In this document: piece after piece, positions 1 through 42,833 of the stretch
How the letters are laid out: every line of letters begins with the position of its first letter
Numbering within the stretch: position 1 is the first letter of the stretch
From: Candidatus Hadarchaeota archaeon
Lineage (GTDB): Archaea > Hadarchaeota > Hadarchaeia > Hadarchaeales > Hadarchaeaceae
DNA: 42,833 bases
Assembly (NCBI GenBank): GCA_040755315.1
Contig: JBFMBF010000008.1
Span: 1 to 42,833, forward strand
Direction: 5' to 3'
Notes under the pieces: model-generated
The model's database searches: none
What the model was told of the DNA's origin: nothing
Seen by the model: the letters and a program-made list of their open reading frames with translations, nothing else
Program-made: the position numbers and the translations under genes

Positions 1-1098
1 GGCCTTGATGACGCGCTCGCAATTATTACCGAGCGAATACTACAACAACGAGAAAGAAGACAAAAGATCGCTGAAACGCTTGAAGGATTGAGCAAGATTA
101 ACTTGAATGTTGATGGGCTTGCCGAACCGTCCCTCGTTAACGAGGTTGAGATGCACCCGCTCAAGGAAACCGCGGTGGCTGGGGTAGACGGGGGACTGCT
201 TGAACAGCAACTCCACGGCCTTGACCTCATCATGGTCCGGGCACTCGCCGTGATATTCCACTACCGCGACGCCAAGCTCGAAAAAGCAGAGTACCTGCCG
301 GGAGAGGCACAACCACCAAAGCTGATCGATGTCGCTGAGCCGCTCGATGCGAGGGAGTTCGAACTCCTGACCGGGATGGAGCGGCAGCTGGCGGAAGTGG
401 AAGTCTCGATTGCGGCAGCCGAGGAAAGCTGTGCAAAGCTCCTCCTGATGGACGGCTCAGTTGTGCCGCAGTACGTCGACCGCTTCCCGCGGAACAAACT
501 CTTGCTCAGAAAATACCAGCTTCTGATAAAAAGATACATCGAGCTGTATGCGGCATGCGAGATGTCCGGAATCCTCCTCGCTGGTGCCGTGAAGGACAGC
601 CGCGGCGCGCGCTTCATCGATATTCTGAGAAAAGGAGTGATGCCGTCACTTGGCGACCTAGGCCTGGCAAGAGAAGATTTGACAGTGCTCGAGCGCTCCC
701 GCGACGCTGCCATTCTCGACCATCTCCTGGAGACCGGGGAAAGGACGGCAGCATTCACTTACGCCGAGAGGCCTGCCAGCTATGTGCTGGGGGACCTTGG
801 AGGCTGGGGAGAAAAAATCCACGCATTTTACATGAAGACAGTGCCATTTGACATGCCGCTCCGCGTTGAGTTCGTCAATTGCTCTGGCGCGCCGGCTGAA
901 ACAGCTGGACAAGTAGCGTCCCTCGTCTACGCCCTCTCCTCGCACCACGACGCTTTTGGAATCCCGTCCGTGCTTGTGGAAGCAGACGTTTGTGCAAGGC
1001 TGAGGGAGGAGGACCTCTGCCTCGTGAGGGACAGCATAACAGACAGGCTGGGGGCTCCGGCTCTGCAGGATCTGAGGCGCCAGAGGAGGCCTTTCTGA
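1..1098 (+). CDS. nurA: NurA family 5'-3' nuclease (5' end runs off the window)
   Basis: Frame is open from base 1 (GLDDALAIITERIL...). Motifs AGVDGG, LMDGS, GAVKDS and GIPSVLVEAD; directly upstream of herA. Confidence 0.88.
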   Translation, partial: GLDDALAIITERILQQRERRQKIAETLEGLSKINLNVDGLAEPSLVNEVEMHPLKETAVAGVDGGLLEQQLHGLDLIMVRALAVIFHYRDAKLEKAEYLPGEAQPPKLIDVAEPLDAREFELLTGMERQLAEVEVSIAAAEESCAKLLLMDGSVVPQYVDRFPRNKLLLRKYQLLIKRYIELYAACEMSGILLAGAVKDSRGARFIDILRKGVMPSLGDLGLAREDLTVLERSRDAAILDHLLETGERTAAFTYAERPASYVLGDLGGWGEKIHAFYMKTVPFDMPLRVEFVNCSGAPAETAGQVASLVYALSSHHDAFGIPSVLVEADVCARLREEDLCLVRDSITDRLGAPALQDLRRQRRPF

Positions 1099-1102
1099 GA
1101 AC

Positions 1103-2620
1103 ATGGAGATAGGCACAATCATCGTGACGGAGGATACCCCATCCCCTGGAAAGTTCAGCTTTGTGGTAACGGCCGAGGGACCAAGTATCCCTGTCAAGCA
1201 GGGGCAGTTCGTGGAGGTGGAGACTGAGGAGGGAAGGGCTGTGGCTTTCGTCACCAACCTGATCAAGACCAACAGGTACTTCATGAGGGCAGAGTCTGTG
1301 AGGGAATATGAACGCAGGGGCGGGCAGATGACGGCGATATTCCCCGCCGGCAGATGGGAGTATCTGATAGCCGAGGCGCAGGTGCTTGGGGTCAGGGAAA
1401 ACGGCGGGCTGGAGAGGGCAACATTCCCGCCTTCACCAGGGCACAAGGTGATGGCGGCCGATGCGGGCGGGCTCAACGAGTTCCTAGGGCTGAGCCCGAA
1501 CGGCGGCGTGGAGCTGGGCAAGCTGAAGCACCACGAGCTGCCCGTGAAAATAGACCTCACCAGGCTGCTGCGAAAGCACATTGCCGTCCTCGCCAAATCT
1601 GGATCTGGAAAGTCGCACTTTACTTGCGTTGTGGTGGAGGAGCTGATGGAGCGGCCGAAGGAGCTTGGACGGCCTGCCATCGTCATCATGGATGTTCACG
1701 GCGAGTATCTGGGGCTTGCCGAAAGCTACCCCGGCCGTGTGAAGGTCGTCCGCGGCGAGGACATGAGGATAGGTGTGCCCAACCTCGGCGCCTACCAGTT
1801 GCTGGAGTTCACGCCAGAGATGTCTGGGATGCAGGTGAGGGAGCTACAGCGGATCCTCGGGCAGCTCAAGGCGGAGATGATGGCGGGCAAGGGGGCGTTC
1901 GGGCTTGAGGAAGTCATGTCAAGGATCGAAAGCGACGACGACATCAACAAGAACATAAGGCAGGCTCTGCTGGGGTGGCTTCAGGAGCTGCAGTCGCTCG
2001 GCATCTTTGACCACTCGGACAACCCGGGATGGGAAAGCACCGCTGAGCCGGGAAAAGTCGTGGTGGTCGACTTCAGCGGGATGACGAGCCTCCGCAAGAA
2101 GCAGATGCTTGTAACATACGCCGCTAGGAGGCTGTTCAACGCACGCAAGCGGGGCAGGGTGCCGCCGTTCGTGCTCTGCCTAGAGGAGGCGCACCAGTTC
2201 TGCCCTTCGGGAGACTCCAAGGCTTCTGCCATCTCAAGGTCTGTGATCGAGACCATCGCACGCGAGGGCAGGAAGTTCTACTCATCGCTCATGCTAATTT
2301 CCCAGCGACCCGTGAGGCTGTCGACAACCGTGCTGTCGCAAGCCAACACAAACATCATACTCAGGGTCACCAACCCCTACGACCTAGAGCACATCAAGCA
2401 GTCTTCCGAAGCCATAACCTCGGAGGTGGCCGGGATGATTTCATCTCTTCCTGTGGGGGAGGCGCTTGTGGTGGGCGAGGCCGTGAACCACCCAATTTTT
2501 GTCAAGGTCCGGCGGAGGAAGTCGCGGGAGTCTGGCCATGGGGCGTGCTTCGAGGAGGCCGCGCGGGAATTCGAAAGAACACGCAGCATGGAAAGTAACG
2601 ACGCCAAGGCGTTCATGTAA
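1103..2620 (+). CDS. herA: HerA bipolar DNA helicase/ATPase
   Basis: N-terminal HAS-barrel-like region, Walker A AKSGSGKS, DVHGEY, LEEAH, REGRKF, ISQRP; 4-bp gap after nurA. Confidence 0.9.
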   Translation: MEIGTIIVTEDTPSPGKFSFVVTAEGPSIPVKQGQFVEVETEEGRAVAFVTNLIKTNRYFMRAESVREYERRGGQMTAIFPAGRWEYLIAEAQVLGVRENGGLERATFPPSPGHKVMAADAGGLNEFLGLSPNGGVELGKLKHHELPVKIDLTRLLRKHIAVLAKSGSGKSHFTCVVVEELMERPKELGRPAIVIMDVHGEYLGLAESYPGRVKVVRGEDMRIGVPNLGAYQLLEFTPEMSGMQVRELQRILGQLKAEMMAGKGAFGLEEVMSRIESDDDINKNIRQALLGWLQELQSLGIFDHSDNPGWESTAEPGKVVVVDFSGMTSLRKKQMLVTYAARRLFNARKRGRVPPFVLCLEEAHQFCPSGDSKASAISRSVIETIAREGRKFYSSLMLISQRPVRLSTTVLSQANTNIILRVTNPYDLEHIKQSSEAITSEVAGMISSLPVGEALVVGEAVNHPIFVKVRRRKSRESGHGACFEEAAREFERTRSMESNDAKAFM

Positions 2621-2638
2621 ACAAGTCACTTCGATTTT

Positions 2639-3343
2639 CTACTCTTCTGGGCTCGCGACCAGCAGCAGCGACCTCTTGCAAAGCTCCTGGACAGTTTCCG
2701 GCTGTACAAACCTCTCGCCGAGGTACTCTCTCAGGATGGGGGTCAAATCCCACGCCACACACCTGAATTCAAGCCCGTTGGTTACCCCGCTGTCGTCTTT
2801 TTTCTGCCCATTCCCGAAGCCTTTCACAACTTCATCAAATGAGCCACCATTGCTGATACACTCCCCAACCTTGGCGCCGACCTCCACCGCCAGCTCCCTG
2901 TAGGCTCCCAGCGCCTCCTTGAACCCTCTCCAGCCGCCCGCCACCTCCAGCCGCCCAAGAACTTTCGCCCCGAAATGCTCCTGCAGCTGCTCCAGAGGCT
3001 CCTCCCCGAAGCTCAGATAAGGCACCTTGAGGTGGGCCGCAAGCATCAGGGCCCGCAGATCAGTCAGCGGCACCTCATGCTCAGCCTCGAAAAGCAACCT
3101 CCTAGAAAGCTCGTCGAGGACCTCCGGCAGGCAGACCACGAGAAGCTGCCCATCGCGCACGAACTGGCTCACCAAGCTGTAGCTGACCGCACGGCTCCTC
3201 ACAGAAATCAGCCTGTCCCTCGCAAGCCAAGAGTAGGTCGCCGATGGCAGGTAAAGTTCTCCGCCACCCACAAGCTGCCTTGCCCGCTCAAAGTTCGCCC
3301 GGTCGCCGATCACGCTGATGTCACAAACTTCCCCAAACCTCAT
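2639..3343 (-). CDS. Hypothetical protein with degenerate PIN-domain-like N-terminus
   Basis: ATG at 3343 preceded by RBS GGAGGTGA; the longer ORF-track start runs into the tRNA-like gene. VCDISVI, LYLPSATYSWL and TDLRALMLAAHLKVPYLSF follow PIN/VapC motif spacing. Confidence 0.5.
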   Translation of the reverse strand: MRFGEVCDISVIGDRANFERARQLVGGGELYLPSATYSWLARDRLISVRSRAVSYSLVSQFVRDGQLLVVCLPEVLDELSRRLLFEAEHEVPLTDLRALMLAAHLKVPYLSFGEEPLEQLQEHFGAKVLGRLEVAGGWRGFKEALGAYRELAVEVGAKVGECISNGGSFDEVVKGFGNGQKKDDSGVTNGLEFRCVAWDLTPILREYLGERFVQPETVQELCKRSLLLVASPEE

Positions 3344-3376
3344 TTTTTCACCTCCATTTTTATTGAGCATAAGGCG

Positions 3377-3474
3377 CGCCGGGGGCGGGATTCGAACCCG
3401 CGAGGACCGGTGTGTCCACTCGGTCGACGCCCGAGTCCGTTCCCGAGCCCGTTGCCAAGCTCCGGCACCCCGGC
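3377..3474 (-). tRNA. tRNA-Ser-like (type II) gene with abnormal anticodon region; anticodon cannot be assigned
   Basis: Minus strand reads GCCGGGG TG CCG GAGCTTGGCAA CGG G CTCGG [GAACGGACTCGGGCGTCGA] CCGAG T GGAC ACACCG GTCC TC GCGGG TTCGAAT CCCGC CCCCGGC G. It has a perfect 7-bp acceptor stem, T arm, long variable arm and G73, but 19 nt instead of 7 inside the anticodon stem. Confidence 0.75.
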
Positions 3475-3586
3475 ATCGCGCCACCTGTAACCAAAAGTTT
3501 TATACAAAAACCCAGCGGATTGTTAATTGACGCCCGAGTCCGTTCCCGAGCCCGTTGCCAAGCTCCGGCACCCCGGCATCGCGCCA
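3426..3586. repeat. Exact 58-bp direct repeat (3426-3483 = 3529-3586) covering the 5' half and leader of the tRNA-like gene
   Basis: GACGCCCGAGTCCGTTCCCGAGCCCGTTGCCAAGCTCCGGCACCCCGGCATCGCGCCA occurs twice, separated by a 45-bp AT-rich spacer. Confidence 0.95.
3491..3505 (+). promoter_or_regulatory. Putative archaeal BRE + TATA box (possibly bidirectional)
   Basis: CCAAAAG followed by TTTTATAC; standard spacing predicts a start near 3528-3530, where the second repeat copy begins. Confidence 0.5.
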
Positions 3587-3601
3587 AAAATTTAAGTAAA
3601 A

Positions 3602-3668
3602 GCTGAACCAGACTAATGGTTGGTCGGGTGATCAACCTGGTCTTCAGCCGGGTTTTTTCTTTTTTTTT
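3602..3668 (+). terminator. Long hairpin followed by a T-tract (3' end of a putative small RNA)
   Basis: GCTGA-(ACC)-AGACTA-(AT)-GGTTGGTC[GGGT]GATCAACC-TGGTCT-TCAGC at 3602-3648, then 15 T in 16 nt at 3653-3668. Two G-U pairs favour folding on the + strand. Confidence 0.6.
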
Positions 3669-3733
3669 CACAGTTCTCCCGCCGAACCTTGGAGCGACCG
3701 GGGTATTTAAGGGAGAAAAATGCACAGAAATGC

Positions 3734-5083
3734 TCACGCAAACAACATGAGTTCCGCTATCAGGGTCATCCCTGCGACAATCGTCACCAGCGGCATGATC
3801 AGCAGCCCGTACTTGGTGAACTGGGAGAATGAAATCTGGATTCCCTTGTCGTGGAGAATCCCTGCCCACATTATCCCGGCGAGCGCCCCAATTAATGTGA
3901 GGTTGGCCCCAAAGTTGCTCCCGACCACCAGCCCGAGAGTCGCCCCCAGTCTAGTGGTCTGGGTTGCCGCAAATGAAGGGCTGTTGAAGATCCTGACAAA
4001 GAAAATCGTCATCGGGTGATTGCTCATCACTCCGGCAGCGAGGGAAGTAAGAAAACAGACCCCGATCACTGTTATTATGATGCTCCCAGAAAGCCCAGAC
4101 AGCTGCGACGCGAGCATGTCCGTCCACCCGGCCGCGACAAGGGACTCTATCATTATGAAAAACCCGATTAAAAACGGCACCACCTTCCACGGCAGCCTCG
4201 AGAGAATCCTCAAAAAGCCGGCCCGGTGCTTTGTCAGGTCGTAAAAAACCATCACAATGGCAAAAAACAAGGCAATCCCCCAGATGGGCACACCTGTCAT
4301 GCTCGTGGGCAGGCTCATGAAGACTATGACCAGCGCGAGCACCACTGATCCGAACATCGCCCCCCTCTTGTCCCTGAGGGAGGAGCCCGGCTCAACTTTG
4401 ATTGCCCGGAACCTGCGCGGTATACGGCGTCGGAACACCACCCAAAGAAGGATTAAACATGCAAAAGCCGAAAAAGCCGAGGGCAACAGCATCCACTTTG
4501 CAAACTCCACAAAAGAAAGCCCGTAAGCATCGGCCGCAACTATGTTGGCCGGGTTCCCTATGTACAGCGCCATGCCGAGGATGTTGACGGCGAAGAACTG
4601 CGCGAAGAGGAAAGGTATCGGGTCTATCTTGGCATTTATTCCGATATAAAACATTATCAGCGTCATCGTCAGTATGACTATGTCGTTGTCAGTGAAGAGC
4701 GTGAGAAAAGCAGTGAGCGCGAAGAAGTAAATGAAAAGCTTCCTGCCGGAATTCTTCGATGCCCTAACCACCTTCAGCGAAACATACTCAAAAAACCCAG
4801 TGTAGTCGAGGGAAATGCAGATGTAGGACAGCGACATTATCAGTATGATTATTGAGTATGGGCTCACGTTGCCAGAACCTATCACTCCTGTGGAAATCGT
4901 GCTTGAGTCTATGAACTTGGTCGCCAGAAGTATGAACACCGCCAGCAGCGGCGCCCACCCATAATCAACCCAGACGCGCTTTGATGTGAACGGGATCCTC
5001 ACTTTCGGCTGCTTGAAAACAAGAAAGACAGTCACCGCGAAAATTAGCATAGGCACTACAGAAAGAACATCCAAGGGGACCAC
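3734..5083 (-). CDS. ArsB/NhaD family (ion transporter superfamily) permease
   Basis: Many transmembrane segments; motifs FTDNDIVILTMT, IGNPANI, GVMSNHP, GSNFGANLTLIGALAG. Confidence 0.85.
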   Translation of the reverse strand: MVPLDVLSVVPMLIFAVTVFLVFKQPKVRIPFTSKRVWVDYGWAPLLAVFILLATKFIDSSTISTGVIGSGNVSPYSIIILIMSLSYICISLDYTGFFEYVSLKVVRASKNSGRKLFIYFFALTAFLTLFTDNDIVILTMTLIMFYIGINAKIDPIPFLFAQFFAVNILGMALYIGNPANIVAADAYGLSFVEFAKWMLLPSAFSAFACLILLWVVFRRRIPRRFRAIKVEPGSSLRDKRGAMFGSVVLALVIVFMSLPTSMTGVPIWGIALFFAIVMVFYDLTKHRAGFLRILSRLPWKVVPFLIGFFIMIESLVAAGWTDMLASQLSGLSGSIIITVIGVCFLTSLAAGVMSNHPMTIFFVRIFNSPSFAATQTTRLGATLGLVVGSNFGANLTLIGALAGIMWAGILHDKGIQISFSQFTKYGLLIMPLVTIVAGMTLIAELMLFA

Positions 5084-5097
5084 TCAAAAAATGCGCG

Positions 5098-5499
5098 TCA
5101 TCCGGGTTTGTTTGGCTTCCTTACTAGTACCACTGTACATGGAGCACTTTGGACAATGTAATCGGAAACATTCTCAGAAAAATACCCGACAATGCCTGAT
5201 TTAGGGATAGTGCCGGTCACGATAACGTCGCATGAATTTTTCTTCGCAAAAGTAATTATGGCGTTTTTGACGTCTGTGGACTCGACCAGCGCGAGTTCGC
5301 TGTTCAGCCCCGCCTTTTTGAATGCACCCATCACGGGCGAGAAACTTTTTGCCGCCTCCCTTTTTGTAGTTTCAGTCAAAAGACGGACGACGTGCAACAC
5401 ATAAACTTTCGTCTGCTTGGAACACAACCTTGTCGCGACCTCGATAACTTCCTTCGGCGTCGCCTCCGTCACACACAAGGCCATTTTTTTGAACATCAT
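5098..5499 (-). CDS. Universal stress protein (Usp family)
   Basis: MFKKMALCV, VYVLHVV, DVIVTG, VSDYIVQSAPCTVVLV; start moved to the MM codons after GTGGTGG. Confidence 0.85.
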   Translation of the reverse strand: MMFKKMALCVTEATPKEVIEVATRLCSKQTKVYVLHVVRLLTETTKREAAKSFSPVMGAFKKAGLNSELALVESTDVKNAIITFAKKNSCDVIVTGTIPKSGIVGYFSENVSDYIVQSAPCTVVLVRKPNKPG

Positions 5500-5599
5500 C
5501 CACCACAAAAGCCTCTTTCCGCAGGATATAAACAATTTGTTTCACTCGCATTTTGACAGGACACATTTAAACAACACCGCGACCAGTATTGGTTGTACA

Positions 5600-5962
5600 A
5601 TGGCTAGAAAAATGGAAATAACCTGCGCGGGCTTCACGACGGAAGCAGAGCTATTGGAGAGCGAGTGCCAGCAGGCTTGCGAAGCGATCTGGAAGGCCCT
5701 CCCCTTCAAGGCAGCGCTAGAGGTCTGGAAGGAAGAGGTCTACTTCGAAATCCCTGTGAAAATCGCTCGGGAAAACCCGACACCCAGGACAAGCGCTGGC
5801 GACGTCTCCTACTGGCCGGAAGGCCCCGCCTTCTGCATCTTCTTCGGCAAGTCTCAACCCATCAGCCCCGTCACCACTTTCGCAAGAATCAAGAGCGGCG
5901 TGGAAAACTTCAGAAAGATGGAATCAGGGGACAGTATAGTTGTGGAGAAGGCCAGCGACTAG
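5600..5962 (+). CDS. Cyclophilin-like fold protein (DUF369/TM1367-like)
   Basis: AIWKALP, WKEEVYF, GDVSYWPEGPAFCIFFG; ATG at 5600. Confidence 0.8.
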   Translation: MARKMEITCAGFTTEAELLESECQQACEAIWKALPFKAALEVWKEEVYFEIPVKIARENPTPRTSAGDVSYWPEGPAFCIFFGKSQPISPVTTFARIKSGVENFRKMESGDSIVVEKASD

Positions 5963-7326
5963 GGTCCAGCCGGGCCCCGTTTGGACATCTCCTTCATGAG
6001 CTTGCCCCACGGCCCCGCCTTCGGCATCCTCCCTTTGGCAAAAGCCTTGACAAACTTCTGCATGAACTCGTACTGCTTGAGCAGTTCCTTGACATCCGAC
6101 TCCTTTGTCCCGGAGCCTTTGGCGATTCTGCGGACGCGAGAAGCATTGATCACCTTCGGGTCCTCCATCTCCTTCTTGGTCATCGACTGCATGATGACTT
6201 TGAACTTCTTCAGTTTCACCTCGCCCACCCTCATCTGCTCGTCGGGGATGGAGACGCCGACGCCTGGAATCATCTGCATGACCTTCTTGAGCGGCCCCAT
6301 CTTGCTCATGGCCTCCAGTTGGTCGTAAACATCCCTGAGGGTGAGCTTCCCTGCCATGATGGCCTTGGCCTCGGCTGGCTTCACCGCCCCCTCCGCGGCA
6401 AGCTCCTCGACCTTCTTAAGCAAAGTCTCTATGTCTCCCATCCCGAGCAGCCTTGCCACGAAGCGCTGGGGCACGTAAGGCTCTATGTCCTCGACGTGCT
6501 CGCCCACGCCGATGAACTTGATTGGCGCCCCGGTGGCAGCCACTGCCGAAAGTGCCCCGCCTCCCTTGGCTGTGCCATCCAGCTTCGTCACGAAAATCGA
6601 TCCGATCCCGGTAGCAGCCTTGAACGCCGCCGCCTGCTCCTTGGCCTGCTGCCCTATCGTCCCGTCAACAACTAGCATGACCTCGTCAGGCTTCACGGCC
6701 TCCGCCATCTGCTTCATCTCCTCCATCAGGTCCTCCTCCTTCCTGTGCCTGCCAGCGCTGTCCACAAACACGACCTCGAACCCCCCCTTCCTGAACCTTT
6801 TGACACCCTCGACGGCAATCTTCACGGAGTCCTTCGCCTTCTGGTCCCCGAAGAACTCGACGCCGACCTGCTGCGAAAGCTGGCTCAGCTGCTCGTGGGC
6901 CCCCGGCCTGAAGGTGTCCGCGGCGACCACCCCGACCTTGTACCCTCTCTTTTTGAAGTGGGCCGAGAGCTTCCCGATGGTGGTGGTCTTCCCGCTCCCC
7001 TGTAGCCCGACCATCAGGACGACCTTTAGCCTCCCTGGCTCCACCTTCAACTCCGAAGGCTTCCCAAGGAACTCTGAGAGCTCCTCGTAGACTATTTTGA
7101 CAACGTGGGTCCTCCTGTCCACCCCCGGCGGCAGCTTCTCTTCGAGGGCCCTCTTCTCTATTTTCTTGGTGAGTTCCAGCACCAGTTCCACATTGACGTC
7201 CGCCTGCAGCATGGCCCTCTGGATGTCTCTCACCAACTCTTTCAGCGCTGCTTGGTCGACCGTCGGCGCCCTTGCCAGTTTCCTCAGGGCCCCGTGAAGA
7301 GCCACTCCGAGCTTTTCTAGGACCAT
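5959..7326 (-). CDS. srp54: Signal recognition particle protein SRP54
   Basis: [42 protein letters not shown] and M-domain [11 protein letters not shown]. Confidence 0.97.
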
Positions 7327-7382
7327 AACCTCGATAACAGTCCCCGTGAGAATTAAAATACCTAAGAGTAGATGTAAAAAAG

Positions 7383-8393
7383 ATGAAAGCGCTGATACTC
7401 GCCGGAGGCTTTGCGAAGAGGCTCGGCCCGCTGGGGGAGCAACTCCCGAAGGCTATGCTGCCAACTGAGGGTGACTCGGTCCTTAATCACCTGCTCAGAA
7501 AACTGGAAAAAATCGGGCTTGATGCGTTTGTCTCCACAAACAAGAGGTTCGAACCGTTCTTCCGCCAGTACAAGAATGTGATTGTGGAAGAAGCCACGTC
7601 AGAGGAGCAGAAGCTCGGCGCCGTCTCCGCAATCAACTACGCAATCAAGAAGCGAGGGATAAACGAGGACCTCCTTGTGATCTGCGTGGACAACTACTTC
7701 TCGTCTGGGCTGGAAGGTTTCGTGAAATCTTACGAAGGGGCGCCTCAGGTGGGGATTTACCACATAGGCGCACGCCCCGACATGAAGGCCGATGAGATGG
7801 CGACCGTCAAGTTCGATGGAAGCGACAGGCACCCTCCGCCGAAAGACAGCGTCTACATCAAGGAGTTTAAGGAAAAGGTGAAGCCTCCGCTGAGCCAGTA
7901 CGTCAGCATGGGGGTCTACCTCCTGCCAAAGAGGATTTTCCCAATCCTCGACGAGTTCTGCCGACAGAAAAAACAGGATGCCCCGGGATTCTTCATCCAG
8001 CACCTGCTTGAGCGGGGGGAGAAGCTGAAGGGTTACCTCTTTCCAGGAGAGTGGTACGACATCGCCCACAAAAGCTACCTTCTTGCATTCAAGGAGGGGA
8101 AGCTGCTGGAGAGCGGAGAATGCTGCGTGGTGGTCGAGAAGCCCGTCGGCGACTGCATGATCCTTTCAGCGATAGTGGTCCATCCTGGAAAGCATGCTTC
8201 CGGGAGCTCGCCGTCCGCCGCGGTCTGCTTCTTCGTGGAGGGCGAGGGAGAGATCGAGATTTCTGGGCAGAGGCGCCAGGTGAGAGGAAAGGACATCATC
8301 CTGATAAACCCGAACGAACGCAACTCGATTTACAACACATCCAAGCGGGAGTTGATCCTCGTCCGCATGACAGAAAAATGCGGGGGCGGTTGA
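7383..8393 (+). CDS. Sugar-1-phosphate nucleotidyltransferase with C-terminal cupin domain
   Basis: ILAGGFAKRL..PK, FKEK, GEWYDI; C-terminal FFVEGEGEIEISG cupin-like segment. Confidence 0.8.
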   Translation: MKALILAGGFAKRLGPLGEQLPKAMLPTEGDSVLNHLLRKLEKIGLDAFVSTNKRFEPFFRQYKNVIVEEATSEEQKLGAVSAINYAIKKRGINEDLLVICVDNYFSSGLEGFVKSYEGAPQVGIYHIGARPDMKADEMATVKFDGSDRHPPPKDSVYIKEFKEKVKPPLSQYVSMGVYLLPKRIFPILDEFCRQKKQDAPGFFIQHLLERGEKLKGYLFPGEWYDIAHKSYLLAFKEGKLLESGECCVVVEKPVGDCMILSAIVVHPGKHASGSSPSAAVCFFVEGEGEIEISGQRRQVRGKDIILINPNERNSIYNTSKRELILVRMTEKCGGG

Positions 8394-8395
8394 TC

Positions 8396-9427
8396 ATGAT
8401 AAAGTTTGAAAAATACACCCAGGAGGCTGGGTTCAGGAGCCCCGTCGAAGGGTTCAATGAAGCCACCCAATTAATCGAAGTCAGGGTGGACCCTCTCACT
8501 GGCAGGGGCTGCCGGATAAACATCCAGAGGGCGAGGCGGCCGATGCAGGCCTCAACGTCCTCGGAGCTTGGCGCCGTGGTCGAGCGCTCAAAGGGCAAAT
8601 GCCACTTCTGTCCCGCGAGCTTGGAGAAGTCCACCCCGATGTTCTCAGAGGGGATGCCGGACAGGATAAAGGTTGGCACGGCCTGCGCATTCCCCAACCT
8701 CTTCCCGTTCGGAGGGTTCCACGCGGTGGTGACTTTTTCAGGTGACCATTTCCTGGAGCCGGGGCAATTCACCCCAAAGCTTCTTGAGGATTCCTTCCGG
8801 GCCTGCCTGGAGTACTTCAAGCTCGTGAAAGAGCGTCACCCGGAAATCAAGTACTGGAGCATCAACTGGAACTACATGCCGCCCGGGGCCGCGAGCATAA
8901 TCCACCCGCACCTGCAGATAATCGCAGACCCAGCGCCGACCTTCTATCTAGGCGAAATCCTAGAAAAAAGCAGGCGGTACCGCTCGCAGAACGGGCGCAA
9001 CTACTGGGAAGAACTTGTGAAGGTTGAGCGGGAAAAAGGAGAGAGGTACATCGCCCAAAAGGGGAACACCCACTGGATCTCCAGCTTCGCCCCACGCGGA
9101 AACAAGGAAGTCACGGCGATCGTGGATGGAGTGTCCGCCCTCTCTGCCATGGATGAAAAAATGCTCCGCGACTTTTCTGGGGGGCTTTCCTCGGTGCTGG
9201 CAGGCTACCAAGCTCTTTTTGTCCAAAGCTTCACGATGAGCACATTCTCTGGACCCAGCGACGAGGACAACGACGACTTTTTCTGGCTGAACTCCAGGAT
9301 AATCTCCCGCCCCAACTTGGCGTCATTCTACACAAACGATGCTGGTTTCATGGAGCGGCTTCACGCCGAGCCCGTGGCCGACTCCATACCCGAGGACTTG
9401 GCAAGGGAGTTGCTCAAGTTCTTCTGA
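8396..9427 (+). CDS. GalT-like (HIT superfamily) hexose-1-phosphate nucleotidyltransferase
   Basis: RVDPLTG, CHFCP, FPNLFPF, NYMPPGAASIIHPHLQ (HxHxQ); ATG at 8396. Confidence 0.85.
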   Translation: MIKFEKYTQEAGFRSPVEGFNEATQLIEVRVDPLTGRGCRINIQRARRPMQASTSSELGAVVERSKGKCHFCPASLEKSTPMFSEGMPDRIKVGTACAFPNLFPFGGFHAVVTFSGDHFLEPGQFTPKLLEDSFRACLEYFKLVKERHPEIKYWSINWNYMPPGAASIIHPHLQIIADPAPTFYLGEILEKSRRYRSQNGRNYWEELVKVEREKGERYIAQKGNTHWISSFAPRGNKEVTAIVDGVSALSAMDEKMLRDFSGGLSSVLAGYQALFVQSFTMSTFSGPSDEDNDDFFWLNSRIISRPNLASFYTNDAGFMERLHAEPVADSIPEDLARELLKFF

Positions 9428-9471
9428 ACAAAAACTCTTTTTATCCCCCATCCCCCCTTAAGCTGAGGTAA

Positions 9472-10728
9472 ATGAAGATACTTTACTTCCCGTACGAGTT
9501 CCCGCCATTCTTTGTTGGCGGGCTCGGGACATACGCGCTCGAGATGACCAGGCGCTTCGCAAGAATGGGCCACAGCATCACGGCGTTCGCCAAGAACCCG
9601 GGTGATGCCATAACCACCGACCTTTACGAGGGAGTGGAAGTGCACAGGCCACTCCTGACGGATGCAATAGACCTCCTCCCGTTGATAGTGCCGGAGGACG
9701 TGAAAAGATGGCCAACCGGCGCCCAGAACTACTTCGCGGAGACGTTCATGTACAATGTCCTCTCGTCCACGAAGGCTGTGAACCTTCTCGTCAAGGTCAA
9801 CAAGAGGGACTTTGACCTGATAGTCGCACACGACTGGCTCGCGTCTATTTCTGGGATAATGTGCAAGAGGGCCTTGAAGAAACCGTTCGTGTTCCACCTG
9901 CACTCCCTCGAGGAAGGAAGGACCGGCGGCGCGGGGTCGCCGACCATCAAAAGCCTGGAAAGGCTCGGCGCCCACATCGCCAACGGTGTGATAACGGTCA
10001 GCTACGCCATGCGGGACCAGCTTGTCACCTTGGGTTATGAAGAGAAGAAAATCCGTGTGGTCTATAACGGCGTGGACGAGAAAAAGTATGATATCAACAG
10101 GTTCCAGCCGGAGAAAATAGCAGAGTTCAGGCGGAGGATAGGGGTGGGCGAGGACCCGATGATCTTCTTCGTGGGGCGCCTTGCCTGGATGAAGGGAGTC
10201 GACACCCTCGTGAGGGCAATGCCGATTATCCTGAAAGAGGTGCCGAAAGCAAAGCTGGTGATTCTTGGCAAGGGGGAGGAGGAGGGGATGATAAAAGACA
10301 TGATTGCCCAGCTAGGGATACAGAAAAATGTCTTGCTCAAACTTGAGATGGCCCCAGAAAGCGAGCGGCTGCTTTACTACGCCGCGTGCGACGTGGCCGT
10401 CTTCCCGTCAAAGTACGAGCCTTTCGGGATAGTCTGCGTTGAAGCTATGAGCATGGGCAAGCCGGTGATTGTCGGGGCAAAAGGGACATCCGGCTTCAGG
10501 GAGCAGATTGTGCCGAGCGGCCCTGACCGGTGCGGGGCGCACATCAACCCCGATGATCCGTACGACATCGCGAAGTTTGCCATAGAGTTCCTGAAGGACG
10601 AGAACCTCAGGAAGCAGCTGGGGAAGAATGCGAGGAAAAGGGTCTTGGAGAAGTTCACCCTCGACAAGGTGGCGCAGGACACAATCAGGATATATCAGGA
10701 AATAGCGGGCTTGACTGAAAGCATGTGA
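9472..10728 (+). CDS. GT4 glycosyltransferase (glycogen synthase-like)
   Basis: EFPPFFVGGLG, AHDW, VGRLAWMKG, PSKYEPFGIVCVEAM. Confidence 0.88.
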   Translation: MKILYFPYEFPPFFVGGLGTYALEMTRRFARMGHSITAFAKNPGDAITTDLYEGVEVHRPLLTDAIDLLPLIVPEDVKRWPTGAQNYFAETFMYNVLSSTKAVNLLVKVNKRDFDLIVAHDWLASISGIMCKRALKKPFVFHLHSLEEGRTGGAGSPTIKSLERLGAHIANGVITVSYAMRDQLVTLGYEEKKIRVVYNGVDEKKYDINRFQPEKIAEFRRRIGVGEDPMIFFVGRLAWMKGVDTLVRAMPIILKEVPKAKLVILGKGEEEGMIKDMIAQLGIQKNVLLKLEMAPESERLLYYAACDVAVFPSKYEPFGIVCVEAMSMGKPVIVGAKGTSGFREQIVPSGPDRCGAHINPDDPYDIAKFAIEFLKDENLRKQLGKNARKRVLEKFTLDKVAQDTIRIYQEIAGLTESM

Positions 10729-10774
10729 CTTTAAAATTTAAATTGGTGATAGTCTGGAGCTTGCTTTAAATCCA

Positions 10775-12733
10775 GTGGGCAACTACGGCGCGGAGTTGAG
10801 CAGGGAATGGTTGATTGGGAACGGCCTCGGGGGGTACTCTTCATCAACAGTTCTCGGGATAAACACGAGAAAATATCACGGTCTCCTTGTGGCGCCGACA
10901 GAAGAGCCTCCCTTCGGGCGGAAGCTGTTGCTCTCAAAGATGGAGGAGTCGCTTTCCGGAGGAACCACTGCCCCCCTCTCGGCCAACGAGTACCCGGGAG
11001 TCGTCCACCCAGGCGGCCACGCCAACCTCAAACAGTTCAGGCTTGACCCACTTCCCACATTTCTTTACAGGCTGCCTGACATCCTCGTCAAAAAAACCGT
11101 CTTCATGCCTCACGGGCACAACGCCGTGGTCGTGAACTACCGGGTGTGGAACCCGGCCAAGAAATCCATCAAGATGGTCGTCAGTCCAATCATAAATTTC
11201 AGAAGCATCCACAGCCTGACCAAAGCAGGGGCCGTCGACTTCAAGCAGCGAACGGATGGAAAAAAGGTGGAGGTAACGGCAGACGGGCAGCTCTCACTCT
11301 CCATGGCGTCGGACCTGATGGATTTTCACCCGTCGCAGCTCCCCGAAAAGTCAAGATGGTACAAAAATTTTGTTTACAGAAGAGAAAGGGAGCGGGGCTA
11401 CGAGTTCGTGGAGGACCAGTACTGTCCAGGCAGCTTTGAGTTCAGCTTTGACGGCGACTCAGAGTTCAATATCCTGGCTGCAGGCGGGTACGGCGGCGGC
11501 GAAAGCTTCTGGTCACTCTACCGCCAGCCGCACAGGTTTGACAGGCTGAAAATCGAGGCCATCCGAAGGCTAGATGAGTTGGCGAAGAAAGGCCCGCAGG
11601 AAAGCTGGGGGGGCTACCTCAGCTGTGCCGCAGACTCATTCCTCACTGGTGGGCGAGTTATTGCTGGCTACCACTGGTTTGGCTGCTGGGGCAGGGATAC
11701 CCTGATCAGCCTCCCGGGACTCGCCCTCGTGACAGGCAGGCATGATGAGGCCAGAAAAGTGCTTCTGGATCTGGCCGCAAGAAGGGGTGGCGGCGTTATC
11801 CCCAACTGGTTTGAGAGTGGGGAGGCCGGCTACGAGTGCATCGATGCCTCTCTGATGTACATCTACGCCCTACACAAGTACTTGGCCTACACTGACGACC
11901 TGAAGACTGCGAAAGAGCTGTGGACGCCGGGGCTGGAAATTTTGGAGGGCTGCGTCCGCGGACGGGCGAAGGGAGTCAGGGTCGAGGAAGACGGGCTGCT
12001 GTGGAGCGACAGGACCACCTGGATGGACGCTCGTGTTGATGAAAAAAGGGTGACGCCGCGCTCGGGAAAAGCCGTGGAGATCAATGCTTTCTGGTACAAT
12101 GCACTCCGGTCGATGGAAGGAATCGGCGGCAGAATCGGCAAACCATTCAAGCTGAGCGGGCTCGCTGACAAGGCGAAGAAAAACTTCCTCCAGACATTCT
12201 GGAACGGGGAAAAGAACTGCCTTTATGATGCGGTGGATGGTGACTCCAAGGACGGCCGCCTGCGGCCCAACCAGATATTCGCCGTTGGCCTGCCGTTCCC
12301 TGTGCTTGAAGGGGAAAAAGCAAGATTGGTCCTGCAAGCCGTGGAAGAGAGGCTGCTGACCCCGTTCGGCCTGAGAAGCCTCGCCAAGGATGAGCCAGGG
12401 TACATCGGGAAGTACGGCGGGGGGCAGTGGGACAGGGACATGGCCTACCATCAAGGCACAGTGTGGAGCTGGCTGATTGGGCCGTTCATCACGGCTTACG
12501 TCCGCTTGACTGGCAGCAGCAAAAAGGCCGAGGGACTGCTAGAAAACTTGGTCGGCGGCCACCTGAAAGAAGCCGGACTCGGTACAGTCTCGGAAATCTT
12601 CGATGGGGATGAGCCGCACCTGCCCGGGGGGTGCATCTCCCAGGCCTGGAGCGTGGGCGAAATCATCAGATGTTATTCCGAAAACATAAAAGGGATAAAG
12701 CCCCCCTTCGAAAGTAAATACGGGGTTAAGTGA
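10775..12733 (+). CDS. Glycogen debranching enzyme (amylo-alpha-1,6-glucosidase, archaeal type)
   Basis: EWLIGNGLGGY, TRKYHGLL, AGYHWF..WGRDT, TWMDA, RPNQ, YHQGTVW, SQAWSV. Confidence 0.92.
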   Translation: MGNYGAELSREWLIGNGLGGYSSSTVLGINTRKYHGLLVAPTEEPPFGRKLLLSKMEESLSGGTTAPLSANEYPGVVHPGGHANLKQFRLDPLPTFLYRLPDILVKKTVFMPHGHNAVVVNYRVWNPAKKSIKMVVSPIINFRSIHSLTKAGAVDFKQRTDGKKVEVTADGQLSLSMASDLMDFHPSQLPEKSRWYKNFVYRRERERGYEFVEDQYCPGSFEFSFDGDSEFNILAAGGYGGGESFWSLYRQPHRFDRLKIEAIRRLDELAKKGPQESWGGYLSCAADSFLTGGRVIAGYHWFGCWGRDTLISLPGLALVTGRHDEARKVLLDLAARRGGGVIPNWFESGEAGYECIDASLMYIYALHKYLAYTDDLKTAKELWTPGLEILEGCVRGRAKGVRVEEDGLLWSDRTTWMDARVDEKRVTPRSGKAVEINAFWYNALRSMEGIGGRIGKPFKLSGLADKAKKNFLQTFWNGEKNCLYDAVDGDSKDGRLRPNQIFAVGLPFPVLEGEKARLVLQAVEERLLTPFGLRSLAKDEPGYIGKYGGGQWDRDMAYHQGTVWSWLIGPFITAYVRLTGSSKKAEGLLENLVGGHLKEAGLGTVSEIFDGDEPHLPGGCISQAWSVGEIIRCYSENIKGIKPPFESKYGVK

Positions 12734-14265
12734 CGGACATCTGCCTGGCATTCGAGGTCCACCAGCCGCTCCGGCTCGACGGGAATTTTATGGAGTCGGC
12801 TGCGAGGGGGAAGGGCCCAGAGGAGCTTTTTGACCTATACTTCAACAACACATGGAACAAGACCATTTTTGAGCGGGTGGCGAACAAGTGCTACCGCCCC
12901 GCAAACCAGATTCTTCTTGAAAACATTGAACGCTACAAGGATCAAAAAAGGAAATTCAAGGTGGCCTTCAGCCTCTCCGGCCTTTTGATCAGGCAATGCG
13001 AGATGTGGGCGCCGGATGTCCTCGAATCTTTCAAGAAGCTGGCGGCCACCGGCTGTGCCGAGTTCATGTGCCAAACATTCTACCACTCCCTTTCCAGCCT
13101 ATTCTCACCAGAAAGGGGAGAGTTTGTTGAGCAGATTCAGATGCACAGGAGAAAAATAAAAGAGCTCTTCGGGCAGGACCCAAAGGTCTTCGAGAACACT
13201 GAGTTCATTTACAACAACTCCATAGCCAAGACCATCTGGGGGCTTGGGTTCAGGGGAATGTTCACCGAGGGGGCGCGCAGGATTCTGGAGTGGAGGTCGC
13301 CGAACTATGTCTACAGGGCGAACGGCTCCGACATCCGCGTGCTCATGAGGAACTACAGGCTCGCGGACGACGTCGCGTTCAGGTTCTCCAACAGGGACTG
13401 GCCCGGCTGGCCCCTCACGGCGGACAAGTATGCATCGTGGCTCTCGGCCACCCCGGGGCAGTGCATCAACCTCTTCATGGATTATGAAACGTTCGGGGAG
13501 CACCAGTGGCCCGAGACTGGAATAAGAGAGTTCCTGAGGTGGCTTCCCGGGGAGGTGCTGAAATACGAGAACCTGCAGTTCTCGACTCCCTCCGAGCTGC
13601 TCAGGCACGGCCCAATGGGCGAAGTGGATGTCCATGACTTCAGCACAATCTCTTGGGCGGACGTGAAGAGGAGCACCGACGCCTGGCTGGGGAACGACAT
13701 GCAGCGCACGGCCTACGGCGCCGTGAAAAACCTTGAGCCCCATGTGAAGAAGACAGGGGACAAGAATCTTCTCGAGGTCTGGAGGATGCTCCAGGCCAGC
13801 GACCACATTTATTACATGTACACCGAGCCGGGAGCGCCGGGCATGGTCCACGGCTACTTCAGCCAGCAGTTCCCCGCCGACGCCTTCTGGTCTTTCATGA
13901 GGATAATTTCTAATTTTTGGGAAAAGGTGGCCGAAAACCTGCCTGACAAGGATGGCGTCTCGGCCCGCCTGCTCAGGGTCTTGCCCCCTGACAAGGCTTT
14001 CCACTTCCACGAGGACGGCGACTACATCCAGCTATCCGCCCACAGCCTCGAAGAGCTGAGAAATTCTGTCCTTCTGGCATCCGACAAGTCCGTCCTGTTC
14101 CACCTAGCCTGCAAGCACTTTGAAAAGTGGGTCAGGTTCACGGTGGGTGATGGAGAGCTCGCGGACACTATTTCGAAGGTTGAAGGCAAAAGCGCGGGAG
14201 ATGTCAAGCAGAAACTTCACATTATTATAGGCGAAAGGATACATGAAGTTGGAGGGGTTGCATGA
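12730..14265 (+). CDS. GH57 family alpha-amylase-like hydrolase with C-terminal extension (DUF5752-like)
   Basis: FEVHQP, FENTE, DYETFGEH, LQASDH; C-terminal AFHF...HFEKWV segment. Confidence 0.9.
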   Translation: MTDICLAFEVHQPLRLDGNFMESAARGKGPEELFDLYFNNTWNKTIFERVANKCYRPANQILLENIERYKDQKRKFKVAFSLSGLLIRQCEMWAPDVLESFKKLAATGCAEFMCQTFYHSLSSLFSPERGEFVEQIQMHRRKIKELFGQDPKVFENTEFIYNNSIAKTIWGLGFRGMFTEGARRILEWRSPNYVYRANGSDIRVLMRNYRLADDVAFRFSNRDWPGWPLTADKYASWLSATPGQCINLFMDYETFGEHQWPETGIREFLRWLPGEVLKYENLQFSTPSELLRHGPMGEVDVHDFSTISWADVKRSTDAWLGNDMQRTAYGAVKNLEPHVKKTGDKNLLEVWRMLQASDHIYYMYTEPGAPGMVHGYFSQQFPADAFWSFMRIISNFWEKVAENLPDKDGVSARLLRVLPPDKAFHFHEDGDYIQLSAHSLEELRNSVLLASDKSVLFHLACKHFEKWVRFTVGDGELADTISKVEGKSAGDVKQKLHIIIGERIHEVGGVA

Positions 14266-15431
14266 AAATAGCGATGCTCGCTTGGGAATCGCTCCACTCG
14301 ATCAAGGTCGGCGGGCTTTCAATAGTCGTTAGCAGGCAGGCCGAGGAGCTTTCGAAGAGGGGGCATGACGTCCATGTCATTACAAGGTGGGCGGACGGCC
14401 AGACAGAGTACGAGTATGTGAACGGCGTTCACTATCACAGGTGCAAGTTCGACCCTGGGCAGAACCTGGTCCACTTTGCTCACAACATGTCCATGAGCTT
14501 CGTTGCTCGCCTCAAGGATGTGGAGAAGACACACGGGAAGTTTGACATCATCCACGGCCACGACTGGCACATAGTCGACGCCCTCCATGAGCTCAAGGTA
14601 AACGAGAAGAGGCCTGTCATCATCACTTACCACTCCACGGAATACGGGAGGAACGGGAGCAGGTTTGGCGACTGGTGGGAATTCGGGGAAGTGTCAGGCA
14701 AGGAGTGGTACGGCGGGCTCATAGCTGACAGAGTGACCACGGTCTCCCACGCCATGAAGAACGAGCTGAACTGGCTTTACAAAATCCCGCCAGAGAAGAT
14801 AGACGTCACTCCAAACGCCATCGACCCGAGGAAATACCAGATGAAGATAGACCCAGGCAGGATAAAAGAGAGGTATGGGGTGCACCCGCTGGCCCCCCTT
14901 GTACTCTACATCGGGAGGGTGGACTATCAGAAGGGGCCCGACCTCCTCCTCGAGGCCATCCCGAAGGTGATTGGTCACAGGTGGGACGTCAAGTTCATCT
15001 TTGCTGGCGACGGGGGGATGAGGAGCTGGCTTGAAGGGAGAGCCGGGGATTTCGGCGTCGCCCAGAACACAAAGTTCCTTGGTTGGGTGCCGTACTGGGG
15101 TTACGTGGAGCTGCTTAACGCCGCTGACATGGTTTGCATCCCAAGCAGGAACGAGCCTTTCGGGATAGTGCTGCTGGAGGCCTGGTCCACAGGGAGGCCG
15201 GTCGTGGCCTGCGATGTGGGTGGCCTCGGGGAGAACATCGAGAACTTCGTCAATGGAATAAAGGTCTACCCGAACCCCGACTCAATTGCCTGGGGGATCA
15301 ACTACCTGCTGGACAACCCAGATGAGATGAAGAAGATTTCAGAAAAAGCCAAGGAAAGCGTGAACAAGTTCAGCTGGACTAATGTTTTAAACATTGCCAT
15401 GGAATCCTACAACAAGGCCCTCGGCAAGTAG
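14262..15431 (+). CDS. GT4 glycosyltransferase
   Basis: WESLHSIKVGGL, HGHDWH, QKGPDLL, PSRNEPFGIVLLEAW. Confidence 0.88.
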   Translation: MKIAMLAWESLHSIKVGGLSIVVSRQAEELSKRGHDVHVITRWADGQTEYEYVNGVHYHRCKFDPGQNLVHFAHNMSMSFVARLKDVEKTHGKFDIIHGHDWHIVDALHELKVNEKRPVIITYHSTEYGRNGSRFGDWWEFGEVSGKEWYGGLIADRVTTVSHAMKNELNWLYKIPPEKIDVTPNAIDPRKYQMKIDPGRIKERYGVHPLAPLVLYIGRVDYQKGPDLLLEAIPKVIGHRWDVKFIFAGDGGMRSWLEGRAGDFGVAQNTKFLGWVPYWGYVELLNAADMVCIPSRNEPFGIVLLEAWSTGRPVVACDVGGLGENIENFVNGIKVYPNPDSIAWGINYLLDNPDEMKKISEKAKESVNKFSWTNVLNIAMESYNKALGK

Positions 15432-15440
15432 GTTTTTTGC

Positions 15441-16457
15441 ATGATGGTTCTGGCAATCGGGGACATCAATGTAGATGTAATAGCCCGGACAAATTTTCCG
15501 CCAAGAGGAAAGCAAGTCGTGACGGAGGATTTCGAACTCCACGGCGGCGGGTGCGCGGCGAACTTCGCGCTCGCTTGCGCCAGGCTTGGGGTGAAAAGCA
15601 AACTGCTAGGGAAGGTCGGGGCGGACGAGTTCGGGGAGTTTGTGCTCAAGCAGTTGAAAAAAGGCGGCGTAGATGTCCTCGATGTCATGATCTCCGAAGG
15701 CAGGACGGGGGTGACGGTTGCAGTGGTAGAAAACAAAGAAAGGTCGTTCATCACCTTCAGGGGAGAGAACGCCACATTCTCAAAATCAGACATACTTCTG
15801 GACAGGCTCGACTACGACATCGTGCACATGCCATCATTCTTCCTGCTCGAGAGCCTGCGGCCCAGCTACTCTTGGCTCGCGGCAAAGGCCAAAAAGCAGG
15901 GCGCTTTGCTGACGTCGTTCGACACCGGCTGGGACCCGTTCGGCATGTGGTGGAGGACGAAATTTTTGAGAGAAGCGCTCGGGAGCTTCGATGTCTTCCT
16001 GCCCAACCTTGACGAAGCCAGGGGGGTCCTCAGGGCGCCTACAGTCACGGAGAGGGCTCTGGTGGACAGGGCTCTGGAGGCCGGGCCAAAGATTGTCGCG
16101 ATAAAGAGGGGGTCAAAGGGGTCCATCGTGGGGCAGGGGACCACGCCCGCGCTGCCGCCAAAACAACCTGTGCTTAGTTTCAAGGGGCCAGCAACCGTAA
16201 AGCAGGAAAAAAAATTCGCGAAGGTCAAGCCATTCAATGTCAAAGTCGTCGACACCACCGGTGCCGGAGATGTCTTCAACTCTGCATTCCTGCTGGCATA
16301 CATGAACACAAAGGACATGACCACCGCAGCGACGTTCGCCAACGCGGCCGCCGCCCTCAGCGTCACCGGGCCTGGCTGGTCAAGCTACCCCAGCTGGAGC
16401 CAGGTAAACGACTTCTTGAGAAAAAACGGCTTCCAGCAGGTTTGGCCCAAGCGGTGA
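15441..16457 (+). CDS. PfkB family carbohydrate kinase
   Basis: GGCAANFA...LG..VGADEFG and VVDTTGAGDVF signatures. Confidence 0.92.
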   Translation: MMVLAIGDINVDVIARTNFPPRGKQVVTEDFELHGGGCAANFALACARLGVKSKLLGKVGADEFGEFVLKQLKKGGVDVLDVMISEGRTGVTVAVVENKERSFITFRGENATFSKSDILLDRLDYDIVHMPSFFLLESLRPSYSWLAAKAKKQGALLTSFDTGWDPFGMWWRTKFLREALGSFDVFLPNLDEARGVLRAPTVTERALVDRALEAGPKIVAIKRGSKGSIVGQGTTPALPPKQPVLSFKGPATVKQEKKFAKVKPFNVKVVDTTGAGDVFNSAFLLAYMNTKDMTTAATFANAAAALSVTGPGWSSYPSWSQVNDFLRKNGFQQVWPKR

Positions 16458-16508
16458 CCCCGGGCGCTTCTCCAAGGGTTTTATTTGGGTGAAGGAGTAG
16501 TGACTGTG

Positions 16509-17813
16509 ATGTTCAAGAAATACATCCGGGACCCAATCCACGGTTACATAGGGGTGACGGACGCCGAGCAGCGGGTGATAGACAGCTGGCCTGTCCAGCG
16601 GCTGCGCGGGATCAAGCAGCTTTCGATAGCCTCGATAGTCTACCCCGGGGGCGACCACACCCGCTTCTCCCACGCCATCGGGGCAATGCATGTCTCCGGA
16701 CAGATAGCCGATTCACTGAAGCAGAGCATCGAAATCTCGAATGACGAGTGGCAGCTCCTCCGCCTGGCCGGGCTGCTCCACGACATCGGGCATGGCCCAT
16801 TCTCCCATTCATTCGAGGAGGTTCTGGTTAAACACAAGGGGCTCAACCACGAGCAGATGGGGAAGGACGTGGTGAAAAAGAGCGAGCTCGCCGACGCCCT
16901 GAATGAAGTGGGTTTTTCACCAGACGAGCTGATTGAGCTGACATTCGGCAAGGAGTCCAAGGAAAAGCGCTACCTCCACCAGGTGACCGCGAGCCAGGTG
17001 GACGCCGACAAACTGGACTTCCTCGTCAGGGACTCTTACTGCACGGGGGTGGAGTATGGAAGGATAGACATCAACAGGCTAATCCAGGCCATGAGCGTTT
17101 ATGGGGAAGACATAGCGATAGACCTGAAGGCCCTGTATGCCCTTGAGGCTTTCATGATAGCCCGCTACGAGATGTTTCTGGCCGTTTACTACCACCGGGC
17201 AGTCAGGGCCGCGGAGATCCTGCTCAACAAGGGCATGAACTACGCGCATGAACTCATCGGGCTGACCACCTTCAAGACTATCGAAGAGTTCCTGAAAATG
17301 GACGACGCCTACGTCACCACAAAGCTGCGGGAGCTCGACCCGGCCAAGCTCAAGGGCGATGAGAAGAAGGCGGCCGAACTAGCGAAGGAGATGATAGACA
17401 GGCTAGACAACAGGAGGCTGCTCAAGGCCGCGTACGAAAGGAACGTCCACATCCGCGATCCCTATGTGGCGAAGCTGCTGAGCGATGAAACAATCAGGAA
17501 GCAGAAGGAGGCCGAAATAGCCGAGAGCGCCGCGGTGGACGTTGATCACGTGGTAGTTGACGTCCCGACGATAGATTCCATCCCATACTACCCTAGGGAG
17601 ATAGACCCGATGGAAGTGCCAGTCTTCAAGACGAACAGCGCGGGGAAGAAGGAACTTGTGCCCGTCTCGCAGTACTCACAGCTGATAAATGTCCTCAAGG
17701 GCTATGTCGATGTCATCAGGGTATATACCGTCGCAGAATACAGAGAGCAAGTTGAAAAGGCCGCGGCGGAAGTGTTCAAGACCCTGCCGTTCGCCGCGCA
17801 AATCAGCATGTGA
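16509..17813 (+). CDS. HD-domain phosphohydrolase (dNTP triphosphohydrolase/SAMHD1-like)
   Basis: RDPIHG, QRLRGIKQL, HTRFSH, LLHDIGHGPFSH, DADKLDFLVRD, VYYH. Confidence 0.9.
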   Translation: MFKKYIRDPIHGYIGVTDAEQRVIDSWPVQRLRGIKQLSIASIVYPGGDHTRFSHAIGAMHVSGQIADSLKQSIEISNDEWQLLRLAGLLHDIGHGPFSHSFEEVLVKHKGLNHEQMGKDVVKKSELADALNEVGFSPDELIELTFGKESKEKRYLHQVTASQVDADKLDFLVRDSYCTGVEYGRIDINRLIQAMSVYGEDIAIDLKALYALEAFMIARYEMFLAVYYHRAVRAAEILLNKGMNYAHELIGLTTFKTIEEFLKMDDAYVTTKLRELDPAKLKGDEKKAAELAKEMIDRLDNRRLLKAAYERNVHIRDPYVAKLLSDETIRKQKEAEIAESAAVDVDHVVVDVPTIDSIPYYPREIDPMEVPVFKTNSAGKKELVPVSQYSQLINVLKGYVDVIRVYTVAEYREQVEKAAAEVFKTLPFAAQISM

Positions 17814-17826
17814 TGTCACGAAATTT

Positions 17827-18417
17827 TCACAAAATTCTGCTGACGATTTTCCGAATCTCGGTCTGAACCTCATTCAGCGGCCTGCCTCCGTCCACGACCT
17901 TGATCTCACCCGCCTCTGCAATTCTCAGGTAGTTCCGGCGCACGCTCTCCTGCAGCCTTAGGTCCTTCTCAAACTCGTCCAGCTGCCGGGAAGGTTTTAT
18001 CCTGGTGAGCGCAGCCTTTGCTGACACGTCAATCAAAATGGCCAGATCAGGATTCGGAACGTAAGAGTTTATCTTCACCAAAAAATCCTCAAAAACACCG
18101 CGCGCCGATTGGTAGGCCAGCGAGGAGTAAATGTACCTCTCGTTTATCACGACCCAGCCTCCCCTGACGGCCGGAGAAACAAGTCCTGAAACATGCTGGG
18201 CCCTGTCCGCGGCAAAAAGAAGCGCCTCAACCTCGATCGGAACCTTCAGCTTTCCCTTCAAAATCCTCTTTATGAGCCTGCCCATCCTTCCATCCGTGGG
18301 CTCGTCTGTCACCAATGCCTTGCGCCCGATGGACTTCAGCCACTTGGCAAGCAGCCTAGTTTGGGTGCTCTTGCCGCAACCGTCTATCCCCTCTATGGTG
18401 ATGAACTTTCCATTCAT
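17827..18417 (-). CDS. tmk: Thymidylate kinase
   Basis: FITIEGIDGCGKST, LLFAADRAQH, ERYIYSSLAYQ, PDL. Confidence 0.95.
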   Translation of the reverse strand: MNGKFITIEGIDGCGKSTQTRLLAKWLKSIGRKALVTDEPTDGRMGRLIKRILKGKLKVPIEVEALLFAADRAQHVSGLVSPAVRGGWVVINERYIYSSLAYQSARGVFEDFLVKINSYVPNPDLAILIDVSAKAALTRIKPSRQLDEFEKDLRLQESVRRNYLRIAEAGEIKVVDGGRPLNEVQTEIRKIVSRIL

Positions 18418-18427
18418 CTGAACACCT

Positions 18428-19591
18428 TCAGCCAATCGGCACCGGCAGACAGAGCAGGAACACTATGAACGAGATTAGCGCCAGCTTCTTCATCCTCCTA
18501 GAAATCCTTGAGACATCGTCGAGCGGACCCACATGCTCACCCCGAAACAGAAACAGGATCAGAAAGCCCCAGATCCACAGCGGGGACTCGATGAAAAAAA
18601 TCCCTGAAAGAAGGAAAGCGAACCCTATCGTCCTCGTCACGGCGTAGTGCCTCCTGCTGCCCATCAGCGCCCTAGAGATGTGACCGCCGTCAAGCTGCCC
18701 GGCCGGAATCAGGTTGAACATCGTCAGGACCATCGCCACCCATCCAGCGAGCGCTAAGGGGGTTATCCTCAGCGCACCCGGAGCATGCCCAAAGACAAGT
18801 ATCTCAAGGAAGGCGAAAGCTGCCGGGGCAAAAGGAAGCGCCATGCCGGAGGGGTCGGGGACGGACCTCAGCAGACCCACGAACACTATCGGGACAGCCA
18901 GCGCGAAGCCCATGAGGGGGCCGGCTGCACCCATCCTGACAAGCTCATCCCGGCTGGGTATCGGCTCCCGGACGTTGATCAATGCCCCGAATGTCCCAAG
19001 GGAGCTCGGGGCGGGGATGAAGTAGGGCAAGCTGACATCGATGCCGCTCTCGCGCGCAGCGATGATGTGGCCAAGCTCGTGGGCGCCCAGCAGCAGCATT
19101 ATTGAGACGGAAAATGCGAAGGAGTAGACGACGTCCCCCCGGAAAGGAAGGAAATAGTACCCAGCTAGAAAAGTCGATAGGAAAGTTACGACGAGAAGGA
19201 CGGCATTTATCCCGATCTTGTGCGGCCTGAGCTCCGGGCGCTTCAAAACAACCAGTTTGGTAGAGCCGCCCAAGCGCCTCATCGCCGGAATGTACCCGCG
19301 GCGTCCTAGAGACTGGAAAAGCGACTTGAAAGACTTCTTCTCGTCATCGGCGGACACCTCGAACTCCGCCCTCTCGGGGGTGGCTATGAAGTCCTCCAAT
19401 TCAAAGTGCTTGGAGGTTTGATTAAGAAGCCCGGACAGCCAGCTGGGGACATCCTCCCCCGCGACCTTCATCCCACAGCCGCACTTCAGGCACCTCTCGG
19501 GCGCCATCTCGCCGACATCCCTTGCGGACATACGATAGTCGGAGTGCTTGCAGCTGGGACATTCAAACTTTCTCACAGAAAGACTTGACAT
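18428..19591 (-). CDS. Site-2 protease (M50) with N-terminal Zn-ribbon
   Basis: HELGH, AGP, NLIPAGQLDGG; N-terminal CPSC...CLKC. Confidence 0.92.
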   Translation of the reverse strand: MSSLSVRKFECPSCKHSDYRMSARDVGEMAPERCLKCGCGMKVAGEDVPSWLSGLLNQTSKHFELEDFIATPERAEFEVSADDEKKSFKSLFQSLGRRGYIPAMRRLGGSTKLVVLKRPELRPHKIGINAVLLVVTFLSTFLAGYYFLPFRGDVVYSFAFSVSIMLLLGAHELGHIIAARESGIDVSLPYFIPAPSSLGTFGALINVREPIPSRDELVRMGAAGPLMGFALAVPIVFVGLLRSVPDPSGMALPFAPAAFAFLEILVFGHAPGALRITPLALAGWVAMVLTMFNLIPAGQLDGGHISRALMGSRRHYAVTRTIGFAFLLSGIFFIESPLWIWGFLILFLFRGEHVGPLDDVSRISRRMKKLALISFIVFLLCLPVPIG

Positions 19592-20980
19592 CTATTTTTT
19601 CCTCCTAGGCAATTTCGGGCGCACCTCTTTTGGGACTTCCAAAATCAGCTTGTGGAGCTCGGGGAAGCGGGACAGCACGCTCTTGGACGCTCTCTCGAAA
19701 ATCCCCCTCGCCTGCTTTGGACCAAGGTCCTTCTCGATTTCCGGGTAAGCAACCTTCATGACATTTGCAAATGCTGCCGCCACGCGTTTTATCCTTTCCT
19801 CCGGAGAAAGAGGGGAAAGCTCATGGTAAAGTCCAGAAATGTCCACCACCCCATCTGGAGATACCCTCAGAGCTGAGATAAGGGGTTCGGTCTGCCTGTA
19901 TGTCTTCAGTTTTTTCTCGGCGACCACTGCTGAAAGCAGTTCTAGCACCCCCTCGTACATAGCTGGAGGACCTACCCTCACAAGAGTGGTAACTCTCTCC
20001 TTTACCCACATCACTGTCTCCTTCTTGCACTTCATCAACAGTGGTTGGAATACTCCCTTGAAGAGAACTGCTGGGAGGGCATAGTCGTAAAGGACCTCTC
20101 CGTGTTTTTTCACACCTTCGCTCATGCTGTCTATGACCAGCTCCGTCGCCCGCATGGGTGAACTTACCCTCTCGTAAGATGCCAAGATGTTCGAGTCCGC
20201 CTTCGAAAAGCTCCTGAATATTGTCTGCTCCCTCTCCTGCGGGTGAACCCTGTCCAGGTTCTTCATCAGCGGCCCAAACTTCAGCCTTCCATCGAATGTC
20301 AACTTGTACCCGCCGAACAGCGCCGGCTCGTTCTCCGCATTTTTAGACAAGATTGTATCGAGCGGCCTCACGCCGGAGACCACTCCCAGGCTTGAAAGGT
20401 AAATGTTCGTCATGTCCAAGCGTGCAGCCAAAAGCTGGATGTCCTTTCTCAGCAGCTTCCGCTCCTTTTTCTCAAGTGTGGGCAGTCGCCAGACCCCTTT
20501 GTAAAGAGCCCTTTCCGCGGCCGCCATCAGTGAAAAAGCTGCGGCGAAGCTGGCCAGCGTGGCCACGGTCGCCCAATCATAGCCGCTTGCGGCGATGTCC
20601 GTGATGTAGAACGGCATGCCAAGGAGAAGTATCAAAATACCTGCCGAGTGCAGCCTCGCGTGGTGGAATGTGAAGACTTTGAAGACCGAAGTCTTGTGGA
20701 CCTCTCTCAGCGCAAAAAACCTTGCCGCTGCCCCGATGCCGAGGAACATTATGCCTGCCATCCACAGGAAAGTCATGGCGGTTTCAAGCTTGAACCCAAA
20801 GATGTCGTTCCCCGCCCCCACAGCGAGCAGGGCCAGGAAAAATATTGCTCCGAAAGTCCTCAGCCTATGACCGAATGGGTCCTTCAGCTTCCTCGTGTTT
20901 TTGACAGCATAAGCGGTGAATACCACGTTGGCTGTACCAAACATGGCGCCTAACAGGTAGACCATCAACTCCAAAATCAT
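19592..20980 (-). CDS. Hypothetical membrane protein (about 5 N-terminal TM helices, helical cytoplasmic region)
   Basis: Long ORF tightly packed in the operon; hydrophobic N-terminal ~155 aa; start overlaps the stop of the DUF835 gene. Confidence 0.7.
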   Translation of the reverse strand: MILELMVYLLGAMFGTANVVFTAYAVKNTRKLKDPFGHRLRTFGAIFFLALLAVGAGNDIFGFKLETAMTFLWMAGIMFLGIGAAARFFALREVHKTSVFKVFTFHHARLHSAGILILLLGMPFYITDIAASGYDWATVATLASFAAAFSLMAAAERALYKGVWRLPTLEKKERKLLRKDIQLLAARLDMTNIYLSSLGVVSGVRPLDTILSKNAENEPALFGGYKLTFDGRLKFGPLMKNLDRVHPQEREQTIFRSFSKADSNILASYERVSSPMRATELVIDSMSEGVKKHGEVLYDYALPAVLFKGVFQPLLMKCKKETVMWVKERVTTLVRVGPPAMYEGVLELLSAVVAEKKLKTYRQTEPLISALRVSPDGVVDISGLYHELSPLSPEERIKRVAAAFANVMKVAYPEIEKDLGPKQARGIFERASKSVLSRFPELHKLILEVPKEVRPKLPRRKK

Positions 20981-22176
20981 ACGTCCACAACCTCCAGTTC
21001 TCTCTCAATCTCGACAAGCTGTTCCCGAGTGAACACGCTTGCGTCGGCCTCAAACAACAGAGACCAACCACTGGTTTTATTTATCATCCCTATTTCTTTG
21101 ACAAACTTCATTGTCCTGTCAAACCCATTTACTGTTTTTATCAAATCAAGGCAGTCAATAAAAATCACTCCTCCTCTCGTCTTTTTCTCTAACTCGGATA
21201 TCTTCCTCGTGATCTCGTCCAGGTCAAGCGGGCTCAAGGTCCCCGCGACATTTCTGAAGCTCATCCAGATCGTGGGCGTCTTCTTCAATCCATAGCGCGC
21301 GCGCACTTTTGACGGCTCGACTTTTGTTATCCACAACCCGCGTACTCCATGCATGACCTGATGTACAAAAAAATCGGAGCCCTTTCCAGAGATCTTGACC
21401 AGATATCCTTGGCCGGCGCCAAGTTCAAACTCCGGCTTTCTTGCGGCGGCTTTTTCTATCGAGGGGCTTATCCTCTCAAGCACCGTGGGCACGCTGAAAA
21501 CATACAGCATGGCCATGAGCGGAGGTATTGTGGTTATGTGAACAACCGTGTATAATACAGATTCCTTTGGAACAAGGGCAACCAAGAAGTACAGCACGAA
21601 AAGAATGTCGAATGAAACCATCAAAAGCCTAGTGTATCCCATGTCTTTCCTTTTCTGCTTTGAGGAATATTTCCACAACAGGACACTCGAATAAACCACC
21701 GCCAAAATCACAAAAAGTGAAAGCAGGGATGTGGTGAGCGCCCCCGACTCAAGGAGCTTGCCCGTTATCTGTGTGGAAGGGGAAAAGATTGCCGTTATGA
21801 TGAACAAAGAACTCAGCGCCGCCAAAAAAAGAAGGGCAGCGCTTGCTCTCGCCGCAAGCTTGAACTCCGGCATCCAGGATCCTTTGAACGCTGGCCTGTG
21901 GAGCCAAGCAGATATTCCACAAAAAACCAGCGCCGCAAATGCTATCGCGCCCAGCTCCGCCTTGTCAAAAACAATCAGCAAACTTTCATTTGAACTGATC
22001 TCCCAGAGAAGCCCGAAAAGAGCTACCAAGGTGTTCAAAAGCAGAAAGACAGCGAAAGGTTTTCTCAGCCACTTGCCATATCTAGGCGACCTCTGGTGGA
22101 GAAAGGCACCAAGCAGTACGACATCCAGAGCTAAAACAACCAAAAGGACAAACTCTACCCTAAGCTGGTCAGTCAT
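20977..22176 (-). CDS. Multi-TM membrane protein with C-terminal DUF835 (RecA/KaiC-like, inactive) domain
   Basis: About 7 TM helices, then GLWITK..P, TPTIWMS, LSPLDL, VIFIDCLDLIKTVNGF, EIERE; ATG at 22176 overlaps the ubiX stop. Confidence 0.75.
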   Translation of the reverse strand: MTDQLRVEFVLLVVLALDVVLLGAFLHQRSPRYGKWLRKPFAVFLLLNTLVALFGLLWEISSNESLLIVFDKAELGAIAFAALVFCGISAWLHRPAFKGSWMPEFKLAARASAALLFLAALSSLFIITAIFSPSTQITGKLLESGALTTSLLSLFVILAVVYSSVLLWKYSSKQKRKDMGYTRLLMVSFDILFVLYFLVALVPKESVLYTVVHITTIPPLMAMLYVFSVPTVLERISPSIEKAAARKPEFELGAGQGYLVKISGKGSDFFVHQVMHGVRGLWITKVEPSKVRARYGLKKTPTIWMSFRNVAGTLSPLDLDEITRKISELEKKTRGGVIFIDCLDLIKTVNGFDRTMKFVKEIGMINKTSGWSLLFEADASVFTREQLVEIERELEVVDV

Positions 22177-22733
22177 TTTCTGCCGCCCCATTTCTTGTAA
22201 AGCCGGTGCTCCACGCCAAACATCTCGAGGACCCTCCCAACAACGAAGTCGACCAAATCGGAAATCCTCTCGGGCTGATGGTAGAATGCTGGCATGGCTG
22301 GCAGGATGGTGGCGCCAGCCCTCCTGAGCTTCGCCATGTTCTCAAGATGGATCAGGTTAAGCGGCGTCTCCCGGGGCACAATGACCAGCTTCCTTTCCTG
22401 CTTGAGCGTGACGTCCGCCGCTCTGGTGATCAGGCTGTCAGCAATGCCGTTGGCGATAGCACCCAAAGTCTTCATGCTGCATGGGATAACCACCATCCCG
22501 TCTGTCTTGTAGGAGCCGCTTGCCACTGGGGCTTTCAGGTCGTCCGGGTCGTGGATCTTGGTAGCCATCTTTTTCAGCTTGGACGCGTCACCCCCCATCT
22601 CATGCTTGATCAAGATTTCGGCGGCCTTCGACACTATCAGCTCTGTTTCTATGTCCGCGTCTCTGCAAGCCTCAAGAAACCTCGCGCCGTAAACCACTCC
22701 GCTTGAGCCAGTTACCGCGACAACCAGACGCAT
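22173..22733 (-). CDS. ubiX: Flavin prenyltransferase UbiX
   Basis: VTGSSG, ASGS, PCSMKTL, RAADVTLK, VPRETP, PAMPAFY. Confidence 0.95.
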   Translation of the reverse strand: MRLVVAVTGSSGVVYGARFLEACRDADIETELIVSKAAEILIKHEMGGDASKLKKMATKIHDPDDLKAPVASGSYKTDGMVVIPCSMKTLGAIANGIADSLITRAADVTLKQERKLVIVPRETPLNLIHLENMAKLRRAGATILPAMPAFYHQPERISDLVDFVVGRVLEMFGVEHRLYKKWGGRK

Positions 22734-22741
22734 GATCTTCC

Positions 22742-23872
22742 CTACGCCAGCTCTTTCACCTTTGAGGCCACGGCGTCGCCAACCTCGGAAGTCTTTGATG
22801 TCCCGCCCAGGTCATAAGTCCTGACCTTGCCTTCCTTCAAGACCTCGACCACGGCGCGCTCCACGAGATCGGCCGCCTTCTGTTCCCCGAGATGCTCGAG
22901 CATCATTTGCCCCGCAAGTATCGTCGCGATTGGGTTTGCGACATTTTTCCCCGCATGCTTGGGCGCGGAGCCGTGTATTGGCTCAAACATGCTTACTCCT
23001 CTTGGGTTTATGTTGCCGCCGGGGGCAAGCCCCATCCCCCCTTGGATCATGGCCCCGAGATCTGTGATTATGTCGCCGAACATGTTGGGAGTCACGACCA
23101 CCTGGTACCACTCCGGATTTTTGACAAACCACATCGTGACGGCGTCGACAAACGCGAACTCTGTTTCTATCTTAGGATAATCTCCGGCGACCTTTTGGAA
23201 CACCTCACGCCAAAGGGTGTAGACGTGGCTAAGGACATTTGCCTTGTCAACAGATGTCACCCGCTTTTTGCCCTTCCTCACCGCCAGTTCAAACGCGTAG
23301 CGGATTGCCCGCTCCGCCCCCTTCCTGCTCACCACTCCGAGCTGGTAAGCAAGCTCGTCGCCGTCCACATCTATGTCGAGGCCAAACTTCACTTGGTAGA
23401 TGGAGCGCAGTATTTCATGCCTTGCCTTAGTCCTCTTCCCGGCCCTGCCCCCTATCGCCACGTAAAAGTCCTCGGTGTTCTCCCTGACCACGTAGAAGTT
23501 CACATGCTCCGGCCCTTTCCCCTTCAGCGGGCAGGGGACTCCCGGGTAGAGCTTCACGGGCCTGAGGTTTATGTACTGGTCAAAGTAGAACCTGAGTTTC
23601 AGCAAGACCTCCTGTTCCAGCAACCCAGTCTGTACTCTTGGGTCACCTAGGGCCCCGAGGTAAATGGCTTCTGTCTTAGAAAGCTCTTTCAGCCCGGCCT
23701 CTGGAACAAGCTCGCCAGTTTTCAGGTAGTGGCTGGCACCATATGGGAAACTGGTGAACTCTAAGTCAATGCCCGGCACTGCCTCGGTCGCTGCATTTAG
23801 AACCTTGACTCCCTCGCGGATGACTTCCGGGCCTATTCCATCCCCTTCCAACACCGCAATCTTGTGTCTCAT
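22742..23872 (-). CDS. leuB: 3-isopropylmalate dehydrogenase family enzyme
   Basis: [45 protein letters not shown]; located in the leuCD/ilvD cluster. Confidence 0.8.
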
Positions 23873-23934
23873 ACAATTATACCACTTCACATATCGACTT
23901 AAATCTTCCAAAATAAGCTACGGTTGAGGGTAAA

Positions 23935-24504
23935 ATGGACCAAATCAAAAAACTCAAGCTAAACAACACCATATCTTACGCTGCTACAGAGGCACTTGTC
24001 GTCATTTCTATTGTTGCTCTTGGAACGATTGTCATCCCAAACTTGCCACGATTTCCGGGAGAGCCGAGCATGCGCCGAGCTTTTGCCGCAACATGGAATT
24101 TTGCTTGCACGACCATGTGGATAATTATCTTGCGCGTCCAGGCCGTAAACAGACTTTTAGATGATATAGAGCGCAAAAAAATCAGACGAACAGTGACTCC
24201 ATGGGTAAAATTCTGGTTTGGCGCGTCAATCCTGATCGGCTCTGCAACATTTCTCTATATATTTTGGACTTTTATCTTTGGGAGCGGCGGGTCAATATTT
24301 TTTGAATTTTTGGCATTTGCTTCTGTGGTCGCATGGCTGATTTTAGTTGTCTTATCGCTCGACCTGCTACGAATGAAAAGCCCCGACGGAAAACTCTTGC
24401 CATATTTAAAACACTCAAAGATTTTACACAACCACCTTCTTGTGCCCGCTTCCGTTATGTTTTTCTTGGCCAGCTTCCTGTTCCCCATATTTTTCATGCT
24501 GTAA
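23935..24504 (+). CDS. Orphan AT-rich membrane protein
   Basis: 189-aa ORF with about 5 hydrophobic segments, opposite to the flanking operon and lower in GC. Confidence 0.65.
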   Translation: MDQIKKLKLNNTISYAATEALVVISIVALGTIVIPNLPRFPGEPSMRRAFAATWNFACTTMWIIILRVQAVNRLLDDIERKKIRRTVTPWVKFWFGASILIGSATFLYIFWTFIFGSGGSIFFEFLAFASVVAWLILVVLSLDLLRMKSPDGKLLPYLKHSKILHNHLLVPASVMFFLASFLFPIFFML

Positions 24505-24514
24505 ATTTTAATTA

Positions 24515-25588
24515 TCAGATGGCGCTAGCAACCGCCTCGGCCATCTCTCTGGTCCCGACCGCTGAGGAGTCGTATGGGTCGTCCTTGAAGTCATGGGTAA
24601 CACTTTTGCCCTCGCGGATAACCTTCGCCACCGCCTGCTCAATCTTCCTGGCCGCTTCATCCTCGCCCAAGTGCTCCAGCATCATGGCGCCCGAGAGTAT
24701 GGCGGCCGCGGGGTTGACCTTGTTGAGCCCGGCGTACTTCGGGGCGGAGCCGTGGGTCGGCTCAAACACCGCAAACTCGTCGCCGATGTTCACGCTTGGC
24801 GCCATCCCCAGCCCGCCAACAAGCCCCGCACAGAGGTCGGAGAGGATGTCACCATAGAGGTTAGGCGTGACTATGATGTCGTAAAGGTGCGGCTTCTGGA
24901 CCAGCTGCATGCACATGTTGTCTACTATCCTGTCCTCGAACTCTATCTTGGGGAACTGCTGGGCAACCTTCCGCGCCGACTCCAGGAAGAGCCCGTCGGA
25001 GAACTTCAGGATGTTGGCCTTGTGGACGGCTGTGACCTTTCTCCTCCCGCGCGCTCCAGCATACCTGAAAGCAAACTTGACTATCCTTTCTGAAGCCAGG
25101 CGGGAGATGGTCTTCAGGCTGATGCCAGAGTCCTCCCTGACCTTCGCACCCACCTTCCCCCGGACGAACCTTATCAAGTCCAAGGTCTCGGGATCGCCCA
25201 CGGGGAACTCCACTCCGGCGTAAAGATCCTCGGTGTTCTCCCTGACCACGACGAGGTTTATGTCGGTGTATCTTGACCTGACGCCGGGGTACCACTTGCA
25301 CGGCCTCACGCAGGCGTAGAGGTCCAGCTCTTTCCTCAGAGCAACGTTCACGCTCCTGAAGCCAGACCCAACCGGCGTGGTGATGGGACCTTTCAGGGCC
25401 ACCTTGTTCCTTTTCACGGATTTCAGGACTTCAGGCGGGAGCGGCGTGCCAGCCTTTTCCATCACTTGCTCGCCGGCTTCGACCTCCTCCCAAACTATGC
25501 TCACCCCAGTGGCCTCAATGCAGAGCTTGGCCGCGGCGATGACCTCCGGCCCGACCCCATCCCCCGGAATCAAGGTTACTGTGTGCAA
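24515..25588 (-). CDS. Isocitrate/homoisocitrate dehydrogenase family enzyme (NAD-IDH-like)
   Basis: [55 protein letters not shown] start. Confidence 0.85.
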
Positions 25589-25600
25589 GATATCATGTCC

Positions 25601-26092
25601 TTAATTTTTGCCTGAAGATTTTTTCATGTAGGGGACCAGCCCTCCGGCCTTCAGGATATTCATGACGAATTCTGGGAGAGGCTGTGTCTGGAAGACCTTA
25701 CCCGTCCTTTCATTCCTTACCTCGCCTTTCTCAAGGTCGACCTTGATTCTGTCCATGGTCTTGAACTCCTTCGAGATTCCTGGGCAGGCAAGCACAGGGA
25801 GTCCTTGGTTTATCGAGTTCCTGTAGAATATCCTGGCGAAGGACTCTGCGACCACGGCAGACACCCCCGCGGCCTTCAGGGCTATCGGGGCCTGCTCCCT
25901 GCTCGAGCCGCAGCCGAAGTTCTTCCCGCCGACTATCACGTCGCCCTTCTCCACCTTCTTGACAAAATCTGGGTCGATGTTCTCCATCGCGTGCTTTCCC
26001 CAGTAGTCGATTTCGTGCTTGACGAGGTAGCGACCGGCGATTATGTCGTCGGTGGTGATGTTGTCCCCGTAGATGAATGCTTTCGGCATCAC
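25601..26092 (-). CDS. leuD: 3-isopropylmalate dehydratase (aconitase family) small subunit
   Basis: [30 protein letters not shown]. Confidence 0.9.
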
Positions 26093-27345
26093 AGGCCCCT
26101 CGGATCCGTTATTTTCCCCTTCAGGGCGGAGGCAGCGACGGTCGCAGGGGAGCCGAGGTAAACCTCTGACTCAGGGCTGCCCTGCCTCCCCTTGAAGTTC
26201 CTGTTGGAGGAGGAAATGCAGACCTCCCCCGGCCCGATGACGCCGACGTGGGCGCCCATGCAGGCGGCGCAGCTTGGCGACTCGACAATGGCTCCGGCCG
26301 CGACAAAAATCTCAAACAGGCCCTCCTTCAGAGCCATGGTGTAAACCTCGCGCGATGCCGGTGCGACTATCAGTCTGACGCTTTTCGGGATTTTCTTCCC
26401 CTTCAGGATTTTTGCGGCAGCCCTGAAGTCTTCCATCCTGCCGTTCGTGCAGGAGCCGAGGAAGGCCTGGTCGACCTCCTTCCCCTCGACTTCCCTCACG
26501 GCCTTGACGTTGTCGACGGAGTGCGGGCAGGCGACTTGGGGCTCCAGCTTGCTGACGTCGTAATCGCGCGACTCCACGTATGAAGCTCCTGAGTCGCTTG
26601 TGACTGGCTTTAGCGGCTCGCTTGTTCTCCCCTTCAGGTACTCGAGCGTCGCGCTGTCGGCGGCGACTATCGCGGCCTTTGCCCCCATCTCCACGCCCAT
26701 GTTGCACATTGTCAGCCTCCCGTCGACGCTTATGTCGTGAACCCCACTGCCCGTGAACTCCACAGCGCGGTATGTGGCGCCGTCCATCCCGACATCGCCG
26801 ATTACTTTCAGGATTAAGTCCTTTGACATCACTGGGGGCTTCAGCTTTCCCTCCACGTTGAAAAGCATGCTTTCTGGCACCCTGAACCAGAGCTTCCCGG
26901 ACGCTATGACGGCCGCCATGTCGGTGGAGCCGACGCCGGTGGCGAAGCAGCCCAGTGCCCCGTAGGTCGTCGTGTGGGAGTCGGCGCCGACAACGAGGCT
27001 TCCAGGCAGGGCGAAGCCCTTCTCAGGGAGAACCTCGTGGCAGATGCCCTCAAAGATGTCGTAGAAGTTCTGTATCTTGTGCTCGGCCGCGAATTTTCTC
27101 AACATTAGATGGTTCATGGCGGCGTCCAGGGAACTGGCCGGGGCCTGGTGGTCGAAAGTTATGACAATCCTGCGCGGGTCCCAGACCTTCTTCACGCCCA
27201 TTTCTTCCATCGAGTGGAGGGTGAGGGGGCCGGTCAGGTCGTGCATCATTGCCGCGTCGACCTTTCCTTCAACAATCTCTCCCGGGGTGACCTCTTTCTT
27301 GCCGGAGGCTCTCGCCAGAATTTTTTCCGAAATAGTCATTGCCAT
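26089..27345 (-). CDS. leuC: 3-isopropylmalate dehydratase (aconitase family) large subunit
   Basis: FDH, GICH, GADSHT, GSCTNGR, CAACMG, SNRNF.GR; three Fe-S cysteines present. Confidence 0.9.
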   Translation of the reverse strand: MAMTISEKILARASGKKEVTPGEIVEGKVDAAMMHDLTGPLTLHSMEEMGVKKVWDPRRIVITFDHQAPASSLDAAMNHLMLRKFAAEHKIQNFYDIFEGICHEVLPEKGFALPGSLVVGADSHTTTYGALGCFATGVGSTDMAAVIASGKLWFRVPESMLFNVEGKLKPPVMSKDLILKVIGDVGMDGATYRAVEFTGSGVHDISVDGRLTMCNMGVEMGAKAAIVAADSATLEYLKGRTSEPLKPVTSDSGASYVESRDYDVSKLEPQVACPHSVDNVKAVREVEGKEVDQAFLGSCTNGRMEDFRAAAKILKGKKIPKSVRLIVAPASREVYTMALKEGLFEIFVAAGAIVESPSCAACMGAHVGVIGPGEVCISSSNRNFKGRQGSPESEVYLGSPATVAASALKGKITDPRGL

Positions 27346-27424
27346 GTTATCCCATTGGTTTTATGCGGCCAATTTAAAAGATTATGTGCCGCGGGAGGAT
27401 TTTCAAAACATTACAGAGCGAGTT

Positions 27425-27806
27425 GTGCACACGTGTGTAGTTAGTAGTAAAACATGGGCTGAAGGAGTGCACACGTGTGTAGTGTTCATCTAAAGTTTGC
27501 CCTGAAATGAAACCATTTCATGTCTGGTCCTTCAAAACGCTCCAACAGTTTTATGAATTTGCCCGTATGTTTTTCTTTCACGAGATAAACCGACCCCCCA
27601 ATTTTTTCCCAGTTTTTCCTTGGCAATTCCCCGAGAAATGCATTGAGCCGCGCATAAAACCATCGCCTGCCGTAGGCTTTCCTACGCAGCTCCCAAGTGA
27701 ACAAAACCCACTCTTGACCGTGTTCACACGTGTGCATAATCTCGCCAAAGCTTTGGGTGAACTCGGTTTATAAAGGCAAAAAACCGGCACTGCACACGTG
27801 TGCAGT
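27425..27806. repeat. Four copies of the palindrome CACACGTGTG (27428-27437, 27470-27479, 27725-27734, 27793-27802)
   Basis: Copies 1 and 2 share the 17-bp direct repeat GTGCACACGTGTGTAGT; copy 4 extends to the perfect 18-bp palindrome ACTGCACACGTGTGCAGT (27789-27806). Confidence 0.92.
27486..27737 (-). CDS. Small basic hypothetical protein, Cas2/VapD/PaaX-central-like pattern
   Basis: 83 aa; WVLFTWEL..RRWFYARL..WEKIGGSVYLV resembles the Cas2-like YDI..R..L..QxSV pattern. TTTATAAA lies at 27767-27774, about 30 bp upstream of the ATG. Confidence 0.55.
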   Translation of the reverse strand: MHTCEHGQEWVLFTWELRRKAYGRRWFYARLNAFLGELPRKNWEKIGGSVYLVKEKHTGKFIKLLERFEGPDMKWFHFRANFR

Positions 27807-29476
27807 CAGCGCGACAACTTCCTGACGGCCCCGTCTGCCGCCGATGTTACTGTGCGAGAGTAAATAGCCAAGTACCCGTGGCCAGCACGCGGCACCGGCG
27901 CCCTGAACCTCACCAGCCTCCGCTTGAGTTCTGCCGGCGCGACAAGCAGGTCAAGCTTCCTGCGCGGTATGTCTATCAATATCTTGTCGCCCTCCCTGAC
28001 AACCGCGAGCGGCCCCTTCTCAACGGCCTCGGGTGAAACATGACCAATGCACGCACCGCGCGTTCCCCCGGAAAATCGTCCGTCAGTAATAAGCGAGACC
28101 GACTCCGAAAGCCCCATGCTTGTTATCGCCGCCGTCAGTACCAGCATCTCTCTCATCCCCGGCCCGCCCTTCGGTCCTTCTCTCCTGATGACAACGACAT
28201 CCCCCGACCTGATCCTCTTCCCGTGGATAGCTCTCGTCGCATCCTCCTCGCTGTTGAACACTCTGGCCGGCCCGCTATGGCGCAGCATCTTCTGGCTGAC
28301 GCCCGAATACTTCACGACAGAGCCATCGGGTGCAAGGCTCCCATAAAGAACAGCTATCCCACCGTCCCTGTGGTATGGCCTGCCCAGCGGCCTTATCACG
28401 TCGTTGGCTGGCGGTTCCTTTATCAGCCTTAGATTCTCCTTCACTGTGCGGCCGCTGACAGTCAAAGGCGTCCCCCTGATGTGCTTCCCCAGCCTCTTCA
28501 TCAGCGCAGGCACCCCACCAGCCCTCTCGAAGTCGAGCATCGAGTGCGGCCCAACGGGACGCAGATTGCAAACGTTCGGCACCCTCCTCCCAATTCTGTC
28601 AAAAGCATCAAGGCTCAGCTTCAGCCCGGCCTCGTGCGCGATTGCAGGCAGGTGAAGGACTGTGTTGGTCGAGCCGCCCATCGCCATATCCACCACCACT
28701 GCATTCTCGAAAGCCGCCCTCGTCATTATCTTCCTCGGCGTGACTCCATCCTTCAGCAGCTTGACCACCTGGGCGCCGCTCTTCTTGGCGAGCCTGAGCT
28801 TCTTGGCGTCCGTGGCGTGAGCCGCCCCCATCCCCGGCAGCGAGATGCCCAGCGCCTCCCCAAGGCACGCCATGGTGTTCGCGGTGAAAAGCCCCGCACA
28901 CGAGCCGCAGCCAGGGCAGCACGACTGCTCAATCATCCTCGCCTCCTGCTCCGTCATCTTCCCCGCCTTCACGGCCCCGACCGCCTCGAACGCGCTTATG
29001 ACGTCAAGGGACTTCCCTCGGTACTCGCCCGGCAGCATCGGGCCGCCCGTCACCATTATCCCCGGGATGTCCACGCGGGCCATCGCCATCATCATGCCCG
29101 GCACAATCTTGTCGCAACTGGAGACGCAGACGACGGCGTCGAACCTGTGGGCCTCGAGCATCGCCTCCACGCTGTCCGCGACTATTTCCCTCGACGGCAG
29201 CGAGTAACACATCCCCTTCGTGCCCATGGACAGCCCGTCGCAAATTCCAATGGTGTTAAACTCGAACGGGGTGCCTCCTGCCTCCCTGACACCGGCCGCC
29301 ACGGCCTTCCCGACCTCCCTCAGATGAATGTGGCCCGGCACGATGTTGTTGTATGAGTTTGCAATCGCGACAAAGGGGTGCCCGAAGTCCGCGCCCGTCA
29401 GCCCGACCGCCCTCAGAAGGGCCCTGCGAGGAAGGCTCTCGATGCCTTCCACAACCTCGCGACTCCTGAGCTTCAT
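27806..29476 (-). CDS. ilvD: Dihydroxy-acid dehydratase
   Basis: [50 protein letters not shown]. Confidence 0.97.
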
Positions 29477-29572
29477 GACCCTGCCTCCGAGAAGGATTCT
29501 GCGCCGGACTATAAATATTCTCGACAGCCGGCTAAGAACTTAACATAGGGTAGGGTGGGAATATGTTGGCAC

Positions 29573-29611
29573 CTGCCGGACAGGAGCGTGGTGGTCAAGC
29601 TGCCGGTTTGA
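29573..29611 (+). repeat. 39-bp dispersed direct repeat, copy 1
   Basis: CTGCCGGACAGGAGCGTGGTGGTCAAGCTGCCGGTTTGA; 35 of 39 bases identical to 34765-34803. Confidence 0.85.
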
Positions 29612-29661
29612 CGAAATCAGGATTTATTATCTAATACGTAAATATCTGATAGGGTAATTTC

Positions 29662-30444
29662 ATGTATCCACGCCCAAAAAGGAGGAAATTCGATTTTAAA
29701 AAAGATAGATCAGCGGAAGTCATTTTAATAATTATTATTGCTATTGGAGTAATATACTATTTCATTTCGGTCGGCGCTATTTTAAAAGCCAACGCTACAT
29801 CTAGCTGGCACGCTACAACTGGAACAATAATTTCATCAAAAGTTGAAACGTATGAATTACCGAGTGGATGAGTTCAAGTCGACACGATAAACTACCGGCC
29901 AGCTATCGTGTACGAATATTCTGTTGATAACGCCATTTACTATGGCAATAATATTGTTTTTCAATCTGGAGAATATGTTTTCCCCCGTTCAAGCGAAGCA
30001 CTGGAAGTAGTAAGCAAATATCCTGCAGGATTGAAAGTAACGGTTTATTATGACTCTGAAAATCCTAGAGATTCTGTACTTGAGGCCGGCAAAGTAAGCT
30101 ATGGTAACCTAATGATGGGGTTTTTAGTGTTTTTAATAGGTACGATTTTTTTATCATTGTTGAGAGGGAAAAAAGCCGTTATTCATGAAATCAGTGCCGA
30201 CTCATCGTCGGACCCAAGGCCGAGCTGGGCAGGGCTGACGAATCTGTTTCGTCTAGCGAGAGACTTTGAAAGAGCGCGGGGGCACCACTGCGATTATCGA
30301 GCCACGAAGGAAACCGTCATACACGCAAATCATACCCTGCATCAGTCACGGACCCCCTATGGAAATATTGATAAGCTAAAAATCTTGATTGTAATAAGCT
30401 ATATGGGGATTACCAGAGGAGTCCAAAGCTATTGCGCTTTGTGA
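29662..30444 (+). pseudogene. DUF3592-like membrane protein interrupted by an in-frame TGA (29869-29871)
   Basis: ORFs at 29662 and 29908 share a frame and join into WHATTGTIISSKV...*VQVDTINYRPAIVYEYSVD...YPAGLKVTVYYDSENPRDSVLE. The 3' end beyond about 30190 looks like unrelated run-on. Confidence 0.72.
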
Positions 30445-30720
30445 GCCAACATTGCCCTCCGAGTCCACGATCTGGATGTCCCAGGAACTCCCCGTCCAGC
30501 GCGCGTACTTGAGGTCATCGTTTGACATATCTTTGTAACTTATGTGGGGGTAGCCCGAAGAGTCTAAAGCTATCGAGTTGAATCTGCCCGTGACACCCGC
30601 AGAGTCAACCGTTTCAATGTGCCACTCTGTCGCTGATGCCGCGACATTGCGTGCAGATGAAATGAAACTGAAAAGTACGCACACAAACAAACCCGCTGCG
30701 ATGGTACGGAGACGTTCCAT
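30376..30720 (-). pseudogene. Truncated paralog of the N-terminal propeller region of the 38086-41481 surface protein
   Basis: Signal peptide plus about two repeats (SIALDSSGYPHISY, NDDLKYARWTGSSWDIQ), then a stop. Confidence 0.75.
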
Positions 30721-30860
30721 GTTACTCCCATTAAAACTGTTTCTCTAGTTTTCAAATAACTATCGGTCGGCCGCACAAGTTTTATTCGGCAGGGCACGAC
30801 AATTCAAACGGGAGATGATGATTCGTGCACACTCGAATCAAGAGTTCCGAGGAGAACCCA

Positions 30861-31496
30861 ATGCATTCGATCTCAAGTTTTAACCGCAACTGTAAAATTA
30901 CTTACTTGTTATCAATCTGCGCGATGATAACTGCTTTGTCGGCAATAGTTGCCACTATTGTGATTGGTTATCCATTATCAACTGTTTACCTATCAATGTT
31001 TGTCGTTCCGTTCGCGACTATATTCGGTCTACTCGGTTATAGATGGGGGAAACTGAGGTTTGCCGTTAGAAAAAATGACGTTGAAAAGAATATTTTAAAA
31101 AAGCCCCTTGCGCGGTTATTCTTATTTGGGATACTTGCATCGGTGACGTCACTTTTTTTGCTTGATTTATTCTTTTTCGGCGACTTTCTCAGTTATTTCA
31201 TAACAGCAGCAAACATGGGCAATCCAGCAAGTCTTGGAGGTATTTTATTACTTTTTTTAGTTATGGCAGAGTTCATTACAATTCTAATTTTTTCAGTCAA
31301 GCTAAAGCCGACCCCAAAAATACCCTTAAAGATAATAAACAGGGCACAAAATTGGCATACAGTAATTATCTTGACAACATATTTCATTTTGGCAGCGTTA
31401 GTTTTTGTATTAAATCCAGTTTACTGGCCACTATTTTTTGTTGCAGGGGTTTTTATTTTAACTTCTGTATTGATAGATACAAAAATAAACACGTAA
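30861..31496 (+). CDS. Orphan AT-rich membrane protein
   Basis: About 6 hydrophobic segments; ATG at 30861 after GAGGAG. Confidence 0.7.
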   Translation: MHSISSFNRNCKITYLLSICAMITALSAIVATIVIGYPLSTVYLSMFVVPFATIFGLLGYRWGKLRFAVRKNDVEKNILKKPLARLFLFGILASVTSLFLLDLFFFGDFLSYFITAANMGNPASLGGILLLFLVMAEFITILIFSVKLKPTPKIPLKIINRAQNWHTVIILTTYFILAALVFVLNPVYWPLFFVAGVFILTSVLIDTKINT

Positions 31497-31613
31497 AAAG
31501 ATGATGGGGGAATGGATGGTGCCGATTTTGGTTGATGAGATTATGCGGATGTACAAAAAACATGGATGGCGCGGATTTCGGATGTTAAATTTTTATTTTG
31601 CGGGGTTGTATAA

Positions 31614-32207
31614 ATGAAAGAAAAAGAAGGGTATGAATTCAAGCAGATATACCCGACTCTCAGCGCCGAATTAAAAATCAGAAGATTTCGCCGTAACTGC
31701 TTGGTAATTCACTTGTTTACAATTGCTTTGTTTGTGGTCGCTGTTTTTTCGATCTTCGTAAGTGCTATCACAAAAAATAAGCATTTTGGGTATTCACCTC
31801 TTGCATTATCTTTTACAGCTTTGTTTTTGTTATTGTATCGTGTTCCGCCAGACAAACCTCGTATTACCACGACTGTCATGGCACATCTTTCTTTCATTTC
31901 TGTCATGGGTTGGGCAATCGTGTTCCTACCGTGGTTCATGGCCGCCGTTCAAAATACGTTTCCTGAACTTTATTTTCTTGTCCCATTGTACGCGGCGTTG
32001 TTGTTTTTTACACCGATTATTATTTTACTGTTGTCTTCACGACCGAGGCTAAACAATTTGAAAGGCGATGATTGGTTGGCAGCAATTAAAGAAATTGAAG
32101 CAGTGCGTAGGCGAAGTGAGTACATAGCAGTAATTTGTTTTATTGGCTTTTTTGTTGTGGTAATTGGTGGCGTCTTTTATGACCACAAGCTGTTTTTAGG
32201 ATTTTGA
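31614..32207 (+). CDS. Orphan AT-rich membrane protein
   Basis: 197 aa with about 5 hydrophobic segments. Confidence 0.7.
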   Translation: MKEKEGYEFKQIYPTLSAELKIRRFRRNCLVIHLFTIALFVVAVFSIFVSAITKNKHFGYSPLALSFTALFLLLYRVPPDKPRITTTVMAHLSFISVMGWAIVFLPWFMAAVQNTFPELYFLVPLYAALLFFTPIIILLLSSRPRLNNLKGDDWLAAIKEIEAVRRRSEYIAVICFIGFFVVVIGGVFYDHKLFLGF

Positions 32208-32396
32208 CGTGAATTAGGTCATACTTCGTAACCTCTCCCATTCCGCAGGCTGCCGTTCTGCAACCCCATTACACAGCTAGGCTGAGTTGAGATGTTATGT
32301 ACTCGACACTAGACACGTCAGAAAGGCCGACAAACGCCTAATCGCGGCGCCCGCCAACAAGACTTTTAGACGGGCCACTACAAGTCGGTCTGGTGG

Positions 32397-33701
32397 ATGA
32401 TGAAGACCGAATGGTACCACGAGTTCATAAACACCAAATACAGGCCACCGAAGTCTGACGTCAAGGTGCTCTTTTACTACGAGCCGGACGCCGGGATAAC
32501 TTCAGAAGACGCGATTGGCAGGATTGCCTCCGAGAGTTCCTCCGGCACCTGGACCACCCTCGCCGAACTCCCGAAGCTTCTGCCGAAAGTGAAAGCATAC
32601 GCATACTGGTACGACAAAAACCTTGTGAAAGTCACCTATCCCCTCCTGATATTTGAGGAGGGCTCGGTCCCTGGAATGATGAGCGGCTTCGGCGGCAACA
32701 TCTTCGGCATGAAGGCGCTGCGGAACCTGAAGCTCCTAGACGCCGAGCTGCCTCTGGATTACCTGAAGCATTTCACGGGCCCCGTCTACGGCAAAGATGT
32801 CATAAAGAAAATCTTCAGGAGGAAGTCCGGGCCGGTCACCTCCGTCGTCCCCAAGCCGAAAATTGGATACACGGCGGCCGAGCACGCGGAGAAGGTGGGC
32901 TACGCCATCTGGAATGGTGGAATGGACTGCGTCAAGGACGATGAAAACCTCACGGACCAGAAGTTCAACAGATTCGAAGAGCGGGTGAAGTTCCTCGCCA
33001 AGTTCAGGGACAAGGCCGAAAATGAAACTGGAGAGGTCAAGGACGCCTTCATCAACGTCACGGCGCCCAACTTCAAGGAACTCGAGAGGCGGGTGAAGCT
33101 CGTCCACGGCCACGGCTTCAGGTACTTCATGATTGATGTTGTCGTCAGCGGCTTCACTGCCGTGCAGACCGCGGCGGAGTTGGCCCATGACTATAAGATG
33201 GCCATCCACGGCCACAGGGCCATGCACGCGATGTTCACGAGGAACCCCAAGCACGGGATGTCGATGCTGTTCACGGCCAAGCTCATGAGGCTGATGGGGA
33301 TTGACCAGCTCCACATCGGCACTGTAGTCGGGAAACTGGCGGGCAGGAAGGACGAGATAGTCGCCACGAAAGAGATGATAACGCAGCGGGCGGTGGACGA
33401 GATTCAAGGCCTGAGGATGCCGCAGAAGTGGGGCGCGATAAAGCCCATGCTGCCGGTCGCCTCTGGCGGGCTCCACCCGGGACTTCTTCCTCAGGTGTTC
33501 GACATCTACGGGACGCTGGACATCGTCGTGCAGGCCGGAGGCGGCACGCAGGGCCACCCCATGGGGATAGAGGCAGGCGCGAGGGCGATCATGCAGGCCA
33601 TCGAGGCATACAAGGAAGGCATAAGCTTGGACGACTACTCAAAAACACACAAGGAGCTGAAGGCGGCCCTCGACAAGTGGGGGTATTCAAAGCCCAAGTA
33701 G
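32397..33701 (+). CDS. rbcL: RuBisCO large subunit, form III type
   Basis: Catalytic set is present: ESSSGTW, GGNIFG, KPK, KDDE, HGHRAMH, QLHIGT, VGKL, ASGG, QAGGG. No small subunit nearby. Confidence 0.93.
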   Translation: MMKTEWYHEFINTKYRPPKSDVKVLFYYEPDAGITSEDAIGRIASESSSGTWTTLAELPKLLPKVKAYAYWYDKNLVKVTYPLLIFEEGSVPGMMSGFGGNIFGMKALRNLKLLDAELPLDYLKHFTGPVYGKDVIKKIFRRKSGPVTSVVPKPKIGYTAAEHAEKVGYAIWNGGMDCVKDDENLTDQKFNRFEERVKFLAKFRDKAENETGEVKDAFINVTAPNFKELERRVKLVHGHGFRYFMIDVVVSGFTAVQTAAELAHDYKMAIHGHRAMHAMFTRNPKHGMSMLFTAKLMRLMGIDQLHIGTVVGKLAGRKDEIVATKEMITQRAVDEIQGLRMPQKWGAIKPMLPVASGGLHPGLLPQVFDIYGTLDIVVQAGGGTQGHPMGIEAGARAIMQAIEAYKEGISLDDYSKTHKELKAALDKWGYSKPK

Positions 33702-33710
33702 GCGAGCCCT

Positions 33711-34652
33711 GTGAAAGAAAAATATAAAGTTGAATTGATAACCTCTGATGAAAAGGCGGAGCTGTTCGAGAAAAATTTCCACCGTTTCCTGTACCACAAC
33801 AAGGCCAACATCTACGGGTGCTGCATCAAGCTTCTCACGGAGATTGAGGACGTGAAGGACAGGTGGGAGGACAACTTCTACACGGCCGACTACGACATCA
33901 GGTCTCACGGGCGGCTCGTGGTGCTGAACGAGGAGGGCGGCGAGATGAGCGTGAAGTACGACCCTTACACCAAGACGGCTTTCCTCACCAACGTCGGCTA
34001 CTACGGGTGGATAAAAAGCATCGCGCTCGCGGTCGCAGGCGACATCCTTGAGGACGAGCACGATGTCTACTCCGTCCACGGTGCCGCGATAGATGTCAAC
34101 GGCGTCGGCGTCTCGATAATCGCGCCTTCAGGCACAGGAAAGACGACAAATTCCTGGGGGCTGCTCAGGCTCCCCGGCTCGAGGCTGGTCACGGACGACT
34201 GGTTCTTCGCGAGGCTGTTCGAGAGGGGGCCGCTGGCGTTCGGCTCAGAGAAGAACTGCTATGTCGAGGCTGACATCGGGAAGGTCTGGGATGAATACGA
34301 GTGGCTTGTGGAGAAGGCCCGCTTCGACGAGAGAGGGAGGGCAATAGTCAACGTGAGATGGATAGTCGGTGGCGGAGGCGTCATCCCGATGCTCACGATG
34401 AGAAAAATAATAATGCTGAAAAGAGATTACAACGACCCGGAGGTAGTCAGGAAATTGGGCCCGGAGGAGGGCTTGGACTACCTGGTCAAGAACGACTTCT
34501 GCAACCCCCACCAACTCGTGAGAGATGAAAGGAAGATGAAACTGAGGAGGAAATTCTTCAAAAATCTTTTTGGCATGACCGAGGTTTACCTCGTAAACAC
34601 CGTGAAGCCGCCGCACGAGATCAACGCAGAAATTTTGAAGCTGATCCAGTAG
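33711..34652 (+). CDS. PEPCK/HPr-kinase-fold P-loop protein
   Basis: SVHGAA, APSGTGKTT, LVTDDW, GSEKNCY, YLVNT; starts 9 bp after the rbcL stop. Confidence 0.75.
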   Translation: MKEKYKVELITSDEKAELFEKNFHRFLYHNKANIYGCCIKLLTEIEDVKDRWEDNFYTADYDIRSHGRLVVLNEEGGEMSVKYDPYTKTAFLTNVGYYGWIKSIALAVAGDILEDEHDVYSVHGAAIDVNGVGVSIIAPSGTGKTTNSWGLLRLPGSRLVTDDWFFARLFERGPLAFGSEKNCYVEADIGKVWDEYEWLVEKARFDERGRAIVNVRWIVGGGGVIPMLTMRKIIMLKRDYNDPEVVRKLGPEEGLDYLVKNDFCNPHQLVRDERKMKLRRKFFKNLFGMTEVYLVNTVKPPHEINAEILKLIQ

Positions 34653-34764
34653 CTCCGGCGCTTATTTTATGTGGGAAAACAACAGTTGCACCGGGGCCGT
34701 GTGGTAGTCCGAGCCCAAAACTTTGGGGCCGTGTATCAAAAAAGGAACTTTTTGATCCGGGACG

Positions 34765-34803
34765 CTGCCGGACGGGAGCGTCGTGCTGAAGCTGCCGGTT
34801 TGA
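34765..34803 (+). repeat. 39-bp dispersed direct repeat, copy 2
   Basis: CTGCCGGACGGGAGCGTCGTGCTGAAGCTGCCGGTTTGA; matches 29573-29611. Confidence 0.85.
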
Positions 34804-34860
34804 TTGAATTTGACGGGACCAAGGCGCATGTGAGGACTCAGTCTGGCTATGTTGATGGTC

Positions 34861-36447
34861 CTACCGCCGCCTCAACCAGAAAACAACGACCACCAATGCT
34901 ACAATGCCCGCCGTTAGCATGGCGATTTGGACTTCATCCAGCGGGAAGTTTTCGACCTGCAAGGTGATCGTCGTTTCATCTGAATACGCGCCGTTTGTGT
35001 AAAGAATTCTCGCCCTGACGGTGTTGGTGCCGTTCGGGACGCTCCGAGAGTTCCAGTCGTGGGACCAGTTGTTTATGTAGCGGGTGGTGTCCATGCCGTA
35101 CCCTCCCCAGGGGTTGTACGATTTTTCAGTTTCCAACTTCAGCGAGGCGGCGTTCTCCCAGCCTTTTCCCCAGTTCAGTTCGACGGCTTGGACGGCGTCG
35201 CCCAAAGCGGCGCCGCTAAGCTTGATGGTGCCAGAGATTTTTAGATTATTAACAAGGTTCTCGATTCTAGGAGGAGGAGTATAATAAGTGTAGAGACCAC
35301 CTGGAAAACCACTTGTGACTGCTTCACCAACATAAATTTTACCATTAGCTATTACTGGAAGACTAGCTGCCATACTGTGTTGCCAAATCACTGCGCCGTT
35401 GTCTGAGGACAACGCGAGAAGTTTTCTGCTTGCTGATGCTATGACAACATTATCGGATACAATAGGCCCCATATGGCCCACATAGTCGCCTTGGCTCTGA
35501 TAACTCCATACCACAGAACCGTTTTCAAGAGATATGGAGTAAATTTTCCCATTTTCTGGAGCATAAGAGTAACTCCCGCCCCCGATAAAAAGTCTACTTC
35601 CAGCTATCGCTGGCGACGAACGTACTGGGTAGTCAAGCAATGTCTTCCATATAATCTCGCCGGTATTGGCATCAAGTGCATGGACGGCCCATGTTTCGCC
35701 TTGTGATTGTCCAGAACCCACATATATTTTCCCATTGACAACTGCGGGTGTGGAATCAATAATCCCACCGGCCTGATAGCTCCAATTTAAATTGCCGTTG
35801 TTTGCGTTCAAAGCGTAAACTTTACCATCCCATGAACCAACGTACACTGTATTGTCTACCACTGTTGGTGAGGCCGTATAAATAATGTAACCAGTTGGGT
35901 AGCGCCATACTAGTTCACCCGTCTCTGCATCAAGCGCATAAATGTTGTTATCTTCCGACCCGAAGAAAACTTTCCCACCGGCGACGGAAGGTGATGAGTT
36001 TATTGACATGTTGAATGGTTTGCTCCAGAGTATATCCCCGTTTTCTTCATTTAGAGAGTAAAACTTTGTGTTTTGATGACCATCCAGCCCGAAGTATATC
36101 CTCCCATCAATAACAGTGGGCGATGAAGTGTGAACTCCATCTTCAAGATCGCGCTTCCATATCTGCATCCCATTTTCTGCATCAAGCGCGTAGAACGCAT
36201 TGTTCCAAGAACCGAAGTAAACTTTGCCATTAACTACTGCTGGCGAGTTCACAACACCACCTCCATCAAATTCCCATAACAGATTCGGTGCCTTGGGTAC
36301 TTTAGAGGTTGTATATCCCGTGTGGGCCAAATCGTGTCGATACATCGGCCAGTCATCGCTTTTTACGCCGCTAGCTGGCGCAGCCAGTGTTAAACTAACC
36401 CAAATCAATAGTAGCAGAGACAAATGTGTTTTATTTTTCATCAACAT
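34861..36447 (-). CDS. Secreted PQQ-like/BamB-type beta-propeller protein with Ig-like domain and C-terminal membrane anchor
   Basis: Signal peptide, WPMYRHD..HTG, repeated SSPAV..GKVYFGS...YALDA.TG..W blades, and a C-terminal TM helix ending in RRR. Confidence 0.85.
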   Translation of the reverse strand: MLMKNKTHLSLLLLIWVSLTLAAPASGVKSDDWPMYRHDLAHTGYTTSKVPKAPNLLWEFDGGGVVNSPAVVNGKVYFGSWNNAFYALDAENGMQIWKRDLEDGVHTSSPTVIDGRIYFGLDGHQNTKFYSLNEENGDILWSKPFNMSINSSPSVAGGKVFFGSEDNNIYALDAETGELVWRYPTGYIIYTASPTVVDNTVYVGSWDGKVYALNANNGNLNWSYQAGGIIDSTPAVVNGKIYVGSGQSQGETWAVHALDANTGEIIWKTLLDYPVRSSPAIAGSRLFIGGGSYSYAPENGKIYSISLENGSVVWSYQSQGDYVGHMGPIVSDNVVIASASRKLLALSSDNGAVIWQHSMAASLPVIANGKIYVGEAVTSGFPGGLYTYYTPPPRIENLVNNLKISGTIKLSGAALGDAVQAVELNWGKGWENAASLKLETEKSYNPWGGYGMDTTRYINNWSHDWNSRSVPNGTNTVRARILYTNGAYSDETTITLQVENFPLDEVQIAMLTAGIVALVVVVFWLRRR

Positions 36448-36488
36448 TCCCTACAATAACTATTTATGGATCCTCGCCTAAATACGTT

Positions 36489-38044
36489 GTAACTGTATAG
36501 CTGATTTCCCCCGATTTTTGTCCAAAAAATTTTGACCGAAAAGTTTACGCCAAGTTCTTACAATAAAATGTGGAGGCTGGCCAGAGGTGGTGGTTACAGA
36601 AGGCCAGCACATGCAGAAAAAAGAAAATCAGCAGGTGGAAATCCCGGAAATCGTCCGGAAGGCGATTGATGAATACCCTGAGCTGAAGCCCGTCTTCGAC
36701 TTCTTGCTCGATAAGATACGATTCCTTGAAGCGCGCCTGAGGAAATACGAAAACCCGCACGTGCCATCCTCGAAACAAATAGTGAAAGAGACGAAGGCGC
36801 CCAGGGAGCCAAAGCCGAGGGGCGCCCCCGAGAACCACAAGGGGGCCACGAGAGAAAAGCCGGCCCCAGACATGACCGTTGAGCTGAAGCCAAACTCCTG
36901 TCCAAAGCCGGGGTGCGGGTCCAAGGGGGTCCGGGTGTTGAAGAAGCGTAGAAAGACCGTTGGGGACATCATAATCATCAAAATCACGACGGAGTACATC
37001 TACTACGAGTGCGAGTGCGAGGACTGCAGCACGCAGTTCGTGACGGGGTGCGAGGAACTCCCCAAGGAGGGGAACTTCGGCCCGAACATCTCGTCCCTCT
37101 GGGCGGCCCTGCACTACGTTGGGACGGTGCCCTTCGCCAGGCTGGCGGCGATATCCGAGAACTGCTTCTGCATGCCCATCACCCCAAAGGGGGTGGAGGA
37201 CGCGATATACCGCGCCGCTGAGGTGTTCGAGCCGAACTTCAGGCGGATCAGGAGCCGGGTGGGCAGGTCGAAGTACGCGAGGAGCGACGAGACGACCTAC
37301 TCCTTCAACGGGGAGAAGTACTGGGCGTGGAACATCTCGGGCAAGCGCGACACCCTGGTCCTGCTGAGGGAGACGAGGGGCTCGGCCGTGCTGAAGGAGG
37401 TGTTTGGGGATTTCCTGGACGGGATACTGAACTCCGACTGCTTCAAGGGCTACGACAAGTTCAAGGCGGGGGAGTACCAGAAGTGCTGGGCGCATGTGCT
37501 CAGGGACGCGGAGGACCTCGCGAAGCACGACGATGACGGGAAATGGCTGCACCGCGAGCTCTCTCGCATGTATCGCTACATCCTGAAAGTGAAACGCGAG
37601 GGGGGCGAAGGCAGCCCAAGGGTGGAGAGGTGGGTCAAACGGTCCAAGGAACGGATAATGGAGTTCGTGGAGAAAAACTACAGGTCGAAGGCCGTCCTGA
37701 ACCTGGCCCTGCGGCTGTCGAAGTATCGCGACCACTGGTTCACCTGCCTCAAGTACGAGTTCGTCGAACCCACAAACAACGCCTCGGAGCGGGACATAAG
37801 GAAGCTGGTCGTCGCGAGGAAGATCTCCGGCGCCCACAGGAGCGAGCTGGGGATGCGCTCGAGGGAGATCATGATGTCGACCATCCTCACCTCGCAGAAG
37901 AGAGGGGAAAATCCGTTCGAGTTCATACGCGGCGGAATTGAAAAACACAACATGGACTGTTCTCTGAAACCCCCATAGAATACAAAAGAACCCGGAGCAA
38001 ATGCGATTTGCGGGGCTATAAAAGCGGGTCAGCTATACAGTTAC
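36489..38044 (+). mobile_element. IS66-family insertion sequence, single-ORF type, 1556 bp
   Basis: Perfect 16-bp terminal inverted repeats GTAACTGTATAGCTGA (36489-36504) and TCAGCTATACAGTTAC (38029-38044) enclose the transposase. Confidence 0.93.
36587..37978 (+). CDS. IS66 family DDE transposase
   Basis: Coiled-coil plus NPHVPSS, Zn-finger cysteines, SDET, LNSD, QKCWAH, PTNNASERDIR. Confidence 0.93.
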   Translation: MVVTEGQHMQKKENQQVEIPEIVRKAIDEYPELKPVFDFLLDKIRFLEARLRKYENPHVPSSKQIVKETKAPREPKPRGAPENHKGATREKPAPDMTVELKPNSCPKPGCGSKGVRVLKKRRKTVGDIIIIKITTEYIYYECECEDCSTQFVTGCEELPKEGNFGPNISSLWAALHYVGTVPFARLAAISENCFCMPITPKGVEDAIYRAAEVFEPNFRRIRSRVGRSKYARSDETTYSFNGEKYWAWNISGKRDTLVLLRETRGSAVLKEVFGDFLDGILNSDCFKGYDKFKAGEYQKCWAHVLRDAEDLAKHDDDGKWLHRELSRMYRYILKVKREGGEGSPRVERWVKRSKERIMEFVEKNYRSKAVLNLALRLSKYRDHWFTCLKYEFVEPTNNASERDIRKLVVARKISGAHRSELGMRSREIMMSTILTSQKRGENPFEFIRGGIEKHNMDCSLKPP

Positions 38045-38085
38045 CGTTGCAAAACGATGGCCATAAACTGCGTGCCGAATTGTCT

Positions 38086-41000
38086 TCAAAACTCAAAGGA
38101 TTCAGCAGATGCCTGGCCCGCTTCTTTCCTGCCCTTTCCGAAGATCTCGCGCAGCGCCTTCACAAAGCCTCCGATGTATTCGTCCGTCTTGCCCCTGAAC
38201 TCCGCCAACCTCTGTGGCGAATCCGAGCCGAGGATGGCCTCGGCGCGCGAGAGCCCGATTTTCTCCTCGCGCACCATCCCGTACGCGTCCTCGTAGCCGC
38301 TTTTGGAGTCGTTTCCTGTGCCTACCGACACCTTCCTTGGCAGGAAATGCATTCTGGCAACCACCACCAAGAAGGTTGCGAAAATGGCTCCGGCCGCGGC
38401 CGCGAGGTAGATGGTTGGAATTCCAGCTTGAGGCTCCGCTGGGGGTTGCTCAGAGGGCTGGGCGGCGACGCGCTCGATTGTGATGACATGCGTGGAGAAG
38501 TGGGATATGGAGACGAGCGCCTGGATTCCCTCGGCGCCGGCCAGCAGCAGGTACTCTGAATCGTTTTCGCTGGTGTCGAGGGCATCGTCGTAGTCGTCTG
38601 CCATCGCTATCTTCCGGTTGTCCACACTGACCTCCAGCTCGTCCAGGCTCGAGAACTTCAGCGCGCGTCTGCCCACGTTGATCGCCACCGTCCGCCCCCC
38701 GGTGCTCCTGGAGTCGACCGTCACCGCGACCCTGTTCTCCTCCGCCGCCACATCCAAGCTCAGGTCGTTGTCGTAGCTTTCGTGCCTGGACTCGATCACC
38801 GAGGTATCATTCTCTCTTTTCACGGAAATCAGCGCCTTCGGGCCAGTCCTGATCACGTCGACGGTGTCGGAGCCGATGAACGTCAAGTCGTCCACGTCGC
38901 CAGTCACGGTCAAAATCGCGAGCCCGGGGGAGACGATGCTCTCGACGCTCGCCCTGTCGAACTTCACCATCAGGTCCGGAACATCGTCGTTGTCGTAATC
39001 GCCGATTGTGGTGGGGGCAGAGTTGTCCACCCGGAGGGTTCCGTTCAGTCGGATGCTCGACACATCTATTTCCGCCACGTTGTCGGTCGGGAGCTCCACG
39101 TAGCAGGTCACCCACTCGCCGGCGGAGCCTATCTGGACGGTGTCGGGCTTTATTTCTATGACGGCCTGGAGCGGGGGGGCGGCTTTGATCGCGCCCGACG
39201 AGCCGCCACCGCCCGCCAGGTACTGGTTGTCCCCGGCGAACGACGCGGTTATGGCCACGCTGCCTTCGGAACTCGGCGCGGTGTAGGTGACGGCGGCCTG
39301 CCCAAGCGAGTTTGTGGTTCCGCTCGAGGGGGCGACGCTGCCGGAGGTGGCGTTCCAAGCCAGCGCCTTCCCGGCCAGCGGGGCGCCGTCGGACGTGAGC
39401 ATGGCGGTCAGGGTCGTGGAGCTCCCGGGCTGCAAAGTGAAGGCAGGTGGTGTGATGGTCAGGGCCGTGGACGCCTTTGCGATGGTGCCCGAGGAGATCC
39501 CGCTGTCCGCCTTGTGCAGGTCGTCGCCGGCAAATGACGCGGTGATGGTCACGGTTGTTTCGGAACTCGGTGCGGTGTAGGTGACCGAAACCCGCCCAGA
39601 AGAGTCGGTGGCCCCGCTCGTTGCCGACAGGCTCCCGGCGGTCTTGGCCCAGGTTATTGTTTTTCCGGCCACCGGGACGCCGTCGGACGTGAGCGTGGCT
39701 GTGAGGGTCCTCGACCCGCCGGGGCGCAGGGTGAAGCTCGTCGGCGAGATCGACAGAGTCGTGGGGGAGGGCGGCGCGACAGTGCATGATGAGTTATCGC
39801 TGCCAGCCCGGTACTGGTTGTCTCCCGCGAATGACGCCGCTATTGCAACCGATGTCTGGGTAGTAACCATCGGTGCCGTGTAGGCGACAGAGACCTGCCC
39901 TGTGGAGTCTGTAGTCCCGCTCGTTGCGGAAAGGGTGCCAGCAGTCACGCCCCACGTGATTGTTTTCCCGGAAAGCGGGCTGTTGTCGTTGTCTTTCAGT
40001 GAGGCAGTGAGGGTTGCGGAGCCGCCCGACTGGAGGGTGAAGCTTGAGGGGGAAATAGAGAGAGCTGTCAGTCTTTGCTCGGGCGCTGGCGGGGCGCTGA
40101 CGGTGATGATTTTGGAGGCGCTGCCCGTGAGCCCGCCGTTGTCGGTGACTGCGAGCGTTACAGTGTATATGCCTGCGTTCGAGTACTTGTGGGTTGGGTT
40201 CTGGAGGGTGCTATATGTGCCGTCGCCGAAGTTCCAAGACCAGGAAACAACGGTTCCGTCCGAGTCCGAAGACATATCGGTGAATTGGATGGAGTTATCA
40301 ATCGTGGGCAAGCTAGGGGAAAAAGTGAAGAAAGATATAGGTGGAGTGTTTACTTCGTCACTCGACCGCGCGTACTTTAGACGCCAATTTGTCATATCGT
40401 AATAACTTATATGTGAATGTCCAGACGAGTCAAGTTTCATGGAGGTGTGTCCGCCCCATTTACCAAGATTGGAGTCCACAGTTTGTATTTCCCAAGAACT
40501 CCCCGTCCAGCGCACGTACTTGACGGCAGTTCCGGCAGTAGTCCCAAAGCCTTGGTTATATCCTATGTGGGGATTGCCAGAAGAGTCTAGAACTAGAGAG
40601 GTACCCCAACCAACATTCGCTGCGGGATCCACTGTCTGTATTTCCCAAGAGCTTCCGGTCCAGCGCGCGTATTTTAGGTTGTCGCCGCCGCGGTAGGCTA
40701 TGTGGGGGTTGCCGGTGGAGTCGAGAGCTATGGTACAAAAATAACCAACATCCCCAGCAGAATCTACAGTCTGGGTGTCCCAAGAACTCCCATTCCAGTA
40801 CGCGTACTTTAAATCATTATTTGCACGATTCATATAACTTATATGGGGGTTGCCTGAGGAGTCAAGAGCGATGGGAACATACTTGTTCCCTATACCAAGA
40901 TTGGAATCTACCGTCTGGATGCTCCATAAGTTCCCAGTCCAGTACGCGTACTTAATATCCACCTGTCTGTTGTCAGGGTAAGTAACGTGAACGTAGCTAT

Positions 41001-41481
41001 AACTTATATGAGGATAACCTGTTGAGTCAAGAACCATGGAAGAGTCGCCTCCTGCATTTTCGAAATCCACGGTCTGGATGTTCCAAGTGCTACCCGTCCA
41101 GCGCGCGTACTTGAGGTCGTCGTTTGTAACATCCCAATAACTTATGTGCGGGTACCCTGAAGAATCCAAGGCTATCGAACTGATCACACCCACATCCCCA
41201 GCAGAATCTACAGTCTGGATGTCCCAAGAACTCCCATTCCAGCGCGCGTACTTGAGGTCGTCGTTTGAGTAATCAGCGTAACTTATGTGAGGATAGCCCT
41301 GCGCATCTAAAGCTATTGAGTTGTACTGGCCAACGTCCCCCTCATTATCGACAATTTCGATAACCCATTCAGGTGTCGTCAATGCCGAAACTTTCGGCTG
41401 TGAAACTATGCTAATCAACCACACAGCATTCAAACAGATGGCTGTGATTCGGGCATGTTTCACGTCATTCCCCACATACAC
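38086..41481 (-). CDS. Large cell-surface protein: about 7 beta-propeller repeats, PKD domain, three Big_1-like Ig repeats, C-terminal TM anchor
   Basis: Repeats of SIALDSSGxPHISY...LKYARW.G..W.IQTVD; PKD motif WSWNFGDG...PTHKY; three LSISP..FTL...ASFAGD repeats; TM helix IYLAAAAGAIFATFLVVVA. Confidence 0.88.
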   Translation of the reverse strand: MYVGNDVKHARITAICLNAVWLISIVSQPKVSALTTPEWVIEIVDNEGDVGQYNSIALDAQGYPHISYADYSNDDLKYARWNGSSWDIQTVDSAGDVGVISSIALDSSGYPHISYWDVTNDDLKYARWTGSTWNIQTVDFENAGGDSSMVLDSTGYPHISYSYVHVTYPDNRQVDIKYAYWTGNLWSIQTVDSNLGIGNKYVPIALDSSGNPHISYMNRANNDLKYAYWNGSSWDTQTVDSAGDVGYFCTIALDSTGNPHIAYRGGDNLKYARWTGSSWEIQTVDPAANVGWGTSLVLDSSGNPHIGYNQGFGTTAGTAVKYVRWTGSSWEIQTVDSNLGKWGGHTSMKLDSSGHSHISYYDMTNWRLKYARSSDEVNTPPISFFTFSPSLPTIDNSIQFTDMSSDSDGTVVSWSWNFGDGTYSTLQNPTHKYSNAGIYTVTLAVTDNGGLTGSASKIITVSAPPAPEQRLTALSISPSSFTLQSGGSATLTASLKDNDNSPLSGKTITWGVTAGTLSATSGTTDSTGQVSVAYTAPMVTTQTSVAIAASFAGDNQYRAGSDNSSCTVAPPSPTTLSISPTSFTLRPGGSRTLTATLTSDGVPVAGKTITWAKTAGSLSATSGATDSSGRVSVTYTAPSSETTVTITASFAGDDLHKADSGISSGTIAKASTALTITPPAFTLQPGSSTTLTAMLTSDGAPLAGKALAWNATSGSVAPSSGTTNSLGQAAVTYTAPSSEGSVAITASFAGDNQYLAGGGGSSGAIKAAPPLQAVIEIKPDTVQIGSAGEWVTCYVELPTDNVAEIDVSSIRLNGTLRVDNSAPTTIGDYDNDDVPDLMVKFDRASVESIVSPGLAILTVTGDVDDLTFIGSDTVDVIRTGPKALISVKRENDTSVIESRHESYDNDLSLDVAAEENRVAVTVDSRSTGGRTVAINVGRRALKFSSLDELEVSVDNRKIAMADDYDDALDTSENDSEYLLLAGAEGIQALVSISHFSTHVITIERVAAQPSEQPPAEPQAGIPTIYLAAAAGAIFATFLVVVARMHFLPRKVSVGTGNDSKSGYEDAYGMVREEKIGLSRAEAILGSDSPQRLAEFRGKTDEYIGGFVKALREIFGKGRKEAGQASAESFEF

Positions 41482-41633
41482 ATTTATGTTAACATGTTAA
41501 AAAGTCGCCGATTGCCGATTGAACATTATAGCAATCGGATAGTGTGTCTCCGAATTTGACGGTCAAAAAATCAAGCTTGCGAAAGTGTTTTATGTTTGGA
41601 CAGGGCAAAGAAATAGGGGAATAGGGGAGTGTA

Positions 41634-42833
41634 TTGACACGTGGGATTTACAGTGGGCCCAGCCTATTCCTGGCAATCCTCATGTTAGTTTTAATACCAT
41701 CTAGTTCTGGCCTTGCCAACGCATCGGGAATGGTAATTCAGACTGATGAAAATGTTTTTGTGAGTCTGGAGAACTTCCAACAAAGTTTGGCGATTGACAA
41801 CAAACAGATTTTCGGGCAACTTCAAGAACTTTGGGCTTACGAGAATTTTGAGGGCCACGCTCCAGACAATGAAGCTTTGAGTAGTCTGGAGAACCTGCCT
41901 CCAGATTTGCGCGAGAAGCTGCTGTCCGGCGAGGAGCCAACACTCCAAGAGATTCAGAGAGCCCTAATGGAAAACCTATCATCGAAAATCCGCGAAAAGC
42001 TTGAACAGGAGCCACTCGCGTATTTCATTTTGGCTTACTTTGAGAATTTCTCATGGGAGAACCCGGGGGACCCGCTAGATAATGAATTCAGGTCATATTT
42101 TGACAACCTCCCTCTAGAAGCAAGAGCCGAACTCGAGTCAAGTATAGCTAAACCATTCGAAAGCCTACCGCATGAAGCCCAAGCTGAGATAAAAAACTTG
42201 GTCAGGCTGTTCATAGAAAACATGCCCCCAGAAACTAATGAAGAAAGTAAGCGCAAACTTGCAGAATACTTGAACAGTTCGTTGTATGGCGATATTGGTC
42301 TCGAGAATCTGGTTCCTCCCACCCCTGATAATCACAACACGGATTACTTCGTCAGCAAGAACGGCAATGATTTTAATACTGGCCGAGATTGGAACCACTC
42401 ATTCACCACAATCGGGAGGGCCTTGGATCCAAACGAAACAAACAGCGCAAAAGGTTATGGTGATACTGTTTTTGTTGATGGAGGACCAGAAGAAAATCCG
42501 TTCGTTTACGAGGAAACCATTACGGTTTGGAATGGGGTCACGCTCCAAAGCAGCCATTCCCCCGATTACCCTTACTCAAACACTCGGGCTACCATCCGCG
42601 CGCCAGCGGGAGTTTCGGCTGGTAATATGGCGACGATGGGGGACGGCAGCGTGATTGAGGGATTCCACATCACGGGAGGAGGAACCTGGTGGTACGGCGT
42701 TTACTGCCCCGGCACCTCCCCAACAATAAAAAACAACATTATAGACGGCTCGGGGTGGGGCGTCTGCGTCACAGGCTCCGGCTCCCCCACAATAGATGGC
42801 AACGTCATCGGGGGCAACTATTGGAGTGGCATC
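41634..42833 (+). CDS. Secreted protein with right-handed beta-helix (pectin-lyase/NosD-like) domain; 3' end runs off the window; absent from the ORF track
   Basis: 400 stop-free codons from TTG at 41634 (GGGGAG upstream) to the window end. Signal peptide SLFLAILMLVLIPSSSGLANA, then YFVSKNGND..TG.DW...FTTIGRAL, IEGFHIT, SPTIKNNII, SPTIDGNVI. Confidence 0.85.
   Translation, partial: MTRGIYSGPSLFLAILMLVLIPSSSGLANASGMVIQTDENVFVSLENFQQSLAIDNKQIFGQLQELWAYENFEGHAPDNEALSSLENLPPDLREKLLSGEEPTLQEIQRALMENLSSKIREKLEQEPLAYFILAYFENFSWENPGDPLDNEFRSYFDNLPLEARAELESSIAKPFESLPHEAQAEIKNLVRLFIENMPPETNEESKRKLAEYLNSSLYGDIGLENLVPPTPDNHNTDYFVSKNGNDFNTGRDWNHSFTTIGRALDPNETNSAKGYGDTVFVDGGPEENPFVYEETITVWNGVTLQSSHSPDYPYSNTRATIRAPAGVSAGNMATMGDGSVIEGFHITGGGTWWYGVYCPGTSPTIKNNIIDGSGWGVCVTGSGSPTIDGNVIGGNYWSGI

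What the first reader, a model, noticed from the sequence alone, without database searches (positions are those of the whole stretch)
3377..3668. Candidate tRNA-like RNA / antisense RNA pair driven from one 45-bp spacer
Seen: the 5' half and leader of the minus-strand tRNA-like gene are duplicated exactly (58 bp) 45 bp away. The spacer contains CCAAAAG-TTTTATAC on the + strand, placed so that transcription would start at about 3529, the first base of the duplicate. After the duplicate come a hairpin of about 19 bp (3602-3648) whose G-U pairs favour the + strand, and a T-tract. Established: archaeal promoters have BRE plus TATA about 23-30 nt upstream of the start, and T-tracts terminate transcription. 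Inference: a ~130-nt + strand RNA whose first 58 nt are perfectly complementary to the tRNA-like precursor, including its abnormal anticodon region. This could be an RNA toxin/antitoxin or a tRNA-silencing/processing module. I do not recognise it as a described system.
Basis: partly seen in the sequence, partly recalled or inferred. Interest (0 to 1): 0.8.

Follow-up and report, generated by a model that had tools for sequence, protein, structure and literature searches.

The report
Miscoding tRNAs with antisense antidotes
In a group of deep-subsurface archaea, extra tRNA genes that look built to misread the genetic code sit behind a promoter shared with DNA-uptake genes, and nearly every one has its own tiny antisense gene aimed at its anticodon, which looks like an undescribed all-RNA poison-and-antidote system.

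Summary
In detail: exact 58-bp duplication, + strand BRE/TATA, T-tract. It is one member of a family in Hadarchaeota. I found 29 tRNA-like genes with a short local copy of their own anticodon arm; the anticodon triplet agrees in 28 of 29. The 24 upstream cassettes measured have an opposite-strand TATA and a T-tract. Most of these genes follow a promoter motif that also precedes OB-fold/TctA, thermonuclease and pilus-ATPase genes, the types needed for transformation in Methanococcus. Most look miscoding. The window's has a serine body with an Asp anticodon; Arg-derived members would splice to 8-nt loops. Best reading (0.6): competence-induced miscoding tRNA toxin plus constitutive antisense antitoxin. 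Nothing is shown experimentally: no reads were listed, some members look cognate, the window's tRNA may misfold, and the duplicate could be an assembly chimera. Ten literature searches and four look-ups of this scan's notes found no description.

The parts
3377..3474 (-). Supernumerary tRNA-like gene, 98 nt: Ser-type body (G73, long variable arm, 7/5 acceptor/T stems) with an Asp-type GTC anticodon; candidate miscoding toxin
   Evidence: RF00005 35.1 bits; ARAGORN; best body matches are the host's three Ser tRNAs and Cys, tied at 30 of 38 positions; a canonical tRNA-Asp(GTC) exists elsewhere
3424..3430 (-). Anticodon loop; triplet GTC at 3428-3426, with atypical G32 and C33. The duplicated segment ends exactly at anticodon position 36
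3430..3453 (-). 12-nt tandem duplication (one mismatch) at the D-arm/anticodon-stem junction, absent from both same-genus orthologues; may impair folding
3491..3505 (+). BRE + TATA of the new antisense cassette
   Evidence: position; same element at the same distance in the other modules
3527..3586 (+). New antisense segment (exact copy 3529-3586); begins with the codon complementary to the anticodon and runs through the D arm, acceptor 5' strand and leader
   Evidence: predicted net binding -70 kcal/mol to the tRNA-like RNA, at best -15 to any of 36 canonical host tRNAs
3584..3598 (+). BRE + TATA-like box of the older antisense cassette
   Evidence: aligns with the promoter of the G002 and G001 cassettes
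3620..3652 (+). Older antisense cassette, against a Phe-type GAA anticodon arm; no longer fits the resident gene
   Evidence: 19 of 21 nt match the G002 GAA gene; net binding -13.8 to that gene, +2.4 to the window's gene; alignment
3602..3648 (+).
3653..3668 (+). T-tract, predicted terminator of the antisense RNA(s)
   Evidence: a T-rich tract follows the copy in all 24 upstream cassettes measured
3677..3719 (-). Shared regulon promoter (TATA at 3711-3704, conserved motif at 3696-3677 over the predicted start); predicted to drive the tRNA-like gene and the gene behind it
   Evidence: 25 sites in this genome, 0 in the reversed control; precedes OB-fold+TctA and two pilus ATPases
2639..3343 (-). 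234-aa gene right behind the tRNA-like gene, PIN/DUF3368-like (lead only); in G006 the same promoter drives its orthologue with no module in between
   Evidence: no Pfam hit; Atlas features

Best explanation
An all-RNA toxin-antitoxin-like module wired to natural competence. Step 1 (architecture, shown): an extra tRNA-like gene lies behind a promoter motif shared with DNA-uptake genes. Step 2 (inferred): when that regulon is switched on, the tRNA is made and misreads the code; here serine would go in at Asp codons, other members would cause other substitutions, +1 frameshifts or stop read-through, which damages the proteome and stops growth. Step 3 (architecture shown, action inferred): a short RNA from a standard BRE/TATA promoter on the opposite strand starts at the anticodon, pairs with the anticodon loop and unzips the anticodon and D arms, keeping the tRNA silent unless induction outruns it or the cassette is lost. 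Step 4 (inferred): when the anticodon changes, the old antidote no longer fits and a new one is acquired; the window holds both an old anti-GAA and a new anti-GTC cassette. The purpose is open: addiction that punishes loss of the locus by transformation, or a growth brake during competence.
For: Copy and gene share the anticodon triplet in 28 of 29 modules; the 10-nt stem+loop key is found within 1 mismatch in the module's own flank in 26 of 29, but in 9 of 672 cross-pairs with another triplet. TATA end to first paired base is 20-25 nt in 14 of 15 modules and 20-24 nt in 9 of 9 held-out modules. Transitions favour G-U pairing on the antisense strand, 37:16 and 8:1. The same design occurs in a second, downstream-convergent layout in 4 clear cases. 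The one regulon-driven tRNA-like gene with no cassette found (G002 C10) has a broken acceptor pair. Eight fused remnants join copy and gene, two of them with intact orthologues in G002; cassettes without a gene also occur. [quoted passage not shown] In 14 of 14 Arg-derived members the splice motif fits only one base out of register, giving an 8-nt loop, while the host's own tRNA-Arg(GCG) fits the normal register. Promoter partners match genes essential for transformation in M. maripaludis (PMC10133366, passages).
Against: No transcript, charging or toxicity data. Not every member is miscoding on sequence: G000 C38 has Asp anticodon, G73 and a normal splice motif yet carries a cassette; G001 C41 is Leu-like with a Leu anticodon, though decayed. 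The window's own gene has a 12-nt duplication and G32/C33; its cloverleaf (-50.7) is less stable than its minimum-energy fold (-61.1), as in both orthologues, whereas the host's tRNA-Ser(CGA) folds as a cloverleaf at minimum energy. The G-U bias is reversed in 3 of 14 modules and tied in 3, and modules are kin, so the p-values are not valid tests. One copy (G002 C2) differs at the anticodon. Modules were partly found by having a copy, which inflates concordance. The pilin-like cluster has no Pfam hit, and the promoter also precedes many genes unrelated to uptake.
Confidence: 0.6

Rival explanations
1. Host-programmed, non-lethal recoding or supply switch: the tRNAs are useful during competence (mild mistranslation, read-through, extra supply) and the antisense RNA only removes leaky expression.
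For: Regulon promoter; a cognate-looking member with a cassette (G000 C38); several modules per genome.
Against: Anticodons and bodies are swapped freely at one site between genera, G006 has no module there, and eight remnants show repeated loss; the uptake genes looked at in G000 are unbroken reading frames that need no recoding.
Confidence: 0.2
2. The tRNA-like RNAs do not decode; they are decoys that tie up a synthetase, the splicing endonuclease, EF-1alpha or an anticodon nuclease, and the antisense RNA switches the decoy off.
For: Atypical positions 32/33 in many members, relaxed splice motifs, non-cloverleaf minimum-energy folds.
Against: The cassette almost always starts at the anticodon and follows its changes; acceptor and T stems are intact in most members; intron-less members with the same 8-nt loop exist.
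Confidence: 0.1
3. No antisense RNA: the copies are att-site or mini-element relics, or act in cis on folding of the precursor.
For: The window's duplicate is a tRNA 5' half ending in the anticodon loop, the pattern left by tyrosine integrases (recalled); other windows of this scan were read that way.
Against: Opposite-strand BRE/TATA at fixed distance and T-tract in 24 of 24 upstream cassettes measured; G-U bias in the antisense direction; copies upstream or downstream; no integrase among the 28 window proteins scanned and one in the genome, on another contig; canonical tRNA genes carry no such copies.
Confidence: 0.05
4. Window-specific and independent of the above: the long exact duplicate is an assembly chimera of two alleles (one with the anti-GAA cassette, one with an anti-GTC cassette), so the family is real but the 'switch caught in the act' is not.
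For: 58 of 58 identity, far longer than the 14-40 nt copies of other modules; the genome is an 87%-complete assembly; no reads could be laid.
Against: The 45-bp spacer is unique, carries a well-placed promoter, and is not a repeat of the old spacer as an extra assembly loop would give; G002 also has an extra upstream segment.
Confidence: 0.12

Closest known systems
Type VIII toxin-antitoxin systems (CreTA of Haloarcula; SdsR-RyeA of E. coli)
   Same: Both parts are RNAs; CreT also attacks translation through tRNA and is addictive (PMC12737573, passages).
   Different: CreT is a mini-mRNA that sequesters a host tRNA and CreA represses its promoter through Cascade. Here the candidate toxin is itself a tRNA and the antidote pairs directly with its anticodon arm. 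SdsR as an mRNA-targeting sRNA is partly recalled.
Allo-tRNAs (Mukai et al.; PMC5389517, PMC7609411)
   Same: Ser identity with non-Ser anticodons, GUC among the commonest; lethal on induction in E. coli; found near protein TA systems.
   Different: Bacterial, with 8/4 or 9/3 acceptor/T stems; here archaeal and 7/5. The word 'antisense' does not occur in the main text of either paper.
tisB/istR-1 and other SOS-induced type I TA systems
   Same: Same wiring: toxin under a stress regulon, antisense antitoxin from a constitutive promoter (PMC11951105, passages).
   Different: The toxin is a peptide and the antisense RNA blocks its translation.
+1 frameshift suppressor tRNAs (sufA, sufD; recalled)
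   Same: One extra base in the anticodon loop, as predicted for the Arg-derived members.
   Different: Laboratory-selected mutants of housekeeping tRNAs, without dedicated promoter or antisense partner.
att-site remnants of tyrosine-integrase elements in tRNA genes
   Same: Partial tRNA repeat ending in the anticodon loop.
   Different: No element between the repeats, targets are supernumerary genes, and each copy has its own promoter and terminator signals.

Membership tests
Type VIII TA | Toxin is an RNA that inhibits growth | not testable with these tools
   Only inferred from identity/anticodon mismatch
Type VIII TA | Antitoxin is an RNA encoded beside the toxin gene | tested here: inconclusive
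   Promoter, complementary segment and T-tract are present; no transcript evidence
CreTA | Antitoxin is a CRISPR-repeat-flanked RNA repressing the toxin promoter, inside a cas locus | tested here: not met
   The cassette is complementary to the tRNA, not to the promoter; no repeat array at the locus; no CRISPR family at gathering; flanking genes are HerA/NurA and an ArsB-type transporter
Allo-tRNA | 8/4 or 9/3 acceptor/T-stem configuration | tested here: not met
   7-bp acceptor and 5-bp T stem
Allo-tRNA | Ser identity elements with a non-Ser anticodon | tested here: met
   G73, long variable arm, GTC or GAA; on sequence only
Canonical archaeal tRNA-Asp | Short variable loop, pyrimidine 32 and U33 | tested here: not met
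   Long variable arm, G32/C33; the canonical gene is at G000 C13
tRNA-Sec (archaeal) | 9/4 acceptor domain and UCA anticodon | tested here: not met
   7/5 and GTC; defining features from PMC7609411
Intron-containing, split or permuted archaeal tRNA | Bulge-helix-bulge motif that removes the extra 12 nt or joins the halves | tested here: not met
   By inspection, the 19-nt loop reading gives at most 2 of 4 central pairs; the duplicate is a direct repeat and cannot pair with the other half as split-tRNA leaders do
Integrative element att sites | Integrase-bearing element between the tRNA repeats | tested here: not met
   45 bp between repeats; no integrase in 28 window proteins scanned
Archaeal competence regulon | Promoter shared with pilus, OB-fold/TctA and thermonuclease genes | tested here: met
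   co-induction itself not testable

The most novel reading that the evidence does not exclude
Selfish miscoding tRNAs have colonised the competence promoter of Hadarchaeota: they are made exactly when the cell could replace the locus by transformation, so transformants that lose the short-lived antidote are poisoned. Anticodons diversify to escape old antidotes, and cells keep strings of anti-anticodon cassettes as an immunity record. This window shows one such switch, from GAA to GTC.
Probability: 0.3. Interest if true: 0.95.

Novelty: categorically new. Interest (0 to 1): 0.86.

Why it matters
If true, this is a natural system in which tRNAs themselves are the poison and each is switched off by a dedicated anti-anticodon RNA. 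I found no description of such a pairing; if toxicity is shown it would be filed under the catch-all type VIII label, but it shares neither toxin nor antidote mechanism with the systems read about here. It would tie deliberate mistranslation to DNA uptake, give a direct test of the idea that selfish elements resist curing by transformation, and supply natural missense and quadruplet-type tRNAs with built-in off switches. The shared promoter also outlines a candidate competence regulon in an uncultured archaeal lineage.

Tried and rejected
Sequencing runs: none was listed, so no reads were laid; this is no evidence either way. Rfam: nothing but tRNA. Low-threshold ARAGORN with introns gave 388 mostly spurious calls and was replaced by a T-arm search. 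Two pattern searches for the antisense promoter over 65 genomes missed known modules and were discarded. Viral contigs: 6 hits to the promoter core, 13 to an intron pattern, 0 to the Ser-type start; none held a module. I first took G000 C28 and C38 and two intron-less genes as 'cognate tRNAs without antisense'; one search overturned this (downstream cassettes), so that control is withdrawn. I first read the Arg-derived members as Val/Ala-anticodon tRNAs and two G002 members as CAT; the splice-motif test favours 8-nt loops and TCA. My hand-drawn cloverleaf for the tRNA-Ser control was out of register, so only its minimum-energy fold is used. The sigma-70 scan does not apply to archaea. The antisense RNA as a poison of host tRNAs was rejected: binding to canonical tRNAs is weak. 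Literature searches without a description of the system; subscription journals are mostly not covered and no supplements were read.

Full report
Observation. The minus-strand gene at 3474-3377 scores as a tRNA (35.1 bits). Relatives of the neighbouring protein come from records titled Candidatus Hadarchaeota (91% and 59% identity), which places the lineage.

The tRNA-like gene. It has a 7-bp acceptor stem, 5-bp T stem, G73 and a long variable arm; its acceptor, D-stem and T-arm positions match the host's Ser tRNAs best (30 of 38, tied with Cys). The 7-nt loop carries GTC with G32 and C33. A canonical tRNA-Asp(GTC) exists elsewhere, so the gene is extra. The orthologues in the two same-genus genomes keep the Ser-type body with GTC (G001) or GAA (G002). 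SerRS reads the variable arm and G73 (PMC7609411, passages), so these would put serine at Asp or Phe codons (inference). The window's copy also has a 12-nt tandem duplication absent from both orthologues, and its cloverleaf is 10 kcal/mol above its minimum-energy fold; it may be impaired.

Two cassettes. In G001 and G002 the gene is preceded by one short imperfect copy of its anticodon arm, with BRE/TATA and T-tract on the opposite strand. The window's 3584-3668 stretch aligns with the G002 cassette: 19 of 21 nt match the G002 GAA gene, with predicted net binding of -13.8 kcal/mol to it and +2.4 to the window's own gene. The 58-nt duplicate is a second cassette that fits the present gene (-70) and ends at anticodon position 36, as most cassettes of the family do. 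How it arose is unknown; recombination between two alleles or an assembly chimera are both possible, and no reads were listed.

A family. The stretch 3677-3719 recurs in the genome. A weight matrix trained on 14 sites finds 25, with 0 in the reversed control; the core motif occurs in 22 of 41 genomes, 18 of 24 in the same family. Behind it I found tRNA-like genes of several bodies. Fifteen upstream-type modules (4 in G000, 3 in G001, 7 in G002, 1 metagenome contig) were measured and used for a sequence model. Searching 65 genomes gave 9 further modules not in the model, all in the same family: 10 of 45 genomes of that family and 0 of 20 of other families matched at E 1e-14 (only 41 candidates per genome were scored and most genomes are incomplete). 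In these held-out modules the TATA lies 20-24 nt before the first paired base, a T-tract follows, and 8 of 9 have the promoter motif by my pattern; three of the nine are near-identical. One more upstream case (G017; Leu-like by eye with a CGC anticodon) has no clear T-tract or regulon motif. Four genes have the cassette downstream and convergent, and a fifth (G000 C28) has a partly matching one that I left out of the count. Across the 29 counted, the anticodon triplet agrees in 28; own-flank matches within one mismatch are 26 of 29 against 9 of 672 for cross-pairs. Left out besides C28: eight fused remnants and the decayed gene without cassette (G002 C10). Canonical tRNA genes have no such copies (that test missed the weak downstream copy of C38, score 25).

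Strand. If the copy works as antisense RNA, A-to-G and C-to-T differences keep pairing. They outnumber the reverse 37 to 16 in 14 modules (8 modules for, 3 against, 3 tied) and 8 to 1 in the 9 held-out ones. Modules are kin, so I treat this as a tendency, not a test.

What the tRNAs would do. Ser-type: missense. Arg-derived members with an intron: in 14 of 14 the bulge-helix-bulge helix pairs 3-4 of 4 one base out of register and 1-2 of 4 in the normal register, the reverse of the host's tRNA-Arg(GCG); splicing would leave an 8-nt loop, and two intron-less members have that loop already. Such loops cause +1 frameshifts (recalled). Four Arg-type members carry GCT, which fits ArgRS identity as I recall it (A20, C35, U36) but reads Ser codons; their splice register is ambiguous. 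Two G002 members read best as TCA. Against a uniform story: G000 C38 looks like a cognate tRNA-Asp and G001 C41 like a decayed tRNA-Leu, yet both have cassettes.

The promoter. In G000 it precedes an OB-fold gene followed by a TctA gene, two operons with pilus-type ATPases, a cluster of pilin-like genes (N-termini judged by eye; no Pfam hit), and small HTH/RHH proteins; in relatives also a thermonuclease, AbrB-type and Cas2-like proteins. OB-fold, TctA-like, thermonuclease and pilus genes came out of the transformation screen in M. maripaludis (PMC10133366, passages). I read the motif as a competence promoter; the regulator is unknown, and the genome has two TFB genes. At the site in front of the 234-aa gene, G006 has no module, four genomes have an Arg-derived module, three have fused remnants, and this genus has the Ser type: modules are swapped and lost.

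Mechanism and comparison. The wiring is that of tisB/istR-1: regulon-driven toxin, constitutive antisense RNA (PMC11951105, passages). The candidate toxin resembles allo-tRNAs, which were lethal on induction (PMC5389517, passages), but fails their stem test. It would count as type VIII if toxicity is shown, yet differs from CreTA in both parts (PMC12737573, passages). Shown here: architecture, covariation, distribution, turnover. Inferred: transcription, charging, miscoding, toxicity, competence induction. Archaeal promoter spacing, splice-motif rules and ArgRS identity are recalled. All papers were seen as passages or listings only; supplements of the allo-tRNA paper, not read, could show related loci.

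Novelty. Ten literature searches and four look-ups of this scan's notes gave no description; the notes concern other layouts in other genomes. Verdict: a real, recurrent and apparently undescribed tRNA/anti-anticodon RNA system; function unproven; interest 0.86.

Noticed in passing
window 27340-27810: A second copy of the regulon promoter (27740-27782, minus) drives an 83-aa ORF (27737-27489; no Pfam hit, similar small ORFs in relatives hit Cas2 weakly), flanked by several CACACGTGTG palindromes; similar palindrome clusters surround such ORFs in G017 and G023, suggesting self-binding operators.
   Followed up: partly
G000 genome, 25 sites: Candidate competence regulon of Hadarchaeota with a conserved motif over the predicted start site; includes a 107-aa unknown protein found behind the motif in many relatives.
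   Followed up: partly
L293 (G000 C23:13521-14400): Second, divergent TFB gene; a candidate factor for the regulon promoter.
   Followed up: no
L340 (G001 C6, downstream of 9142): Two antisense cassettes in a row; the second resembles the G000 C28 tRNA-like gene, which is not at that locus: a possible orphan antidote.
   Followed up: partly
L032 (G002 C6:30348-30430): Extra A-tract-led segment upstream of the anti-GAA cassette, possibly a decayed older cassette.
   Followed up: no
window 36587-37978: IS66-family transposase.
   Followed up: no
L298 (G000 C3:80207-82310): Pilus-type ATPase behind the regulon promoter carries an intein-like segment (below Pfam cut-off).
   Followed up: no
G000 C21:19564-19469, C19:16034-16147, C22:1524-1631: Several canonical tRNAs carry inserts in the D loop as well as at the anticodon.
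   Followed up: no
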